The notes beneath the pieces are model-generated. The model did not search any database. It had not been told where the DNA came from and worked only from the letters and a program-made list of their open reading frames with translations. A DNA stretch of 64,000 nucleotides from an uncultured Atopobiaceae bacterium. GTDB lineage: Bacteria > Actinomycetota > Coriobacteriia > Coriobacteriales > Atopobiaceae. The stretch covers positions 497,398 through 561,397 of the forward strand of contig CAWVDR010000002.1 of assembly GCA_963928085.1 (NCBI GenBank), read 5' to 3'. Positions within the stretch are counted from its first letter, which is position 1. Every line of letters starts with the position of its first letter. Shown here in pieces: positions 1 to 64,000 of this stretch. Made by a program: the position numbers and the translations under genes.

Positions 1-84
1 GTCTCGCAGCTCGAGGCTGCCAACGTCGGTCGTTACATCAGGCTTTGGCGCGCCTCCCACGAGTGAGGCGCCACGCTCCTCTCT

Positions 85-1014
85 CTACGAGGAGAGCTCC
101 CCGAGCGCGTACGTCCTGACGAGCGCGGTGACCTCGGGGTCGTCGCAGCGTGCTGTCCCGCCGCAGGCGGCGATCATGCGCGGCAGCCACGTCCCGCCGT
201 AGAAGGGCGTCTCCGCGACGAGCGAACCATCGGGCAGCGTCTTGACGACGCGCAGATCGTGCCAGGGGAGCAGGTCGAGGACGCTCCTATCGGTAAAGGT
301 AATGCACACGGGTCGCTCTTCGCGCGCCTCCCGCGTTGGATTCTCGGTACTCGCGCGCGGCCCTACGACGGCGTCTGCCATCCGGTCGGCGCGAAAGGTC
401 CGCGACGCGCCTCGATCGAGGTCGAGCGCGTCGAGGAACCACACGTCGTCCTCGCTCCTGAGGGCAAGGGGAAGCACGCGGCGCGTCCCTGCGGTCGCAT
501 CTCCCGGCTTCTTGTAGGAGAAGACGAGCTCGCGCCGCCCTACGGCGGCTCGCCCGCAGGCGGCGAGCGTCGTGGCGAGCGTGTCGCTCCCGCTCTCGCC
601 GGACACGAGGCGACGAACGAGCGCCTCGTCGACGGGTTCGGCCGAGAGTGACTCCTCGAGGGCCAGCCGGATGGGGTCAGCGTCTCCCACCCCGAGCCGC
701 TCGAGCGCGGCAGAGAGCGCAAGCGTCTCGTCCCGCCCGAGGCGAAGTCTTCTCCCCCGGATCCCGTTGGAGGTGACGAGGGTGTAGGCGTCACCGTCCT
801 CGACGAGCGGGAGGCTGCCCCCGCCGACGAGCTGGGAAGAGAGGACCAGCTCGACGAGCTTCTCGGCCTCGCCCTCGTCCACGCCCAGGCGTTCCGCCAC
901 CGCTTCGGAGCTGAGCGCATCCCCGGCCTCGCTGAGGCTCGACACGAGCGTTACGAGCTCGCGTGCCGTGTCGAGCGCGCCGGGACGTCCCGCGCCGGTC
1001 CTTCTAGCGCACAC
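85..1014 (-). CDS. WYL-domain transcriptional regulator, PafC-like
   Basis: 309-aa ORF with a WYL-type core (FSYKKPGDATAGTRRVLPLALRSEDDVWFLDALDLDRGASRTFRADRM). It overlaps the upstream paralog by 11 nt, as pafB-pafC pairs do. Confidence 0.6.
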   Translation of the reverse strand: MCARRTGAGRPGALDTARELVTLVSSLSEAGDALSSEAVAERLGVDEGEAEKLVELVLSSQLVGGGSLPLVEDGDAYTLVTSNGIRGRRLRLGRDETLALSAALERLGVGDADPIRLALEESLSAEPVDEALVRRLVSGESGSDTLATTLAACGRAAVGRRELVFSYKKPGDATAGTRRVLPLALRSEDDVWFLDALDLDRGASRTFRADRMADAVVGPRASTENPTREAREERPVCITFTDRSVLDLLPWHDLRVVKTLPDGSLVAETPFYGGTWLPRMIAACGGTARCDDPEVTALVRTYALGELSS

Positions 1015-1972
1015 CGTTGGCCACCCCCTCGAGAACCTCTCGCCACAGGGCGGTGAGCTCGTTCGGTCCCAGGGGACGGATGCCCATGGCGACCGCCCAG
1101 CGCGCCGCAGCTGCCGCGTCGCTTACCGCGACCGTCCAGACGAGGGAGCCACCGTCGGGCGCGAAGGTGCCCTGGGCACCGGCCGCTCGCCGCACCTCCC
1201 CCTCGCGGGCCGCCCCCACGGCGAAGCGCGCCACGAGCGTGGCTGGCCCCATCTGGAACGGCAGCCTCCTCCAGTCCTCGACGGAGAAGTCGTCGGGGAC
1301 CGAGAAGTGCGCCCCCTCGAGCGGCCGTGCGTCCGAGAACCGGTCGACGCGATAGGTCCTGATGCTCTCCTCAACTGGCGTTCCGCCCTCGTCGAGGCGT
1401 GCCGCGACCAGATAGAGGCACCCCCTGAGCCCGAAGAACCCATACGGTGCGAGCGTGCGCTCCGAACGGGAGCCCCGGGCGTCGACGTAGGCCACCTGCG
1501 CGGCGATTCCCTTGGTCAGGCAGGTGCGGAGTGTGCCGAGCGCCTTCGAAGCATCGGGCGTCCTCACGCGGCCGACGGCGAGTGTCTCAGAGAAGGCACG
1601 CGAGACCTTGGCGAGCGCAAGGCGGAGGTCTGACGCGAGGGGGAACGAGGGATCGGCGACGAGCGGGCGACACGCAAGCTCGAGCGCCGCGGCGTCCGTC
1701 GGGTCAAGCTCCGCGCCCCGCGCGAAGGAGAGCCCCTCGTCCGCCTCCCAGAGCGACTCGTCACCGCCCCGGCGGCGCTCGACGACCGACACCCCGCAGT
1801 CGGCGAGCATCTCGCGGTCGCGCGCAAAGGCACGACGAAAGCTGTCGGGGGAGAGGCCCGGGTAGTGGTCGCGGGCAATCTCCGATGACGAGAGCGGGGT
1901 CGTGGCGTTCATGAAGTCGAGCGCGAGGGAGCAGATTCTCCTCGCACGCTCGTCGTCGCGCGTGAGCCTCAC
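1004..1972 (-). CDS. HTH plus WYL-domain transcriptional regulator, PafB-like
   Basis: The ORF track gives 1004..2122. I trimmed the start to GTG at 1972, which is preceded by GGAGGG. N-terminal HTH-like region (ERARRICSLALDFMNATTPLSSSEIARDH) and WYL-like region (YLVAARLDEGGTPVEESIRTYRVDRF). Confidence 0.6.
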   Translation of the reverse strand: MRLTRDDERARRICSLALDFMNATTPLSSSEIARDHYPGLSPDSFRRAFARDREMLADCGVSVVERRRGGDESLWEADEGLSFARGAELDPTDAAALELACRPLVADPSFPLASDLRLALAKVSRAFSETLAVGRVRTPDASKALGTLRTCLTKGIAAQVAYVDARGSRSERTLAPYGFFGLRGCLYLVAARLDEGGTPVEESIRTYRVDRFSDARPLEGAHFSVPDDFSVEDWRRLPFQMGPATLVARFAVGAAREGEVRRAAGAQGTFAPDGGSLVWTVAVSDAAAAARWAVAMGIRPLGPNELTALWREVLEGVANGVR

Positions 1973-2114
1973 GGCACCCCACCCTCCGTTCGTCCTGACG
2001 GTTGAGCCGTCGCTTGAGTCTTTCCTGCGTAGAGCGAGGACAAGACGTATACTATTTTGATTGTATGCACAGCTCGCGGTGACGATCGCGAAACTTGTGA
2101 AAAGGATGCTTCGC

Positions 2115-4349
2115 ATGGCCATGACACATGACTACCTTGAGTTCCTCGACGAGAGAATCGGCATCTCCCCCACGAACAGCGAGGAGGAGCTCAAGGCCGC
2201 CGAGGTCATCTCCGACCTCATGGGCCAGCATGACGTTGAGGCCAGCGTCGAGGAGTTCGACGCGCCCCTCGTCGCGGGTCTCACGCCGGCCCTTCTCGCC
2301 GTGGCGTGCCTTCTCGGCATGATTCTCGTCGGCACGGGAGTCCTTCCCCTCACGCTCATCGGCCTCATCCTGGCCGTCGCCCCGGCCGTCCTCTCGGTGC
2401 TGCGGCTCTTTGGGCGCGCCCCCCAGCTCTCCCTCGGCCCGCGCGCGCAGAGCCAGAACGTCGTGGCGGTCCACCGCGCGAGTGGTCCGCTCGTGACCAA
2501 GGGCAGCAGGACCATCGTCATCGCCGCGCACTACGACTCCCCGCGCGAGAACTTCCTGTACACCTCGCCGGTCGCCCCCTATCTCCCGCTCCTCAACAGG
2601 CTGGCCGTCCCGTGCTCTTTTGCCGTCGCGGTCTGCGCTCTCATCCAGCTGCTCGGCTTCTTGCCCGCTCCCTTCCGCATCATCGTCTGGATCGTCGGCA
2701 TCCTCGCCGCGCTGCCCGCGATGGTGCCCGCCGTCGGTGCCATCGCCGAGCGCACGGCGCCGTGTACGGACGGCGTCAACGACAACAAGGCCGCCGTCGC
2801 CGCGCTGCTCGGCATCCTCGAGAACGTCCGCCCGAGCGGCGTCGAGCCCAAAGCCCGTCCCGTCGTCGTTCCGGAGGAGGCCTCCGAGGAGACTCCCGAC
2901 CAGGACGACGAGGTCCCGGTCCCTGTCGACGGCGAGGGGTTGGCCGAGCCCGGCTTCGTCTTCGGCGTTCGCCATGGCGAGAGGGTCCTGAGGGAGCTCT
3001 CGATTCTGCCGGAGTCGTGCGACATCGAGTACGTCGCGCCGGTGCGCCCCGCCGCGCCTGTGGTCGCCGAGGCCCCCGCCCCTGAGCCCGAGCCGGCAGC
3101 CGAGCCGGACGACGTCACGCCCGTCGAGCCCGCGCCCGAGCCGGTCGACGTCCCGGCGGTCACCTCCGAGACGGCCCCGCTCGCCATCGACGCAGAGAAG
3201 ACCGTGGAGACCGTCGCCCTCGGCACCGCCGACGCACCCGCGGCCACCACCTGCGAGGACCTTCTCGCCACGGGCCGCTTCGAGATCGTGATGGACGACG
3301 AGAGCCGTGGCGTCGGGCCCAAGGACACCTCGGGTCTCTCCGCGATGGACGACGACTTTGACCAGGATGCGACCCAGCCTGCCCCGCCCGTCAGGCGGCC
3401 GGATGCCCCGAGCGACCCGGAGTGGGGCAAGACGAGCTACCGACCCCAGCTCACGAACGTCGCGCGCCGGGCGTCCCTCTTTGACCTCCCCGATCCGTCG
3501 GGACGGGAGACGGACCCGTTTGCGACCAACCCCAACGCTCGTCGCGTCCCGGCCCAGGGAGCCCAGGGTGCCGACCAGCAGAGGCTCGAGGTCATGGCCG
3601 GAGGGTCCCAGGCGGAGCCGCTCGAGACGATTGTCCCCCAGGACCAGGCCGCCGAGGAGGAGGCCGAGGCTCCGGGCGAGAAGCCCAAGAACATCGTGCT
3701 CTCCCTGATCAACCGACTCCGCGGCAAGGCTGCCGCCACGGACGAGCCGGACGACGAGTCTGACGGCGAGGATGGCGGCAACTGGCGCGGCGGTGCCGCC
3801 ACGCGCAGCGGCCTTCGCCTCGTGGACGACGAGAGCCCGGCGAACGAGGGCGTCCCGACCGAGGAGGAGCTTCGCGACGCCGTGCTCTCCCTTGGCGACG
3901 ACGAGCTGATCGCGCATGACATCTGGTTCGTGGCACTCGGCGCCTCCTCGCTCGACCACGCGGGCATGCGCTCCTTCCTCGCGCGTCACCGCTCCGAGGT
4001 CAGGGGCTGCTTCGTGGTCAACCTCGACTGCATCGGCGCCGGCCGCCTCGTGACCCTCAAGAACGAGGGTCGTGAGGAGACGCGCCGTGCCGACCGCAGG
4101 ATGACGCGCCTCCTTGGTGGGGCGGCGTCCGACCTCCACGTCGAGCTTGGCCAGGAGACGCATGACTGGGCGGACACCGACGCCACGCCTGCGATGCGCT
4201 CGTCGCTGCGCGCCGTGACCCTCATGGGCCTTGACGACAACGGGCTCCCGGCGCTCTCGGGTACGCCCGACGACGTGACGGAGAACGTGAGCGGCGATCA
4301 GGCCGCCCAGGTTGCCGCGCTCGTCACGGAGATGATTCGTCGCTCGTAG
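2115..4349 (+). CDS. M28-like peptidase-fold membrane protein with a long acidic, Pro-rich insert
   Basis: ORF 2061..4349, with ATG at 2115 after AAGGA. It has TM segments, an AAHYDSPRE motif and a C-terminal WFVALGASSLDHAGMRSFL motif typical of the M28 fold. About 300 aa in the middle are low-complexity and rich in E, D, P and A. Confidence 0.5.
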   Translation: MAMTHDYLEFLDERIGISPTNSEEELKAAEVISDLMGQHDVEASVEEFDAPLVAGLTPALLAVACLLGMILVGTGVLPLTLIGLILAVAPAVLSVLRLFGRAPQLSLGPRAQSQNVVAVHRASGPLVTKGSRTIVIAAHYDSPRENFLYTSPVAPYLPLLNRLAVPCSFAVAVCALIQLLGFLPAPFRIIVWIVGILAALPAMVPAVGAIAERTAPCTDGVNDNKAAVAALLGILENVRPSGVEPKARPVVVPEEASEETPDQDDEVPVPVDGEGLAEPGFVFGVRHGERVLRELSILPESCDIEYVAPVRPAAPVVAEAPAPEPEPAAEPDDVTPVEPAPEPVDVPAVTSETAPLAIDAEKTVETVALGTADAPAATTCEDLLATGRFEIVMDDESRGVGPKDTSGLSAMDDDFDQDATQPAPPVRRPDAPSDPEWGKTSYRPQLTNVARRASLFDLPDPSGRETDPFATNPNARRVPAQGAQGADQQRLEVMAGGSQAEPLETIVPQDQAAEEEAEAPGEKPKNIVLSLINRLRGKAAATDEPDDESDGEDGGNWRGGAATRSGLRLVDDESPANEGVPTEEELRDAVLSLGDDELIAHDIWFVALGASSLDHAGMRSFLARHRSEVRGCFVVNLDCIGAGRLVTLKNEGREETRRADRRMTRLLGGAASDLHVELGQETHDWADTDATPAMRSSLRAVTLMGLDDNGLPALSGTPDDVTENVSGDQAAQVAALVTEMIRRS

Positions 4350-4775
4350 ACCCGCTCGCTCAAAGACAGCGGACCAGCTTGCGCCTTCCGGCATGTCCCA
4401 CGGCCGGAGGGCGTCCGCCGGCCGGCACGTCGCCGCCCCGCGGCCATGACCGTGGGGGCGGTGCGCTTGTCGTCCTTCTCGGCAGCTTTCCGCCCGCATG
4501 ACCGGCATCACAGATCACCGTTCTCACAATGCGCCCTCCCGTCTCTTCGATGGAGAGCACACGCTACGCGAGCCTGCTTGCAGGGGACTTTTCGTAGTGT
4601 GCTCGGAGCTTGCGCGCGGCGGACAGCTGTCTGACGGGGCTGGGGGAGTCGCTGGTGACGGCGGGCTCACGCGATGCCCTTCGCCGGGACGCGTCCTGGC
4701 GAAAAGGGGCCGGACAGCGGGCTTCCCCACAGGGTCTTCACGCCGTCCTCTCGATCCATGGTGATTTGCGGCGCC

Positions 4776-4805
4776 TTGCCACTCGGCGCTGCGGGAGGGT
4801 ATACT
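4776..4805 (+). promoter_or_regulatory. Candidate sigma70-type promoter for tRNA-Gly (TTGCCA-N18-TATACT)
   Basis: The hexamers were read directly. The -10 element ends about 31 nt before the tRNA 5' end. Confidence 0.35.
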
Positions 4806-4836
4806 TTTGTGCGCGCCAGCCCGGCGCCACAAGACT

Positions 4837-4911
4837 GCGGGCATCGCCAAGTGGTAAGGCATCAGCTTCCCAAGCTGACACTCGCGGGTTCGAGTCCCGT
4901 TGCCCGCTCCA
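4837..4911 (+). tRNA. tRNA-Gly (anticodon CCC), CCA encoded
   Basis: Cloverleaf read by eye: acceptor GCGGGCA/TGCCCGC, anticodon loop TTCCCAA, T-loop GGTTCGAGTCC. Confidence 0.9.
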
Positions 4912-4916
4912 AAAGA

Positions 4917-4942
4917 CCGGGGCCCCAAGCGGGGCCCTTTTT
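4917..4942 (+). terminator. Intrinsic terminator after tRNA-Gly
   Basis: GC hairpin GGGGCCCC-AAGC-GGGGCCC followed by TTTTT. Confidence 0.7.
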
Positions 4943-5003
4943 GATGCCGCTCGCCGCCCCCGGGCGAGCCCGAGCGAAAGGAACCAGGGTGGCAGACATC
5001 CCC

Positions 5004-6269
5004 ATGACCGACGAGGAGTGCCGCGTCGCGACGGAGCGTCTCTCCGACCAGCTCGACCTCTATGCCAACCTCCTCGTGAGGAAGGGCGTGGCCCTGCGCG
5101 CCGGCCAGGAGCTCGTGCTCCAGGCGCCCGTCGAGCGCGCTGACTTTGCGCGCCGCGTGGTGCGTGCCGCATATCGCTGCGGCGCCGGCCACGTGACGGT
5201 GATCTGGGCAGACGACGAGGTCAGCCGACTCACCTACGAGAACTGTCCGCTGGAGTTCTTCGAGCACACGCCCACCTGGCAGGTCGAGCAGCTCAACTCG
5301 CTCGCCGAGGCGGGTGCGGCGTTTCTGTTCCTCGAGGGTCAGGACCCCACGATCCTGCGCGGTATCGACCCCGCCAAGCCTGCGGCGGCATCGCGTGCTC
5401 GCAACACCGAGTGCCGATCCTTCCGCGACGGCATGGACTTTGGCCGCAACGCATGGTGCATCGCCGGCGTGCCCGTCGAGGCGTGGGCCCGCGAGGTATT
5501 CCCCGAGCTCTCGCCCGCCGAGGCACTCTACCGACTCTGGGTGCTCATCCTCGAGGTCTCGCGCGCCGACGGCGAGGATCCCGAGAGCGCTTGGGAGACG
5601 CACAACGCCTCCTTCGAGAAGACCAAGCGATTCCTGAACGACCGTCGCTTCGACTCCCTGCGCTACGAGGCCGCGAACGGCACCGACCTCACGATCGGCC
5701 TGCCGGACGGACACATCTGGGACGGCGGCGCCGGTCGTACCCAGGAGGGGGTCACGTTTTTCCCCAACATCCCCACCGAGGAGGTCTTCACCTCCCCTGA
5801 CCGTCTGCGCGCCGAGGGTGTGGTGCACTCCGCCCTCCCGCTCGTCCACGCCGGTCAGGTCGTTCGTGACTTCTGGCTGCGCTTCGAGGACGGTCGCGTT
5901 GTGGACTTCGGGGCCGAGCAGGGCTACGACGTGCTCCGCCACATCCTCGAGACGGACGAGGGGGCGCGCCGTCTCGGCGAGGTCGCGCTCGTGTCCAAGA
6001 ACACGCCGATTCGACAGAGCGACACCCTGTTCTACGACACGCTGTATGACGAGAACGCGAGCTGCCACCTCGCCCTCGGCATGGGCTTCCCCGAGTGCAT
6101 CGCCGACGGGGTGAGCATGAGCAAGGAGGAGCTGACCGCGCGCGGCGTCAACCAGAGCAGCGCCCACGTGGACTTCATGGTCGGCACGGACGACCTGACG
6201 ATCACGGGTATCTGCGCGGACGGCTCTGAGGTCCCGGTGTTCGTGAACGGGCAGTGGGCCTGGGAGTAG
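5004..6269 (+). CDS. M29 family aminopeptidase (AmpS/PepS-like)
   Basis: 421 aa, starting at ATG 5004 within ORF 4674..6269; the upstream part of that ORF runs across the tRNA. The family-typical sequence is recognisable from LYANLLVRKGVALRAGQELVLQAP through DENASCHLALGMGFPE. Confidence 0.85.
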   Translation: MTDEECRVATERLSDQLDLYANLLVRKGVALRAGQELVLQAPVERADFARRVVRAAYRCGAGHVTVIWADDEVSRLTYENCPLEFFEHTPTWQVEQLNSLAEAGAAFLFLEGQDPTILRGIDPAKPAAASRARNTECRSFRDGMDFGRNAWCIAGVPVEAWAREVFPELSPAEALYRLWVLILEVSRADGEDPESAWETHNASFEKTKRFLNDRRFDSLRYEAANGTDLTIGLPDGHIWDGGAGRTQEGVTFFPNIPTEEVFTSPDRLRAEGVVHSALPLVHAGQVVRDFWLRFEDGRVVDFGAEQGYDVLRHILETDEGARRLGEVALVSKNTPIRQSDTLFYDTLYDENASCHLALGMGFPECIADGVSMSKEELTARGVNQSSAHVDFMVGTDDLTITGICADGSEVPVFVNGQWAWE

Positions 6270-6284
6270 TAGAATCAACCCCAC

Positions 6285-6360
6285 GCGCCCTTAGCTCAGC
6301 TGGCAGAGCAGGGGACTTTTAATCCCAAGGTCCAGGGTTCGAACCCCTGAGGGCGCACCA
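6285..6360 (+). tRNA. tRNA-Lys (anticodon TTT), CCA encoded
   Basis: Acceptor GCGCCCT/AGGGCGC, anticodon loop CTTTTAA, T-loop GGTTCGAACCC. Confidence 0.9.
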
Positions 6361-6372
6361 TCGCAGCCTGCG

Positions 6373-6409
6373 GGCCGGACGTTCTTCTCGACGTCCGGCC
6401 CCCTCTTTT
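6373..6409 (+). terminator. Intrinsic terminator after tRNA-Lys, with TTCTTCTCG in the loop
   Basis: Stem GGCCGGACG/ACGTCCGGCC, a loop containing the recurrent TTCTTCTCG motif, then CTCTTTT. Confidence 0.7.
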
Positions 6410-6524
6410 GAGGTTTGGGTTCGCCGTTTCGCCTCAGGCGACCTCTCTCTTTCTAAATCAGCAGGTCAGAGGGTGGTTCCAAAATCGATGCGCCGTATCC
6501 TCCCGAGAGGTGAACCCAAACCTC
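6410..6524. repeat. ~115-bp TIR-bounded element, copy 1 (GAGGTTTGGGTTC ... GAACCCAAACCTC)
   Basis: 13-bp perfect terminal inverted repeats. An inverted second copy lies at 57845-57949. Confidence 0.6.
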
Positions 6525-6826
6525 AGGAGGGAGCCACCACCGAGCAAAAAATGTTTCAAGAAGGAGTCTCTTCTCGTCAGCCAGACGCTCAAGTCCTATA
6601 GTCAGCACGTCAGACAGCCGCGGGCCAATAGCCCGCGCCCGCTCAACTACTGAGGAGGCCAACGTTGATGAACGTTCACAGCGCGCACATGCCCGCTGCG
6701 GCCCTCCTCCCCGCCAACCGACGAATCTAGCCCGCGATGCCCGCCAGGCGCGTCTTTGCTGCCCGCGGCAGACATCGTCGGGTTTCCCTGTGTTCTGACA
6801 ACGCAACCATGCGAAAGGAAAACATC

Positions 6827-8056
<1,230 letters not shown>

Positions 8057-8084
8057 GGCACGGCGCCAGCACGTTTCACGAGAA

Positions 8085-8120
8085 ACGGCCGGCCGGGAGG
8101 CGCTCCCGGCCGGCCGTCTT
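8085..8120 (+). other. 15-bp GC hairpin between argG and argH
   Basis: ACGGCCGGCCGGGAG-GCG-CTCCCGGCCGGCCGT with only a weak T tract, so it is either an intercistronic stem-loop or a weak terminator. Confidence 0.5.
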
Positions 8121-8159
8121 GGTAAGCTAGTCACCAAGCAATCCGAGGAAGGAGCCACG

Positions 8160-9551
<1,392 letters not shown>

Positions 9552-9591
9552 AATCGAGGGGTCAACCGCGCAACCGCCGAGGAGGCCCCGC

Positions 9592-10938
9592 ATGATCGAT
9601 CGCTACACCCGTCCTGAGATGGGCCACATCTTCTCCCTGGAGAACAAGTACCGCATCTGGCAGGAGATCGAGGTGCTGGCCTGCGAGGCGCATGCCGAGA
9701 TGGGCAAGATCGGCATCACGAAGGAGGAGGCCGCCTGGATCCGCGAGCACGCGGACTTCAACAAGGACGAGGTCGACGCCATCGAGGCCGTGACCAACCA
9801 CGACGTCATCGCCTTCCTCACCAACATGGGCGAGTACATCGACCGCGACGTCCCCGAGGGCGAGCCCAAGCCGTCCCGCTGGGTCCACTTTGGCATGACG
9901 TCCTCCGACCTCGGTGACACGGCCCTCTGCTACCAGCTCGTCCAGGCCACCGAAATCCTGATCGAGGACTGCAAGAAGCTCGGCGAGATCTGCAAGCGCC
10001 GCGCCTTCGAGGAGCGAGATACCCTCTGCGTGGGCCGCACCCACGGTATCCACGCCGAGCCCATGACCTTTGGCATGAAGTTCGGCAGCTGGGCCTGGGA
10101 GCTCAAGCGCGACTACGACCGCCTGAAGGACGCCCGCGCCAACGTGGCCTTCGGCGCCATCTCCGGCGCGGTGGGCACCTACTCCTCCATCGACCCGTTC
10201 GTCGAGGAGTACGTCTGCGAGCACCTGGGACTGGTGCACGACCCGCTGTCCACGCAGGTCATCTCCCGCGACCACCACGCCTATCTCGCCGGCGTCCTGG
10301 CCACCACCGCCGCCACCTGCGAGCGCATCGCCACGGAGATCCGCAACCTCCAGAAGACCGACACCCTCGAGGCCGAGGAGCCGTTCCGCAAGGGCCAGAA
10401 GGGCAGCTCGGCCATGCCGCACAAGCGCAACCCCATCACCGTGGAGAAGGTCTGCGGCCTCTCCCGCGTGGTGAAGGCCAACGCCCAGGTTGCCTTTGAC
10501 AACGTGGCGCTCTGGCACGAGCGCGACATCTCGCACTCCTCCGCCGAGCGCGTGGCGCAGGCAGACAGCTTCATCGCCCTTGACCACATGTTCCAGTGCC
10601 TCACGCGCATCGTGGACGGCCTCATCCTCTACCCGGCGCAGATGCTCGCCAACCTCAACAAGACGCGTGGCCTGATCTTCTCGTCCAAGGTCCTTCTCGC
10701 CCTCGTGGAGACGGGCATCACCCGCGAGCAGGCCTACGCCATCGTGCAGGAGAACGCCATGGCCACCTGGCGCGAGGTCCAGCAGTGCGCCGGCGGCACC
10801 ACGTTCCGCGAGAAGCTCGAGGCGGACCCGCGCTGCACCGTGCCGGCTGCCGAGCTGGACAAGATCTTCGATCCGCGCGCCTTCCTCACCCGTGCCGGCG
10901 TGGTCTTTGACCGCCTGGAGTCCCTGAGCTTCGAATGA
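9592..10938 (+). CDS. purB: Adenylosuccinate lyase
   Basis: Starts MIDRYTRPEMGHIFS. Carries the signature GSSAMPHKRNP. Confidence 0.95.
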   Translation: MIDRYTRPEMGHIFSLENKYRIWQEIEVLACEAHAEMGKIGITKEEAAWIREHADFNKDEVDAIEAVTNHDVIAFLTNMGEYIDRDVPEGEPKPSRWVHFGMTSSDLGDTALCYQLVQATEILIEDCKKLGEICKRRAFEERDTLCVGRTHGIHAEPMTFGMKFGSWAWELKRDYDRLKDARANVAFGAISGAVGTYSSIDPFVEEYVCEHLGLVHDPLSTQVISRDHHAYLAGVLATTAATCERIATEIRNLQKTDTLEAEEPFRKGQKGSSAMPHKRNPITVEKVCGLSRVVKANAQVAFDNVALWHERDISHSSAERVAQADSFIALDHMFQCLTRIVDGLILYPAQMLANLNKTRGLIFSSKVLLALVETGITREQAYAIVQENAMATWREVQQCAGGTTFREKLEADPRCTVPAAELDKIFDPRAFLTRAGVVFDRLESLSFE

Positions 10939-10964
10939 TACGAAGGGACTGTCCCTTCGTATCA
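10936..10964. repeat. Stop-codon-abutting palindrome TGATACGAAGGGAC-T-GTCCCTTCGTATCA (family copy 1)
   Basis: A 14-bp-arm palindrome that begins with the purB TGA. The next gene's start codon follows 15 nt later. Confidence 0.8.
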
Positions 10965-10979
10965 TGAAAGGAGAAGAAC

Positions 10980-11243
10980 GTGCACTTTGACTACACCCCG
11001 CGCGGCGTCTGCTCGCGCTCCATCCACATTGACCTTTCCGATGACGGCAAGACCATCGAGCGGGTCTCCTTTGAGGGCGGCTGCAACGGTAACCTCAAGG
11101 CCGTGAGCAAGCTCGTGGCCGGTCACTCCGTCGACGAGATCGTGGGCATTCTCGCGGGCAATACCTGCGGCCCGCGCCCGACCTCGTGCGCCGACCAGCT
11201 CTCGCGCGCGCTGACCGAGGCCGCTGCGAGCGTCCAGGCCTAG
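10980..11243 (+). CDS. TSCPD-domain small protein (TIGR03905-like)
   Basis: 87 aa with a GTG start after GGAGAAGAAC. Contains GGCNGNLKAV ... TSCADQL. Confidence 0.7.
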   Translation: MHFDYTPRGVCSRSIHIDLSDDGKTIERVSFEGGCNGNLKAVSKLVAGHSVDEIVGILAGNTCGPRPTSCADQLSRALTEAAASVQA

Positions 11244-11245
11244 CC

Positions 11246-12448
11246 ATGCGCCTCCCGAGGCTGACGCGCCGCACCTTCCTCAAGACAGCCGCTGCCGGCA
11301 CGGTCGCCGCAGCGGCCGTGGGAGTTCTCTCCGGCTGCACGCACGACGACGACGAGGAGACCTCTGACCCCGTCGTGGTCGATGAGGACTCGGCGGAGAA
11401 CATCCTCGACACCTTCGAGTCGGTGGACCTCGCGCTCGTCGAGGAGGCCGCCTGGTCCTTCCCGCTCGGCAACGTGCTGCATCCGGCCGAGGGCACGTGG
11501 ATCCCCGTCACCACGGCGGGGTCGTCCGCCACGCCCATGGTGAAGGCGTCCACCCTCTCGCTCGCCTCGGGGCAGCTGGTCGAGGTCGTCTCGGAGCCCA
11601 TGGGACAGGCGGCGACGACGGTCATCTACGACGTCAGGTGCTCGGACTACGTCTTCGCATGGGTGGAGCTCGACCTCCAGTCGCGCGCTTGGTCCCTGTA
11701 CGGTGCCTCCTTCGCGGGGGGCGCCCTCGACGGCGACCCCGTGACCCTCTGGGAGGGCGACGCGGACTTCGACCCGGCGCCCTTTGCCGTTTCGGGCCGC
11801 TCGGTTATCTGGCAGGTCCAGCCGTCGACGAGCGGGTCGCGCACCACGGAGCACTCGTTCTGCTACCTGTGGCATCTCGGGGATGGCGAGGCCAAGGCTG
11901 TGGTCGAGTCGCCGGGGCGCTTTGCCACCGCGCTCAGCGTGTCTGGCGACGCAGTCGTGCTCACGCCGCGTGTACGCGCCGACGAGGGCATCTTCTACGG
12001 CGTGACCGCCTACTCGCTCTCCGACGACCTCGAGACGCGGCTCGATCAGCTGGTCATGCCCCAGAACGTCCGCCCCTTCCGCGCCACGCGCGTTGGCGAG
12101 CGGTTTCTCGTCTCGGTTGAGGCGAGCTACAGCACCGGCGGGCTTCTCGGGCAGATGGGAACCTACGTCGGGACGGCCGACGGTGGGTTCTTCCGCCTCA
12201 ACCGAGAGCCATCCGAGGTGGGGTGCGGCAGCGGCGACACGGTGATCATCAAGAGCCTGGCCTCGTATTTTGTCATCAACCTCGCAAAACGTCAGTACGC
12301 CGTGCTGGGCTCCGCCGACAGGTCGGTGGATTACGGCGACTACCCGGCCCGCGTGGGCGAGTGCGACCTCTTCGTCACCTATGCGACGGTCAAGGACGCC
12401 GACACGGGTTATCCGGCCACGGTCTCCGTACGCACCTTCCGCCTGTAA
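11246..12448 (+). CDS. Tat-signal lipoprotein of unknown function
   Basis: N-terminus MRLPRLTRRTFLKTAAAGTVAAAAVGVLSGC carries a twin-arginine motif and a lipobox. I recognised no domain. Confidence 0.6.
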   Translation: MRLPRLTRRTFLKTAAAGTVAAAAVGVLSGCTHDDDEETSDPVVVDEDSAENILDTFESVDLALVEEAAWSFPLGNVLHPAEGTWIPVTTAGSSATPMVKASTLSLASGQLVEVVSEPMGQAATTVIYDVRCSDYVFAWVELDLQSRAWSLYGASFAGGALDGDPVTLWEGDADFDPAPFAVSGRSVIWQVQPSTSGSRTTEHSFCYLWHLGDGEAKAVVESPGRFATALSVSGDAVVLTPRVRADEGIFYGVTAYSLSDDLETRLDQLVMPQNVRPFRATRVGERFLVSVEASYSTGGLLGQMGTYVGTADGGFFRLNREPSEVGCGSGDTVIIKSLASYFVINLAKRQYAVLGSADRSVDYGDYPARVGECDLFVTYATVKDADTGYPATVSVRTFRL

Positions 12449-12534
12449 GGACGAAACTCCCCCGTGCCGGTGGGGTACACTAATGACACTTACGGGCCGG
12501 GCATCGGCAACGCGAGAAACCCAGGGAGGCCAAG

Positions 12535-13257
12535 ATGGCTTCAGATGAGAAGAAGATTCTGCTGGTCGAGGACGAGAAGGCCATCCGTGACGCCGTCGCG
12601 GCGTATCTCGAGCGCGAGAACTACCTCGTTCGCGGCGTCGGGGACGGCCAGAGTGCCGTCGAGGAGTTCGAGAAGCACACCTTCGATCTGGTCATCCTGG
12701 ACCTGATGCTCCCCAAGCTTTCTGGAGAGCGCGTGTGCCGCGCCATCCGCGAGACCTCCAACGTACCCATCATCATGCTGACGGCGAAGGGCGAGGTCGA
12801 GGACCGCATCATCGGCCTGGAGCTCGGTGCGGACGACTACCTCATCAAGCCCTTCTCGCCGCGCGAGCTCGTGGCCCGCGTTCGCGCGCTGCTGCGCCGC
12901 GCTCACACCGAGGCGGAGCCCGCGCTCGAGACGCTCGACTTCGGCGACCTCGTAATCGACATCTCCGGTCACAAGGTGCTCGTGGAGGGCAAGGAGGTTG
13001 ACCTTACCGCCTCCGAGTTCAAGCTGCTCACCACCCTCGCGCGCTACCCGGGTCGTGTCTACACTCGCATGGAGCTCGTCGAGAAGGTCCTCGGCTACGA
13101 CTTCGAGGGCTACGAGCGCACGATTGACTCCCACGTCAAGAACCTGCGCGCCAAGCTGGGCGACGACCCGCGCAACCCGCGCTGGCTCTACACCGTCCAC
13201 GGGGTGGGCTACCGCTTCGAGGCCCCGGAGAAGCCGGCCGAGAACGCCGCCAAGTAG
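12535..13257 (+). CDS. OmpR/PhoB-family response regulator
   Basis: Receiver domain (LLVEDEKAIRD ... DLVILDLMLP) plus a winged-helix domain (YTVHGVGYRF). Confidence 0.9.
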   Translation: MASDEKKILLVEDEKAIRDAVAAYLERENYLVRGVGDGQSAVEEFEKHTFDLVILDLMLPKLSGERVCRAIRETSNVPIIMLTAKGEVEDRIIGLELGADDYLIKPFSPRELVARVRALLRRAHTEAEPALETLDFGDLVIDISGHKVLVEGKEVDLTASEFKLLTTLARYPGRVYTRMELVEKVLGYDFEGYERTIDSHVKNLRAKLGDDPRNPRWLYTVHGVGYRFEAPEKPAENAAK

Positions 13258-13266
13258 GAAGAGAAC

Positions 13267-14796
13267 ATGTCGGCTCGATTCGTCACCGGGGAGCGGGCGC
13301 ACGTCGAGGACAGCGACGGGCGGCCCGCTTCCTCGTATGGAAGCTGGAACACCATCAAGCGTCGTCCCAAGCGCGGTCGTCCCTATGTGACGAGCCTCAC
13401 CTTCGCCTTTGCCCTCACGGCCATCATGACCGCGCTCGTGCTCGTGGTGGTGCTGGCGGTCGTGTGGGAAGGCCAGTTCATGGCCTACACGCGCCAGAAC
13501 ATGCAAGGGCTCGCGGACTCCACGGCCGCTGCCATCTCCGAGGCGTATGCGGAGGAGGGCGAGCTGGACGAGGAGGTTGCGTCCGTCGCGGCATCCGCGT
13601 CGGCCGTCTCGTCGGAGATTGTGGTCCAGGTCACCACTACCGACGGGAAAGTCCTCTACGACGACACGTGGGCGACTTCCTCGGGTCGCGTCTCGGGCGT
13701 CGCCGACGGTGGGCGTCGCGTTTCCGCAACGGTCCCGACCGCGGAAAACGCGACCGTGAGCTCGGTGATCACGGCTCCAAGCGGTAAGGTCGTGGGAACC
13801 GTCCGGCTCTGGGCCCTTGGGTCCGAGGCGCTGCTCACCAAGGCAGACGCCGCCTTCAGAACCAACTCATACGGCGCAATCGCCACCGCCGCAGCCATCG
13901 CAGCGATTATCGCCTGCGTGATCGGCTACTTTGTATCGCGCGCCATCTCACGTCCCATCCAGCGCATCACCTCAACGGCCAAGCAGATCAGAAACGGCGA
14001 CCTCACCGCTCGTTCCAAGGTAACGGGCACCGACGAGGTGGGTCAGCTCGGGGAGACGTTCGATGACATGGCGGGCACAATCGAGCGGGACCTCAAGCTC
14101 GAGCATCGTCTAACGGGCGACGTTGCCCACGAACTGCGCACGCCCCTCATGGCGATGCAGGCCACGGTCGAGGCCATGCAGGACGGAGTGCTCCCCGCGG
14201 ACGACGAGCATCTTGAGGTGGTCGCTGCCGAGGTGCGTCGACTTTCCCGCCTGATTGATGCGATGCTCAAGCTCTCTCGTCTCGAGAACGGGACGACGGA
14301 GCTGAAGGCAGAGCGGACGGACCTCGTCTACCTGGTGAAGAGCCTCGTCTCCTCGCAGCACCAGCTCTTCCATGAGAAGGGCCTCCACCTGCGCTTTGTT
14401 GACGAGACGTCCCATGGAGAGCTCAACGCGGACGTGGATCCCGACCTGCTGCGCGAGGCCATCGTCAACCTCATGAGCAACGCGATGCGCTACACCAACG
14501 CGGACGGGTGGGTGAAGGTGTCCCTGCGACAGGACCACTCCGACGCGCTCATCGCCGTGCAGGACACGGGCATCGGTATCGCCAAGGAGGACATCCCGCA
14601 GACGTTCGCCCGCTTCTGGCGCTCCGACGTGAGCCGCGAGCGCGTCTCGGGCGGCCTGGGCGTGGGCCTGGCCATCACCAAGGAAATCGTCGACCGCCAC
14701 AACGGCACCATCCTCGTCGAGTCCGAGCTCGGCCGCGGCACCACCTTCACGCTGCGCATCCCGCTTCGCAGCGCGCGCAAGCAGCAGGACTGGTAG
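13267..14796 (+). CDS. Sensor histidine kinase (HAMP-HisKA-HATPase)
   Basis: H-box VAHELRTPL, plus N, G1 and G2 boxes (QDTGIGI, GGLGVGLAI). Two TM segments. Confidence 0.9.
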   Translation: MSARFVTGERAHVEDSDGRPASSYGSWNTIKRRPKRGRPYVTSLTFAFALTAIMTALVLVVVLAVVWEGQFMAYTRQNMQGLADSTAAAISEAYAEEGELDEEVASVAASASAVSSEIVVQVTTTDGKVLYDDTWATSSGRVSGVADGGRRVSATVPTAENATVSSVITAPSGKVVGTVRLWALGSEALLTKADAAFRTNSYGAIATAAAIAAIIACVIGYFVSRAISRPIQRITSTAKQIRNGDLTARSKVTGTDEVGQLGETFDDMAGTIERDLKLEHRLTGDVAHELRTPLMAMQATVEAMQDGVLPADDEHLEVVAAEVRRLSRLIDAMLKLSRLENGTTELKAERTDLVYLVKSLVSSQHQLFHEKGLHLRFVDETSHGELNADVDPDLLREAIVNLMSNAMRYTNADGWVKVSLRQDHSDALIAVQDTGIGIAKEDIPQTFARFWRSDVSRERVSGGLGVGLAITKEIVDRHNGTILVESELGRGTTFTLRIPLRSARKQQDW

Positions 14797-14803
14797 GCTT
14801 CGG

Positions 14804-14887
14804 GTGGCCCGCCGAGAGGTCACCTCCCCGCTCAGACAGCTTGCTGGCGCAAGAACTCGCGGATGAGATGACCTCTCGGCGGGCCAC
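14804..14887. repeat. ~84-bp TIR-bounded element, copy A
   Basis: 19-bp termini GTGGCCCGCCGAGAGGTCA / TGACCTCTCGGCGGGCCAC around a 46-nt core. Confidence 0.6.
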
Positions 14888-14904
14888 GCAAGGATACCGT
14901 TGCT

Positions 14905-14989
14905 GAGGTCGTCCGGAGGTTATGCTCATCCGCGAGTTCTTCGCGCAGCGAAGCTGTCTGAGCGGGGAGTATAACCTCCGGACGACCTC
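14905..14989. repeat. ~85-bp TIR-bounded element, copy B (inverted relative to copy A)
   Basis: 19-bp termini GAGGTCGTCCGGAGGTTAT / ATAACCTCCGGACGACCTC. The core is the reverse complement of the copy A core at about 85 percent identity. Confidence 0.6.
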
Positions 14990-15042
14990 CGGGTGACGTA
15001 TACTAAGGAGTTGTGACTTGACGCTTAGGAAAGGTGGCCGGA

Positions 15043-15927
15043 ATGGCTGAGATGGAACTTCGCCCGGATTCGCATGGCAAGGTCCGCGACATCTACGACT
15101 GCGGTGACAGCCTGCTCATGGTTGCGTCTGACCGCATCAGTGCCTACGACTTCATCCTGCCCGACGAGATCCCCTACAAGGGCGAGATCCTCACACGCAT
15201 CTCCGCGTTCTGGTTCGAGCGCTTCGCCGACCTCATTCCCAACCACATGATCTCCTGCGACGTGGCCGACCTCCCCGAGGAGTTCAAGCCCTATGCGGAT
15301 TACCTCGCCGGCCGCTCGATGCTGGTCAAGAAGGCCCAGACCGTGCCCATCGAGTGCATAGTTCGCGGCTACCTGACCGGCTCCGGCAAGAAGACCTACG
15401 ACGAGGACGGCACCGTCTGCGGCATCAAGCTGCCTGACGGCCTGACCGAGGCCTCCAAGCTCCCCGAGCCGATCTTCACCCCGTCCACCAAGGCGGAGCT
15501 GGGCGACCACGACGAGAACATTTCCTTCGAGCGCTGCTGCGAGATCGTGGGCACCGACGTGGCCGAGCAGCTGCGCGACGCCTCGCTCGCCATCTACAAG
15601 GCTGCGGCAGACTACGCCGCCGAGCAGGGCATCATCATCGCCGACACCAAGTTCGAGTTCGGCTTCATCGACGGAAAGCTCACCCTCATCGACGAATGCC
15701 TCACGCCTGACTCCAGCCGCTTCTGGCCGGCCGAGGGCTACGAGGAGGGCAAGGTCCAGCCGAGCTACGACAAGCAGTACGTCCGCGACTGGCTGCGCGC
15801 CAACTGGGACATGACCGGCGAGCCGCCGCGCATCCCCGCCGACGTCATCAAGGGCACCTCCGATCGCTATCAGGAGGCCTTCCAGATCATCACCGGCAGC
15901 GCCTTCGCGCCCGCCCGCACCAAGTAA
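15043..15927 (+). CDS. purC: SAICAR synthetase
   Basis: Sequence GKVRDIYDCGDSLLMVASDRISAYD. ATG at 15043 after AGGAAAGG. Confidence 0.9.
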   Translation: MAEMELRPDSHGKVRDIYDCGDSLLMVASDRISAYDFILPDEIPYKGEILTRISAFWFERFADLIPNHMISCDVADLPEEFKPYADYLAGRSMLVKKAQTVPIECIVRGYLTGSGKKTYDEDGTVCGIKLPDGLTEASKLPEPIFTPSTKAELGDHDENISFERCCEIVGTDVAEQLRDASLAIYKAAADYAAEQGIIIADTKFEFGFIDGKLTLIDECLTPDSSRFWPAEGYEEGKVQPSYDKQYVRDWLRANWDMTGEPPRIPADVIKGTSDRYQEAFQIITGSAFAPARTK

Positions 15928-15935
15928 GGAGCCGT

Positions 15936-16574
15936 ATGTCACTGCGAGACACCATCGAGGGAGCTCGTCGCGAGGCCGAGGGCAACGTCGTCGGCCGCCC
16001 GAAGAAGGAGGTCGAGTCCCTCGTCGGCGATGACGAGAGGAAGGGCTTCTCGCGCAGCTCCGCCGCGAAGGCGCGTCCCGCCCGCGAGGCCGCCGCGTCC
16101 GTGCGCACCGCCGCCAAGCCCAGCTCCGGCGTCCTGGGCAAGTCCGAGACCAAGGAGGAGAAGCGCGACCGCAAGCGTCGCGAGCGCGAGGAGAGCGACC
16201 TCAAGACCCGTGCCTATGACCTCGTCCTGAGAAACATGCCCGAGTATCGCCGTACGGATCGAATCTTCTGGATCGTCGTGGGCGTGGGCATGGCGTTCGC
16301 CATCGTCTCCCTCGTGGGAATGTACGCCTTCGGCAACGAGGTGGACATCACCACCGTTCAGGGCATGGTCGCCTCCGGATCGCTGCTGGTTGCCTATGCG
16401 TGCATCATCGGCGCCATCATCTACGACTTCGTCAAGCGCCGGCCGTTCCGCAAGCAGGCCCAGGCCAGCGTCAACGGTCTCTCCGAGAAGCGCCTGGTGG
16501 AGCTTTTCGAGCAGGAGCGCGCCAAGCAGCTCGCTCGCAAGGCCGCCAAGGAGGCCCGCCGCAAGAGCAAGTAG
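15936..16574 (+). CDS. Hypothetical membrane protein with charged K/R/E-rich termini
   Basis: 212 aa with two predicted TM helices (IFWIVVGVGMAFAIVSLVG and SGSLLVAYACIIGAIIY). Confidence 0.55.
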   Translation: MSLRDTIEGARREAEGNVVGRPKKEVESLVGDDERKGFSRSSAAKARPAREAAASVRTAAKPSSGVLGKSETKEEKRDRKRREREESDLKTRAYDLVLRNMPEYRRTDRIFWIVVGVGMAFAIVSLVGMYAFGNEVDITTVQGMVASGSLLVAYACIIGAIIYDFVKRRPFRKQAQASVNGLSEKRLVELFEQERAKQLARKAAKEARRKSK

Positions 16575-16577
16575 CTT

Positions 16578-16606
16578 TTGTCGGCATCTCGGTCAGGTGA
16601 TAGAAT
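16578..16606 (+). promoter_or_regulatory. Candidate promoter for tRNA-Arg (TTGTCG-N17-TAGAAT)
   Basis: Spacing is consensus-like and the -10 element ends 9 nt before the tRNA 5' end. Confidence 0.5.
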
Positions 16607-16615
16607 GACCACCAT

Positions 16616-16691
16616 GCCTTCGTAGCTCAGGGGATAGAGCACCGCTCTCCTAAAGCGGGTGTCGGCCGTTCGAATCGGCCCGGGGGCACCA
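16616..16691 (+). tRNA. tRNA-Arg (anticodon CCT), CCA encoded
   Basis: Anticodon stem CCGCT/AGCGG, loop CTCCTAA, T-loop GTTCGAATC. The acceptor stem has two G-U pairs. Confidence 0.85.
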
Positions 16692-16701
16692 GAAAAGACA
16701 A

Positions 16702-16735
16702 GCGGCCCAGACGCAATTGCGCCTGGGCCGCTTTG
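16702..16735. terminator. Bidirectional terminator hairpin between tRNA-Arg and pknB
   Basis: GCGGCCCAGACGC-AATT-GCGCCTGGGCCGC followed by TTTG. Confidence 0.6.
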
Positions 16736-16890
16736 TGTGACGAGTCGTCGGGTTTGTCGGCCACCCAACGCGATGCCGCGACGCCCCCAGCAGACTGTCG
16801 GTTTTGGTTGCTCAGGACGCGATAATCCCGTCTGCGACGCGCAGAAAGCGACAGTTTGCTAAGAGAGGGCGGCGAGGCCGGTGCGTGAAA

Positions 16891-18873
16891 TCACTCCTGG
16901 ACGGTCGTCCCGCCGCCGTTGGTCGTACTGTTGCCGTCGCCCGACGGAACGTCGGTGCCCGTCTCGGGCTGCTGCGGCTCCTGCTGTTGCTGCGCCTCGG
17001 TCGTGAGAGTGATCGTTGCCCCGTAGGGTGCCGAGCCAATCTCGGACTGGGAGACCACGATGCCGTCGCTCGGACCGGCGATGACGACATAGAAGCCACT
17101 ATTGGTGAGTGCCGTGCTCGCCTGGCTGCCGGTCCAGCCCCTGACGTCGGTCACACTGACGTACTGCACGCCGATGGACACGGTGATGGTCACCGTGGAG
17201 CCGGCGGCGGCCGTCTCTCCGACGCCGGGATAGACGTCGATGACCGTTCCCTCCGGAGAGGTGGAGTACTGCTCGCTCACGCTGACCTCAAAGCCCTCGT
17301 CCTCGAGACGCTGGGTCGCGCTCGACTGCGAGTCGCCAATGACGTTGGGGATGACCTTCTGCCCCGCGCCGCTCGAGATGTGGTAGGTGATGGTGGTGCC
17401 GGCGTCCACCTTGGCGCCGGGCTCGGTGTCCTGCGAGGAGACGCGACCCTCGTCAATCTCGTCGCTCTCCTCGTCGGTTCCGCGGTTGCCTGCGAGGTTG
17501 GCGTCCTTGAGCGCCTGCTCGGCCTCCTCCTGGGTCTTGTTGCGCAGGTCGGGAACGACGACCTGCTCGATGGGGGTGGGTCCGTTGGAGACCTTGAAGT
17601 TGATGGTGCTACCCTCGGGCATCTCGCGATAGGCGGCCGGGTCCTGCTCGCAGACGATGCCCTTCTCGACCGTGTCGTTGTAGGTGTACTCGGGCTCGCC
17701 GGCGACAAAGCCGTTTGCCTCGATTTGCTCGATTGCCTCGTCGACCGGGATGTTGGTGATGTTTGGCACCGTCCTCATCTCGGTGCCAGAGCCGATCACT
17801 GCGACGATGGCGGCTATGACCAGCGCGATGACGGCGATGCCGCCGATGACGCCGAGAATGACGCTGCGACGATGCTTGCGCTGGCGTTCGGCCTCCTCCT
17901 CGGCCGCCTGCGCAGTGGCGCTCTGCGCGTAGAAGCGCCCGGTGCGCTCCGTGCGCGGCATGGTGGCCGTGCCGCCCCCCATGGGCTTAGCGCCTCGCTC
18001 GAGCTTGTTCGTCGGCTGTACGGGGAGCATGGCGGTGGCGGAGTTGACGGCCTGCATGCGTCCGGCAAGGTAGTCGCGTAGCGTGCGGTAGAGCTCGTCG
18101 GCCGTCTGGAAGCGGTCGGCGGGGCTCTTCTGCATGCACTTGAGGATAATGGCCTCGAGCTGCGGATCGACGTTGGGGTTGAGCTGGCTGGGCGGCTTGG
18201 GCTGCTCGCTCACCTGCTTGAGGGCCACCGAGATGGCGTCGTCGCCCTGGAAGGGGACCTGGCCCGTCGCCGCCTCGTACATGACGATGCCGAGCGAGTA
18301 GATGTCGGTGGTGGGCCCGAGCTCCTTGCCCTGCGTCTGCTCGGGGGAGACGTAGTGCGCGGTGCCGAGCACGGAGTTGTCCTGCGTGAGGTGGCTGTTC
18401 TTGGCGCGCGCGATGCCGAAGTCCATCACCTTGATGTTGCCGTCGGGCTGCACCATGATGTTCTGCGGCTTGATGTCGCGATGGATGATGTCGTGCTTGT
18501 GGGCCACCGAGAGCGCCTGCGCGATCTGGGAGCCGATCTGGGCGACCTTCTTGCAGTCGAGCGCGCCGTGCTTGCGGATGCCGCTCTTGAGGTCGGTGCC
18601 GCGCAGGTACTCCATGACGATGTAGTACGTGTCCGCGTCCTTGCCCCAGTCGTATACGCTCACGATGTAGGGGCTCTGCAGCGCGGCCGCCGCCTGGGCC
18701 TCCTGCTTGAAGCGCGCTGCGAACGAGGGGTCGTTGGCGTACTGAGGGAGCATGGTCTTTATCGCCACAGTGCGTCCGAGGACCTCGTCGAGGCCGCGGT
18801 AGACCGTGGCCATGCCGCCCGCGCCGATCTTGTCCTGAACCTGGTAGCGTCCGCCAAGTAGCATCGCTGACAT
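16891..18873 (-). CDS. pknB: Ser/Thr protein kinase with four PASTA repeats
   Basis: ATG at 18873 after AGGAGAG. Kinase domain (GAGGMATVYRG ... HRDIKPQN ... DFGIA), one TM segment, and four PASTA-like repeats. Confidence 0.9.
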   Translation of the reverse strand: MSAMLLGGRYQVQDKIGAGGMATVYRGLDEVLGRTVAIKTMLPQYANDPSFAARFKQEAQAAAALQSPYIVSVYDWGKDADTYYIVMEYLRGTDLKSGIRKHGALDCKKVAQIGSQIAQALSVAHKHDIIHRDIKPQNIMVQPDGNIKVMDFGIARAKNSHLTQDNSVLGTAHYVSPEQTQGKELGPTTDIYSLGIVMYEAATGQVPFQGDDAISVALKQVSEQPKPPSQLNPNVDPQLEAIILKCMQKSPADRFQTADELYRTLRDYLAGRMQAVNSATAMLPVQPTNKLERGAKPMGGGTATMPRTERTGRFYAQSATAQAAEEEAERQRKHRRSVILGVIGGIAVIALVIAAIVAVIGSGTEMRTVPNITNIPVDEAIEQIEANGFVAGEPEYTYNDTVEKGIVCEQDPAAYREMPEGSTINFKVSNGPTPIEQVVVPDLRNKTQEEAEQALKDANLAGNRGTDEESDEIDEGRVSSQDTEPGAKVDAGTTITYHISSGAGQKVIPNVIGDSQSSATQRLEDEGFEVSVSEQYSTSPEGTVIDVYPGVGETAAAGSTVTITVSIGVQYVSVTDVRGWTGSQASTALTNSGFYVVIAGPSDGIVVSQSEIGSAPYGATITLTTEAQQQQEPQQPETGTDVPSGDGNSTTNGGGTTVQE

Positions 18874-18973
18874 CGTCTCTCCTATCTCATGCGGCAGTTG
18901 TCCGCGTAATCTCGTATCGTGCGGGAGCTCGGGGCGCCGTCGCCCGCTTCCGAGGGTGGTCGTCTCATCTCCA

Positions 18974-21943
18974 TCAGCTCCCCGCCCCGGAGGCCTGTAT
19001 CTGGAGGGCGTCGGCAAGGACCTGCCCGGCGATGCTCGCCGCCAGCCCCTCCACGTTGGTCCCGCGACCCTCCACGCAGACGGATATGACGAGCGTGGGC
19101 TCGTCGTACGGGGCGAACCCGATGAAGAGCGAGTTTGCGTTGCCGTTCTCCACCTCGGCCGTGCCGGTCTTGCCGGCAACGCGGGTTCCGGAGACCTGGG
19201 CCGAGATGCCCGTGCCGTGCTCGACCACGCCGAGCATGGCCTCCTTCATCTGCTCGGCCGTCTCGGCGGAGATCGCCTGGCCGAGCGAGCGCGGCGTCGT
19301 CGACGAGGTCTCGACGCCCTCGGGGGAGAGGACGTGTCCGACCACGTACGGGTCCATGGCAACGCCGCCGTTTGCGATGGCCTGCGCGACCACGGCGTTC
19401 TGCATCACCGTGGTCTGGGGACCGGCGGGACTCTCGTGCTGGCCGACGGGCTGGCCGCAGGCGGCCCACGCCGTCTCCCACTCCGTCATCTCGTCCGCGA
19501 CGGGCATGAGCGAGGCCACGCTCGTGAAGTCCTGGCCGATCTCGCGGCCGTAGCCAAAGGCGTTGGCGTAGCTCACGAGGGTCCCGGGGCCCACGGCGGT
19601 GCCGATCTGGCCGAAGGCGGTGTTCGCGGAGAGGGCGAACGCGTCGGCGACGGAGAGGTCGCCGTAGTCGTTGCCGTTGATGTTGGTGACCGCCGCACCA
19701 CCGATATCCAGCGAGGACGGCGCGCTCATCGTGTCATCGAGCGCGGTGGTGCCGGAGTCGAGCGCTGCGGCGAGCGTGACGGTCTTGAACGTGGAGCCGG
19801 GCGCGTAGAGCGCCTGCGTGGCCCGGTTGACGAGCTCGCCCTCGGTCCCGGAGGAGATTACCTGGTCGAGCTGGTCCACGCTGTAGGTGGGCGACGAGGC
19901 GCTCGCGAGCACCGCGCCGGTGTGCGGGTCGAGCACCACGATCGCGCCCGTGTAGCCCTGGAGCGCGGCCTCGGCGGCGCGCTGGATCTGCGAGTTGATG
20001 GTCAGCTGGACCGTGGAGCCCGGCTGAGCCACCCCCGCGAGCGAGTAGAGGGCGCTCCTCCAGTTGGAGTAGTCCTCGCGACCGGTGAGCGTCTCGTTCA
20101 TCGTGGACTCGACGCCGTCGGAGCCGTACTGCGTGGAGATGTAGCCGACGGTGTGACGCGCGAGCGTCCCCTGGGGGTAGGAGCGCGCGTAGGTGCCGTC
20201 GGGCTGCTGGGCGCTCTCGGCGAGCGTCACCCCGTCGGACGTGATGATCGCGCCGCGCTGCACGTAGGCGCTCCGCGCGATGGTGTGGCTGTTCGTGGGG
20301 AGGGTCTGGATGCGCTCGGCGTCGATCTGCTGGATGTAGGTGAGGTTGGCGACAAGAGCGGCAAAGAAGAGCGAGAAGACCGTGATGAGGGCCGTCAGGC
20401 GCTTGCCCAGCGCCACGCGCCCGAGCACGCCCGACTCGGCGGTGGTGAGGCCAAAGCGCCCGCGTGCGTGGCTGCCGTGAACCACGGAGGCGGTGTGGGC
20501 GCCCTGCGTCTGGATCTGGCTCGTGAGGGAGAGCACGGGGTCCTGGCGCGAGCTCTCCCGCTCGGTCGCGCTGCGCAGCTCGGCCTCGCGGCCCGTGCCC
20601 TCATCACCGGCACGCAGCAGCAGGCCCACGATCAGGAAGCTGGCGAGAAGCGAGGTGCCGCCCTGGCTCATGAAGGGCAGCGTCACGCCGGTGAGGGGCA
20701 GGAGCTTGGTGACGCCCCCCACGATGATGAACGCCTGGATGGAGATGGCGCAGGTGAGTCCCACGGCGGCGAAGGCGGAGCAGTCGGACTTGGCGCGCGC
20801 CGCCGTTGCCAGGCCGCGCACGCAGAAGAGCAGGAAGAGGATGAGGATCGCGGACGCCCCGAGAAGGCCCATCTCCTCGCCGATGGCCGCGAAGATGAAG
20901 TCGCTCTGCACGAAGGGGATGGTCGTGGAAAGACCGTTGCCGATGCCCGTGCCCACCAGGCCGCCGTCGGCGAGGGAGTAGAGCCCCTGCACGAGCTGGT
21001 AGCCGCCGCTCGATGCTGCCGACCACGGGTCGATCCAGATGTTGACGCGGTTCTGGACGTGGCCAAACAGGAAGTAGCACGCGACGCCGCCCACGGCGAG
21101 CAGCAGCAGGCTCACCACGACGTAGCTGGCCCGCCCCGTGGCAACGTAGATCATGATCACGAAGAACGCGAAGAACAGCAGCGCGCTGCCCAGGTCAGTC
21201 TCAAAGACCACGACGAGCAGGCTGATGCCCCACATGACCAGCAGCGGGAAGAGCATCCTCAGGCGGGGCAGCGTGACCGGCCCAAAGCGGCGCATGGAGG
21301 CCGAGAGCGCCTCGCGGTTGGTGGCAAGGTAGAACGCGAGGAAGAGCGTGATGAGGATCTTGGCGAACTCGCCGGGCTGGAAGCTGAAGTTGCCGATGTA
21401 GATCCACAGCTTCGAGCCGTTCTGCTCGGTTCCCAGGAGCATGGGGAGCACGAGGAGGACCACGCCCGCGATTCCGAGCGTGTACTTGTAGTCCGCGAGA
21501 GAGTCGAGGTCGCGCACGACGGCGAGTACGGCGACCATCGCCGCCACGGAGAGGAACAGCCAGACGACCTGGCTCACCGCCGAGTCGGGCGCCAGGCGCG
21601 TGAGGAACGTGATGCCCGTCCCCGAGAGGACGAAGACGATGGGCAGGATGGCGGGATCGGCTCCCGGCGCGAGGAACCTGATGGCCACGTGGGCCGCGGC
21701 GAAGGCGGCAAACAGGCCCAGGGGGACCCCCAGCGTGGCGACGCTCAGCTGCGAGTTGGAGTCGATCACGTACATCGCGTAGAGAAGAATGACCGGCACC
21801 GCAGCGAGGCAGAGAAGGAAGAGCTCGGTGTTCCTGCGACCGTGCCCGTGCTTGCGCGTGCCGGGGCTGGCGGGCGGCGCCATCATGACGGACGCCTCGA
21901 CCTCAGAGCGCGACATGGCGCCCGAGAACCTCCTTCGTCTCAC
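18974..21943 (-). CDS. Fused SEDS glycosyltransferase (RodA/FtsW-like) and class B penicillin-binding protein transpeptidase
   Basis: A single 989-aa frame with no stop. The N-terminal ~470 aa are polytopic SEDS ([11 protein letters not shown]). After a linker comes a TM segment, then a PBP dimerisation and transpeptidase domain (STFKTVT). The start is GTG 21943 overlapping the pstP stop, or ATG 21916. Confidence 0.8.
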
Positions 21944-23181
21944 TGCTGCTCACCCCCGTCCTGCGCGGAAACGGTGCCGTCGGTCTCCGAGCGGGCCGTC
22001 TCCGCAATCTGGGCGGCGCGGTCCTTCTCGGCGTTTATCTGCGTGTGATAGGAGTCGATGACCTCGCGGCCCGCTTCCTCGTTCTCTACGCGAATGCCCT
22101 GCGCGAGCTGGTCCTGGACAGAGGTCGGGAGGTCGGAGAGCTCGACGGAGCTCGTGCCGACGAGCTCGCTCAGGGGGATGCCGAGAAACTCTCCGTTGAC
22201 GCCGCGGTAGAGGCCCACGGTCGAGCCGTTGACGCCGAGGTACCATTCGCTGCGCACGAGCGCGGCGCCAAACAGAACGGAAAGGGCGAGAAACGCAACG
22301 ATGATGCCGCTGACTAACGCGGCGCGGCGGAGCAGGCGCTTGCGCGCGGCGTCGGCGAGGCCGTCGTTCAGGACGTCTACCACGACGACGGTCACGTTGT
22401 CGGAGCCGCCGGCGGTGAGCGCGGCGGCCACGAGGTTGTCGGCCGCCTGCTGCGGCGTCGCACTCGAGACCGCGAGCGACTCGATCTCCGCGTCCGAGAT
22501 CATGGACGAGAGGCCGTCCGAGCACAGGATGACGCGATCGCCGTCGTTGACCTCGAGGGAGAAGTGGTCCGCGTACATGTCGGGGTCGGAGCCGAGCGCC
22601 CGGGTGATGATGGAGCGCGAGGGGTGCGTGCGCGCCTCGTCAGCCGTGATCTGGCCAGAGTCGACGAGCTCCTCGACATAGGAGTGGTCGTGGGTGATGC
22701 GCACGAGCGTGCCCTGACGGAGCACGTAGGCGCGGGAGTCGCCCACGTGCGCCACGGCCATCCGGTTCCCCTCGATGAGGACGGCGGTGGCGGTGCAGCC
22801 CATGCCGGGCTTGCCGATGCCCTGCTCAGAGGCCTCGATGACGCTCATGTTCGCCGACTCGACGGCGGCGCCGAGAAGGACGTCGTCAGCCGTGCCGGGC
22901 GCCTGTTCTCCCACCGTCTCGACGGCAATCGAGCTCGCTACCTCGCCGGCGGCGTGGCCGCCCATGCCGTCCGAGACCATGAACAGGGGCGCCCTCAGAA
23001 GAAAGGAGTCCTCGTTGTGACCGCGGACGAGGCCGACGTCGCTGCGGGCCCCCCACGAGATGAACTCGTTGGAGCCAGAGACGGCGTCCGCCCCGAGGCG
23101 GCCCTCGACGGGAATCTCGGCGCGCCCGGGGGCGTTGGTGGGCTCCTGGACGGGGCCCATCTGTGCCTCGACAGTCGTCAT
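21940..23181 (-). CDS. pstP: PP2C-family Ser/Thr phosphatase with C-terminal TM and extracellular segment
   Basis: Motifs [17 protein letters not shown] and [16 protein letters not shown] overlap with fhaB. Confidence 0.9.
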
Positions 23182-23591
23182 CCGCGGCTCACTCGCATGA
23201 TGGTGTCACCGATCTGCACCTCGTCGTCGTCGCGAAGCGTGACGGGCTGGTCGATGACGTGACCGTTGACGAGCGTGCCGTTGGTCGAGCCGAGATCCTC
23301 GAGAACGAGCGCGGGACCCTGGAGGGTGAGCCGGGCATGCGTCGAGGAGACGTAGGGCTCGTCGATGACGATGTCGGAGGAGGGCGACCGGCCGATGACG
23401 ACCGGACCCAGGATGTCAACGTGCAGGCCGCGGAGCGACCTCGTTCCCTTCTCGACGTCAATCGCCCAGATGGCGGAGTCGCGGCGCTGGCCGCGCACCA
23501 GGCCGACGCCGGTGCGCATGACCGCGAACAGGAACACGTAGAGGACGACGACGAGAAGGACGCGCCCCGCAAACAGCACGAGCTCGATCAT
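23178..23591 (-). CDS. fhaB: FHA-domain protein FhaB/FipA-like
   Basis: N-terminal TM segment plus an FHA domain (VIGRSPSSDIVIDEPYVSSTHARL ... STNGTLVNG). ATG at 23591 overlaps the fhaA stop. Confidence 0.85.
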   Translation of the reverse strand: MIELVLFAGRVLLVVVLYVFLFAVMRTGVGLVRGQRRDSAIWAIDVEKGTRSLRGLHVDILGPVVIGRSPSSDIVIDEPYVSSTHARLTLQGPALVLEDLGSTNGTLVNGHVIDQPVTLRDDDEVQIGDTIMRVSRG

Positions 23592-24655
23592 CGCGGGTTC
23601 TCCCTGAACTCGAGGTTCGTGAGACCGAGGGTGATGAGGTCGCCGTCGCGCAGGACGCACTCGCGGACGTCAACGTCATTGACAAGCGTGCCGTTGGTCG
23701 AGCCGAGGTCTGCGATGTGCCAGTCGCGCCCGTCGAACGAGAGCTCGGCGTGGCGGCGGGAGACGTTGGGATCGCGCAGGACGACGCCCGCCTGGGAGCG
23801 CTCGCGCCCGACGATCGTGGACGGCGCGCTCGCGGTGTAGGTGCGCCCGCTCTGCCTGTCGATGAGCAGGCAGGTCGCCACCTGGGGCTCCGGCTCGGGA
23901 GCGGGCTCCGGGGTGGCGGCGACGTCGCCGACGCCGCGGCGCGGGTCGACGAGCGGGACGCTGCGGCGCTGGGTCTGCGGCACGGGAACGGCGCCGGGGC
24001 CCTCGCCCGGGATGACGACCGGGGCGGGACCGCCCAGCGGGACGGGGCGCGGGGTCGAGGTGGACGGGACCAAGGGGACGAGGTCGACCGCCTCAAGGGG
24101 CATCACGTCGAGTCCGTCCGCCGCGGGCGTCTCCGGCTCGGGCGTCGGTGCGCCTACGGGCGCGGGCGAAGGTGCCGCGGCCGCCCTCCTGCGCTTGCCG
24201 CGCGGGTGCACCTGCGCGGCGGCGCCGCCGGCGCTCGAGCTCCCGGCGAGAAACGCGCGCTCCTCCTCGCGCAGGCGCGCGAGCGTGCCCTCGTCGACGT
24301 TCTCGGCGAAGACGGCGAACTTGCCCGACTTGAGGCTCGGGTCGACCATGAAGCGCACGAGCGGGCTGCCCACGAACGCGTAGCCCTTCTTCTGGGCCTG
24401 GGCGGTGACGAAGGCGGAGGTCTCGTAGGTAATCTGCTCGTAGAGCGGCCGCATCAGGGAGTCGTCGGTGGCCGAGACCAGCACGGTGTAGAGGGCGGGC
24501 GCGGTGTCGACGCCGTCGATCTCGTAGGTCTCGTTCTCCATCTCGCGCGCGGCGCGCTTGGCGAGCTTCTTGAAGGAGAAGGGCTCGGTGTAACCCTGCG
24601 GCGCCGCGCCGAAGACGGCCCCGATTCGGGACTCGAAGTCACTCAGAAAACTCAT
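23588..24655 (-). CDS. fhaA: FhaA-like protein (DUF3662 N-terminal domain plus C-terminal FHA)
   Basis: Starts MSFLSDFESRIGAVFG, then a Pro-rich linker and a C-terminal FHA domain (IVGRERSQAGVVLRDPNVSRRHAEL ... STNGTLVND). Confidence 0.85.
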   Translation of the reverse strand: MSFLSDFESRIGAVFGAAPQGYTEPFSFKKLAKRAAREMENETYEIDGVDTAPALYTVLVSATDDSLMRPLYEQITYETSAFVTAQAQKKGYAFVGSPLVRFMVDPSLKSGKFAVFAENVDEGTLARLREEERAFLAGSSSAGGAAAQVHPRGKRRRAAAAPSPAPVGAPTPEPETPAADGLDVMPLEAVDLVPLVPSTSTPRPVPLGGPAPVVIPGEGPGAVPVPQTQRRSVPLVDPRRGVGDVAATPEPAPEPEPQVATCLLIDRQSGRTYTASAPSTIVGRERSQAGVVLRDPNVSRRHAELSFDGRDWHIADLGSTNGTLVNDVDVRECVLRDGDLITLGLTNLEFRENPR

Positions 24656-26453
24656 CTATATCCTCGCCTTCCCGGTCCTCGTAGAGGGGGCCTCTCAGGA
24701 CAGTCGCGATGCACATAAGCACACTCAAGAGTACCGCAAGGACAAGGGCGGGCCAGTCGAGGGCGCCCCATATACCGCTATTCTCCATGCTAGCTGCGAG
24801 GATGTTGGCGCCCACAAGGAGGGCGAGGCCGAGGACCTGTCCCATGACCCCGCTGGTCACCGCCCCACGGAGCACGAGGGCCGACGAGAGGGCGGCGCAG
24901 GCGAGCGACCCTGCGAGGAGAAGCCAGAACGCGGGCGCCGAAACCTGCTCGAGGAGGCCGGCAGCGAGCAAGTCCGGTGCAAAGGATCCCGCCACGGCAA
25001 CGTGGTAGAGGGCGCCCGTCAGATAGCCCACCAGGGTGGATGCCCCCGCGGGAAGCGGGTCGAGCGCGTAGCCGGCGAGCGCCGCCCCACAGACCGGCGA
25101 CGGAAGGCAGCACGGCAGCAGGAGGACGAGCGACGAGAGGAGCTCGTGGCGGGCGACGAAAAACCACCAGGAGACGGTCGCCACCGCCAGGAGGCAGGCG
25201 AGCAGCACGGGGAGGGGCTCCCCGAGGGAGCACGCGACGAGCGCGACGGCCAGGCCGGCGGGCACGAGCAGCGAGGCGATTGGCGGCCAGAGCGCGGCGG
25301 CCAGAGCGCAGGCGAGGGGCGCCACGACGGAGGGTGCCCCGGCGTCAAGTCCCGGGATCGCAGGAGCGACGAGCCGAAGCGCCGAGAAGGCGAGAAGCGC
25401 GGTGAGGAGGCGGGCGATCATGCCGTCCGGGAGCCTCAGCTCTGGCCCGCCCCCGCTCCTGCGCACGCGGTCGCTGGCGTTGGGGTCGTCGTCGCGCTCC
25501 GCCTGCGCAACGAGCTCGCGGAGCGACTCGGCGCCCATTGTCGGGAGTCCCAGGTGGGCCACCAGGTCGTCGGCAAAGTCCAGAGCGTCAGCGCTGCGGG
25601 CCGTGGGCGTCGGCGAGAGCCCCTCGAGCAGGATGGCCTCGGCGTCCGCGTCGAGGCCGGGGCAGAGCTTGGCGAGGCGGCCCGGTCCCTTGACGATGCG
25701 CCGCCGCGAGTCCTCCGCGCTTCTCGCCAGAAACGGGTTCGACCCGGTGAGGGCCTGCCACGTCACCACTGCGAGGGAGAAGACGTCCGTCCGCTCGTCG
25801 ACCATGTCGCCGTCGATCTGCTCGGGCGGCATGTAGCCGACGGTCCCGCCGCGGGCGCCCCCGTACCCGGCGGCAGAGGCGAGCGTGGCCATGCCAAAGT
25901 CCGCGAGCTTCACGACGCCCTGGCGGTCGATCATGATGTTGGTTGGCTTGATGTCCAGGTGCAGGACCCGGTTCTCGTGTGCGAAGGCGAGCGCCTGCGC
26001 CACGCTCTGGAGCACGTGAGCGCACTCGTCCGGGGTGAGTCGGCCGCCTTCGACGCGGGCGAGCAGCTCGGCGAGGTTGAGGCCGTCGACGTACTCCATG
26101 ACGAGATAGGCGAACGTCCCGTCCGACTCGAAGTCGAAGACGGTGACGATGTTGGGGTGCCCGAGCATGCAGGCGGTGCGCGCCTCGGCGAGGGCCTCGT
26201 CGGCCGTGGTCCCGGTCTCGGCTGCGAGGGGCATGCGCTTGATGGCCACGCGCCGCTGCAGCCGCCGGTCCCAGCAGGTGCACACCGTGCCAAAGCCGCC
26301 GTTGCCCCGACGCTCGAGCACGCGATAGCGGCCGAGCAGGTATTCATCGTATGGTTGGGCCGCAGATGGCAAAGGGGTGCTCGTAGGCACCCGGTCACGC
26401 GGGTCGTTCACGGCACCTCCTCGTTTCAGCTGCGTCTGGCCGTGTGATGACAT
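24639..26453 (-). CDS. Ser/Thr protein kinase with a polytopic (about 8 TM) C-terminal domain
   Basis: Kinase motifs GNGGFGTVCT, HLDIKPTN and DFGMA; the C-terminal ~270 aa are hydrophobic. The true start may be GTG 26411, which is preceded by GGAGG. A TAAAAT -10-like hexamer directly abuts ATG 26453. Confidence 0.8.
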   Translation of the reverse strand: MSSHGQTQLKRGGAVNDPRDRVPTSTPLPSAAQPYDEYLLGRYRVLERRGNGGFGTVCTCWDRRLQRRVAIKRMPLAAETGTTADEALAEARTACMLGHPNIVTVFDFESDGTFAYLVMEYVDGLNLAELLARVEGGRLTPDECAHVLQSVAQALAFAHENRVLHLDIKPTNIMIDRQGVVKLADFGMATLASAAGYGGARGGTVGYMPPEQIDGDMVDERTDVFSLAVVTWQALTGSNPFLARSAEDSRRRIVKGPGRLAKLCPGLDADAEAILLEGLSPTPTARSADALDFADDLVAHLGLPTMGAESLRELVAQAERDDDPNASDRVRRSGGGPELRLPDGMIARLLTALLAFSALRLVAPAIPGLDAGAPSVVAPLACALAAALWPPIASLLVPAGLAVALVACSLGEPLPVLLACLLAVATVSWWFFVARHELLSSLVLLLPCCLPSPVCGAALAGYALDPLPAGASTLVGYLTGALYHVAVAGSFAPDLLAAGLLEQVSAPAFWLLLAGSLACAALSSALVLRGAVTSGVMGQVLGLALLVGANILAASMENSGIWGALDWPALVLAVLLSVLMCIATVLRGPLYEDREGEDIDEFSE

Positions 26454-26461
26454 TTTAGCGC

Positions 26462-26490
26462 TTGCGGGCGTTCGGCGGATGCGTTACGAT
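26462..26490 (+). promoter_or_regulatory. Candidate promoter for tRNA-Leu (TTGCGG-N17-TACGAT)
   Basis: The hexamers were read directly. The -10 element ends 10 nt before the tRNA. Confidence 0.45.
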
Positions 26491-26500
26491 AGCTCAGCAC

Positions 26501-26587
26501 GCGGGCGTGGCGGAATTGGCAGACGCGTACGGTTCAGGTCCGTATGGGGGCAACTCCATGAAGGTTCAAGTCCTTTCGCCCGCACCA
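26501..26587 (+). tRNA. tRNA-Leu (anticodon CAG), long variable arm, CCA encoded
   Basis: Acceptor GCGGGCG/CGCCCGC, anticodon loop TTCAGGT, 16-nt variable arm, T-loop GGTTCAAGTCC. Confidence 0.9.
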
Positions 26588-26596
26588 TGATTGCTT

Positions 26597-26625
26597 GGGG
26601 CCTCGGCTTTGCCGGGGCCCTTTTT
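26597..26625 (+). terminator. Intrinsic terminator after tRNA-Leu
   Basis: GGGGCCTCGGC-TTT-GCCGGGGCCC followed by TTTTT. Confidence 0.75.
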
Positions 26626-26651
26626 CGTGCGCGCGTGGCCCACGGCCCGCG

Positions 26652-26762
26652 GTCCTTCTCGCCGCCCCGCCCTCCTACGATTAGTGTACATAATCCGGTT
26701 TCAAATCATATATCCGCAGGATTTGTCCTTAATACCAGCCGGAATATGTACACTAATCGACC
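26652..26762. repeat. Left ~110-bp inverted-repeat arm with an internal 21-bp hairpin
   Basis: Reverse complement of 27936-28046. The internal inverted repeat is CGATTAGTGTACATAATCCGG / CCGGAATATGTACACTAATCG. Confidence 0.85.
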
Positions 26763-26775
26763 GGACGTCACCTCG

Positions 26776-27897
26776 TCACGTGAAGTACCACGGCCGCTCG
26801 GCCGCAAGCTCGCGTGCGAAGCGCACCCCCTCGTCCCAGGGGAGCAGGGACCAGATGAGTCTCTGTCGATGTTCCCGTTGCGCGGGGGTTATCGCCGCAT
26901 GTGCGTTTGCGAGCGCCTGTCCTCCGTCCAGCTCGCCGATTGTCATGGCGGCCTGGAGCATGACCGAGTCGAGGCCGCCGGGGGCGAAGAGGTCGGCCGA
27001 GGTTACGGGCAGGACGACGCGCCCCATGGCGGCGAGTTCTCGGTTGCGTTTGATGTCGTCGTGGTGCTTCCTGCGCACGGCGGCTATCTGTGCCTCCGCG
27101 TCTCCGGTTGTCGCGGCGCGGGCGATGGACTCGAGGTCAAGGTGCAGATGGCTGTCGTAGTTGAACCCCACGTGGGTGCCAACGACCTCGATGTCGGGCA
27201 CGCGCGAGCCCCTGCCCCCGAGCGCCACGAGCTCCGGCGTGGCGCCGTGACGCACGTTGAGCACGACCTCGCCGAGCTCGTATCCGGAATCTGCGACGGG
27301 AAGGCGAATCATGAGCGCAACGATCGCCTCCATGGGAGACCAGGCGTTATCGGCGACGCGTCGCAGTGCCAGGCGCGCGAGCATCGCCTGCGGCCGGTCG
27401 CGAAACGCCGCGAGGTAGGATCGTATCTGCTCGACGCTGGTTACGGGTGGCACGCCGTAGACGACCTCACCGCGCCGCGGGTCGGAGGGATCGCGCGCGT
27501 ACGTCCCGCACAGCTCGTAGCCCACGAGCGCCAGCGACTCCTGGCTCATCGTCCCTGCAAGCTCATAGAAAAGCAGCTCAGGACAGGGAATGGAGAGCCC
27601 GTCGCCAAGGCTTACGAACGAGCGGCGCGGTACGCTCGTCGAGCGGACGGTGCACGAGAAGATGGCACCCCTGAGGCGCTTCTCGGCGGATGGGACCACG
27701 ACCTCGATGGGCGCGTCCGTGCTGGGGGCGCCCGAGAGGCCCAGGCGTCGGGCGGGAATCACGCGTGCGGTCCAGCGTTGCTGGGGGCTGGGGTCGGGCT
27801 CCTGAAGGTCATGCCGTTCGGCGGGGAGCATGCGACCCTCACGCCGAAAAACGCGCAGGGCCCGCAGGGCGCTCAGGTTGTCGACGGTCAGCTGCAC
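26776..27897 (-). CDS. Hypothetical protein with a DUF559/Vsr-like (PD-(D/E)XK) nuclease-like C-terminal region
   Basis: GC3-rich ORF. The track gives 26776..27951 with a TTG start inside the repeat arm; I prefer GTG 27897 after GAGGAGG. The C-terminal motifs RVPDIEVVGTHVGFNYDSHLH and DDIKRNRELAAMGRVVLPVTSADL resemble actinobacterial DUF559 proteins. Confidence 0.6.
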   Translation of the reverse strand: MQLTVDNLSALRALRVFRREGRMLPAERHDLQEPDPSPQQRWTARVIPARRLGLSGAPSTDAPIEVVVPSAEKRLRGAIFSCTVRSTSVPRRSFVSLGDGLSIPCPELLFYELAGTMSQESLALVGYELCGTYARDPSDPRRGEVVYGVPPVTSVEQIRSYLAAFRDRPQAMLARLALRRVADNAWSPMEAIVALMIRLPVADSGYELGEVVLNVRHGATPELVALGGRGSRVPDIEVVGTHVGFNYDSHLHLDLESIARAATTGDAEAQIAAVRRKHHDDIKRNRELAAMGRVVLPVTSADLFAPGGLDSVMLQAAMTIGELDGGQALANAHAAITPAQREHRQRLIWSLLPWDEGVRFARELAAERPWYFT

Positions 27898-27935
27898 GCG
27901 TCCTCCTCGGGCCGGCGGCTGATGTGGTGGTGTTG

Positions 27936-28046
27936 ACGAATTAGTGTACAAATTCCGGGTGGTATCAAAACAAAATCCTGCGGATATGTGATTTGAAACC
28001 GGATTATGTACACTAATCGTAGGAGGGGGGCAGGGCCGAGAAGGGC
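27936..28046. repeat. Right ~110-bp inverted-repeat arm
   Basis: Reverse complement of 26652-26762 at about 90 percent identity, with an identical 38-nt core. Confidence 0.85.
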
Positions 28047-28072
28047 GCCCGGCCGAGAAGAACGTCGGGCCG

Positions 28073-28261
28073 CTACTCGTCCTCGTCGCCGAAGAGGCTC
28101 CAGTCGTCCTCGGACTTCTCGTGGTTGAAGTAGCGCTGCTTGGTCTTGCGCTCCATGACGAGGGCGATGATGAGGCAGATCACGATTCCACCCGCAATGA
28201 GGCAGAGAACCCCCATCTTGTCGTTGAAGAGCCACGTGACGAAATCCGCGATTGCCTGCAT
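28073..28261 (-). CDS. Small single-pass membrane protein (62 aa)
   Basis: [39 protein letters not shown] followed by an acidic tail. ATG at 28261 within ORF 28073..28408. Confidence 0.5.
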
Positions 28262-28361
28262 GCTGCCTCCCTGGGCGCCGTTTTCGATGCGCACAAGTAT
28301 ATACTTGGAGCGCCGCCGGGCACGTGCCCGCGGACAGGACAGCCAGAAGCGAGGAGTGAAC

Positions 28362-29645
28362 ATGCTCGACATCAAGTTCGTTCGCGAGAATCCCGACGTC
28401 GTGGACAAGGCGTGCGAGTCCCGTCAGAACGCGCACTGGGACCGCGAGAAGTTCTTCGAGCTTGACGAGGAGCGTCGCTCCGTCATCGTGGAGGTCGAGC
28501 GGCTCCAGGCGGAGCGCAACGCCGTCTCCAAGGAGATCGGCCAGCTCATGCGCGAGGGCAAGCGGGACGAGGCCGAGGCCGCCAAGGCGCGCGTCGCCGC
28601 CAACAAGGAGCGCATCGCCGAGCTCGACGACAAGCGCGACGAGGTCGAGCAGGAGCTCTTCGATCTGGTTGCCGCCATCCCCAACATCCCGCACGAGAGC
28701 GTCCCGTACGGCAAGGACGACTCCGACAACCCCGAGGTCCGCCGCTGGGGCACCCCGCGCGAGTTTGACTTCGAGGCAAAGGCGCACTGGGACCTTGGCC
28801 CGGACCTGGGAATCATCGACTTCGACCGCGGCGTCAAGATCGCCGGCGCGCGCTTCTACGCGCTCGGTGGCCTGGGCTCCCGCATGGAGCGCGCCCTCAT
28901 CAGCTTCATGATTGACATGCACGTCAAGGCCGGCTTCAAGGAGTGGTGGCTGCCCGTCATCACCAACCGCGAGACGCTCTTTGGCACGGGCCAGCTCCCC
29001 AAGTTCGAGGACGACCTCTACCACGTGAACCCGGACCTGTACCTCATCCCCACGGCCGAGGTCATGCTTACCAACCTGCACCGCGACGAGGTCCTGGACG
29101 CCTCCCAGCTGCCGCTGTGGTATACCGCCTTCACGCCGTGCTTCCGCGAGGAGGCGGGCTCGGCCGGCCGCGACACGCGCGGCATCATCCGCGTCCACCA
29201 GTTCGACAAGGTCGAGATGGTCAAGTTTGCCAAGCCCGAGGACTCGATGAACCAGCTCGAGAGCATGGTCGCCGAGGCCGAGGCGGTGCTGCAGGCCCTT
29301 GGCCTGCCCTATCACGTGGTCACGCTGTGCACCGGCGACATCGGCTTCTCTGCCACCAAGTGCTACGACCTCGAGGTGTGGCTGCCGAGCTACAACGCCT
29401 ACAAGGAGATCTCCTCCTGCTCCAACTGCTGGGACTTCCAGGCTCGTCGCGCCAACATCCGCTATCGCGACCCCGCGGAGTTCAAGGGGACGCGCCTTGT
29501 GCATACGCTCAACGGCTCCGGCCTTGCCGTGGGTCGCACGATGGCGGCCATCCTGGAGAACTACCAGAACGCAGACGGCAGCGTGACCGTGCCCGAGGCG
29601 CTGCGCCCCTATATGGGCGGCGTGGAGGTCATTCGCCCGGAGTAG
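28362..29645 (+). CDS. serS: Seryl-tRNA synthetase
   Basis: Starts [12 protein letters not shown] after GAGGAG. 427 aa with class II motifs (RVHQFDKVE and GSGLAVGRT). Confidence 0.95.
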
Positions 29646-29747
29646 GACCGCTCGCCGAAGAGCCGCCCGCGCGAACGGTAGAACACTTGTTCGATACTGT
29701 GCTTCTGTGCTCTACTCTTTCCAGGAGACAGGGGAGAGGAGAGGCCG

Positions 29748-30077
29748 ATGCATGAGTGCGCGAGGGACGTTCGTCTGGTTAACGTTATCAAGGGGTCAGG
29801 TGGGGTCGTTGAGGTGCGCGAGCACCTGAGCGGCCCCTCCGCGCTTATCGCGTACGGCGAGGCGGAGCATGGCCTTCGGGTGCTGTTTGCACCGTCGTCC
29901 GTTTCCGGCGTGGAGCGCGCGGTCAACTGTATGGGATGCGCCTCGATCGAGGAGTACCTTGCGGACGATAAGAACGACGTCATTGACCTGATGGATCTGT
30001 GCGACGCCAGCGGTGTCGCCTACACGTTCGTGGGCATCGGCCCCAAGACCGGGGTGGTGTGCCGGCCGGTTTCGTAG
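29748..30077 (+). CDS. Hypothetical 109-aa protein
   Basis: Strong RBS GGAGAGGAGAGG before the ATG. I recognised no domain; the protein has five Cys residues. Confidence 0.45.
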   Translation: MHECARDVRLVNVIKGSGGVVEVREHLSGPSALIAYGEAEHGLRVLFAPSSVSGVERAVNCMGCASIEEYLADDKNDVIDLMDLCDASGVAYTFVGIGPKTGVVCRPVS

Positions 30078-30096
30078 GGGCGCCAGATAGCAAAAC

Positions 30097-30120
30097 GGGA
30101 GGCTCCCATGGGAGCCTCCC
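30097..30120. terminator. Bidirectional hairpin GGGAGGCTCC-CATG-GGAGCCTCCC
   Basis: Perfect 10-bp stem between the convergent 109-aa ORF and tRNA-Arg. Confidence 0.6.
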
Positions 30121-30130
30121 GAACTTTGCG

Positions 30131-30207
30131 TGGTGCGGCGTATAGGATTCGAACCTATGACGCCCTGATTCGTAGTCAGGTCCTCTATCCAGCTGAGGTA
30201 ACGCCGC
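30131..30207 (-). tRNA. tRNA-Arg (anticodon ACG), CCA encoded
   Basis: The reverse complement reads GCGGCGT ... CTACGAA loop ... GGTTCGAATCC ... ACGCCGC-A-CCA. An upstream TTGACT-N17-CAGTAT lies at 30220-30248. Confidence 0.9.
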
Positions 30208-30335
30208 GTGCAGTTGATAATACTGCCACGCCTTCTAGGCTAAGTCAAGGCAAAACGAGAAAAGTGTCGAAGATGTGGTGTCGGGCCACAAAATGAGCCC
30301 CCGACGGACGGACCGACGGGGGCTCATGAGTTGAC

Positions 30336-30427
30336 TGGCGGAGAGCTGGGGATTCGAACCCCAGATAGGATTTGCATCCTATACTCGCTTAGCAGGCGAG
30401 CACCTTCGGCCTCTCGGTCAGCTCTCC
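30336..30427 (-). tRNA. tRNA-Ser (anticodon GCT), long variable arm, CCA encoded
   Basis: The reverse complement reads GGAGAGC ... loop CTGCTAA ... 20-nt variable arm ... GGTTCGAATCC ... GCTCTCC-G-CCA. A hairpin at 30295-30325 lies downstream. Confidence 0.9.
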
Positions 30428-30467
30428 GTGGCTGGTGCTAGAGCATCATACCCCACAACGTTGGAAG

Positions 30468-31421
30468 TCACAACTTCTCTGCACGAAGACGGCCAAGAAG
30501 CGCCTCGTCCGCGACGATGTCCTCGCGGCGAAGCCGATTCCACGAGAAGTCGTGGGCGAGCTCCGCGGGCGTGGCCTCGCAACCGGCGCCCGCCAGGCCT
30601 GCGGCTGCGGCGAGCGTGCCTACCACGCGCTCGGCGGATACGCCCCGCTCGCGCAGGGCCCCCAGGTCGAGGTCCTTCTCCCGCTTGGAGAGGCGTCGGC
30701 CGTCCGGGGCCACGAGCAGGGGGACGTGTCCGTACTCGGGCGGCTCGAAGCCGAGCAGGCGACACAGGTAGATCTGGCGTGCGCAGGAGCCAAGCAGGTC
30801 GCGCCCGCGCACGACCTGCGTCACGCCCATGAGGGCGTCGTCCACCACAACGGCCAGCTGGTATGCCACCACGCCGTCGCTGCGTCGCACGAGAAAGTCG
30901 CCGCACTCGCGGGCGAGGACCTCACGCTGCGGCCCGTACGCCAGGTCGCAGAACGCAATCGTTCCCGCGGGGTCATCGGCGTCGGGCACGCGCAGACGCG
31001 TGGCCGGTGGCCGGACGGCCGCACGGCGCGCGACCTCCTCGGCATCGAGCCCGCGGCACGTTCCGGCGTAGACCGGCGTGCCGTCGGAGGCGTGGGGGGC
31101 GCTCGCGGCGTGCAGCTCGGCGCGCGAGCAGAAGCAGGGGTAGGTGAGACCGGCCCGCGCGAGCCGCTCGATGGCGTCGTCGTAGGCGCTGCCGCGCTCG
31201 CTCTGCCAGAAGGGCCCCTCGTCCCAGTCGAGCCCCAGCCAGCGCAGGTCGTCCATCAGGAGCTCCGCGCGCTCGCGACTCGCGGCGCGCGGGTCCAGGT
31301 CCTCGATGCGCAGCACCATCTCGCCGCCCGCGGCGCGCACGGAGAGCCATGCCACCAGCGCTGCGAACACGTTGCCCAGGTGCATCCGCCCCGAGGGCGT
31401 CGGCGCAAACCGTCCGCGCAC
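30468..31421 (-). CDS. gluQ: tRNA glutamyl-Q(34) synthetase (GluRS catalytic-domain paralog)
   Basis: 317 aa starting RFAPTPSGRMHLGN, with a KLSKR-like motif (RLSKREK). There is no anticodon-binding domain. Confidence 0.8.
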   Translation of the reverse strand: MRGRFAPTPSGRMHLGNVFAALVAWLSVRAAGGEMVLRIEDLDPRAASRERAELLMDDLRWLGLDWDEGPFWQSERGSAYDDAIERLARAGLTYPCFCSRAELHAASAPHASDGTPVYAGTCRGLDAEEVARRAAVRPPATRLRVPDADDPAGTIAFCDLAYGPQREVLARECGDFLVRRSDGVVAYQLAVVVDDALMGVTQVVRGRDLLGSCARQIYLCRLLGFEPPEYGHVPLLVAPDGRRLSKREKDLDLGALRERGVSAERVVGTLAAAAGLAGAGCEATPAELAHDFSWNRLRREDIVADEALLGRLRAEKL

Positions 31422-32071
31422 TAGAGCTCCTGCTCGTAGACGTAGACGTGGAACTCGTCTTTCTCCGGGTCTACGCCGGGCCAGTAGGCGCGCGAGCGGC
31501 GGCGCCTGGCCTGGGTGAGGCCCTTATGCTCGTAGAACCCAAAGTCGCAGCTGTCGTTGGTGAGCAGGTGATAGCCGCGGGCGCCCGTCTCGCGCAGGTG
31601 ATCGAGCGCGGCCGAGAAGAGCCTCCCGCCGAGCCCCAGGCCCTTGGCGTCCGGGGAGACGATCAGCAGCTTCACCGCGGCGTCGGCGCCCGCGGGCTCC
31701 TCGGCGGCATACTCGCGCTCGAGCTCGGCCTCCTCGTGCACGCCGTCCATCTCCACGCGCACGGCCTCCGCGAGCGCCTCGTCCTTCTCGGCCACCCTCG
31801 TCAGGCGCGCCTCGAGCTCGGCCCAGCCGGCGCCGCCCGTGACCTCGCGTCCCCGCTCGGCGAGAAGTACCACGCCCAGGATCTCCCCATCGCGCTCGGC
31901 GAGGAGCGACCACGTGGTCTGCGCCAGGTAGTGCGCGAGCTCGATCTGGCTCGCAGCACGCTGCGCCGGCTCGTCGAACTCCGGGAGCCAGGTGCGTCCG
32001 AGCAGCTCCGCCGCGCGCTCGAAGTCCTCCGGCGCGAAGGCGCGCCACGTCAACTTTTCAGTCTGCGTCAT
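31421..32071 (-). CDS. GNAT-family N-acetyltransferase
   Basis: ATG at 32071 after GGAGG. Acetyl-CoA motif VSPDAKGLGLGGRLF. Confidence 0.75.
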   Translation of the reverse strand: MTQTEKLTWRAFAPEDFERAAELLGRTWLPEFDEPAQRAASQIELAHYLAQTTWSLLAERDGEILGVVLLAERGREVTGGAGWAELEARLTRVAEKDEALAEAVRVEMDGVHEEAELEREYAAEEPAGADAAVKLLIVSPDAKGLGLGGRLFSAALDHLRETGARGYHLLTNDSCDFGFYEHKGLTQARRRRSRAYWPGVDPEKDEFHVYVYEQEL

Positions 32072-32140
32072 GTTGTCCTCCAGCTGCGCTATCGTAGACA
32101 CGACGGTACATCATGTCGTCTTCAAACCCAAGGAGGGGCC

Positions 32141-33778
32141 ATGGCAGACACTCCCATCAAGCGGGCGCTCGTCTCCGTTACGGACAAGACCGGCGTCGTC
32201 GCCTTCGTCAAGGCGCTCGAGGACGAGTTTGGCGTCGAGGTGATTTCCACCGGCGGCACCGCGCGCGTGCTCGAGGAGGCCGGCGTTCACGTGGTGCCCA
32301 TCGAGCAGTACACGGGCTTCCCGGAGATGATGGACGGCCGCGTGAAGACGCTGCACCCCAAGGTGCACGGCGGCCTGCTCGCCCGTCGCGACAACCCGTC
32401 CCACATGGCCGAGGCCGCCGAGCACGGCATCGGCATGATCGACCTCGTTGTCGTGAACCTCTACGAGTTCGAGAAGACCGTGGCCAACCCCGAGGTCACC
32501 TTCGACGACGCCATCGAGCACATCGACATCGGTGGCCCCTCCATGCTGCGCTCCGCGGCCAAGAACGCCGACTCCGTGACCGTGGTCTCCGACCCGGACG
32601 ACTACGACGAGGTCCTGGACACCATGCGCGCCATGGGCGGCTGCACCACGCTCGAGCTGCGCCGCTACCTGCAGCTCAAGGTCTACGAGACCACGGCCTG
32701 CTACGACGCGGCCATCGCCAGCTGGCTGGCCGACCGCTACGACGAGGACTTCCCCGAGGAGCTCGAGGACGCCGAGGACGCCCCTACCACCCCGGACGAG
32801 CTGGGCGTCTACCTGGAGAAGGTCGACGACCTGCGCTACGGCGAGAACCCCCAGCAGACGGCTGCCGTCTACCGCTTTGTGGACGACTTCGCCGAGCTGG
32901 GCTCCTCCGAGTACCCGCTCGTGGGCGCCGAGCAGCTCCAGGGCAAGCCGCTCTCCTACAACAACTACCTGGACGCGGACGCCGCATGGAACCTCGTGCG
33001 CGAGTTCGACGGCCCGGCCTGCGTGATCCTCAAGCACCAGAACCCCTGCGGCTCCGCCGTGGCCGACGACGTCACCTGCGCCTACGACCGCGCCTTCGCG
33101 TGCGACCCCAAGAGTGCCTTCGGCGGCATCATCGCCTGCAACCGCGAGGTGCCCTTCGAGCTCGTGGAGCACGCCTTTGACGAGAACGGCCAGTTCGTCG
33201 AGGTCATCATCGCCCCGAGCTACACACCCGAGGCCGTCGAGCGCATGGCCAAGCGCCCCAACCTGCGCGTGCTGGCCACCGGCGGCGTGGGCGCCCACGC
33301 CGAGTACGAGCTGCGCTCCATCGACGGCGGCGTGCTGCTGCAGAACGTGGACTCCGTCTCCGAGGACCCCGAGACCTTCACCTGCCCGACGGAGCGCAAG
33401 CCCACGCCGGAGGAGATGGACGAGCTCATGTTTGCCTGGCGCGTCTGCAAGGGCGTGAAGTCCAACGCGATTCTCGTCTCCAAGGGCAAGGCCGGCATCG
33501 GCATGGGCCCGGGCCAACCCAACCGCGTTGACTCCGCGCTGCTCGCCTGCGAGCGCGCCGACGAGGCCTGCGAGCGCATGGGCGTGGAGAAGGGCAGCTA
33601 CGCCTGCGCGTCCGACGCCTTCTTCCCGTTCCGCGACAACGTGGACGTGCTCGCCGAGCACGGCGTGACCTGCATCATCCAGCCCGGCGGCTCCAAGCGC
33701 GACGACGAGTCCATCGAGGCCTGCAACGAGCACGGCATCGCGATGGTCTTTACCGGCAACCGCCACTTCCGCCACTAG
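32141..33778 (+). CDS. purH: Bifunctional AICAR formyltransferase/IMP cyclohydrolase
   Basis: Starts [18 protein letters not shown] after AGGAGGGG. Contains [13 protein letters not shown]. Confidence 0.95.
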
Positions 33779-33851
33779 GATACGAAGGGACAGTCCCTTC
33801 GTATCATTTACGCCCCGGCCGGCCCCGCGCCTGCCGGGGCGTCTCGTTTTC
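33779..33851 (+). terminator. Family palindrome GATACGAAGGGAC-A-GTCCCTTCGTATC (copy 2) plus a second GC hairpin with a T tract
   Basis: The palindrome starts 1 nt after the purH TAG. The second stem is ACGCCCCGG/CCGGGGCGT, followed by CTCGTTTTC. Confidence 0.75.
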
Positions 33852-33873
33852 TGGGCCCTTGCCACGGCGCGAT

Positions 33874-34031
33874 CTTGGAATTGCGGGGGTTGTCCGACCA
33901 CACCGTCCTTCTCGCCAGCAAAAGCGCGCTTTTGTGGGCGTCGTCAGGACAAGGGCTGCGAATTTAGGAAAGCCGTGCGACAAGGGCGGCAATTCGTAGA
34001 ATGCCCGTGACAACCTCGCCAATTCCAAGAA
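33874..34031. repeat. Modular 30-bp-unit repeat array, locus B
   Basis: One reverse unit (CTTGGAATTGCGGGGGTTGTCC), the central palindrome CAAAAGCGCGCTTTTG (33919-33934), and three forward units starting at 33948, 33979 and 34009. Confidence 0.7.
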
Positions 34032-34083
34032 GGCTCCGTCGCTCGCGCCGCGCTAGAATGTGAGCCCCGTGGAAGGAGGCGCC

Positions 34084-34767
34084 ATGACAGCCGAGAAGAA
34101 CGACCAGCCCCAGATGGAAAACTTCACGCTCGGGCGCCCGGCGCTCGTCTGCCGGTGGCGCCTCGCTGACCGCGCGCTTCCGCTCGAGAACCGTCACCTG
34201 CGCGCTTTGGGCGGGCGGACCGTCGACGGGACACCCGTGTCGACCCAGCTCGTCGCCTGGGCCAAGCAGCACATCGAGTGGACGCTCTCGGACGGGGCGG
34301 CGCGCTACCCAGATGGCGTGCTCATGGTCATCGTCGACGAGGAGGGGCGCGCCGCCATGAGCGTGGGCCCCTACGAGCCGCTTGCCGTGACGACGACCTC
34401 GGCGCTCGCCGAGCGCGCACTTCATGCCGGAAACGAGGCGCAGGCCACGAGCGTTGCCCCGGAGGAGCTCTGGGGGGTGAGGGGAGACCGTCTCGTGCGA
34501 GGCGGGTCGACCGACCGGCAGGCGTCGGGCACCGCGTCCCTCGTCATCGACCTCGCGCGTACCATGGGCATTCCTCTGTCCGTGGAAGAGGGGCTGGCCC
34601 GCTCGGTCATGGACGGCTCGGCGGGCCTCGACGAGGCATTCCTCGTCTCCGACGAACATGGGGTGGTTCCGGCCTCCGACGCACCGGGTCCGCGCGCCCG
34701 GCGCCTTGCCGAGGGCTACGCGCGCCTGCTCGGAAGCATCCGCCAACGGAATCGAAGGGGCGTCTGA
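34084..34767 (+). CDS. Hypothetical protein, weakly reminiscent of the class IV aminotransferase/ADC-lyase fold
   Basis: ATG at 34084 after GGAAGGAGG. The C-terminal EAFLVSDEHGVVP resembles the family motif, but the match is weak. Confidence 0.4.
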   Translation: MTAEKNDQPQMENFTLGRPALVCRWRLADRALPLENRHLRALGGRTVDGTPVSTQLVAWAKQHIEWTLSDGAARYPDGVLMVIVDEEGRAAMSVGPYEPLAVTTTSALAERALHAGNEAQATSVAPEELWGVRGDRLVRGGSTDRQASGTASLVIDLARTMGIPLSVEEGLARSVMDGSAGLDEAFLVSDEHGVVPASDAPGPRARRLAEGYARLLGSIRQRNRRGV

Positions 34768-34822
34768 GGGCGTCATCGGGTATAAGGAGGGGACCGCTTG
34801 GCGTCCGTCAGAGGAGGGCATC

Positions 34823-35500
34823 ATGAGCGATGACGTCCACGGCGCACATCCCGAGGGAACTCCCCGGCAGACGCGGCCACCCGTCCCGGGAGCTCCGGTT
34901 CCTCCCATCGCGCCCGAGTCCGCGCCCGAGCCGTCAAGCTGGGATCGCATCGGCGGCGGCCTGCTTGCCTTCATAATCCTGCAGGCGATCCAGACCTTCG
35001 CCCTGCTCTCGGACTTCCCGTCCGCACTGGAGGACGCGCTCGAGAGCGTCATGGCTCGCGGCCTCGGCATTTTTGGGCTTGCGCAGGCCGCGTCCGAGTG
35101 GATAGCGCTCGCGACGCTCGTGGGCTATGCCGTGGTCATCATCGTCGCCATGGTCCAGCTCGTGCAGCGCCACCCCTCCTTCCTGCGCAACTTCCAGATC
35201 GCCGGAATCATCGCCGTCATCGGCAACCTCGCTGTGTTCCTCATCATGGAGGCCGTCCACGTCTATTACTCGACGAGCCCCGACGTGGTCGGCTACGAGC
35301 CCTCGTACGGCTACTCATGGGAGGCGGGCTCGCACTGGACGCTGGTGATCCTGGCTCTCATGTGGACGATCTTCTGGACGCTGTACTTCGCGCGCTCGGT
35401 GCGCATGCGCCACTACATGAGCCCCGACAACCCCTACACCACGGCCAACGGCCTTCCTTATGTGGAACGGGCCCTCTTTGGCAAGGGGATGCGCGGATAG
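34823..35500 (+). CDS. Hypothetical polytopic membrane protein with a Pro-rich N-terminus
   Basis: ATG at 34823 after GAGGAGGG. Four or five hydrophobic helices. Confidence 0.5.
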   Translation: MSDDVHGAHPEGTPRQTRPPVPGAPVPPIAPESAPEPSSWDRIGGGLLAFIILQAIQTFALLSDFPSALEDALESVMARGLGIFGLAQAASEWIALATLVGYAVVIIVAMVQLVQRHPSFLRNFQIAGIIAVIGNLAVFLIMEAVHVYYSTSPDVVGYEPSYGYSWEAGSHWTLVILALMWTIFWTLYFARSVRMRHYMSPDNPYTTANGLPYVERALFGKGMRG

Positions 35501-35692
35501 GGGCACCGCCCTGTGCGCCGCCGCTCGCCGCCGCCGCGCGTTTGCCGAGCGCTCACCGCTCTTCTCGTCCGACTGGCTCATTTTGGGTAGTACTATGAGT
35601 GTGAATGGGCCACGGTCCTCTTCCGTCATGCGCCTGTGACGGGTCGGACCTGCCCACGAGGGATTCGTTGGAATCGCTACGAAGGAGAGGAT

Positions 35693-38600
35693 ATGGCTCG
35701 CAAGTTTAAGTCCATGGACGGCAACGAGGCGGCATCGTACGTCTCGTATGCGTTCACCGAGGTGGCGGGCATCTACCCGATCACCCCGTCCAGCCCCATG
35801 GCCGACCACGTCGACCAGTGGGCCGCTCAGGGCATGAAGAACGTCTTTGGCACCCCGGTCAAGGTTGTCGAGATGGAGTCCGAGGCGGGCGCCGCGGGCA
35901 CCGTCCACGGCTCGCTCGGCGCCGGCGCCCTCACGACCACCTACACGGCGTCGCAGGGCCTGCTCCTCATGATCCCCAACATGTACAAGATCGCCGGCGA
36001 GGGCCTTCCGGGCGTCTTCCACGTGTCCGCCCGTACCGTGGCCTCCCACGCCCTCAACATCTTTGGCGATCACTCCGACGTCATGGCCTGCCGCCAGACC
36101 GGCTTTGCCATGCTCGCCGAGGGCAACGTCCAGGAGGTCATGGACCTCGCGCCGGTGGCCCACCTCGCGGCCATCGAGGGCAAGGTGCCGTTCCTGAACT
36201 TCTTCGACGGCTTCCGCACCTCCCACGAGATCCAGAAGGTCGCGGTCTGGGACTTCGACGACCTCAAGGACATGCTGGACATGGACGCCGTCCAGGCGTT
36301 CCGCGACCACGCCCTCAACCCGGAGCACCCGCACGCCCGCGGCTCCCACGAGAACGGCGACATCTTCTTCCAGCACCGCGAGGCCTGCAACAAGGCCTAC
36401 GACGCGCTGCCCGCCGTGGTCCAGTCCTACATGGACAAGATCAACGAGAAGCTCGGCACGAGCTATCACCTCTTCGACTACTACGGCGCCGATGACGCCG
36501 ACCGCGTCGTGGTCTGCATGGGCTCCTTCTGCGACACCCTCGAGGAGGTCATCGACTACCTCAACGCCCACGGCGAGAAGGTCGGCCTCGTGAAGGTCCG
36601 CCTGTACCGTCCATGGTCCGTCGAGGACTTCGTGGCCGCGCTGCCCGCGACCGTCAAGAAGATCGCCGTGCTCGACCGCACCAAGGAGCCCGGCTCCATC
36701 GGCGAGCCCCTCTACCAGGACGTCATCACCGCCCTCTACGAGGCCGGCAAGTCCGAGATCACCGTCGTCGGCGGCCGCTACGGCCTCGGCTCCAAGGACG
36801 AGCCGCCCGCAGCCGCCTTCGCCGTCTACAAGGAGCTCGAGAAGGACGCCCCCGCCCGCGAGTTCACCATCGGCATCGTGGACGACGTCACCAACCTCTC
36901 CCTCCCCATGGACCCGGACGCCCCCAACACGGCCGACCCGTCCACGATCGAGTGCAAGTTCTGGGGCCTCGGCGGCGACGGCACCGTCGGCGCCAACAAG
37001 AACTCCATCAAGATCATCGGCGACCACACGGACAAGTACGTCCAGGCCTACTTCCAGTACGACTCCAAGAAGACCGGCGGCGTCACGATCTCGCACCTGC
37101 GCTTCGGTGACTCCCCGATCCGCTCGCCGTACTACATCAACAAGGCCAACTTCGTCGCCTGCCACAACCCGTCCTACATCATCAAGGGCTTCCCGATGGT
37201 GCGCGACGTCAAGCCGGGCGGCACGTTCCTGGTGAACTGCCAGTGGTCCGACGAGGAGTTCGCCTCCCACCTGCCGGCCGTGGCCAAGCGCTACATCGCC
37301 AAGAACAACATCAACGTCTACCTGATCGACGCCATCGACCTCGCCGAGAAGGTCGGCATGGGCAAGCGCACCAACACGGTGCTGCAGTCCGCGTTCTTCT
37401 CGCTGGCGCAGGTCCTTCCCGCCGAGGACGCCATTCAGTACATGAAGGACGCCGCGGAGAAGTCCTACGCCAAGAAGGGCCAGAACATCGTCGAGGCCAA
37501 CTGGAAGGCCATCGACGCCGGCGCCACCGCGTACCGCAAGTTCGAGGTGCCCGCCGACTGGGCCACCGCCGAGGACGAGAAGGTCGAGCTCACGCTTGAG
37601 GGCCGCGAGGCCATCGTCAAGCAGGTTCGCGAGCTCATGGAGCCCATCAACCGCATGGACGGCGACTCGCTGCCCGTCTCCAAGTTCGTCGACGTCGCCG
37701 ACGGCCAGTGGGAGCTCGGTGCCTCCGCGTACGAGAAGCGCGGCGTTGCCGTCATGGTTCCGCACTGGGACGAGTCCAAGTGCATCCAGTGCAACCAGTG
37801 CTCCTTCGTGTGCCCGCACGCCACGATTCGCCCGATCGTCATGAACGCCGACGAGCAGGCAGCCGCTCCCGAGGAGATGCGCCGCATCGACGTCATGGTT
37901 CCCAAGAACTCCGGCCTCACCTTCACCATGGCCATCAGCCCGCTCGACTGCATGGGCTGCACCAACTGCGTCAAGGTCTGCCCGAAGGGCGCCCTCACGA
38001 TGGTGCCGCAGGAGTCCGAGCTCGACCAGGCTCCGGTGTGGGACTACGCGGTGAACAAGGTCTCCGAGAAGAAGGAGCTCGTGGCCGCCAACGTCAAGGG
38101 CAGCCAGTTCGCCAAGCCGTACCTCGAGTTCTCCGGCTCCTGCGCCGGCTGCGCCGAGACCGCCTACGCGCGCCTCGTCACGCAGGTCTGCGGTGAGCGC
38201 ATGTTCATCTCCAACGCCACCGGCTGCTCCTCCATCTGGGGCAACCCCGCTGCCACCTCGCCCTTCACGGTCAACGAGTGCGGCCACGGCCCGGCGTGGA
38301 ACAATTCCCTCTTCGAGGACAACGCCGAGCACGGCCTGGGTCTCGCCCTTGGCTACGACGCCGTCCAGGAGAAGATCGTCGCCGAGACCGAGCAGCTCCT
38401 CCAGTCCGACTGCGCGTCCGACGCGCTGAAGGAGGCCGCCACGGCCTGGCTCGAGAGCCGCAAGGACACCGAGGCCAGCAAGACCACTGCCGCCGCCTAC
38501 GTCGCCGAGCTCGAGAAGGCCGACTGCGACACCGCCAAGGCCATCCTCGCCGACAAGTCCTACCTCACCAAGAAGGCCTTCTGGATCTTCGGCGGCGACG

Positions 38601-39229
38601 GCTGGGCCTATGACATCGGCTTCGGCGGCCTCGATCACGTCCTTGCCTCCGGCAACAACGTGAACGTCTTCGTCTTTGACACCGAGGTCTACTCCAACAC
38701 CGGCGGCCAGGCCTCCAAGGCCTCCAACATCGGCCAGGTGGCCCAGTTCGCGGCCTCCGGCAAGGTGACCAAGAAGAAGAGCCTCGCCGAGATCGCCATG
38801 TCCTACGGTTACGTCTACGTGGCCCAGGTCGCCATGGGCGCCAACATGAACCAGACGCTCAAGGCCATCCACGAGGCCGTGAGCTACGACGGCCCGTCGC
38901 TGATCATCGGCTACAGCCCGTGCGAGATGCACTCCATCAAGGGCGGTGGCATGCAGAACTGCCAGATGGAGATGAAGAAGGCCGTGGAGTGCGGCTACTG
39001 GAACCTCTTCCGCTTCAACCCGGCTGCCCCCACGGGCAAGAAGTTCACGCTCGACTCCAAGGAGCCGGCCGGCGGGTACCAGGACTTCCTGATGAACGAG
39101 GCCCGCTACACCTCGCTCACCCGCTCCTTCCCCGAGCGCGCCAAGGAGCTCTTCGCCCAGAACGAGGAGGCCGCCATGGCTCGCTACGCGCACCTGCTCA
39201 AGCTCAAGGACCTCTACGCCGAGGCGTAG
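35693..39229 (+). CDS. nifJ: Pyruvate:ferredoxin (flavodoxin) oxidoreductase
   Basis: 1178 aa starting MARKFKSMDGNEAASYVSYAF. Two ferredoxin-type CxxCxxCxxxCP motifs and the TPP motif GGDGWAYDIG. Confidence 0.95.
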   Translation: MARKFKSMDGNEAASYVSYAFTEVAGIYPITPSSPMADHVDQWAAQGMKNVFGTPVKVVEMESEAGAAGTVHGSLGAGALTTTYTASQGLLLMIPNMYKIAGEGLPGVFHVSARTVASHALNIFGDHSDVMACRQTGFAMLAEGNVQEVMDLAPVAHLAAIEGKVPFLNFFDGFRTSHEIQKVAVWDFDDLKDMLDMDAVQAFRDHALNPEHPHARGSHENGDIFFQHREACNKAYDALPAVVQSYMDKINEKLGTSYHLFDYYGADDADRVVVCMGSFCDTLEEVIDYLNAHGEKVGLVKVRLYRPWSVEDFVAALPATVKKIAVLDRTKEPGSIGEPLYQDVITALYEAGKSEITVVGGRYGLGSKDEPPAAAFAVYKELEKDAPAREFTIGIVDDVTNLSLPMDPDAPNTADPSTIECKFWGLGGDGTVGANKNSIKIIGDHTDKYVQAYFQYDSKKTGGVTISHLRFGDSPIRSPYYINKANFVACHNPSYIIKGFPMVRDVKPGGTFLVNCQWSDEEFASHLPAVAKRYIAKNNINVYLIDAIDLAEKVGMGKRTNTVLQSAFFSLAQVLPAEDAIQYMKDAAEKSYAKKGQNIVEANWKAIDAGATAYRKFEVPADWATAEDEKVELTLEGREAIVKQVRELMEPINRMDGDSLPVSKFVDVADGQWELGASAYEKRGVAVMVPHWDESKCIQCNQCSFVCPHATIRPIVMNADEQAAAPEEMRRIDVMVPKNSGLTFTMAISPLDCMGCTNCVKVCPKGALTMVPQESELDQAPVWDYAVNKVSEKKELVAANVKGSQFAKPYLEFSGSCAGCAETAYARLVTQVCGERMFISNATGCSSIWGNPAATSPFTVNECGHGPAWNNSLFEDNAEHGLGLALGYDAVQEKIVAETEQLLQSDCASDALKEAATAWLESRKDTEASKTTAAAYVAELEKADCDTAKAILADKSYLTKKAFWIFGGDGWAYDIGFGGLDHVLASGNNVNVFVFDTEVYSNTGGQASKASNIGQVAQFAASGKVTKKKSLAEIAMSYGYVYVAQVAMGANMNQTLKAIHEAVSYDGPSLIIGYSPCEMHSIKGGGMQNCQMEMKKAVECGYWNLFRFNPAAPTGKKFTLDSKEPAGGYQDFLMNEARYTSLTRSFPERAKELFAQNEEAAMARYAHLLKLKDLYAEA

Positions 39230-39260
39230 GTTCTTCTCGCTGAGCTAATCGCGCAAGCTG

Positions 39261-39291
39261 CGGCCCCCGGCATCGCGCCGGGGGCCGTTTT
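39261..39291 (+). terminator. Intrinsic terminator after nifJ
   Basis: CGGCCCCCGG-CATCGCG-CCGGGGGCCG followed by TTTT. Confidence 0.8.
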
Positions 39292-39302
39292 GTGTTGCGA
39301 GC

Positions 39303-39547
39303 GCGTGCCCTTCTCGCCGGGCAATCTAAGAAATGCCGCCTGTGTAAGGGGTCGTTCTAGAAAACGTAAGGGTTGTCAGTACTCACCGGCATTCATGCCG
39401 GCAAAACGAGGTTTTTGTATTCACGATGAAAGCAACGTCCGGCATTCTTGGAGTTTGTTGTGGCGAGGGCGGCAATTCATAGACGAGCTACCGGCAAGGG
39501 CGGCGATTCTAAGAACGAGTTCTGCGGCCGAGAAGAACGTACGCTAG
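39303..39547. repeat. Modular 30-bp-unit repeat array, locus C (8 phased units, all in one orientation)
   Basis: TTCTAGAA-like cores at 39326, 39357, 39447, 39477 and 39509, and a CGAGAAGAAC unit at 39529. The middle units are degenerate and contain small hairpins. Confidence 0.7.
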
Positions 39548-41694
39548 TGACCCGTGGCGATGCGCATGGCCACGTCGTGCGCCGCGGTCTCCAGCGCGTC
39601 ATCGAGCGGCGCGAGCTCGACGAGCTCGCCGCGGCGCGCCAGCGCCCGGGCGATCAGCCAGTCGGTGACGCCGGGGTTCTTGGGCAGGATCGGCCCGTGG
39701 AGGTACGTGCCCACCACGCCATCGTGCAGCACTCCCTCGCCGCCGTCCTCGCCGTTGTTGCCGGTGCCGGCGACGAGCGCGCGCCCGAAGGGCTTCTCGC
39801 CCGCGCCCAGCATGGTGCGGCCCGCGTGGTTCTCAAACCCCACGATCGGCGCGTCGCACACGGGCGACTCGATCGCCACGTTCCCAATGAGCCGCGTGGA
39901 GCCGGCGACGGTCTCCAGGTCCAGGATGTGCAGACCCTCGACCTTCTCCGCCCCCATCATGTAGGAGTGGCCGAGCAGCTGGTAGCCACCGCAGATGGCG
40001 AGAAGAACGCCGCCGTCGGCAACGTAGGCGGCGAGCGTCTCCCGTTGTCCCTGCAGCTCGCGACAAACCGCAAGCTGGTCACGGTCCGCGCCGCCGCCAA
40101 GCAGCACCACGTCCGCGTCGGAGAGGTCGAGCTCCTGTCCCATGAGGACCTGGTCGACCCGGCAGGGAATGCCGCGCCACGCGCAGCGCTTGGAGAGCGA
40201 CGCGATGTTGCCGCCGTCCCCGTAGAGGTTGAGCGCGTCGGGATAGAGGTGGACGATGCGCAGCGGCCGGTCGAGCGCGACGCTCGCGGCATCCGCGCGC
40301 GCGGCCGATGAGGTCGTGGGACGCGTCTGCGCCGCGGGAGCCGCTCCCGTCTTGGAGAGGCGCTCGAGCTCGGCGACGACGGGCGGGAAGGCCGTGTAGT
40401 TGGCGATCGCATGGAGCTTCTCGCCCGCGCCCACAAAGCGCAGCGCGTCCTCGACGCTTTCCACGAGCACGATCTCTGCACCAAGTTCAGCGTACTTCAC
40501 GCGCACGGCCATATCCTCGCGCCGCGTGCCACCAACGTAAACGAGCCGCAGGTCAGAGAGGTCGCGCAGGCGCTCGAGGTCAATGTCCCAGATCCAGGAG
40601 ACGTCATGGCCGTCGGCGTCGTTGTCGTTCAGGAAGATGGCGAGGTAGCGGCCGTCCTCGGCGCGCACCTGCTGGATCATGCGGTTGAAGCCGGTGGGGT
40701 TCTTCGCGAGGTTGGACGTGACCTCGCGCCCATCGCCGAGCGAGAACACCTTGCCACGCCCGCTCGCGGGCTCGTAGGCGTCGAGCACCTCCTGGAAGCG
40801 CGCTGCGTCGCCGCCTGCCACAAGGCACCCCGCCAGCGCAGCCATCACGTTGTAGACCATGTAGAGCCCGCTGTAGCGCGTCCGGACATGATGCCGCACC
40901 ACCTTGGCGCTGCGCCGGTCCTCAACGTCAAACTCAAACCCGCCGCAGGTCAGCGTAACGTTTACGGCAGCAAACGCGAGCTCGGGGCGTTCCCAGCCGC
41001 ACTCGGGGCACCGGTATGCGCCCAGCTGTCCGTAATGCACGTACTCGTAGTCCAGCGGCGCGTTGCAGCGCGCGCAGAAGCGGCTGTCGGAGATGCGGTC
41101 TGCCTCCAGGTCCGTGGGCTCGTCGATGCCAAAGGGCAGCCCGACGTTGTCCACGCGATCGGCGATGGCGGCGCAGAGGGGGTCGTCGGCGTTGAACACA
41201 AGCGCCGTCTTGGGAGAGCGGCGCAGCGCCTCGGCGATCACGTCCTGTGTGTGGTCGATCTCTCCGTAGCGGTCTAGCTGGTCGCGGAACAGGTTGAGCA
41301 GAACGAGGGCGTCCGGCCTCATCTTGGGCAGCACGCGAACGGTGTAGAGCTCGTCGCACTCAAAGCAGCCCGCACGCCCGGGGTTCTTCTCGCCCGCCAG
41401 CACCAGCGCGGCGGCGATGCCGGACTCCATGTTGTTGCCGGCACGGTTGCACACGACGTCGTGTCCGTCGCCGGCGAGCGCGTCGGCAAGAAGACCGGTG
41501 GTGGTCGTCTTTCCGTTGGTGCCCGTGACCACAAGCTTGGGGGAGAGCGGCGCAGAGAGCTCCCCGACGACGTTGGGATCCACGCGCAGGGCTACGGTAC
41601 CCGGAATGTTGCCCCCGCCGCGATGGAGGAGCCGGGTGGTGCCCCAGTGTGCCGCGTCGGCGGCGAGGCGGGCGAGGGTCACGCGCAGCTTCAT
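39544..41694 (-). CDS. Fused lipid II isoglutaminyl synthase subunits MurT (Mur-ligase-like) and GatD (glutamine amidotransferase)
   Basis: A single 716-aa frame. The N-terminal part is MurT-like (VTGTNGKTTTTGL, Cys-rich ribbon CARCNAPL ... CPECG, DUF1727 region). The C-terminal part is GatD-like (YGDGGNI ... LAICGGYQLLG ... YLHGP). Confidence 0.8.
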   Translation of the reverse strand: MKLRVTLARLAADAAHWGTTRLLHRGGGNIPGTVALRVDPNVVGELSAPLSPKLVVTGTNGKTTTTGLLADALAGDGHDVVCNRAGNNMESGIAAALVLAGEKNPGRAGCFECDELYTVRVLPKMRPDALVLLNLFRDQLDRYGEIDHTQDVIAEALRRSPKTALVFNADDPLCAAIADRVDNVGLPFGIDEPTDLEADRISDSRFCARCNAPLDYEYVHYGQLGAYRCPECGWERPELAFAAVNVTLTCGGFEFDVEDRRSAKVVRHHVRTRYSGLYMVYNVMAALAGCLVAGGDAARFQEVLDAYEPASGRGKVFSLGDGREVTSNLAKNPTGFNRMIQQVRAEDGRYLAIFLNDNDADGHDVSWIWDIDLERLRDLSDLRLVYVGGTRREDMAVRVKYAELGAEIVLVESVEDALRFVGAGEKLHAIANYTAFPPVVAELERLSKTGAAPAAQTRPTTSSAARADAASVALDRPLRIVHLYPDALNLYGDGGNIASLSKRCAWRGIPCRVDQVLMGQELDLSDADVVLLGGGADRDQLAVCRELQGQRETLAAYVADGGVLLAICGGYQLLGHSYMMGAEKVEGLHILDLETVAGSTRLIGNVAIESPVCDAPIVGFENHAGRTMLGAGEKPFGRALVAGTGNNGEDGGEGVLHDGVVGTYLHGPILPKNPGVTDWLIARALARRGELVELAPLDDALETAAHDVAMRIATGH

Positions 41695-41915
41695 GGGTCT
41701 CCTCCTGCAGGGCGTTGGGCAGCAGCACTACTATAGCGCCCCGCGGCGGCGTCCCACGCTGCGACCGCCGGGGTGCAACTCTGCTAGTATCAGTTCTGTC
41801 GTGCCCACAGGGATGCTTCTTTTGGAGTGCTTTCCACCGGGATCCCGCTCGTCGTGGGTTCGTCATGCCCGCGCGCGGGCATCCAGCAAAGCCCTCCGAC
41901 AGAGAAGAGAGAACC

Positions 41916-42560
41916 ATGGAGCAGCGCAACACCCTCACGCACCCCGTCGACCCATCCGTCGCCCACGCCCGTCGCGTCGCCCGCGTCGGCGTGATCGCCG
42001 CCGGCTATGCGGGTCTTACCCTCGTCACCCTGCTCTTCCTTGGGAGCCTCGCCTGGGGCCCCGTGCAGTTCCGCGTCTCCGAGGCGCTCTGCGCCCTCGC
42101 CCTCCTGACGGCGGATGCCGTGCCCGGCCTTGCCCTCGGCTGCGTCATCGCCAACGTCGCCAACATCGTGCTCTCGGGCACCGGGATGCTGGGCATGCTC
42201 GACGTGGTCTTCGGGAGCCTGGCCACCGCGCTCGGCGCCTGGTTCACGTGGCGCAACCGCCGCCGCCCGGCGCTCGCCCTCATGGGCCCCGTGATCGCCA
42301 ACGCCCTCATCGTCCCCGCGTACCTCCCGCTCATGCTGCAGGGCATCGGCTTCTACACCATCCCGTTCACCAACATCGCCCTGGACGGGGCCTACCCGGC
42401 CATGTACGTGTTTGGCCTGCTCGCCACCGGTGCGGGCGAGGCCGTGGTCATGTACGCGCTGGGGCTGCCCCTCTATCGCGCCCTCTCGCGCACCACGCTG
42501 CCGCGCACGCTCGGGGCGGACGCACCCGACGAACCCTCCGGATCCGCAAGGAGGAGCTAG
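41916..42560 (+). CDS. queT: QueT-family queuosine-precursor transporter
   Basis: ATG at 41916. Contains RVSEALCALALL ... DVVFGSLATALGA. Five or six TM segments. Confidence 0.7.
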   Translation: MEQRNTLTHPVDPSVAHARRVARVGVIAAGYAGLTLVTLLFLGSLAWGPVQFRVSEALCALALLTADAVPGLALGCVIANVANIVLSGTGMLGMLDVVFGSLATALGAWFTWRNRRRPALALMGPVIANALIVPAYLPLMLQGIGFYTIPFTNIALDGAYPAMYVFGLLATGAGEAVVMYALGLPLYRALSRTTLPRTLGADAPDEPSGSARRS

Positions 42561-42563
42561 CGC

Positions 42564-43859
42564 TTGAATCCCGTCATCGTCATCCCCTCCTACTGGGACC
42601 GCAGCGCGCGTCCCGGCCCCCTCGGCGAGCGGGGCGTGTACGACTACACCACGCCGATCGACAAGCCGCTGCCCGAGCTGGAGGTCTGCCTCTCCTCGCT
42701 CGAGCGCGTGAGCGGCGTGCTGCGGGTCATCGTGCTCGTGGTGGCGCCGCAGGGCTGCGAGGAGGCCGCCCGCGCTCGCGTGAACAGCATCTGTCGCGCC
42801 CATGCCGACCTCAACCCGCTGGTCATCGGCGCACAGGAGGCGTCGCACGTGGAGCGCGCCGTGAGTCGGATGGCGCATCACGTGGCGGGGGAGACCGTCT
42901 CGCTGCGCGGCTACGGGGCCATTCGCAACATGGGGCTCGCCGTCGCCGCCGTTCTTGGTCACGACGTCGTGGTCTTTCTCGACGATGACGAGGCGGTGCT
43001 GGGGGAGGACTACCTCACCAAGGCCGTGTGGGGCCTCGGCTCGCTCACCCGCCAGAACCTGCAGGTCCTGGTCAAGAGCGGCTTCTTCATCGACGAGCTG
43101 GGAAGCCCCTACGCGGAGCCCTCGGGCGCGTGGAGCGAGAAGTACTGGTCAAAGGCCGCGGACTTCAACCGTGTCATGGAGCGCGCCCAGACGAGCGCCT
43201 CGCGGATCACGCGCTCCAACCACCTGTGCGGCGGCTGCTGCGCGCTGCACGCGGCGGCCTTCTCGAAGGTTCCCTTCGACCCCTACATAACGCGTGGCGA
43301 GGATCTGGACTACGTGCTCAACGTTCGGGCGAACGGCATGGACGTCTGGTTCGACAACGAGTGGTGCGTCCAGTCCCAGCCCCCCGAGGAGATGGCGGGC
43401 GAGCCATCGCTCTTCATGCAGGACGTGCACCGCTGGCTCTACGAGTATCGGAAGCTGGACGCCATGAACGCGCGCCGCGACCTGCGCACGATCACGCCTG
43501 AGTCGCTCATGCCCTACCCTGCCCCGTGGCTCTCCTCCGGGGTGCGCCGTCGCGTGTTCCGGACCGCGCTGCGCCGATTCCTCACGGGGCCCGAGCGCCT
43601 CGCCTATCTTCGCATCCTCACCCGGGGGCGCTTCGACGCCGACAGGTTCGCGCGGTCGGCGAGCTCCCGGTACCTCTCGTTTGCCATGGTGTGGCCCACG
43701 ATCGTGGCCGCCCTCTGGGAGGACCGCGTGATCGCCTCAGCGATTCTGCGGACGGGCGAGGTCGCGCCCCGCGCCACGCGCGAGGCTCCCGCGGCGGAGC
43801 CCGAGTCCGACCCGTTTGCGGATACGGGGGCCTTCCCCGTGCAGGGAGGTGAGCACTGA
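42564..43859 (+). CDS. Glycosyltransferase-like protein (GT-A fold, DDD motif)
   Basis: Starts NPVIVIPSYW, with VVFLDDDEAV and a TTG start after AGGAGG. The family assignment is tentative. Confidence 0.5.
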   Translation: MNPVIVIPSYWDRSARPGPLGERGVYDYTTPIDKPLPELEVCLSSLERVSGVLRVIVLVVAPQGCEEAARARVNSICRAHADLNPLVIGAQEASHVERAVSRMAHHVAGETVSLRGYGAIRNMGLAVAAVLGHDVVVFLDDDEAVLGEDYLTKAVWGLGSLTRQNLQVLVKSGFFIDELGSPYAEPSGAWSEKYWSKAADFNRVMERAQTSASRITRSNHLCGGCCALHAAAFSKVPFDPYITRGEDLDYVLNVRANGMDVWFDNEWCVQSQPPEEMAGEPSLFMQDVHRWLYEYRKLDAMNARRDLRTITPESLMPYPAPWLSSGVRRRVFRTALRRFLTGPERLAYLRILTRGRFDADRFARSASSRYLSFAMVWPTIVAALWEDRVIASAILRTGEVAPRATREAPAAEPESDPFADTGAFPVQGGEH

Positions 43860-45211
43860 TGGGTCTTCGGGGACGCTTCCCGGGATGGGTCGTGGGCCTG
43901 CTCCTCGTCGCGTGCGCCGTCGTGCTCGCGTTCGCGCTGATGTGGAGCGTGGATGACGGCCTGGTCGTCGCCACCATGCTCATCGGCTGCGGCTTTGCCG
44001 CCGTCATCGTCTTTGGCGGCGCCGTCAGTCTCGCGCCGGACGACACGCGATCCGAAGCAACTGAGCGAACCCTGCGCGTTGCGACGGGCACCCTCGCCCA
44101 CCTGCGCGGTGGTCTCACCGAGGAGAACGCACGTGCCATCTGCGCGCTCCTCTTGCCCGAGACGAGCGCGATCGGCATCGCCATCACCGACACCTCAAAG
44201 GTGCTTGCCCTCGAGGGCCCGGTCGACACCCCCTTCGTCTCGGGGACCGAGAACGCCAAGCCCACGCTCGAGGTCCTGGAGAGCAAGCGCATGGAGACGT
44301 TCGTCTCAGTCGACCAGGAGAGCCAGGACGTGAGGCGCTTCTCGGTCGGCCGCCGCCGCAACGGGCACGTCTTTGGCGTCATCGTTCCGCTGTTCGTGCA
44401 GGACCGCGCCGTCGGCACCATCAAGCTCTACTATCGGCGCGACCTCGACATAGACCGCACGCAGCTCGCCATCGCCGAGGGGCTGGGGTCGCTGCTCTCC
44501 ACCCAGCTCTCCTCCTACGAGCTCGACCGACAGGCCGAGCTCACGGCGCGCGCCGAGGTGAAGGCGCTCCAGGCGCAGATCAACCCGCACTTTCTCTTCA
44601 ACACGCTGAACACGATCGCCTCGTTCACGCGGACCAACCCGACCAAGGCGCGCGACCTGCTTCGCGAGTTCTCGACGTTCTACCGCCGTACCCTGGAGAG
44701 CTCCGAGAAGACGCTCATCTCGCTCGAGCAGGAGCTCGAGCAGACGCGCCGCTACCTCAAGATCGAGAAGGCGCGCTTCGGCGAGGACCGCATCGTGGAG
44801 ACCGAGCACGTCGAGAGGGGCTGCGAGGAGCTCCCCGTGCCGTCTTTCCTGGTCCAGCCCATCGTCGAGAATGCCGTGCGCCACGCGATGCGCGACGAGG
44901 GGGCGCTTCACGTTGACGTTCAGGTCGCGACCGACGGTGATGATATTCTTATAGCGGTCGCCGACGACGGGCTCGGCATGGACAAGGTGGTGGCAGACCG
45001 TCTTCTCGCCTCCGCGGAGTCCCGCTCGCCCTCCGACTCCAGCAAGGGGACGGGAATGGCGCTGCGCAACGTCGCCGAGCGCATCGAGCGCTTCTTCGGC
45101 GTGGGCTCGGGCGTTGAGATCGTCTCAAAGCTGGGGGAGGGAACTTGCGTTACCCTGAGACTTGCGGGCGGCAGGCGCCGGCTCGCTGAGCTTCGCCAGA
45201 GCGGCGAATAG
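43859..45211 (+). CDS. LytS/YehU-type sensor histidine kinase
   Basis: His_kinase motif QINPHFLFNTLNTI and HATPase motif DDGLGMD. N-terminal TM segments and a GAF-like region. Confidence 0.85.
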   Translation: MGLRGRFPGWVVGLLLVACAVVLAFALMWSVDDGLVVATMLIGCGFAAVIVFGGAVSLAPDDTRSEATERTLRVATGTLAHLRGGLTEENARAICALLLPETSAIGIAITDTSKVLALEGPVDTPFVSGTENAKPTLEVLESKRMETFVSVDQESQDVRRFSVGRRRNGHVFGVIVPLFVQDRAVGTIKLYYRRDLDIDRTQLAIAEGLGSLLSTQLSSYELDRQAELTARAEVKALQAQINPHFLFNTLNTIASFTRTNPTKARDLLREFSTFYRRTLESSEKTLISLEQELEQTRRYLKIEKARFGEDRIVETEHVERGCEELPVPSFLVQPIVENAVRHAMRDEGALHVDVQVATDGDDILIAVADDGLGMDKVVADRLLASAESRSPSDSSKGTGMALRNVAERIERFFGVGSGVEIVSKLGEGTCVTLRLAGGRRRLAELRQSGE

Positions 45212-45260
45212 GTAGGGCCCGGCCAACGATCGGCCGGTAGAAGGACATGAAGGGACACAC

Positions 45261-45977
45261 ATGCGCGCGATGATTGTTGACGACGAGGCCCCGGCTCGCT
45301 CCGAGCTGCGCTATCTGCTCGAGGAGACGGGGAGGGTCGAGTCCGTCACGGAGGCATCCAGCGCCCGTGAGGCCGTGGAGAAGCTGATGGAGGCCAAGGC
45401 CGACGTCATGTTCCTGGACATTCAGATGCCCAAGACCTCCGGCATGCAGCTCGCCGAGGCCCTTCACAAGCTCAAGAACCCGCCCGCCGTGGTCTTTGTG
45501 ACCGCCTACAGCGAGTACGCGCTCGAGGCCTTCGAGGTGGACGCCATCGACTACCTCATGAAGCCCGTCGACCCGGAGCGCCTGGGCCAGGCCCTCGACA
45601 AGGTGCAGGCGCGCGTGAAGCCGCAGCCCCAGAGCCACTCCTCCGTCGAGCGCATTCCCGTCGTCAAGAGCGGTCGCAAGGTGCTCGTGCCCATCGACCA
45701 GATTCGCTACATCGAGGCCAAGGACGACTACTCCTGCATCTACACCGACACCGACCGCTTCCTCTCCACGATCTCGCTCGCCAAGCTCGAGCAGAAGCTC
45801 GCTCCGTACGGCTTCTTCCGCGTCCACCGCGGCTACATCGTGAACCTGGAGTACGTCGAGGACGTCGAGGTCATCTCCTCGGGCATCCTCCAGCTCGGCG
45901 TCAACGGCATCGAGGGCAAGAAGATCTCGGTCTCGCGCCGTCGCGTCGTTGCCCTCAAGCGCGCCCTCGGGCTCTAG
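45261..45977 (+). CDS. LytTR-family response regulator
   Basis: Receiver domain (MIVDDEAPARSEL ... DVMFLDIQMP) and a LytTR domain (FFRVHRGYIVNL). Confidence 0.9.
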   Translation: MRAMIVDDEAPARSELRYLLEETGRVESVTEASSAREAVEKLMEAKADVMFLDIQMPKTSGMQLAEALHKLKNPPAVVFVTAYSEYALEAFEVDAIDYLMKPVDPERLGQALDKVQARVKPQPQSHSSVERIPVVKSGRKVLVPIDQIRYIEAKDDYSCIYTDTDRFLSTISLAKLEQKLAPYGFFRVHRGYIVNLEYVEDVEVISSGILQLGVNGIEGKKISVSRRRVVALKRALGL

Positions 45978-45990
45978 GGCGGGGTCTCGC

Positions 45991-46452
45991 TTGACCGCAA
46001 AGCGCTTCGACATCATCTCTGACACGCACGGGTTTCTCTCGCCCGAGCTCCTCTCGGAGCTTGCCGGCGCCGATGCGATCGTCCATGCCGGCGACATGTG
46101 CTCCGCGTCCGACTACCGCACGCTCAGCGACATCGCCCCGCTCAAGATGGCGCTCGGCAACAACGACTGGGCCTACGACTACGGCCCCATGGTGAAGGAC
46201 CGCACCGTGTTTCTCGGCGGCGGCCTCCGCTGGCAGGTAACGCACTATCGTCGGCGTCTCAACCTGCAGATGTGCGACATCGCGATCTTCGGGCACACCC
46301 ACACGCCCGTCCTCGAGCGGGACGAGTGGACCGGCACGCTGGTCATGAACCCCGGCAGTCCCACCTACCCGCGCCGTTCGCGCCCGTCCATGGGACGAAT
46401 CTGGGTGGAGGACGGCAAGGTGGTAGACGCCCAGCTCATCACGCTGGGGTAG
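45991..46452 (+). CDS. YfcE/MJ0936-family metallophosphoesterase
   Basis: Motifs DIISDTHG, HAGD, GNND and GHTH. A TTG start is inferred because there is no in-frame ATG before the first motif. Confidence 0.75.
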   Translation: MTAKRFDIISDTHGFLSPELLSELAGADAIVHAGDMCSASDYRTLSDIAPLKMALGNNDWAYDYGPMVKDRTVFLGGGLRWQVTHYRRRLNLQMCDIAIFGHTHTPVLERDEWTGTLVMNPGSPTYPRRSRPSMGRIWVEDGKVVDAQLITLG

Positions 46453-46489
46453 GTGCGACCGCGCGTTCTTCTCGACTTGGCCCCGGACT

Positions 46490-46682
46490 CTTCCGGTAAT
46501 CGCCGTCCTTGTCTCGAGGGCGCCTAAGAAACGTCGGCCTTGTCGGCACGCCGTCTAAGAATCGCCGTACTTGTCCCGAGGATGTCCGCAAAAGCATGGT
46601 TTTGCGGGCGAGAAACCCGGTGCGGTCGGACAACCCCGCGAGTTCCTAGACGACCGCTGGACAAGGGCGGCAGATTCTAGAC
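46490..46682. repeat. Modular 30-bp-unit repeat array, locus D (mirror arrangement)
   Basis: Three reverse units ending CCTTGTC at 46513, 46544 and 46575; the central hairpin CCGCAAAAGCATGGTTTTGCGG (46586-46607); and two forward units at 46628-46651 and 46659-46682. Confidence 0.75.
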
Positions 46683-47378
46683 ACCCGCCTGCCGCGGCTC
46701 GTCGATCGCCACGAACGTGGGCGCCACCACGCGCGTGTAGAAGATCAGCCACACGAGCGAGACGCAGAACCCCGCGAGCACGTCCGACGCATAGTGGACG
46801 CCCAGGTAGATGCGGCTCACGCCCACCATAACGATCACGAGGCCAAAGCAGGCGCACCACACCACGCGCATGACGTCGTGGCGGTGATAGCGCCAGACCA
46901 TCCAGATGAGCAGGCCAAAGAACGCCATCGCCACCATCGAGTGCCCGGACGGGAAGCTGTAGCCGCTCTCGGAGATGAGGCGGAACCCGTCGGGACGCGG
47001 TCGCTGCACGAGGTACTTGAGCAGGGTGTTGAGCGCGACCACGCACACCAGGTTCACGGCAACGCACCAGCCCGGTGCCTTGCCCGGCGCGAGCGCGGCG
47101 ATCACGGCCGCCAGCACGGCGAGCACCACCACCGAGGCCAGGGACGTAAACGCCTCCATGAGCGGCGTGAGTGCGTCGGAGCGCAGCCGTTCAACAAAGA
47201 GCTGGTAGGCCATGGTGTCGAGGCGCATGATCTCCCCGCTGGCAACCTCGCCGAGCAGCCACACAAAGACGAGCGACGCCACAAGAAGAACCGCCACGCG
47301 AGGGTTCTGCCTCAAAAGACCCAGAGAGCCACGGGCAACGTCACGGGCTCCCTGGGCCAGTTCCTGCTTGCGTGACAT
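46677..47378 (-). CDS. PAP2-family phosphatase (undecaprenyl-diphosphatase/BcrC-like)
   Basis: Motifs KYLVQRPRP, PSGHS and SRIYLGVHYASD. Confidence 0.85.
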   Translation of the reverse strand: MSRKQELAQGARDVARGSLGLLRQNPRVAVLLVASLVFVWLLGEVASGEIMRLDTMAYQLFVERLRSDALTPLMEAFTSLASVVVLAVLAAVIAALAPGKAPGWCVAVNLVCVVALNTLLKYLVQRPRPDGFRLISESGYSFPSGHSMVAMAFFGLLIWMVWRYHRHDVMRVVWCACFGLVIVMVGVSRIYLGVHYASDVLAGFCVSLVWLIFYTRVVAPTFVAIDEPRQAGV

Positions 47379-47380
47379 AC

Positions 47381-47698
47381 CTAGAGGTTGGCCTCAAGCT
47401 CGGAGACGAGCGACGCCTTGGGCATGTTGCCGACCATGGTGTGCACGGGCTGGCCGCCCTTGAACAGGATCAGCGTGGGGATGGAGACGATGCGGAAGCG
47501 CGTGGCGAGCGCCTCCTCCTCATCGACGTTGCACTTGTAAACCACAAGACGGTCGGCCATCTCCTGGGAGACCTGGTCGACCACGGGGCCGAGCGCGCGG
47601 CACGGTCCGCACCACGAAGCCCAGAAGTCCACGAGGACGGGCTTGTCGGAGCCGGCGATGACGGAGTCGAACTCCGCCGCGGTGATTGCCTGGGCCAT
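47381..47698 (-). CDS. trxA: Thioredoxin
   Basis: 105 aa with the WCGPC active site. ATG at 47698 within ORF 47381..47965. Confidence 0.95.
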   Translation of the reverse strand: MAQAITAAEFDSVIAGSDKPVLVDFWASWCGPCRALGPVVDQVSQEMADRLVVYKCNVDEEEALATRFRIVSIPTLILFKGGQPVHTMVGNMPKASLVSELEANL

Positions 47699-47780
47699 GG
47701 GATACCTCCTTAGTCGTTGCTTGTTGGGGCTTATACCCCGAACTACACTGTTCCGTACAGTGACGGCAGCGGGAGGGAAC

Positions 47781-48335
47781 ATGGCATCTGAGCGGGACGC
47801 GCGCCGGCGCGCGTGCGTGGACAAGACGGCTGCGGAGCTCGACTCCCTGGCGGCGCGCGGCGCGCGCATGGGGGGCAACGCGTTCTCCGTCGTCCTTCTC
47901 GTCAAGGGCGAGCTCTCGGACGCCGAGAAGGACGGCGGGACCGCGTTCTCCGGCGCCGACGGCACGGCGCTCAGGGCGTCGCTCGAGCGTCTGGGCTATG
48001 CGCCGGAGGACTGGGCGTGGCTGCTCGCCGTGGACGCCGCGGGAGCGCCGCTCGATGCCGCCCTCCTCTGCGAGGCCGTGACCGCGCTCGACCCCGCGAC
48101 GCTCCTCTGCTGCGACGAGCCGGCCGCCGCGCTCCTGCGCGAGGCGTACGCCGACGACCTCGCCGCCATCGAGAGCCTGGACGAGGCCATGCTCTCCCCG
48201 GGCGCCGTCGCGCACGTCCGCGGGATGCGCGCGCTCAACCTCGGGGGGTTCGCCGCCGCCCTCGCCGACCCGCACGAGAAGCAGGTCATGTGGGCGCGCC
48301 TCAAGCAGGTCCCGCCGCTCGGCGAGCCGTTCTAG
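47781..48335 (+). CDS. Uracil-DNA-glycosylase-superfamily-like protein with degenerate motifs
   Basis: ATG at 47781 after GGGAGGG. VVLLVKGELSDAEKDGGTAFSGADGTALRASLERLGY aligns with the family 4/5 UDG motif region but lacks the canonical GEAPG. Confidence 0.4.
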   Translation: MASERDARRRACVDKTAAELDSLAARGARMGGNAFSVVLLVKGELSDAEKDGGTAFSGADGTALRASLERLGYAPEDWAWLLAVDAAGAPLDAALLCEAVTALDPATLLCCDEPAAALLREAYADDLAAIESLDEAMLSPGAVAHVRGMRALNLGGFAAALADPHEKQVMWARLKQVPPLGEPF

Positions 48336-48398
48336 CAGCTCGCCCCTGCGCGTTCTATGCTTAACGTATCTGCCGCTTCTCCGGGAAGGAGCCCGTCC

Positions 48399-50093
48399 AT
48401 GTCCAACTTCGCAGCACCCGTCGACGCAACGACCACGCCCGCCTGGGCCGCGCTCCAGGCTCATCACGACGAGATGGTCTCGTCGGGCTTCTCGCTCAAG
48501 GAGGCCTTTGCCACCGACCCCGAGCGCGTCTCCAAGCTCTCCTTTGACATGGACGACCTCCACTTCGACCTCTCCAAGAACCTGGTGGACGAGAAGACCC
48601 TCGGCCTGCTCTGCGACCTCGCGCGCGCCGTGGGCCTGGAGGAGCGCCGCGACGCCATGTACGCCGGCGAGCACATCAACACCACCGAGGACCGCGCCGT
48701 CCTGCACACCGCCCTGCGCCGTCCCGCGTCCGAGAAGGGCACCGTCTTCGACGGCGACCAGGACTGCGTCGCCGACGTCCATGAGGTGCTCGACCGCATG
48801 TACGCCTTCGCCGAGCGCGTGCGCTCCGGCGAGTGGAAGGGCGTCACGGGCAAGCGCATCGAGCACGTGATGTCCATTGGCATCGGTGGCTCCGACCTCG
48901 GCCCCGTCATGGTCTACGAGGCGCTCAAGCCCTACGCCGACGCCGGCATCGACTGCCGCTACGTCTCCAACATCGATCCCAACGACATGGCCGAGAAGGT
49001 CAAGGGCCTCGACCCCGAGACCACGCTCGTGATCATTGTCTCCAAGACGTTCACCACGCTGGAGACCCTCACCAACGCGCGCGAGGCCAAGACGTGGCTG
49101 CTGGAGACCCTGCGCACCCAGGGCGCGATCGACGGCTCCGCCGAGCAGGACGCCGACGCCATCCGCAAGCACTTTGTGGCCGTCTCCACCGCGCTCGACC
49201 TCGTTGCCGACTTTGGCATCGACCCGGAGAACGCCTTTGGCTTCTGGAGCTGGGTCGGCGGCCGCTACTCCGTGGACTCCGCGGTGGGCCTCTCGCTCAT
49301 CATCGCCTTTGGCCCGGAGCGCTTCGCGTGCTTCCTCAAGGGCTTCCATGACCTCGACGAGTACTTCCAGAAGACCCCGCTCGATCAGAACGTGGTGGCG
49401 CTGCTCGGCCTGCTCAACGTCTGGTACGTCAACTTCTGGGGCGCCGAGAGCCACGCCGTGCTGCCCTACAACCAGTACCTGCACCGCTTTGCCGCCTACC
49501 TCCAGCAGCTCACGATGGAGTCCAACGGCAAGAGCGTGCGCTGGGACGGCAGCCCCGTGACCTCCGCCACCGGCGAGATCTTCTGGGGCGAGCCGGGCAC
49601 CAACGGTCAGCACGCGTTCTACCAGCTGATCCACCAGGGCACCCGCATGATCCCGGCGGACTTCATCGCCTTCGTGAACACGCCCAACCCCACCAAGGAC
49701 GGCGACCAGGACGTCCACGAGCTCTTCCTGGGCAACTACCTCGCCCAAACCAAGGCGCTCGCCTTTGGCAAGACGGCCGACGAGGTCCGCGCCGAGGGCA
49801 CGGCCGAATGGATGGTGCCCGCGCGCTGCTTCACCGGCAACCGCCCCACCACGTCGATCTTTGGCATCGACCTGACGCCGCACGCGCTCGGTGAGCTCAT
49901 CGCGCTCTACGAGCACATCACCTTCGTCGAGGGTACGGTCTGGGGCCTGGACAGCTACGACCAGTGGGGCGTCGAGCTGGGCAAGCAGCTCGCCAAGCAG
50001 ATCACGCCCGCCTTCCACGACGACGGGGCCCTCGCCGCGCAGGACGCGAGCACGCAGGCCCTCATCCAGTACTACCGCGCTCACCGCAAGTGA
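48399..50093 (+). CDS. pgi: Glucose-6-phosphate isomerase
   Basis: 564 aa with motifs [11 protein letters not shown] and ESNGK. Confidence 0.95.
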
Positions 50094-50154
50094 TGAAAAG
50101 GGACAGTCCCTTTTCATCATTCGGGCCGTCGGGTTTCTCGCCCGGCGGCCCTTT
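50091..50154 (+). terminator. Family palindrome (copy 3) plus terminator hairpin; left copy of the 59-nt direct repeat
   Basis: TGATGAAAAGGGAC-A-GTCCCTTTTCATCA starts with the pgi stop codon. It is followed by GGGCCGTCGGG-TTTCTCG-CCCGGCGGCCC and TTTTT. Confidence 0.8.
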
Positions 50155-50276
50155 TTGTTTGATGGCGGTGCTGCGGGTTCACCTCACCTCACCGATTCGC
50201 ACGCTCCGCCAGCGGCGGTGGCTGCGCGGGCGTTCGTAGAATGTACTTGCCGGTTTATTCGACAGAGGGGGTTGCT

Positions 50277-52217
50277 ATGGGTTACGAGAAGCTCTTCACG
50301 CCATTCCGTGTTGGCAACATGGTGGTGAAGAACCGCATCGGCATGTCGCCGATGGGCACCAACTCGGCGTTTACCAACGGCCGTAAGGACGCTCAGGAGA
50401 TCGACTACTTCATCGAGCGGGCCAAGGGAGGCGCGGGCATCATCTTCATGGGCTGCCAGATGCTCAACGAGCGCCTGGCGCAGGGCTCGATGGAGGGCTA
50501 CCTGGACTCCTACACGGTTCTTCCGAGTCTCACCTCCGTCGTGGACGGCTGCCACCGCTATGGCGCCAAGATCGTCTGCCAGATCAGCCCCGGCACCGGC
50601 CGCAACGCCTTCCCGGATACGCTGGGCAACCCGCCCATCTCCTCCTCGGACACGCCGTCGGTCTTTGATCCCAACATGAAGTGCCACGCCCTCACCAAGG
50701 ACGAGATCGCAGACATCATGGAGGACTTCAAGTTCGCCGCCGGCGTCGCGCGCGACGCCGGCTTCGATGCAGTGGAGATTCACGCGCACGCGGGTTACCT
50801 CATCGACCAGTTCATGTCCCCGGTCTGGAACAAGCGCACGGACGAGTACGGCGGCTCCCCAGAGGGCTGCGCGCGCTTTCCCACGGAGATTGTCCAGGCC
50901 ATCAAGAGCGTCGTCGGCGATACCATGCCCGTGATCTTCCGCATCTCGCTCGACCACCGCTTCGAGGGCGGCCGCACGATCGAGGACAGCGTCAAGCTCC
51001 TCAAGATCCTCGAGGCGGCGGGAGTGGACGCCTTTGACGTGGACGCTGGCTGCTACGAGACCCTCGACTACATCTTCCCGCCCAGCTACTTGGGCGAGTC
51101 CTGCATGTCCTACGTCTGCCAGGCCGCGCGCGAGGCCGTGGACGTGCCGCTCTTCACTGCGGGCACCCTCGGGCCCGACACCGCGCTCGAGCTCATCGAG
51201 TCCGGTGTGGTCGACTTCACCAACATGGGCCGCGCCCTGATCGCCGACCCGGAGCTCCCCAACAAGCTCATGGCTGGCCATCCCGAGGACGTGCGTCCCT
51301 GCCTGCGCTGTAACGAGTACTGCATCGGCCGCATCTGGAACAGCCACACCAAGCTCGGTTGCGCCATCAACGCGCAGGCCATGGAGGAGGTGCGCTTCAA
51401 GCTCCAGAAGACCGACGACCCCAAGGACGTCGTGGTCATTGGCGGTGGCCCGGCCGGCATGGAGGCCTCGCGCGTGGCGGCCATCTGCGGCCATCGCGTG
51501 ACGCTGCTGGAGAAGGCCGACCACCTCGGCGGCGTGATGGGTGACGTCTGCACCGCCCAGTTCAAGCAGAACATCAAGAAGCTCGCCCGCTGGTACGAGG
51601 TCCAGCTGGAGAAGCTCGGCGTGGACGTACGTCTGGGCACCGAGGTCACCGGCGACGAGGAGATTCTCGCGACCTGCGACAACATCATCATCGGCTGTGG
51701 CGCCGTGCCGGTCATGCCCGCGATTCCCGGCATTGACGGCGGGAACGTCATCTCTGTGCTGGACTTCCACCGCAACCCCGCCGCGCTTAAGGGCGAGAAG
51801 GTCGTGGTGTGCGGCGGCGGCGCGTCCGGACTGGACAGCGCGCTCGAGCTCGCGGCCGAGATGGGCAAGAAGGTCACCGTGGTGGAGATGCTGCCCCAGT
51901 GCGGCAAGGACGTCTTCTTCATCAACCAGATCACGCTCTTCAACCGGCTCGCGGAGGCGGGCGTCGAGCTCATGACCAGCACGAAGGTCATCGAGATGGA
52001 CGAGACCGGCCTCACGGTGGTGGGGGAGGATGGTGCCGAGAAGCACCTCGACGCGGACACGGTCATCGCGGCCTTTGGCATGCGGCCCGACCTCACGCTC
52101 GTGAACAAGATCGATGAGAAGTATCACGTCAAGACCCGCATCGTCGGCGACTCCAACCACCTGGGCAAGATCGGCGAGGCTGTCCGCGACGGCTTCTACG
52201 CAGGGTCCAGCCTGTGA
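50277..52217 (+). CDS. Old-yellow-enzyme / 2,4-dienoyl-CoA-reductase-like flavoprotein (OYE domain, 4Fe-4S motif, FAD/NAD(P) domain)
   Basis: ATG at 50277 after GAGGGGG. N-terminal TIM-barrel OYE motifs, CLRCNEYC ... C, and GGGPAGMEASRVAA. Confidence 0.85.
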   Translation: MGYEKLFTPFRVGNMVVKNRIGMSPMGTNSAFTNGRKDAQEIDYFIERAKGGAGIIFMGCQMLNERLAQGSMEGYLDSYTVLPSLTSVVDGCHRYGAKIVCQISPGTGRNAFPDTLGNPPISSSDTPSVFDPNMKCHALTKDEIADIMEDFKFAAGVARDAGFDAVEIHAHAGYLIDQFMSPVWNKRTDEYGGSPEGCARFPTEIVQAIKSVVGDTMPVIFRISLDHRFEGGRTIEDSVKLLKILEAAGVDAFDVDAGCYETLDYIFPPSYLGESCMSYVCQAAREAVDVPLFTAGTLGPDTALELIESGVVDFTNMGRALIADPELPNKLMAGHPEDVRPCLRCNEYCIGRIWNSHTKLGCAINAQAMEEVRFKLQKTDDPKDVVVIGGGPAGMEASRVAAICGHRVTLLEKADHLGGVMGDVCTAQFKQNIKKLARWYEVQLEKLGVDVRLGTEVTGDEEILATCDNIIIGCGAVPVMPAIPGIDGGNVISVLDFHRNPAALKGEKVVVCGGGASGLDSALELAAEMGKKVTVVEMLPQCGKDVFFINQITLFNRLAEAGVELMTSTKVIEMDETGLTVVGEDGAEKHLDADTVIAAFGMRPDLTLVNKIDEKYHVKTRIVGDSNHLGKIGEAVRDGFYAGSSL

Positions 52218-52279
52218 TTCAAAAGGGACAGTCCCTTTTCATCATTCGGGCCGTCGGGTTTCTCGCCCGGCGGCCCTTT
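52215..52279 (+). terminator. Family palindrome (copy 4) plus terminator hairpin; right copy of the 59-nt direct repeat
   Basis: 52221-52279 is identical to 50096-50154 (59 of 59 nt). Confidence 0.8.
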
Positions 52280-52302
52280 GCTGTATCGAGAGGCTGACGA
52301 AT

Positions 52303-52523
52303 CTAGGAATTGCCATCCTTGTTCTGAGCACGTCTAAAAAAACGGGACCTTGTGCGCGACAGTCACTGTCCGCGGCCACAAAACCGTCTCCATCTTGGCA
52401 AACTTGTGACAAGGACCTCAATTCTTAGAAGCCGTTGCGACAAGGACGCGGATTGCTAGAAGGGCCAGCAACAACCTCCCAGAATCCTAGGCGCCCGTAT
52501 GCCAAGCGCCCGAATTTCTAGAA
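52303..52523. repeat. Modular 30-bp-unit repeat array, locus E
   Basis: Two reverse units (52303-52324 and 52334-52354), then four forward units starting at 52408, 52439, 52468 and 52501, for example GACAAGGACCTCAATTCTTAGAA. Confidence 0.7.
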
Positions 52524-52612
52524 CCACTCCCGCCGCGAACCTTGGCGACGCAGCGTCTCTTGCGCCCTCTCTGGCGTACAATTTCAGCGAGGGAACTAGG
52601 GAGAGGGGTCGC

Positions 52613-53797
52613 ATGGACACCGCAAAGGTCTACTACACCAATCTGCGCACGTATACCAAGGAGAGTCAGCTCGACAAGCTCAAGCGCCTCATCAAGAAGG
52701 CCGGCATTGGCCAGATCGACTTCGAGAACAAGTTCGTGGCCATCAAGATCCACTTTGGCGAGCTGGGCAACCTCAGCTTTCTGCGCCCCAACTACGCGCG
52801 TGCCGTCGCGGACGTGGTCAAGGAGCTGGGCGGTAAGCCCTTCCTCACGGACTGCAACACGCTCTACGTCGGTCACCGCAAAAACGCCCTCGAGCACATC
52901 GACTGCGCCTACCAGAACGGCTTCACCCCGTATGCCACCGGCTGCCAGGTGATCATCGCCGACGGCCTCAAGGGTACCGACGAGACCCTCGTCCCCGTGA
53001 AGAACGGCGAGTACGTGAAGGAGGCCAAGATCGGCCACGCCCTCATGGACGCCGACATCGTGATCTCCCTCACGCACTTCAAGGGCCATGAGCAGGCCGG
53101 CTTTGGCGGCGCCATGAAGAACCTCGGCATGGGCGGCGGCTCGCGTGCGGGCAAGATGGAGCAGCACTCGTCCGGCAAGCCGAACGTGCAGCACGAGAAG
53201 TGCATCGGCTGCCACGCATGCGAGCGCATCTGCGCGCACGGTGCCATCAGCTTCGAGGCCACGCGCGAGCGCGAGCTCAAGGGCGGCAAGGTCGTCACCG
53301 TGCCCGTGGCCACGATCGACCACGACCGCTGCGTGGGCTGCGGGCGCTGCATCGGCGCCTGCAACCAGGATGCCATCGTGCCGGGCTCCGGCTCCGCGGT
53401 CGACGAGCTCAACTGCAAGATCGCCGAGTACACCCAGGCGGTGGTCCAGGATCGTCCGAACTTCCACATCTCGATCGCCGTCGACCTGAGCCCCAACTGC
53501 GACTGCCACCCCGAGAACGACACGCCCATCGTGCCGGACCTGGGCATGTTCGCGAGCTTTGACCCCGTGGCGATTGACCAGGCCTGCATTGACATGGCGC
53601 TCGCCGCTCCGGAGATGCCCAACACCGAGCTCACGGACATGCGTGCCAAGCTGGAGGCCCAGGGCGGCGTTCCCGAGCGTTGCCAGCACGACCACTTCAA
53701 CCTCACGCACCCGGATACCAACTGGCGCTCCATGATCGAGCATGCCGAGAAGATCGGCCTGGGTACGAGCCACTACGAGCTCATCGAGGTCAAGTAG
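52613..53797 (+). CDS. DUF362-domain protein with an inserted 4Fe-4S ferredoxin domain
   Basis: ATG at 52613 after GGGAGAGGGG. Two CxxCxxCxxxC motifs (CIGCHACERIC and CVGCGRCIGAC). Confidence 0.75.
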   Translation: MDTAKVYYTNLRTYTKESQLDKLKRLIKKAGIGQIDFENKFVAIKIHFGELGNLSFLRPNYARAVADVVKELGGKPFLTDCNTLYVGHRKNALEHIDCAYQNGFTPYATGCQVIIADGLKGTDETLVPVKNGEYVKEAKIGHALMDADIVISLTHFKGHEQAGFGGAMKNLGMGGGSRAGKMEQHSSGKPNVQHEKCIGCHACERICAHGAISFEATRERELKGGKVVTVPVATIDHDRCVGCGRCIGACNQDAIVPGSGSAVDELNCKIAEYTQAVVQDRPNFHISIAVDLSPNCDCHPENDTPIVPDLGMFASFDPVAIDQACIDMALAAPEMPNTELTDMRAKLEAQGGVPERCQHDHFNLTHPDTNWRSMIEHAEKIGLGTSHYELIEVK

Positions 53798-53818
53798 TCC
53801 GGCTGCGGGGAGGTCGCC

Positions 53819-54730
53819 ATGCCCAAGGTCATCGTCTTTGGCAGCATGAACATGGACCTGTCCATCGACGCGCCGCGCGTGCCGGCGGCAGGGGAGACCC
53901 TCTCCGGCTCCGGCTTCATCACGGCCGCCGGGGGCAAGGGCGCCAACCAGGCCGTCGCGGCGTCCCGGCTGGGCGCGAGCGTGCACATGGTTGCCGCCGT
54001 CGGGGCCGATAGCTTTGGCGACGAGCTGGTGTGCGGGCTCGAGGGCTCCGGCGTCGACACCACTCTCGTGCGTCGCCTCCCGGACGTCACGACGGGCGTA
54101 GCGGTGATCCTGCGCACGGGCGGCGAGAACCGCATCGTGCTCCATGCGGGCGCCAACCATGCGCTCTCGGGCGTCGATGTGGTCGATGACCTGCGGCGCA
54201 TTGGCAGGAAGAGCGACGTCTTCGTCACTCAGGGCGAGTGCGACCCGGCCGCCACGGAGGCGGCGCTGCGCCTTGCGCACGAGCTCGGCCTCTTTACGAT
54301 CTACAACCCCGCCCCGGCGCTACCCGCGCCTGACGACCTCTGGTCGTGCGTCGACCTCGTCTGTCTCAACGAGACCGAGTGCCAGATCATGTGCGGCGTC
54401 CTGCCCGTCGACGACGAGAGCTGTCTTGCGGCGGCGCGCCGCCTGCGCGAGCTGGGCGCCGGAGCCGTGGTGATTACGCTTGGCGCGGCGGGCTCGTTTG
54501 GCCTGGGGTCGGACGGCAAGCCCGTCCGCGTCCCGGCGGCACTGACGACCGTTGTGGACACCACCGCCGCGGGAGACACCTACATCGGCGCGCTTGCCGC
54601 CGGGCGTGCGCGGGGCTTCTCGCTCGCCGAGTCCATGAGTTGGGGCACCGCGGCTTCGGCGCTTGCCGTGAGCCGTCTTGGTGCCCAGCCGTCCATACCC
54701 ACCGCGGAAGAAGTGGAGGCGGCGCGATGA
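53819..54730 (+). CDS. rbsK: Ribokinase
   Basis: Motifs GSMNMDL, GGKGANQAVAA and DTTAAGDTYIGAL. Confidence 0.85.
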   Translation: MPKVIVFGSMNMDLSIDAPRVPAAGETLSGSGFITAAGGKGANQAVAASRLGASVHMVAAVGADSFGDELVCGLEGSGVDTTLVRRLPDVTTGVAVILRTGGENRIVLHAGANHALSGVDVVDDLRRIGRKSDVFVTQGECDPAATEAALRLAHELGLFTIYNPAPALPAPDDLWSCVDLVCLNETECQIMCGVLPVDDESCLAAARRLRELGAGAVVITLGAAGSFGLGSDGKPVRVPAALTTVVDTTAAGDTYIGALAAGRARGFSLAESMSWGTAASALAVSRLGAQPSIPTAEEVEAAR

Positions 54731-55695
54731 GCGACGCAGCTAAGCGCCTGATACTCGACCTGGACACCGGCGTCGACGACGCGCTGGCGCTCGCCTATGC
54801 GCTCGGCAGTCCCGACATCGAGCTCGTCGGCGTGATCTGCACCTACGGAAACGTGACCATGCGCACGGCGGTGCGCAACACGGTGGCGCTGCTCGAGCTC
54901 CTGGGACACGGCGAGATCCCCGTTCTTGTTGGTGCCGACCGCGCGACCGCCGCGACCGCCCCGTTCTCGCCGTCGGAGGGCGTGATGCGCATCCATGGCG
55001 AGAACGGTCTGGGGAACCAGCGCGTAGCCGGGCTCTGCCGCTGCGCGCCGGGCGACGGCCTGGACTTCCTGCGCGAGGAGGTCCGACGGGCGGCCGAGGA
55101 TGGCGTAGAGCTGCTCTACGTTCCCACCGGCCCCCTCACGAACCTCGCCCACTCCCTCGGGAGTATCTCCGGGCTCGCGGATGCGCTCGGCCGCGTGACC
55201 TTCATGGGCGGCGCGCTCGCCGTGCCCGGTAACGTGACGCCCTGCGCCGAGGCCAACATCGCGAACGATCCGGCCGCCGCCGATGCCGTGCTGCGCGGCG
55301 GTCTGAGAACTCGCATGATTGGCCTGGACGTGACGCACCAGGCGATTCTGGCGCGCGAGGACACCGCCGCCTGGCGCGAGCTGGGTACGCCGGCGGGACG
55401 GCTCTTCGCGGACATGACCGACCACTACATTGCCATCTACGAGGAGAACAACCCGCAGATGGGCGGGTGTGCGTTGCACGACCCCCTGGCGGTTGCCGCG
55501 GCGCTCGACCCCACGCTCGTGGGGTGCCTGCACGCCAATCTGCGCGTCGACCTCGAGGGCGCCACACGAGGCCGAACCGTCTGCGACCCCGATCGTTTGC
55601 GCGAGTCTCACAAGACCTGCGATGTCGCACTCACCGTGGACGTGCCGCGCTTCCTGGGCGAGTTCCGTGCCCGCGTGGGCCGCGCATTGTCCTGA
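54727..55695 (+). CDS. Nucleoside hydrolase (IUNH family)
   Basis: N-terminal DLDTGVDDALAL motif. The ATG overlaps the rbsK stop (ATGA). Confidence 0.85.
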   Translation: MSDAAKRLILDLDTGVDDALALAYALGSPDIELVGVICTYGNVTMRTAVRNTVALLELLGHGEIPVLVGADRATAATAPFSPSEGVMRIHGENGLGNQRVAGLCRCAPGDGLDFLREEVRRAAEDGVELLYVPTGPLTNLAHSLGSISGLADALGRVTFMGGALAVPGNVTPCAEANIANDPAAADAVLRGGLRTRMIGLDVTHQAILAREDTAAWRELGTPAGRLFADMTDHYIAIYEENNPQMGGCALHDPLAVAAALDPTLVGCLHANLRVDLEGATRGRTVCDPDRLRESHKTCDVALTVDVPRFLGEFRARVGRALS

Positions 55696-56001
55696 AGGGC
55701 AGCTTCCCCTCTATAGATAAAGCCCTTATGCCACAATTCGCTGGCTTTTGTGTAAGGCCGGGTTCCGGCGCGCGCCGCAAGGCGCTCCCGTGGCCGTCCG
55801 GCACGGTTTTGGGCAACAACTTTGATGTGCTTGCCAGAAGGGAAGGGGTTTTGTGGCGGCGCCGGCCCGACGTTCTTCTCGCCAGCCGTAAAGATGCAGG
55901 TAACAAGCGTGTGCCAAGCGAGAAGAACGTGCGCTCGCGGCGACGCCATAAAACCTTTGCCCCAAAACCGGAGAGAGGCGTCGGCGCGACGCCGCGGGCT
56001 C

Positions 56002-56868
56002 CTAGCCCTGCTGCTCAGGCGGCCGCAGCTTGGTAAGCGCCGTGTAGTCGACGTCGACGGTGGATGGCTGCATCGGGCCGGGCGCGTACCAGTCCAGCGC
56101 GCAGTCGATCCATGCGTTCCAGAACGGCCACTCGTGCGCACCGATGTCTGGCTCCCAGTAGGTGACGTCAAAGTCGGCGTCGCGCAGCAGCCGCACGAGG
56201 TCGCGGTTGTTCTCGCAGAGGCTGTCGTGCAGGCCGCACGCCGCGTAGAAGCGCGGCTTGGGCAGCTCGGAGTCCTGCCGGAACTTGTCGATCAGCGCCA
56301 CGTAGTCCTTGTCGGAGCCGATGACCGTGTCGATGTCGCCGAAGAAGCGCTCGTAGTACTTGCGCTTGCGCGGCGAGCGGCTCTCCACGGCCTCGAGCAC
56401 GCGGTCGCGCATGAAGGCGCCCGAGAGGATGATGATCGACCCAAAGCGGTCCGGGCGCAGCAGGCCATTGATGAGCGCCGTGTACGCGCCGATGGAGATG
56501 CCGGCCAGCGCCGTGTCCTCGCGCTTGGTCGAGAGCGGGAAGAGGCGGCGCGTGAAGTCCACGAGCTCCTCGCTGATGAACTTGCCGTGCCACTCGTTTA
56601 TCTCGGGCTTGTTGAGGTAGAGCCCATCCTCGCCCGAGGGCATGACGAGCGCGATGTCGCGCGCCTCGGCCGTCTCCACCACGTGCGTGCGGTCGATCCA
56701 GTCGACGTCCTGGCCAAAGAGGCCGTGCAGCAGATAGACCGTCCGATACGGCCCTCGACGCTTCTTGGCCAGCTTGTTGCCGTCCATTTTATCGGCGGGG
56801 ATGACAACCGTGAGCACCACGTTGCGCTCAAGGTAGTGGGAGTAGAAGTCGACTCTGAGCAGTGCCAT
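56002..56868 (-). CDS. Alpha/beta-hydrolase esterase (esterase D / tributyrin-esterase-like), paralog 1
   Basis: YLLHG ... GISIGAY nucleophile elbow ... HEW. Confidence 0.7.
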   Translation of the reverse strand: MALLRVDFYSHYLERNVVLTVVIPADKMDGNKLAKKRRGPYRTVYLLHGLFGQDVDWIDRTHVVETAEARDIALVMPSGEDGLYLNKPEINEWHGKFISEELVDFTRRLFPLSTKREDTALAGISIGAYTALINGLLRPDRFGSIIILSGAFMRDRVLEAVESRSPRKRKYYERFFGDIDTVIGSDKDYVALIDKFRQDSELPKPRFYAACGLHDSLCENNRDLVRLLRDADFDVTYWEPDIGAHEWPFWNAWIDCALDWYAPGPMQPSTVDVDYTALTKLRPPEQQG

Positions 56869-56907
56869 TCTTGCCCTCCCTCTGGGCCCGGAGGCCCGGC
56901 GTCCGCC

Positions 56908-57765
56908 CTAGAGGAGCCAGTCAAGCGCCTTGGGCAGCGCGGCGTTCCAGAAGTCCCAGTCGTGTCCGCCACTCATCTCATCATACGTGACGTCCAGGCC
57001 GGTGTCGCGCATGCGACCCGCAAGCATCCGGTTAGCCTCGGCGAGCGGGTCCTGATTGCCGCAGGTCATGAAGATGCGCGGGCGCGGGCGGTCGCAGTAG
57101 ACGAGGTCGGCGGCCAGGCGCGCCGGGTCCTTGTCGGAGCCGCGCACGTGCGAGAGGTCGCCAAAGGTGTGCTCGAGGAAGTCGCGCGAGAGGAAGAACA
57201 GGCCGTCGGAGGAGATGACCTGGTCAAAGTCATTGATGATCATCGCCGAGGAGAGCGACACGATGGAGCCGAACGTCTCGCAGTACTTGAGGCCGTTGCG
57301 CAGCGCGCCGTAGGCGCCCATCGAGATGCCACCGATGAACGTGTCCTCGCGGCGAGTCGAGAGCGGGAACATCCGACGCGCCACCTCCACGAGCTCCTGG
57401 CCCACGAAGCGCCCGTAGTAGTTGTGGACCTCGGGCTGGTCCAGGTAGAACGCGTTGTAGCCGGAGGGCATGACTACGGCGATCCCGTGATTCTCGGCCC
57501 AGCTGCGGATGCGGGTCTCACTGATCCAGTCCGCATGGTTGCCCGAGATGCCATGCAGCAGGAAGAGCGTCTTGAACGGGGCCTTCTTGGGCGGGTAGGG
57601 GCTCTGCTCCCAGGCGCGCATCTCGTCCTCGAGGCTGTCGCCGGCGTGGCGCATCACCGAGTCCGTGGCGTATGCGGCGCCCTGGTCGTCGACGGGGAGG
57701 ATGATCTCGAGCGTGGTGGTGCGCATGAGGGAGGAGGAGAAGTAATCAACGCTAATGAGGGCCAT
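56908..57765 (-). CDS. Alpha/beta-hydrolase esterase, paralog 2
   Basis: FLLHG ... GISMGAY ... HDW. Clearly homologous to the adjacent gene. Confidence 0.7.
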   Translation of the reverse strand: MALISVDYFSSSLMRTTTLEIILPVDDQGAAYATDSVMRHAGDSLEDEMRAWEQSPYPPKKAPFKTLFLLHGISGNHADWISETRIRSWAENHGIAVVMPSGYNAFYLDQPEVHNYYGRFVGQELVEVARRMFPLSTRREDTFIGGISMGAYGALRNGLKYCETFGSIVSLSSAMIINDFDQVISSDGLFFLSRDFLEHTFGDLSHVRGSDKDPARLAADLVYCDRPRPRIFMTCGNQDPLAEANRMLAGRMRDTGLDVTYDEMSGGHDWDFWNAALPKALDWLL

Positions 57766-57844
57766 GGGGCCTCCTTCGGTCTGGTGAGAAGAACGCGGAC
57801 CAGTATAGCGTTACGTCGGCGCACCCTTCTCGACCGCCCTTCAG

Positions 57845-57949
57845 GAGGTTTGGGTTCGTGTCACCGGTCGAATTTGCTATCCGGTTAGAAAAGCCCAGTT
57901 GGCATCAATCCGTGAGCGCGTTTGGAGCGAAACCGCGAACCCAAACCGC
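57845..57949. repeat. ~105-bp TIR-bounded element, copy 2 (inverted relative to 6410-6524)
   Basis: Termini GAGGTTTGGGTTCG ... CGAACCCAAACCGC. The reverse complement of its right end (GCGGTTTGGGTTCGCGGTTTCGCTCC) matches copy 1's left end (GAGGTTTGGGTTCGCCGTTTCGCCTC). Confidence 0.6.
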
Positions 57950-58249
57950 ATGGGAGCGTCGTCGAGGGCGCCAGAAAATGGACGGAGGCCCGCAGGACTG
58001 GGTCCCGGGGCCTCCACTTCGGCAGCTGCCAAGCTATAAGCTCTACAGAGCGAGCGCACGCGATTCGCTCTCGTCATGCCCTCGCGCCCTGCGCGCATGT
58101 GTATCATTCCTCACCGCGCGCTCGGCGACCATACCGCTCCGGCGAACGGTAGCTTTCACCGTCGGAGCACATCTCGCCGACAACTCCTCCACATGCGCTA
58201 GGATTTGTCGGGTGAACAAGACGGCCGTGCCAGAGGCGAAGGAGCGGAC

Positions 58250-58840
58250 ATGACAAAGAAGACCCCGAAGACGGCAGCCGGGCGCAAGAATCCCTCGCAG
58301 TTCCGCTTTGACGACAAGAAGTACGGCAAGGCGCTCTTCTCGGCGACCTTCGACTACAACGAGCTCTCGTTCGCCCGGGCCTCGGAGACGCTCGGCCATG
58401 GCATCCGCAACGTCGTTACCGCCGCCGCGTTTGTTGCGCTTCTCGCGCTCGTGGTCGTGCTGTTGGTGGACGAGAAGCCCACGGTGCTCGTCTTTGTGGT
58501 CTTTGCGGCGTCGCTCGCCCTGGTCTTTGCCACGACGCGCTGGGACTACCTGCAGATGCGCTACGCGCGCCGCACCACGCTCGCCCCGACGCCCCTGAGC
58601 GAGGTGCGCCACGTCGTTGTGTGCGAGGACAGTGCTCACATGGAGAACGAGGCAGGCCCGATCGGCGACTTCGACCTCGCCGACCTGCGCACCGTCCGCC
58701 AGAACAGCGACTGCGTGGTGGCCGGGTTCGGTGAGGGCCGCTACATCTATGTGCCCCGCGCCGCTCTGAGCGAGAACCGCTTCCGTGAGCTCGGGCGCTT
58801 CCTCAAGACGCGCCTCGCCGCTGCAGGCGCCAGGAGCTAG
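58250..58840 (+). CDS. YcxB-like membrane protein
   Basis: ATG at 58250 after GAAGGAG. Two TM segments followed by a C-terminal ~90-aa globular region. The assignment is tentative. Confidence 0.45.
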   Translation: MTKKTPKTAAGRKNPSQFRFDDKKYGKALFSATFDYNELSFARASETLGHGIRNVVTAAAFVALLALVVVLLVDEKPTVLVFVVFAASLALVFATTRWDYLQMRYARRTTLAPTPLSEVRHVVVCEDSAHMENEAGPIGDFDLADLRTVRQNSDCVVAGFGEGRYIYVPRAALSENRFRELGRFLKTRLAAAGARS

Positions 58841-60648
58841 TCCGCGAGCAGCGACTCCATCTCAAAGGTGAGGCAGTTCACGTAGCCGCGGTTCGTGAGG
58901 CGCAGCTCCGGCACGCACGCGAGCGACATCACACCCATCGTCATGAACGGCGAGGGCATCGTGCAGCCCATCTGCTCCCAGGCCCTTCTCGCCCCCGCGA
59001 CCTTCTCGGCCACGACCTCCACGCGCTCCGTGCTCATGAGGCCGCAGACCGGCAGCTCCACGAGTGCCAGCACCTTGCCGTCGGCCACGGCGACCTCGCC
59101 GCCGCCGCACTCCGCGAGCGTGCGCGCCGCAAGCGCCATGTCCTCGTCATTGTCTCCCATCACGAGCAGGTTGTGCGCGTCGTGGGAGACGGTCTGCGCG
59201 AGCGCGCCGTGGATCCCGAAGCCCGTGACAAAGCCGAAGGCGTGCGTGCCCGCCGCGCCGTGGTGGCGGTCAAAGACGGCGACCTTGAGGATGTCATGCG
59301 CAGGGTCCGCCTGGAGCGCGCCATCCACGACCGGCACCTCGACGATTGCGTTGCGCGTGATTGTGTCACCGGGCTCGATGGCCATCGCGCGCACGCGCGC
59401 CGTGCCGTCGGGCAGGTCGACGGGGATGCGGAAGGTCTCGACCGTGGGCTCGAGGCCAAGGTTCATCGTGTGCGTCATGAAGTCGGGCCAGGCGTAGGGC
59501 TCGACCGAGAAGAGCGCGCGGCCGTCCTCGGCGACGAGCTCGCCGTCGATGAAGACCTTGCGCGCGAAGAAGCCCTTCAGGTCGTCGAGAAGGACGATGT
59601 CGGCGCACTTGCCCGGCGTGACGGAGCCCATGTCGTTTCCAAGGCCGAAGTACTCCGCGCAGTTGATCGTCGCCATCTGCAGGGCGGTCACCGGGTCCAG
59701 GCCCAGGCGCACGCACTCTCGCAGGATGCGGTCCATGTGGCCCTCGTCCACGAGCGTGTGCGGGTGGTTGTCGTCCGAGCACAGCAGGCAGTGGCGCGTG
59801 TCCACGCCGCTCGCCACGAGCTGCGGCAGGTAGCCGGGGAGGTTGAGCCACGCCGAGCCCTGGCGCAGCTGCACCCACATGCCCATGCGCAGCTTGGCGA
59901 GCACCTCGTCGAAGCTGCCGGACTCGTGGCAGGAGGAGACGCCGGAGGCCACGTAGGCGCTGAGGCCGCGATCGCGGTCCGGCGAGGGGAAGTGGCCGGT
60001 GATGACGCGGTCGGCGCGCAGCGTCTCGCGCACCTCGTCGAGGGTGTTCTGCTCGCTGGCCAAGATGCCGGGGAAGTTCATCATCTCGCCGAGTGCGACC
60101 ACGTTGTCCCAGGTCATGCTGTCCGCGATATCCGCAGCGGTGACCTCGGCGCCCGTGTCCTCCACGCCCGTCACCGCCGGCACGCACGACGGTGGCGTCA
60201 TCATGGCCTTGAGCGGCACGCGCCGCGCGTCCTCGAACATCGCGCGCACGCCGGGCATGCCGGTGACGTTTCCCACCTCGTGCGGATCGCAGAAGATGCC
60301 GGTCGTGCCGTGCGGGACCACGGCGCGCGCGTACTCGGCCACGCCGATCATCGCGCTCTCCACGTGGATGTGGCTGTCCATGAGGCCCGGCGCGGCGTAG
60401 AGCCCGGTTGCGTCCACGACCAGCGTGTCCGGCCCGATGCAGTGCTCGGCCGTGTGCTCGCCCAGACCGAGGTAGGCCACGCGCCCGCAGGCCACGGCGA
60501 TGTCCGTGTCCGGCAGAATCTCGTGCGTGGTCACGCTCACGAGGTTGGCATGGCGAATCACCAGGTCTGCGGGCTGGGCGCCCTGCACCACGCGCACGAG
60601 CTCGTCGTTGCACTCCCAGAGCGGAACCTTGCAGAATCGGTTGATCAT
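58837..60648 (-). CDS. ade: Adenine deaminase
   Basis: ATG at 60648 after AAGGAGG. Contains APGLMDSHIHVES and the amidohydrolase fold. The ORF track's extension to 61176 has no support. Confidence 0.9.
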   Translation of the reverse strand: MINRFCKVPLWECNDELVRVVQGAQPADLVIRHANLVSVTTHEILPDTDIAVACGRVAYLGLGEHTAEHCIGPDTLVVDATGLYAAPGLMDSHIHVESAMIGVAEYARAVVPHGTTGIFCDPHEVGNVTGMPGVRAMFEDARRVPLKAMMTPPSCVPAVTGVEDTGAEVTAADIADSMTWDNVVALGEMMNFPGILASEQNTLDEVRETLRADRVITGHFPSPDRDRGLSAYVASGVSSCHESGSFDEVLAKLRMGMWVQLRQGSAWLNLPGYLPQLVASGVDTRHCLLCSDDNHPHTLVDEGHMDRILRECVRLGLDPVTALQMATINCAEYFGLGNDMGSVTPGKCADIVLLDDLKGFFARKVFIDGELVAEDGRALFSVEPYAWPDFMTHTMNLGLEPTVETFRIPVDLPDGTARVRAMAIEPGDTITRNAIVEVPVVDGALQADPAHDILKVAVFDRHHGAAGTHAFGFVTGFGIHGALAQTVSHDAHNLLVMGDNDEDMALAARTLAECGGGEVAVADGKVLALVELPVCGLMSTERVEVVAEKVAGARRAWEQMGCTMPSPFMTMGVMSLACVPELRLTNRGYVNCLTFEMESLLAD

Positions 60649-60843
60649 GACAGCCTCCTTGTGAGCGACGTTTGGACAAGGGTAGCGCGTGCGTGGCGCG
60701 CTCGCCCCGACTTTGCTAGAGTGTTCCGCGAGCGCGTTCGGTGGGTTCGGGTGACGTGACACCTCGAACCTGGTCAGGGCCGGGAGGCAGCAGCCATAAG
60801 GGGCCTCTTGCGGGCACCCGTTCCCACCGAGCGCGCTTTTCTC

Positions 60844-61341
60844 ATGCCGAGAGGAGCCACCGTGAGCGACCTGCCCTCGCACCGCCTTGACCCGCGCATG
60901 CTGCGCGTTTGGTACGTCTCGGACGTCATCGGCATCGTCGTGGTTGCCGTGCTGGCGGTGGTGGCCTGGGCGATTGTGCGCCACCTGGGCGGCGACGTCT
61001 TCTGGGTCCATCTGATCGGCGGCCTCGTGGAGCTCGTCTGCGTGGGCGATCTGCTCGTCTCGCCGCGCGTGGAGATGGCCACCTGGCGCTACGACGTCAC
61101 GCCCACCGACGTTGACCTCTACCACGGCGTCTTTGTGAAGAAGCGTGTGCTCGTGCCGCTCGTGCGCGTCCAGCACGTCCAGACCAAGCAGGGCCCCATC
61201 CTGCGTGCGAACGGCCTGGCCACGGTGACCGTCTCCACCGCGGGGGAGAGCTTCGAGATCCCCGGCCTTGCGGAAGCCGACGCGGCCGCCCTGCGCGACC
61301 GTGTGGCCGAGCTCGCGCGCCTCGCCAAGGAGGACGTGTGA
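60844..61341 (+). CDS. YdbS-like bacterial PH-domain membrane protein
   Basis: Two TM segments plus a bPH_2-like domain (YHGVFVKKRVLVPLVRVQHVQTKQGPILR). Confidence 0.7.
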   Translation: MPRGATVSDLPSHRLDPRMLRVWYVSDVIGIVVVAVLAVVAWAIVRHLGGDVFWVHLIGGLVELVCVGDLLVSPRVEMATWRYDVTPTDVDLYHGVFVKKRVLVPLVRVQHVQTKQGPILRANGLATVTVSTAGESFEIPGLAEADAAALRDRVAELARLAKEDV

Positions 61342-63047
61342 CGCCGGGCGAGAGGGACGGTCGGCCCCCGGCCCCGGGCGCGGGCGGCGCGAACCTGGCG
61401 GACCTCGGGCGCGAGGTCGAGCGCCTGGCCGTCCCGGAGCGCTCGCTCTTCGAGCGCGCCGACGACGCGACGTCCGCGGCCCTTGCCGGCCCGCACCGCG
61501 CGAACCCGCTCTCCGTGCTCGCCGAGGCGCTCAAGGCGGCCTCCGGCCTGGTGGCGCTCGTGGCGTTTGGCCTGGCGGGGGACTTCTTCGCGGGGGACGT
61601 CGACACGCTGGCCACGCTCGCCGTCGCCGCGGTCGCGATCTTCGCGGCGTGCCTGCTGCTCAGCTTCGTGGCCTGGCGCGCCCGCACGTGGGAGCTCACG
61701 GGTGACGGTCTCGTCGTGCGCTGGGGCCTGCTCAACCGCCGGCGCCTCACGATCCCCTACGAGCACATCCACACCGTCTCGATGAACTCCGCGCTGCTCG
61801 AGCGTCTGCTCGGGCTGGTGACGCTGGATCTGGACACCGGCGCGGCCGCCAGCGAGGGGGACGCCTCCAAGGTGCGGGGCCTGCGCGCCGGCGAGGCCGA
61901 GGCCCTGCGCGCGGAGCTCTTCCGTAGCAAGCGCGCGGCTGCGACGCCGGCGGGCGAGAGGGACGGCGCGCCCGCGGACGGCACCGCCGATTCCGCCGCC
62001 GAGGACCGGCCGCTCGCCACGTTCACGCTCACGGGTCGCCAGCTCGCGCTCGCCGCCGCCTCGCGGATGAGCGTGGCCAGCCAGGCCGTCGCGCTCGTGA
62101 TCCTCCTGGTCAACGGGCTGAACCAGCTCATCGAGTGGGGGCTGCTCGACCTCGCGGGCACGGGCGACGAGCTCATGGCCGCGGCCACGCCCGCGCTTGT
62201 CCCGGCGGTCGCTGCCTTCGTGCTCGCGGTTGTCGTGCTGGGCGCGGCGGTCTCGTTTGTCACCAGCCTCGTGAGCTACGCGGGCTACCGCGTGGAGCGC
62301 TACGCCGACCGCGTGGTCGTGGAGCGCGGGCTCGTCTCCCGCTCGTCGCGCACGCTCGTCGCCGGGCGCGTCCAGTACGTCACGGTGACGCAGGGCGTGA
62401 TCCGTCGCGCCATCGGCTACGCGGAGGTGAGCGCGTGGGTGGTCGCCGAGCCGGGCGAGGCGGGCGGAGAGCCCGCGGGCAGCGTGCTGCTCCACCCCTT
62501 CGTGCGCCTGGACGAGCTGGACGCGTTTCTCGCCGAGGCGCTGCCGGCCTACGCCGGCGTGCTGGGCCGCGCTGAGCTGCGGCGTCTGGGGCCGGTCGCC
62601 CTCCGCCGCGCGGTGGTGCGCGCCGTGCTCTGGTGGCCGTTCGCGACGGCGATCTTCCTCGGCGCGCACTGGCTGTTCGCCTTCTCCGGCCTGTTGGAGG
62701 ACGCGGCCTGGCTGCTGGAGCCCCTGCTCGCCGCAGCCGTCGCGCTGAGCGCTCTCTTCCTGGCGGTCCTCGTGACGGACGCCCTTCTCGCTTGGCGGGG
62801 CGCGCGTCACGGCCATACGGACCGTGAGCTGGTGCTGGTTTCCGGCGGCCTCACGCGCCGGACCGCGATCGCGCCGCGCGCCCGCCTGCAGCGGATGCGG
62901 GTCTCGCAGAGCCCCTTCCAGCGCCGCTCCGGCGTGGCGACCGTCTCCGTGCGGACGGCCTCGAACGGGGCGGGCGGCCTCGACCTGCGCGACGTGCCCG
63001 CCGCAGACGCCGACGCGCTTCTTGCGTGGTTCTGCCCGCGCGGTTAG
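61338..63047 (+). CDS. YdbT-like membrane protein with three bPH_2 repeats
   Basis: GTGA overlap with the upstream gene. The pattern of TM pairs followed by a PH-like module occurs three times. Confidence 0.7.
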   Translation: MTPGERDGRPPAPGAGGANLADLGREVERLAVPERSLFERADDATSAALAGPHRANPLSVLAEALKAASGLVALVAFGLAGDFFAGDVDTLATLAVAAVAIFAACLLLSFVAWRARTWELTGDGLVVRWGLLNRRRLTIPYEHIHTVSMNSALLERLLGLVTLDLDTGAAASEGDASKVRGLRAGEAEALRAELFRSKRAAATPAGERDGAPADGTADSAAEDRPLATFTLTGRQLALAAASRMSVASQAVALVILLVNGLNQLIEWGLLDLAGTGDELMAAATPALVPAVAAFVLAVVVLGAAVSFVTSLVSYAGYRVERYADRVVVERGLVSRSSRTLVAGRVQYVTVTQGVIRRAIGYAEVSAWVVAEPGEAGGEPAGSVLLHPFVRLDELDAFLAEALPAYAGVLGRAELRRLGPVALRRAVVRAVLWWPFATAIFLGAHWLFAFSGLLEDAAWLLEPLLAAAVALSALFLAVLVTDALLAWRGARHGHTDRELVLVSGGLTRRTAIAPRARLQRMRVSQSPFQRRSGVATVSVRTASNGAGGLDLRDVPAADADALLAWFCPRG

Positions 63048-63150
63048 CTCGACCGAGGTCGTTGCGGGCGAGAAGAACCTGTGGGCATGGGCCGGCGAGC
63101 CGCCGCCGCGGGTATACTGGAACCTCGGAAACCAACGCGCCGGAGGCCGC

Positions 63151-64000
63151 ATGGAATCGCTCTATACCAAGTATCGCCCACAGACGTTCGATCAGGTCGT
63201 GGGCCAGTCGCACGTGGTCGAGACCCTGAAGCGCGCCGTGCTCGAGGGCCGCACCAGCCACGCCTACCTCTTCTGCGGACCGCGCGGCACGGGAAAGACC
63301 ACGATGGCGCGCATCCTCGCCAAGGCGCTCATGTGCGAGAGGGGCCCGGCCGCGCTGCCCGACGGCAGCTGCGAGCAGTGCCGCCTCATCGCGGCGGGCG
63401 AGCATCCGGACGTCATCGAGCTGGACGCCGCCTCGCGCACCGGCGTGGACAACGTCCGCGAGGAGATCATCGGCCGGGTGAGCTACGCCCCGGTCATGGG
63501 CCGCGCGAAGGTCTACATCATCGACGAGGTCCACATGCTCACGCCGGCGGCGTTCAACGCGCTGCTCAAGACGCTCGAGGAGCCTCCCGAGCACGTGGTC
63601 TTTGTCATGTGCACCACCGACCCGCAGAAGATTCTCGCCACGATCCTCTCCCGCGTTCAGCGCTTTGACTTCCACTCGATCGGAAACGACGAGATGCAGG
63701 CGCACCTTGCCTACGTCTGCGGTCAGGAGGGGTTCACCTATGACGCCGCGGCGCTCGAGCTCATCGTGCGGCACGCGCGCGGCGGCATGCGCGACGCCCT
63801 GACCTCGCTCGAGCAGCTCTCCGTCTTTGGCGCGGGCCACATCGGGCTCGAGGCGACCCAGGACCTGCTCGGCGAGGTCTCCGGCTCCGTGCTGGGCAAG
63901 ATGGCGCGCGCAATGGCGCACCGGGACGTGGCGACGCTCTTCGGTGAGGTTTCGAAGCTCGCCGATGCTGGCCGCGACCTGCTGCGCTTTACGCGCGAGC
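63151..64000 (+). CDS. dnaX: DNA polymerase III subunit gamma/tau (5' part, runs off the window)
   Basis: Starts MESLYTKYRPQTFDQVVGQ after GGAGG. Contains Walker A GPRGTGKTT and the zinc module CEQC. It is absent from the ORF track because there is no stop codon inside the window. Confidence 0.9.
   Translation, partial: MESLYTKYRPQTFDQVVGQSHVVETLKRAVLEGRTSHAYLFCGPRGTGKTTMARILAKALMCERGPAALPDGSCEQCRLIAAGEHPDVIELDAASRTGVDNVREEIIGRVSYAPVMGRAKVYIIDEVHMLTPAAFNALLKTLEEPPEHVVFVMCTTDPQKILATILSRVQRFDFHSIGNDEMQAHLAYVCGQEGFTYDAAALELIVRHARGGMRDALTSLEQLSVFGAGHIGLEATQDLLGEVSGSVLGKMARAMAHRDVATLFGEVSKLADAGRDLLRFTRE

What the first reader, a model, noticed from the sequence alone, without database searches (positions are those of the whole stretch)
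26652..28046. One nuclease-like ORF exactly enclosed by ~110-bp inverted repeats that are themselves hairpins, between tRNA-Leu and serS
Arms 26652-26762 and 27936-28046 are reverse complements at roughly 90 percent identity. A 38-nt core, CCTCCTACGATTAGTGTACATAATCCGGTTTCAAATCA, is identical. The mirror is visible in the ORF track as near-identical peptides: LLRLVYIIRFQIIYPQDLSLIPAGICTLI in ORF 26591..27160 and LLRLVYIIRFQITYPQDFVLIPPGICTLI in ORF 27888..29504. Each arm carries its own 21-bp inverted repeat (CGATTAGTGTACATAATCCGG / CCGGAATATGTACACTAATCG). These flank an AT-richer ~40-nt loop with a small ATCCGCAGGAT palindrome, so each arm can fold on its own in ssDNA or RNA. The arms enclose a single GC3-rich ORF (26776..27897, with GAGGAGG before the GTG). 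Its C-terminus (RVPDIEVVGTHVGFNYDSHLH ... DDIKRNRELAAMGRVVLPVTSADL) looks like the DUF559/Vsr-type PD-(D/E)XK fold common in actinobacterial orphan proteins. However, N replaces the usual E of the (V/I)EYDG motif. There is no transposase, integrase or invertase nearby, and the surrounding genes are housekeeping. The unit begins 65 nt after tRNA-Leu(CAG). Four readings are possible. It could be a non-canonical TIR-bounded selfish gene (homing-type or a passenger of palindromic repeats). It could be a segment invertible by recombination between the arms. It could be a transcript whose 5' and 3' ends pair into ~110 bp of dsRNA. Or it could be two copies of an intergenic palindromic repeat flanking the gene by chance.
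Basis: partly seen in the sequence, partly recalled or inferred. Interest (0 to 1): 0.75.

Follow-up and report, generated by a model that had tools for sequence, protein, structure and literature searches.

The report
Palindrome-bracketed nuclease-like gene cassette
A gene for a Vsr/DUF559-like nuclease-type protein is bracketed by two inverted copies of its own covarying DNA palindrome, and this unit recurs as a gained, lost and swapped cassette at a few fixed sites in Atopobiaceae genomes, which looks like an undescribed kind of selfish nuclease element.

Summary
The arms 26652-26762 and 27936-28046 are 87% identical as reverse complements, with an exact 38-nt core. Each arm is itself a 21-bp-stem palindrome. 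They enclose one 373-aa ORF.

The window is one example of a family-wide design. Homologues (355 proteins, all Atopobiaceae/Coriobacteriia) occur as 2-3 diverged paralogues per genome at about 10 conserved intergenic sites. Nearly every one is flanked by two inverted copies of a roughly 73-nt palindrome. The stems covary completely between cassettes, and the loop carries a conserved motif.

The unit behaves as a block:
- Site A is empty in Olsenella sp. An270.
- A second site is empty in this very window.
- At site A the cassette is far more diverged (dS 0.80) than its flanks (dS 0.18-0.31).
- The two arms exchange sequence with each other.
- Rare solo palindromes exist.

The C-terminal domain is a remote Vsr/DUF559-type PD-(D/E)XK fold, supported by several weak, concordant hits. 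An invariant Asn replaces the canonical Glu.

Chance is excluded. RNA-level function and programmed inversion are poorly supported.

Best reading: a slow-moving selfish cassette whose nuclease-like protein acts on its own palindromic ends. It works like REP/RAYT or a homing gene but uses a different enzyme class. Whether it cleaves DNA, and by what mechanism, is untested.

The parts
26627..28050 (.). Block present here but absent from the empty tRNA-Leu/DUF6724 junction of Olsenella sp. An270: outer motif, palindrome, gene, palindrome, outer motif, plus about 25 nt of unique sequence next to the tRNA terminator.
   Evidence: Homology between the An270 flank (L112) and the window stops at window 28051. 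The empty junction reads stop + CGGCGCCGCCCGTCCTTCTCGGCC + tRNA-Leu terminator. The left boundary is inferred by eye.
26652..26677 (.). Outer part of the inverted repeat on the tRNA side. It contains one CCTTCTCGCC unit (26654-26663).
26678..26759 (.). Palindromic arm on the 3' side of the gene: stems 26678-26698 / 26739-26759, 40-nt AT-rich loop.
26710..26721 (+). Conserved apical loop motif ATATCCGCAGGA. The family consensus is ATATCCGCAGTTGG / CCCAGTTGGC. It lies at the centre of the palindrome.
26776..27897 (-). 373-aa ORF (stop codon 26776-26778), GTG start. The family is under purifying selection (dN/dS about 0.3-0.45).
26938..27300 (-). Residues about 200-320: Vsr/DUF559-like PD-(D/E)XK-type domain. 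Invariant D235, N246, D248, H252 (VPDIE...FNYDS..H), followed by DDxxRNRELAxxG.
27301..27897 (-). Residues 1-199: N-terminal domain. It is confidently modelled with an alignment (pLDDT mostly 85-97) but has no structural or sequence neighbour. I infer it is the specificity or DNA-binding part.
   Evidence: inference for the function
27902..27908 (-). Ribosome-binding site GAGGAGG.
27938..28019 (.). Palindromic arm on the 5' side of the gene: stems 27940-27958 / 27999-28017. It ends 42 nt before the start codon.
28020..28050 (.). Outer part of the inverted repeat on the DUF6724 side. It contains one CCTTCTCGGC unit (28035-28044, minus strand).
28054..28063 (-). GTTCTTCTCG unit just after the DUF6724 stop codon. 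It belongs to the flank, because it is also present at the empty site. It is a possible landmark or target.

Best explanation
The feature is one copy of a family of roughly 1.4-kb chromosomal cassettes confined to Atopobiaceae.

Each cassette has two components:
- One gene for a two-domain protein. It has an unmatched N-terminal domain and a C-terminal Vsr/DUF559-type PD-(D/E)XK nuclease-like domain with an invariant Asn where relatives have Glu.
- Two inverted copies of a roughly 73-95-bp DNA palindrome that is specific to that cassette.

Shown: gene and arms are inherited, diversify, are gained, lost and replaced together as one block at a small set of intergenic slots. The palindromy is maintained at the DNA level. 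The two arms recombine with each other.

Inferred: the protein recognises its own arms, through the conserved stem-base box TTAAC-RYRYR-CA and the apical motif, either as duplex sites or as an extruded cruciform. It nicks or cuts there. Host recombination and repair then copies the cassette into an allelic or empty slot, exchanges it, homogenises the arms, or deletes it. Because each arm is a palindrome, the two arms are also direct repeats over their stems, so a deletion between them would leave a single solo palindrome. In this sense the cassette works like a selfish, slow-moving, site-restricted nuclease element. It resembles a REP/RAYT pair or a free-standing homing endonuclease gene, with a different enzyme class and its own hairpin ends.
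For: 1. Recurrence. In 63 homologous loci from GTDB genomes, most members with at least 46% identity are flanked by 70-150-bp inverted repeats that score far above shuffles (SW 40-190 against about 21). A hairpin scan finds the palindrome upstream and downstream of almost every Atopobiaceae member.

2. Covarying stems. On 24 arms from different cassettes the 12-pair basal helix is 97.9% paired, and 10 of 12 pairs change on both sides. There are 108 doubly changed cells against 34.9 in shuffles (0/500), and slid controls are 27-48% paired. The span from TAAC to GTTA is constant at 73-74 nt in many clades.

3. Specific association. 69 of 97 long-loop hairpins in 654 kb lie next to family genes.

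4. Gain or loss as a block. Site A is empty in Olsenella sp. An270 and in L116/L117. The argG site is empty in this window but filled in L034, whose argG is 98% identical. The extra block ends at the outer ends of the inverted repeat.

5. Decoupled history. Window against L017: flanking genes have dS 0.18-0.31 and 89-99% aa identity, whereas the cassette has dS 0.80 and 65% aa identity. Site-A cassettes are roughly equidistant whatever the flank divergence. Sites A and B are polyphyletic in the protein tree.

6. Arm-to-arm recombination. Loop variants alpha and beta appear in every combination, including a reciprocal swap, among cassettes that are 96-100% identical. Loop orientation relative to the gene varies between cassettes.

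7. Nuclease-type domain. Vsr is the best PDB fold hit. The C-domain profile hits I-Bth0305I at E = 0.025 and Vsr at about 0.9. Remote members give DUF559/MTES_1575 and mREase_II hits. The BFVD hit list is dominated by homing, Vsr, DUF559 and restriction endonucleases.

8. Derivatives. Solo palindromes and a truncated gene that keeps both arms (L068) exist.

9. A close evolutionary precedent is described for RAYT genes: syntenic genes flanked by differing REP classes, 2-3 copies per strain (PMC3686654).
Against: - No nuclease activity is shown, and the canonical metal-binding Glu is replaced by an invariant Asn.
- There is no recent movement. The most similar cassettes at different sites are only 62-70% identical, and within-genome paralogues are 50-60% identical.
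- No target-site duplication is visible.
- No copies occur on phages, plasmids or viral contigs.
- Binding of the protein to its arms is pure inference.
- Differential loss plus ordinary homologous replacement through the conserved flanks could produce the same presence/absence pattern and incongruence without any activity of the protein.
- Every fold hit is individually non-significant.
Confidence: 0.45

Rival explanations
1. The gene is an ordinary accessory gene, for example a restriction-like, defence or toxin-type nuclease, sitting in variable intergenic hot spots. The palindromes are its regulatory or insulating DNA: operators for autorepression, bidirectional terminator-like barriers, or AT-rich silencing sites. 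Gain, loss and replacement come from normal recombination through the conserved flanks.
For: Several features are typical of defence-type genes: patchy presence, several diverged paralogues per genome, deep allelic lineages at one site, and purifying selection. Site A is a general hot spot, since a different SLH-domain gene occupies it in Ca. Olsenella avicola. A remote family member hits a methyl-directed restriction enzyme model. The arms lie 16-65 nt from the start codon and just after the stop codon.
Against: This reading does not explain why the downstream arm is an inverted copy of the upstream one, why the two are kept alike, why stems are cassette-specific with a constant 73-nt span, or why loop orientation relative to the gene is free. 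The scan found no sigma-70-like promoter and no U-tract terminator in the arms. Solo palindromes exist away from family genes. No other defence genes are adjacent.
Confidence: 0.2
2. The arms are recombination sites for a host tyrosine recombinase (Xer-like or another), and the cassette is a module moved by the host enzyme. It would be comparable to Acinetobacter pdif modules or integron cassettes, with the nuclease-like gene as mere cargo.
For: The discrete module is bounded by inverted sites and has no recombinase of its own. It shows insertion/deletion polymorphism and solo sites. The stem-base box of about 10-11 bp is conserved. In some clades a third copy of it gives an 11-6-11 layout, for example TAACGCGCACG-GTTTGC-CATGCGCGTTA. 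The stems resemble dif half-sites, but I recall this from memory only. pdif modules bounded by inverted Xer sites are documented (PMC6449649).
Against: The cargo is always the same gene family, whereas pdif modules and integrons carry diverse cargo. Stems differ strongly between cassettes of one genome, for example ATTAGTGTACATAATCCGG, ATTAACACGCACGGTTTG and AATAACACGCAGAATCGAC in one MAG, which one host enzyme would not be expected to tolerate. The AAC/GTT positions that are invariant in attC vary here. In most cassettes the half-sites are about 55 nt apart, not 6-8 nt.
Confidence: 0.12
3. The arms act in the transcript, either as 5' and 3' stem-loops that stabilise or gate the mRNA, or as a long 5'-3' duplex that locks it.
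For: The arms lie immediately outside the coding region on both sides. They give strong predicted hairpins.
Against: Stem mismatches on the sense strand are not enriched for G:T (8) over A:C (15). The loop motif occurs in either orientation relative to the gene. There is no Rfam match. Solo copies are not next to family genes. Because each arm is self-complementary, local folding would pre-empt 5'-3' pairing.
Confidence: 0.07
4. The segment is a programmed invertible switch that flips by recombination between the arms.
For: There are 111-bp inverted repeats. The arms do recombine, as the alpha/beta swap shows. The cassette is inverted relative to its flanks in L036 (site F) and in L055/L057 (site B).
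Against: The orientation is the same in every assembly shown for this lineage and in all ten site-A loci of other species. No site-specific recombinase is present. Inverting a self-contained gene changes nothing obvious. The inverted cases are between distant species, and two of the three are pseudogenes.
Confidence: 0.05
5. Two copies of a dispersed intergenic palindromic repeat flank the gene by chance.
For: Other dispersed hairpin families and an over-represented 10-mer do exist in these genomes.
Against: The stem 19-mer occurs only in the two arms of the window. The same gene-plus-two-arms layout recurs in dozens of homologous loci with different arm sequences. 69 of 97 long-loop hairpins are next to family genes.
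Confidence: 0.01

Closest known systems
REP/RAYT systems (REP-associated tyrosine transposases flanked by REP palindromes)
   Same: A nuclease-type gene is flanked upstream and downstream by inverted copies of its cognate palindrome. There are 2-3 diverged copies per genome at conserved, syntenic sites. Different palindrome classes flank orthologous genes in related strains. Inheritance is mostly vertical, with gain and loss (PMC3686654).
   Different: RAYTs are HUH/Y1 enzymes of the IS200/IS605 type, whereas this protein is a Vsr/DUF559-like PD-(D/E)XK-type protein. REPs are 20-35 nt with a GTAG head and occur in tens to hundreds of dispersed copies. Here the palindrome is about 73 nt with a 40-nt loop and is almost confined to the gene flanks, with only a few solos in 654 kb plus metagenome hits.
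Free-standing homing endonuclease genes, especially the Vsr-like family represented by I-Bth0305I (PDB 3r3p)
   Same: This is the best profile hit of the C-terminal domain (E = 0.025). Both are single selfish-looking nuclease genes in intergenic slots, with presence/absence at the same site among relatives and a history decoupled from the flanks.
   Different: Homing genes are not bracketed by cognate inverted palindromes. The canonical acidic residue is replaced by Asn here. No cleavage of an empty site is shown. I-Bth0305I is intron-encoded in a phage (PMC3239194, abstract).
Acinetobacter pdif (dif) modules
   Same: Discrete gene modules are bounded by inverted short recombination sites with no recombinase of their own, and they are shuffled between locations (PMC6449649, PMC13141974).
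   Different: pdif sites are 28-bp XerC/XerD sites, are conserved across modules, sit on plasmids and flank diverse cargo. Here the sites are 73-nt palindromes that are cassette-specific and chromosomal, and the cargo is always one gene family.
Integron gene cassettes / attC sites
   Same: The site is an imperfect palindrome of about 60-140 bp, defined by structure rather than sequence, with covarying stems and TAAC...GTTA ends reminiscent of R''/R'. A gene plus a palindrome forms the exchangeable unit.
   Different: No IntI is present. The arms are inverted rather than direct. There is a single cargo family. The AAC/GTT positions are not invariant. There are no cassette arrays.
Hairpin-ended replicons with flip/flop termini (parvovirus ITRs, poxvirus telomeres)
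   Same: Two terminal imperfect palindromes are inverted copies of each other, and their asymmetric loops occur in either orientation.
   Different: This is purely a geometric analogy from general knowledge. The cassettes are chromosomal, no linear or excised form has been seen, and recombination between palindromic arms explains the flips equally well.

Membership tests
Vsr/DUF559/MTES_1575 branch of the PD-(D/E)XK nuclease superfamily | Significant sequence or profile match to Pfam DUF559 (PF04480), Vsr (PF03852) or MTES_1575 (PF18741) | tested here: not met
   The window protein and 18 close relatives have no Pfam hit at E<=10. Remote members P0263 and P0268 hit MTES_1575 (5e-4, 2e-3) and DUF559 (0.04, 0.025), all below the gathering score.
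Vsr/DUF559/MTES_1575 branch of the PD-(D/E)XK nuclease superfamily | Vsr-like fold of the core domain | tested here: inconclusive
   The AF2 model has pLDDT 84. The best PDB match is 1vsr (E 0.63, prob 0.85, target TM 0.49, 96 columns). A C-domain profile against PDB gives 3r3p at E 0.025 and Vsr entries at about 0.9. BFVD top hits are mostly homing, DUF559, Vsr and restriction endonucleases, all at E>0.1.
Vsr/DUF559/MTES_1575 branch of the PD-(D/E)XK nuclease superfamily | Catalytic motif PD ... E-x-D-G ... H | tested here: not met
   D235, D248 and H252 are invariant, but the Glu position is an invariant Asn (FNYDS/G) in all hairpin-associated members. Remote relatives keep E.
Insertion sequence / TIR transposon | Terminal inverted repeats bounding the unit | tested here: met
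Insertion sequence / TIR transposon | Transposase of a known class (DDE, HUH, serine, tyrosine, DEDD) | tested here: not met
   No Pfam, NCBIfam or PHROG transposase hit. No recombinase fold appears among the Foldseek hits.
Insertion sequence / TIR transposon | Several near-identical copies per genome and target-site duplications | tested here: not met
   Paralogues within a genome are 50-60% identical, and the best cross-site pair is 62-70% identical. No direct duplication is seen at filled versus empty junctions.
Insertion sequence / TIR transposon | Insertion polymorphism (filled versus empty sites) | tested here: met
   Site A is empty in An270 and in L116/117. Site B is empty in the window.
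REP/RAYT | HUH/Y1 (IS200/IS605-type) enzyme | tested here: not met
   There is no such domain, and the C-terminal domain is Vsr-like.
REP/RAYT | Gene flanked on both sides by inverted cognate palindromes | tested here: met
REP/RAYT | Large dispersed population of the cognate palindrome in the genome | tested here: not met
   The window has no further copy. Only a few solos occur in 654 kb and in a metagenome scan. This is a sample, not whole genomes.
Homing endonuclease gene | Cleavage of the cognate empty site followed by copying of the gene | not testable with these tools
   Empty and filled alleles of the same site exist, but activity needs an experiment.
Integron cassette (attC) | IntI integrase / attI nearby, direct attC orientation, diverse cargo | tested here: not met
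   No integrase within +/-6 kb. The arms are inverted and there is one cargo family.
Programmed invertible segment (Hin-type) | Site-specific recombinase, and both orientations present in a population | tested here: not met
   No recombinase. One orientation in all assemblies shown for this lineage. Read-level data are not available.

The most novel reading that the evidence does not exclude
This would be a new class of prokaryotic mobile element. Its only enzyme would be a PD-(D/E)XK (Vsr-like) nuclease, and its ends would be cognate cruciform-forming palindromes. Resolving or nicking the two extruded arms would release or copy the cassette, possibly through a hairpin-capped intermediate, which would also account for the flip/flop loop orientations. 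A solo palindrome would be left as a footprint and re-used as a landing pad. That mechanism differs from those of DDE, HUH, serine and tyrosine elements.
Probability: 0.2. Interest if true: 0.9.

Novelty: new variant of a known kind. Interest (0 to 1): 0.72.

Why it matters
If the protein does act on its own arms, this is a second, independent invention of the 'nuclease gene guarded by its cognate palindromes' lifestyle, known so far from REP/RAYT, built on a different enzyme fold. It would add a PD-(D/E)XK enzyme to the short list of proteins that mobilise or maintain DNA palindromes.

It would also give a natural set of dozens of protein/palindrome pairs with covarying specificity. Such a set is useful for studying how sequence- or structure-specific DNA recognition evolves, and possibly as programmable hairpin or cruciform nucleases.

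On the practical side, these inverted repeats break short-read assemblies of gut Atopobiaceae. The Logan contigs of 1243 bp end inside the arms. They also mark variable slots that are useful for strain typing.

Tried and rejected
- **Sequence annotation of the window protein.** Pfam, NCBIfam, PADLOC, PHROGs and PDB phmmer gave nothing usable.
- **Rfam on the region.** Only the tRNA matched.
- **Promoter and terminator scan.** No sigma-70-like promoter was found, and the only convincing terminator is that of the tRNA.
- **Structure of the N-terminal domain alone.** AF2 without an alignment gave pLDDT 34, which is unusable, and one job was wasted. No structural neighbour for that domain appeared in PDB or BFVD from the full model.
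- **Mobile-element reservoirs.** Searches of viral contigs, plasmids and phages for relatives found none.
- **Metagenome pattern scan** (TAACACGCA-N50-60-TGCGTGTTA). Of the 36 loci, only 4 (L098, L100, L109, L111) are family-type hairpins in high-GC contigs. The others are unrelated matches.
- **RNA reading.** Rejected because stem mismatches show no G:U bias and loop orientation is free.
- **Serine or tyrosine recombinase in the N-terminal domain.** Rejected: no fold or profile hit.
- **TTAA target-site duplication around each arm.** Rejected: in cassettes whose stem base is not TTAA, for example TTAG...CTAA here, the ends are inverted rather than direct.
- **attC identity.** Rejected.
- **Literature.** Searches found no description of this architecture.
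- **Resemblances to a DnaA box and to dif arms.** These are recalled from memory and were not tested.
Full report
**1. The observation.**
The window holds two arms, 26652-26762 and 27936-28046, that are reverse complements of each other. They match at 97 of 111 positions, and a 38-nt core is exact (26671-26708 against 27989-28026). The repeat finder reports 91 nt at 90%.

Each arm is itself a palindrome: 26678-26698 pairs with 26739-26759 (21 bp, 95%) around a 40-nt AT-rich loop, and 27940-27958 pairs with 27999-28017. The stem 19-mer occurs four times in the window against 0.00 expected, and nowhere else in the 64 kb. As single-stranded DNA the arms fold at -20 to -23 kcal/mol, z about -6.

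The arms enclose one ORF, 26776..27897 on the minus strand: 373 aa, GTG start, GAGGAGG in front. tRNA-Leu(CAG) ends 65 nt before the unit. On the other side come a 62-aa DUF6724 gene and serS. The neighbours within 6 kb are housekeeping genes, with no recombinase.

**2. The protein.**
The protein has no hit in Pfam, NCBIfam, PADLOC, PHROGs or PDB sequences.

It has 355 homologues in the 5.8-billion-protein set, all unnamed or 'hypothetical', from Olsenella, Thermophilibacter and other Atopobiaceae. A profile search finds 3252 representative clusters at E<=0.001.

An AlphaFold model built on 18 homologues is confident (pLDDT 84, pTM 0.85). The evidence on the fold of the C-terminal domain is as follows:
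- The best PDB match is the Vsr endonuclease (E 0.63, probability 0.85, target TM 0.49).
- A profile of the C-terminal domain hits I-Bth0305I, the Vsr-like homing endonuclease 3r3p, at E 0.025, and three Vsr entries at about 0.9.
- Remote family members give sub-threshold MTES_1575 and DUF559 hits and a PADLOC mREase_II hit at 3.7e-5.
- The BFVD hit list is dominated by homing, DUF559, Vsr and restriction endonucleases.

No single hit is significant, but all point the same way. I take the C-terminal domain (about residues 200-320) to be a Vsr/DUF559-type PD-(D/E)XK fold, with roughly 85% confidence.

The motif reads VPDIE...FNYD(S/G)..H. Remote relatives have EY(D/E)S in that position, while every member associated with hairpins has an invariant Asn. 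Whether the protein can catalyse cleavage is therefore open.

The N-terminal 200 residues are modelled confidently but match nothing.

**3. The architecture is a property of the family.**
A scan of one genome per GTDB species returned 63 loci. Several genomes hold 2-3 copies that are only 50-60% identical to each other. Examples are O. uli An820 (L021, L024, L041) and the MAG that carries the 99% copy of this window's protein (L013, L023, L030).

I aligned the upstream flank of each gene to the reverse complement of its downstream flank. Most members with at least 46% identity gave scores of 40-190, against about 21 for shuffles. A hairpin scan then showed that almost every Atopobiaceae member has a palindrome both upstream and downstream.

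The arms have these features:
- The sequences differ between cassettes but share a plan. The stem base is (A)TTAAC-RYRYR-CA, with variants TTAGTGTACA, TAACATACA and TAGCATACA. The distal stem of 8-12 bp is unique to each cassette. An apical motif, ATATCCGCAGTTGG or CCCAGTTGGC, lies at the centre.
- The span from TAAC to GTTA is a nearly constant 73-74 nt.
- On 24 arms from different cassettes the 12 basal pairs are 97.9% paired. Ten of the 12 pairs change on both sides. There are 108 doubly changed cells against 34.9 in shuffles (0 of 500), and slid controls pair at 27-48%.
- Mismatches in stems show no excess of G:T over A:C on the sense strand.
- The loop motif is found in either orientation relative to the gene: upstream-forward/downstream-reverse, the opposite, or both the same.

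These last two points indicate that the palindromy is maintained in DNA, not in the transcript. In 654 kb of sequence around family genes, 69 of 97 long-loop hairpins lie next to a family gene. Chance co-occurrence is excluded.

**4. The unit is gained, lost and replaced as a block.**
The loci fall into about ten conserved chromosomal sites.

- *Empty and otherwise occupied site A.* This window's cassette sits at site A, between DUF6724/serS and tRNA-Leu/kinase. The same site is occupied in ten further genomes. It is empty in Olsenella sp. An270, where the DUF6724 stop codon is followed by only CGGCGCCGCCCGTCCTTCTCGGCC and then the tRNA terminator. It is also empty in L116/L117, and it holds an unrelated SLH-domain gene in Ca. 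O. avicola. Homology between the An270 flank and the window stops at 28051, which is the outer end of the inverted repeat.
- *Empty site B in the window.* Site B lies between argG and the next gene. It is empty in this window (about 8057-8147) but filled in L034, whose argG is 98% identical.
- *Tree against site.* In the protein tree, sites D, E, F, H and I are each monophyletic. Sites A and B are polyphyletic.
- *Cassette against flanks.* Between the window and L017, flanking genes have dS 0.18-0.31 and 89-99% aa identity, whereas the cassette gene has dS 0.80, dN 0.29 and 65% identity. Site-A cassettes are all about 50-68% identical to this one whatever the divergence of the flanks.

The cassette therefore has a history of its own. 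dN/dS of 0.3-0.45 shows that the protein is under selection.

There is no sign of recent jumping. The closest cassettes at different sites are 62-70% identical. No copy lies on a phage, plasmid or viral contig. I see no target-site duplication.

**5. The arms recombine with each other.**
Among cassettes that are 96-100% identical in protein, two variants of the inner loop half (alpha and beta) occur in every combination:
- alpha upstream and beta downstream in the window and L001/3/4;
- beta upstream and alpha downstream in L013;
- alpha/alpha in L005 and L014;
- a mosaic in L002.

This accounts for the concerted evolution of the arms. The gene has nevertheless kept the same orientation relative to its flanks in every assembly shown for this lineage and in all ten site-A loci of other species. 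The cassette is inverted relative to its flanks only in L036, and in the degenerate L055 and L057. Frequent programmed inversion is thus not supported, although reads were not available.

**6. Solo palindromes and derivatives.**
Family-type palindromes without a family gene exist:
- L100/L109 1662-1742 and L109 8781-8856, among housekeeping genes (glyA, rpiB, prmC);
- L111 5509-5582;
- L033 4654-4749.

L068 keeps both arms around a truncated gene. More distant members (L058, L059) have two tandem palindromes downstream only.

Because each arm is a palindrome, the two arms are also direct repeats over their stems. A deletion between them would leave exactly one solo palindrome. This step is inference.

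**7. The outer motif.**
Outside the palindromes at site A there are 1-4 inverted copies of a unit G-N-CCTTCTCG-S-C. In other cassettes the unit lies inside the loop.

The same 10-mer, GTTCTTCTCG, is about 100-fold over-represented in the window (13 hits against 0.13 expected). Seven of the 13 are intergenic, mostly just after stop codons or tRNA ends. One copy is present at the empty site of An270. It may be a landmark or target, a site for a host factor, or unrelated. I could not decide.

**8. Explanation.**
What is shown: gene and arms form one co-inherited, co-diversifying, block-wise gained and lost unit with DNA-level palindromes that recombine.

What I infer: the protein recognises its own arms, nicks or cuts them, and host repair then copies, swaps, homogenises or deletes the cassette. 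I put this at 0.45.

Rival explanations and my estimates:

| Rival | Confidence |
|---|---|
| Accessory (defence-like) gene with regulatory or insulating palindromes | 0.20 |
| Module moved by a host tyrosine recombinase, like pdif modules | 0.12 |
| RNA-level role | 0.07 |
| Programmed inversion | 0.05 |
| Chance | 0.01 |

**9. Comparison with what is known.**
The closest system in behaviour is REP/RAYT. There too a nuclease-type gene is flanked by inverted cognate palindromes, with 2-3 diverged copies per genome at syntenic sites and different palindrome classes at orthologous genes (PMC3686654). This family fails the membership tests, however: the enzyme is not HUH/Y1, and there is no large dispersed palindrome population.

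It shares the nuclease fold and the slot-wise presence/absence with Vsr-like homing endonucleases, but those lack cognate arms. It shares geometry with pdif modules and attC cassettes, but not their recombinase, conserved sites or diverse cargo. My literature searches found no description of it.

I class it as a new variant of a known kind: a selfish nuclease gene with cognate palindromes. There is a 0.2 chance that it is a categorically new type of mobile element.

Noticed in passing
window 6381, 28054, 39230, 39529, 46465, 55872, 55919 (intergenic) and 6904, 34092, 37393, 39999, 41383, 63069: The 10-mer GTTCTTCTCG occurs 13 times against 0.13 expected, and CYTTCTCGSC 21 times against 1.15. 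Seven of the 13 hits are intergenic, typically 5-20 nt after a stop codon or a tRNA 3' end, sometimes in the loop of a GC-rich hairpin. There is no strand bias. The pattern resembles an uptake-sequence or a 3'-end motif. The function is unknown.
   Followed up: partly
window 8057-8147: The argG/next-gene junction is an empty 'site B'. In L034, L041, L047 and L051-53 the same junction holds a hairpin-gene-hairpin cassette of this family.
   Followed up: yes
window 14804-14887 and 14905-14989; L023 1755-1838, L024 1898-1991, L025 3391-3471 and 7928-7998, L026 388-467: A second dispersed hairpin family has variable GC-rich stems and a conserved loop GCTCAGACAGCTTGC...GCAAGAACTCGCGG. It is unrelated in sequence to the cassette arms.
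   Followed up: no
window 33880-33960 (+) and 46560-46650 (-): Two copies of an intergenic element GGGGTTGTCCGACC.CACCG..TTCTCGCC.GCAAAA...CTTTTG.GG...GGACAAG.
   Followed up: no
window 50100-50170 and 52225-52295: Two near-identical terminator-like elements AAAAGGGACAGTCCCTTTTCATCATTCGGGCCGTCGGGTTTCTCGCCCGGCGGCCC.
   Followed up: no
window 55870-55930: An isolated 13-bp-stem hairpin whose stems are the GTTCTTCTCG motif (ACGTTCTTCTCGC...GCGAGAAGAACGT) around a 35-nt loop.
   Followed up: no
L112 3900-4230 (Olsenella sp. An270, between tRNA-Leu and the kinase gene); similar unit near window 39300-39560: Inverted arrays of a roughly 31-bp unit TTCTAGGAATCGCGGCCCTTGTCC (112-nt arms at 73% complementarity).
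   Followed up: no
L114 3774-4985, L121 3287-4483: In Ca. Olsenella avicola the tRNA-Leu/DUF6724 slot holds an unrelated 398-411-aa SLH-domain gene without flanking palindromes. The slot is therefore a general hot spot.
   Followed up: partly
L006-L012 (Logan contigs of 1243-1281 bp): Short-read unitigs carrying the 97%-identical gene end about 30 nt inside each arm. The inverted repeat breaks de Bruijn assemblies. This probably explains why so many family members sit on 1.2-2.5-kb contigs.
   Followed up: partly
L019 versus L022 and L028: L019 carries a site-A cassette that is 93% identical to that of L022, but it lacks the upstream arm and has a different left flank, which equals the right flank of L028. 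This looks like a chromosomal rearrangement with a breakpoint at the cassette.
   Followed up: no
L028 4593-4676 / 6092-6175: Here the upstream arm lies 324 nt from the gene, and a tRNA-Glu (4777-4852) sits between arm and gene, inside the inverted repeat.
   Followed up: no
arms of sites C, D and F (e.g. L024 6139-6166, L021 4905-4932, L035 1742-1774): A third, internal copy of the stem-base box gives a short 11-6-11-like palindrome (TAACGCGCACG-GTTTGC-CATGCGCGTTA) inside the larger one. This resembles a recombinase core site plus an accessory site.
   Followed up: no
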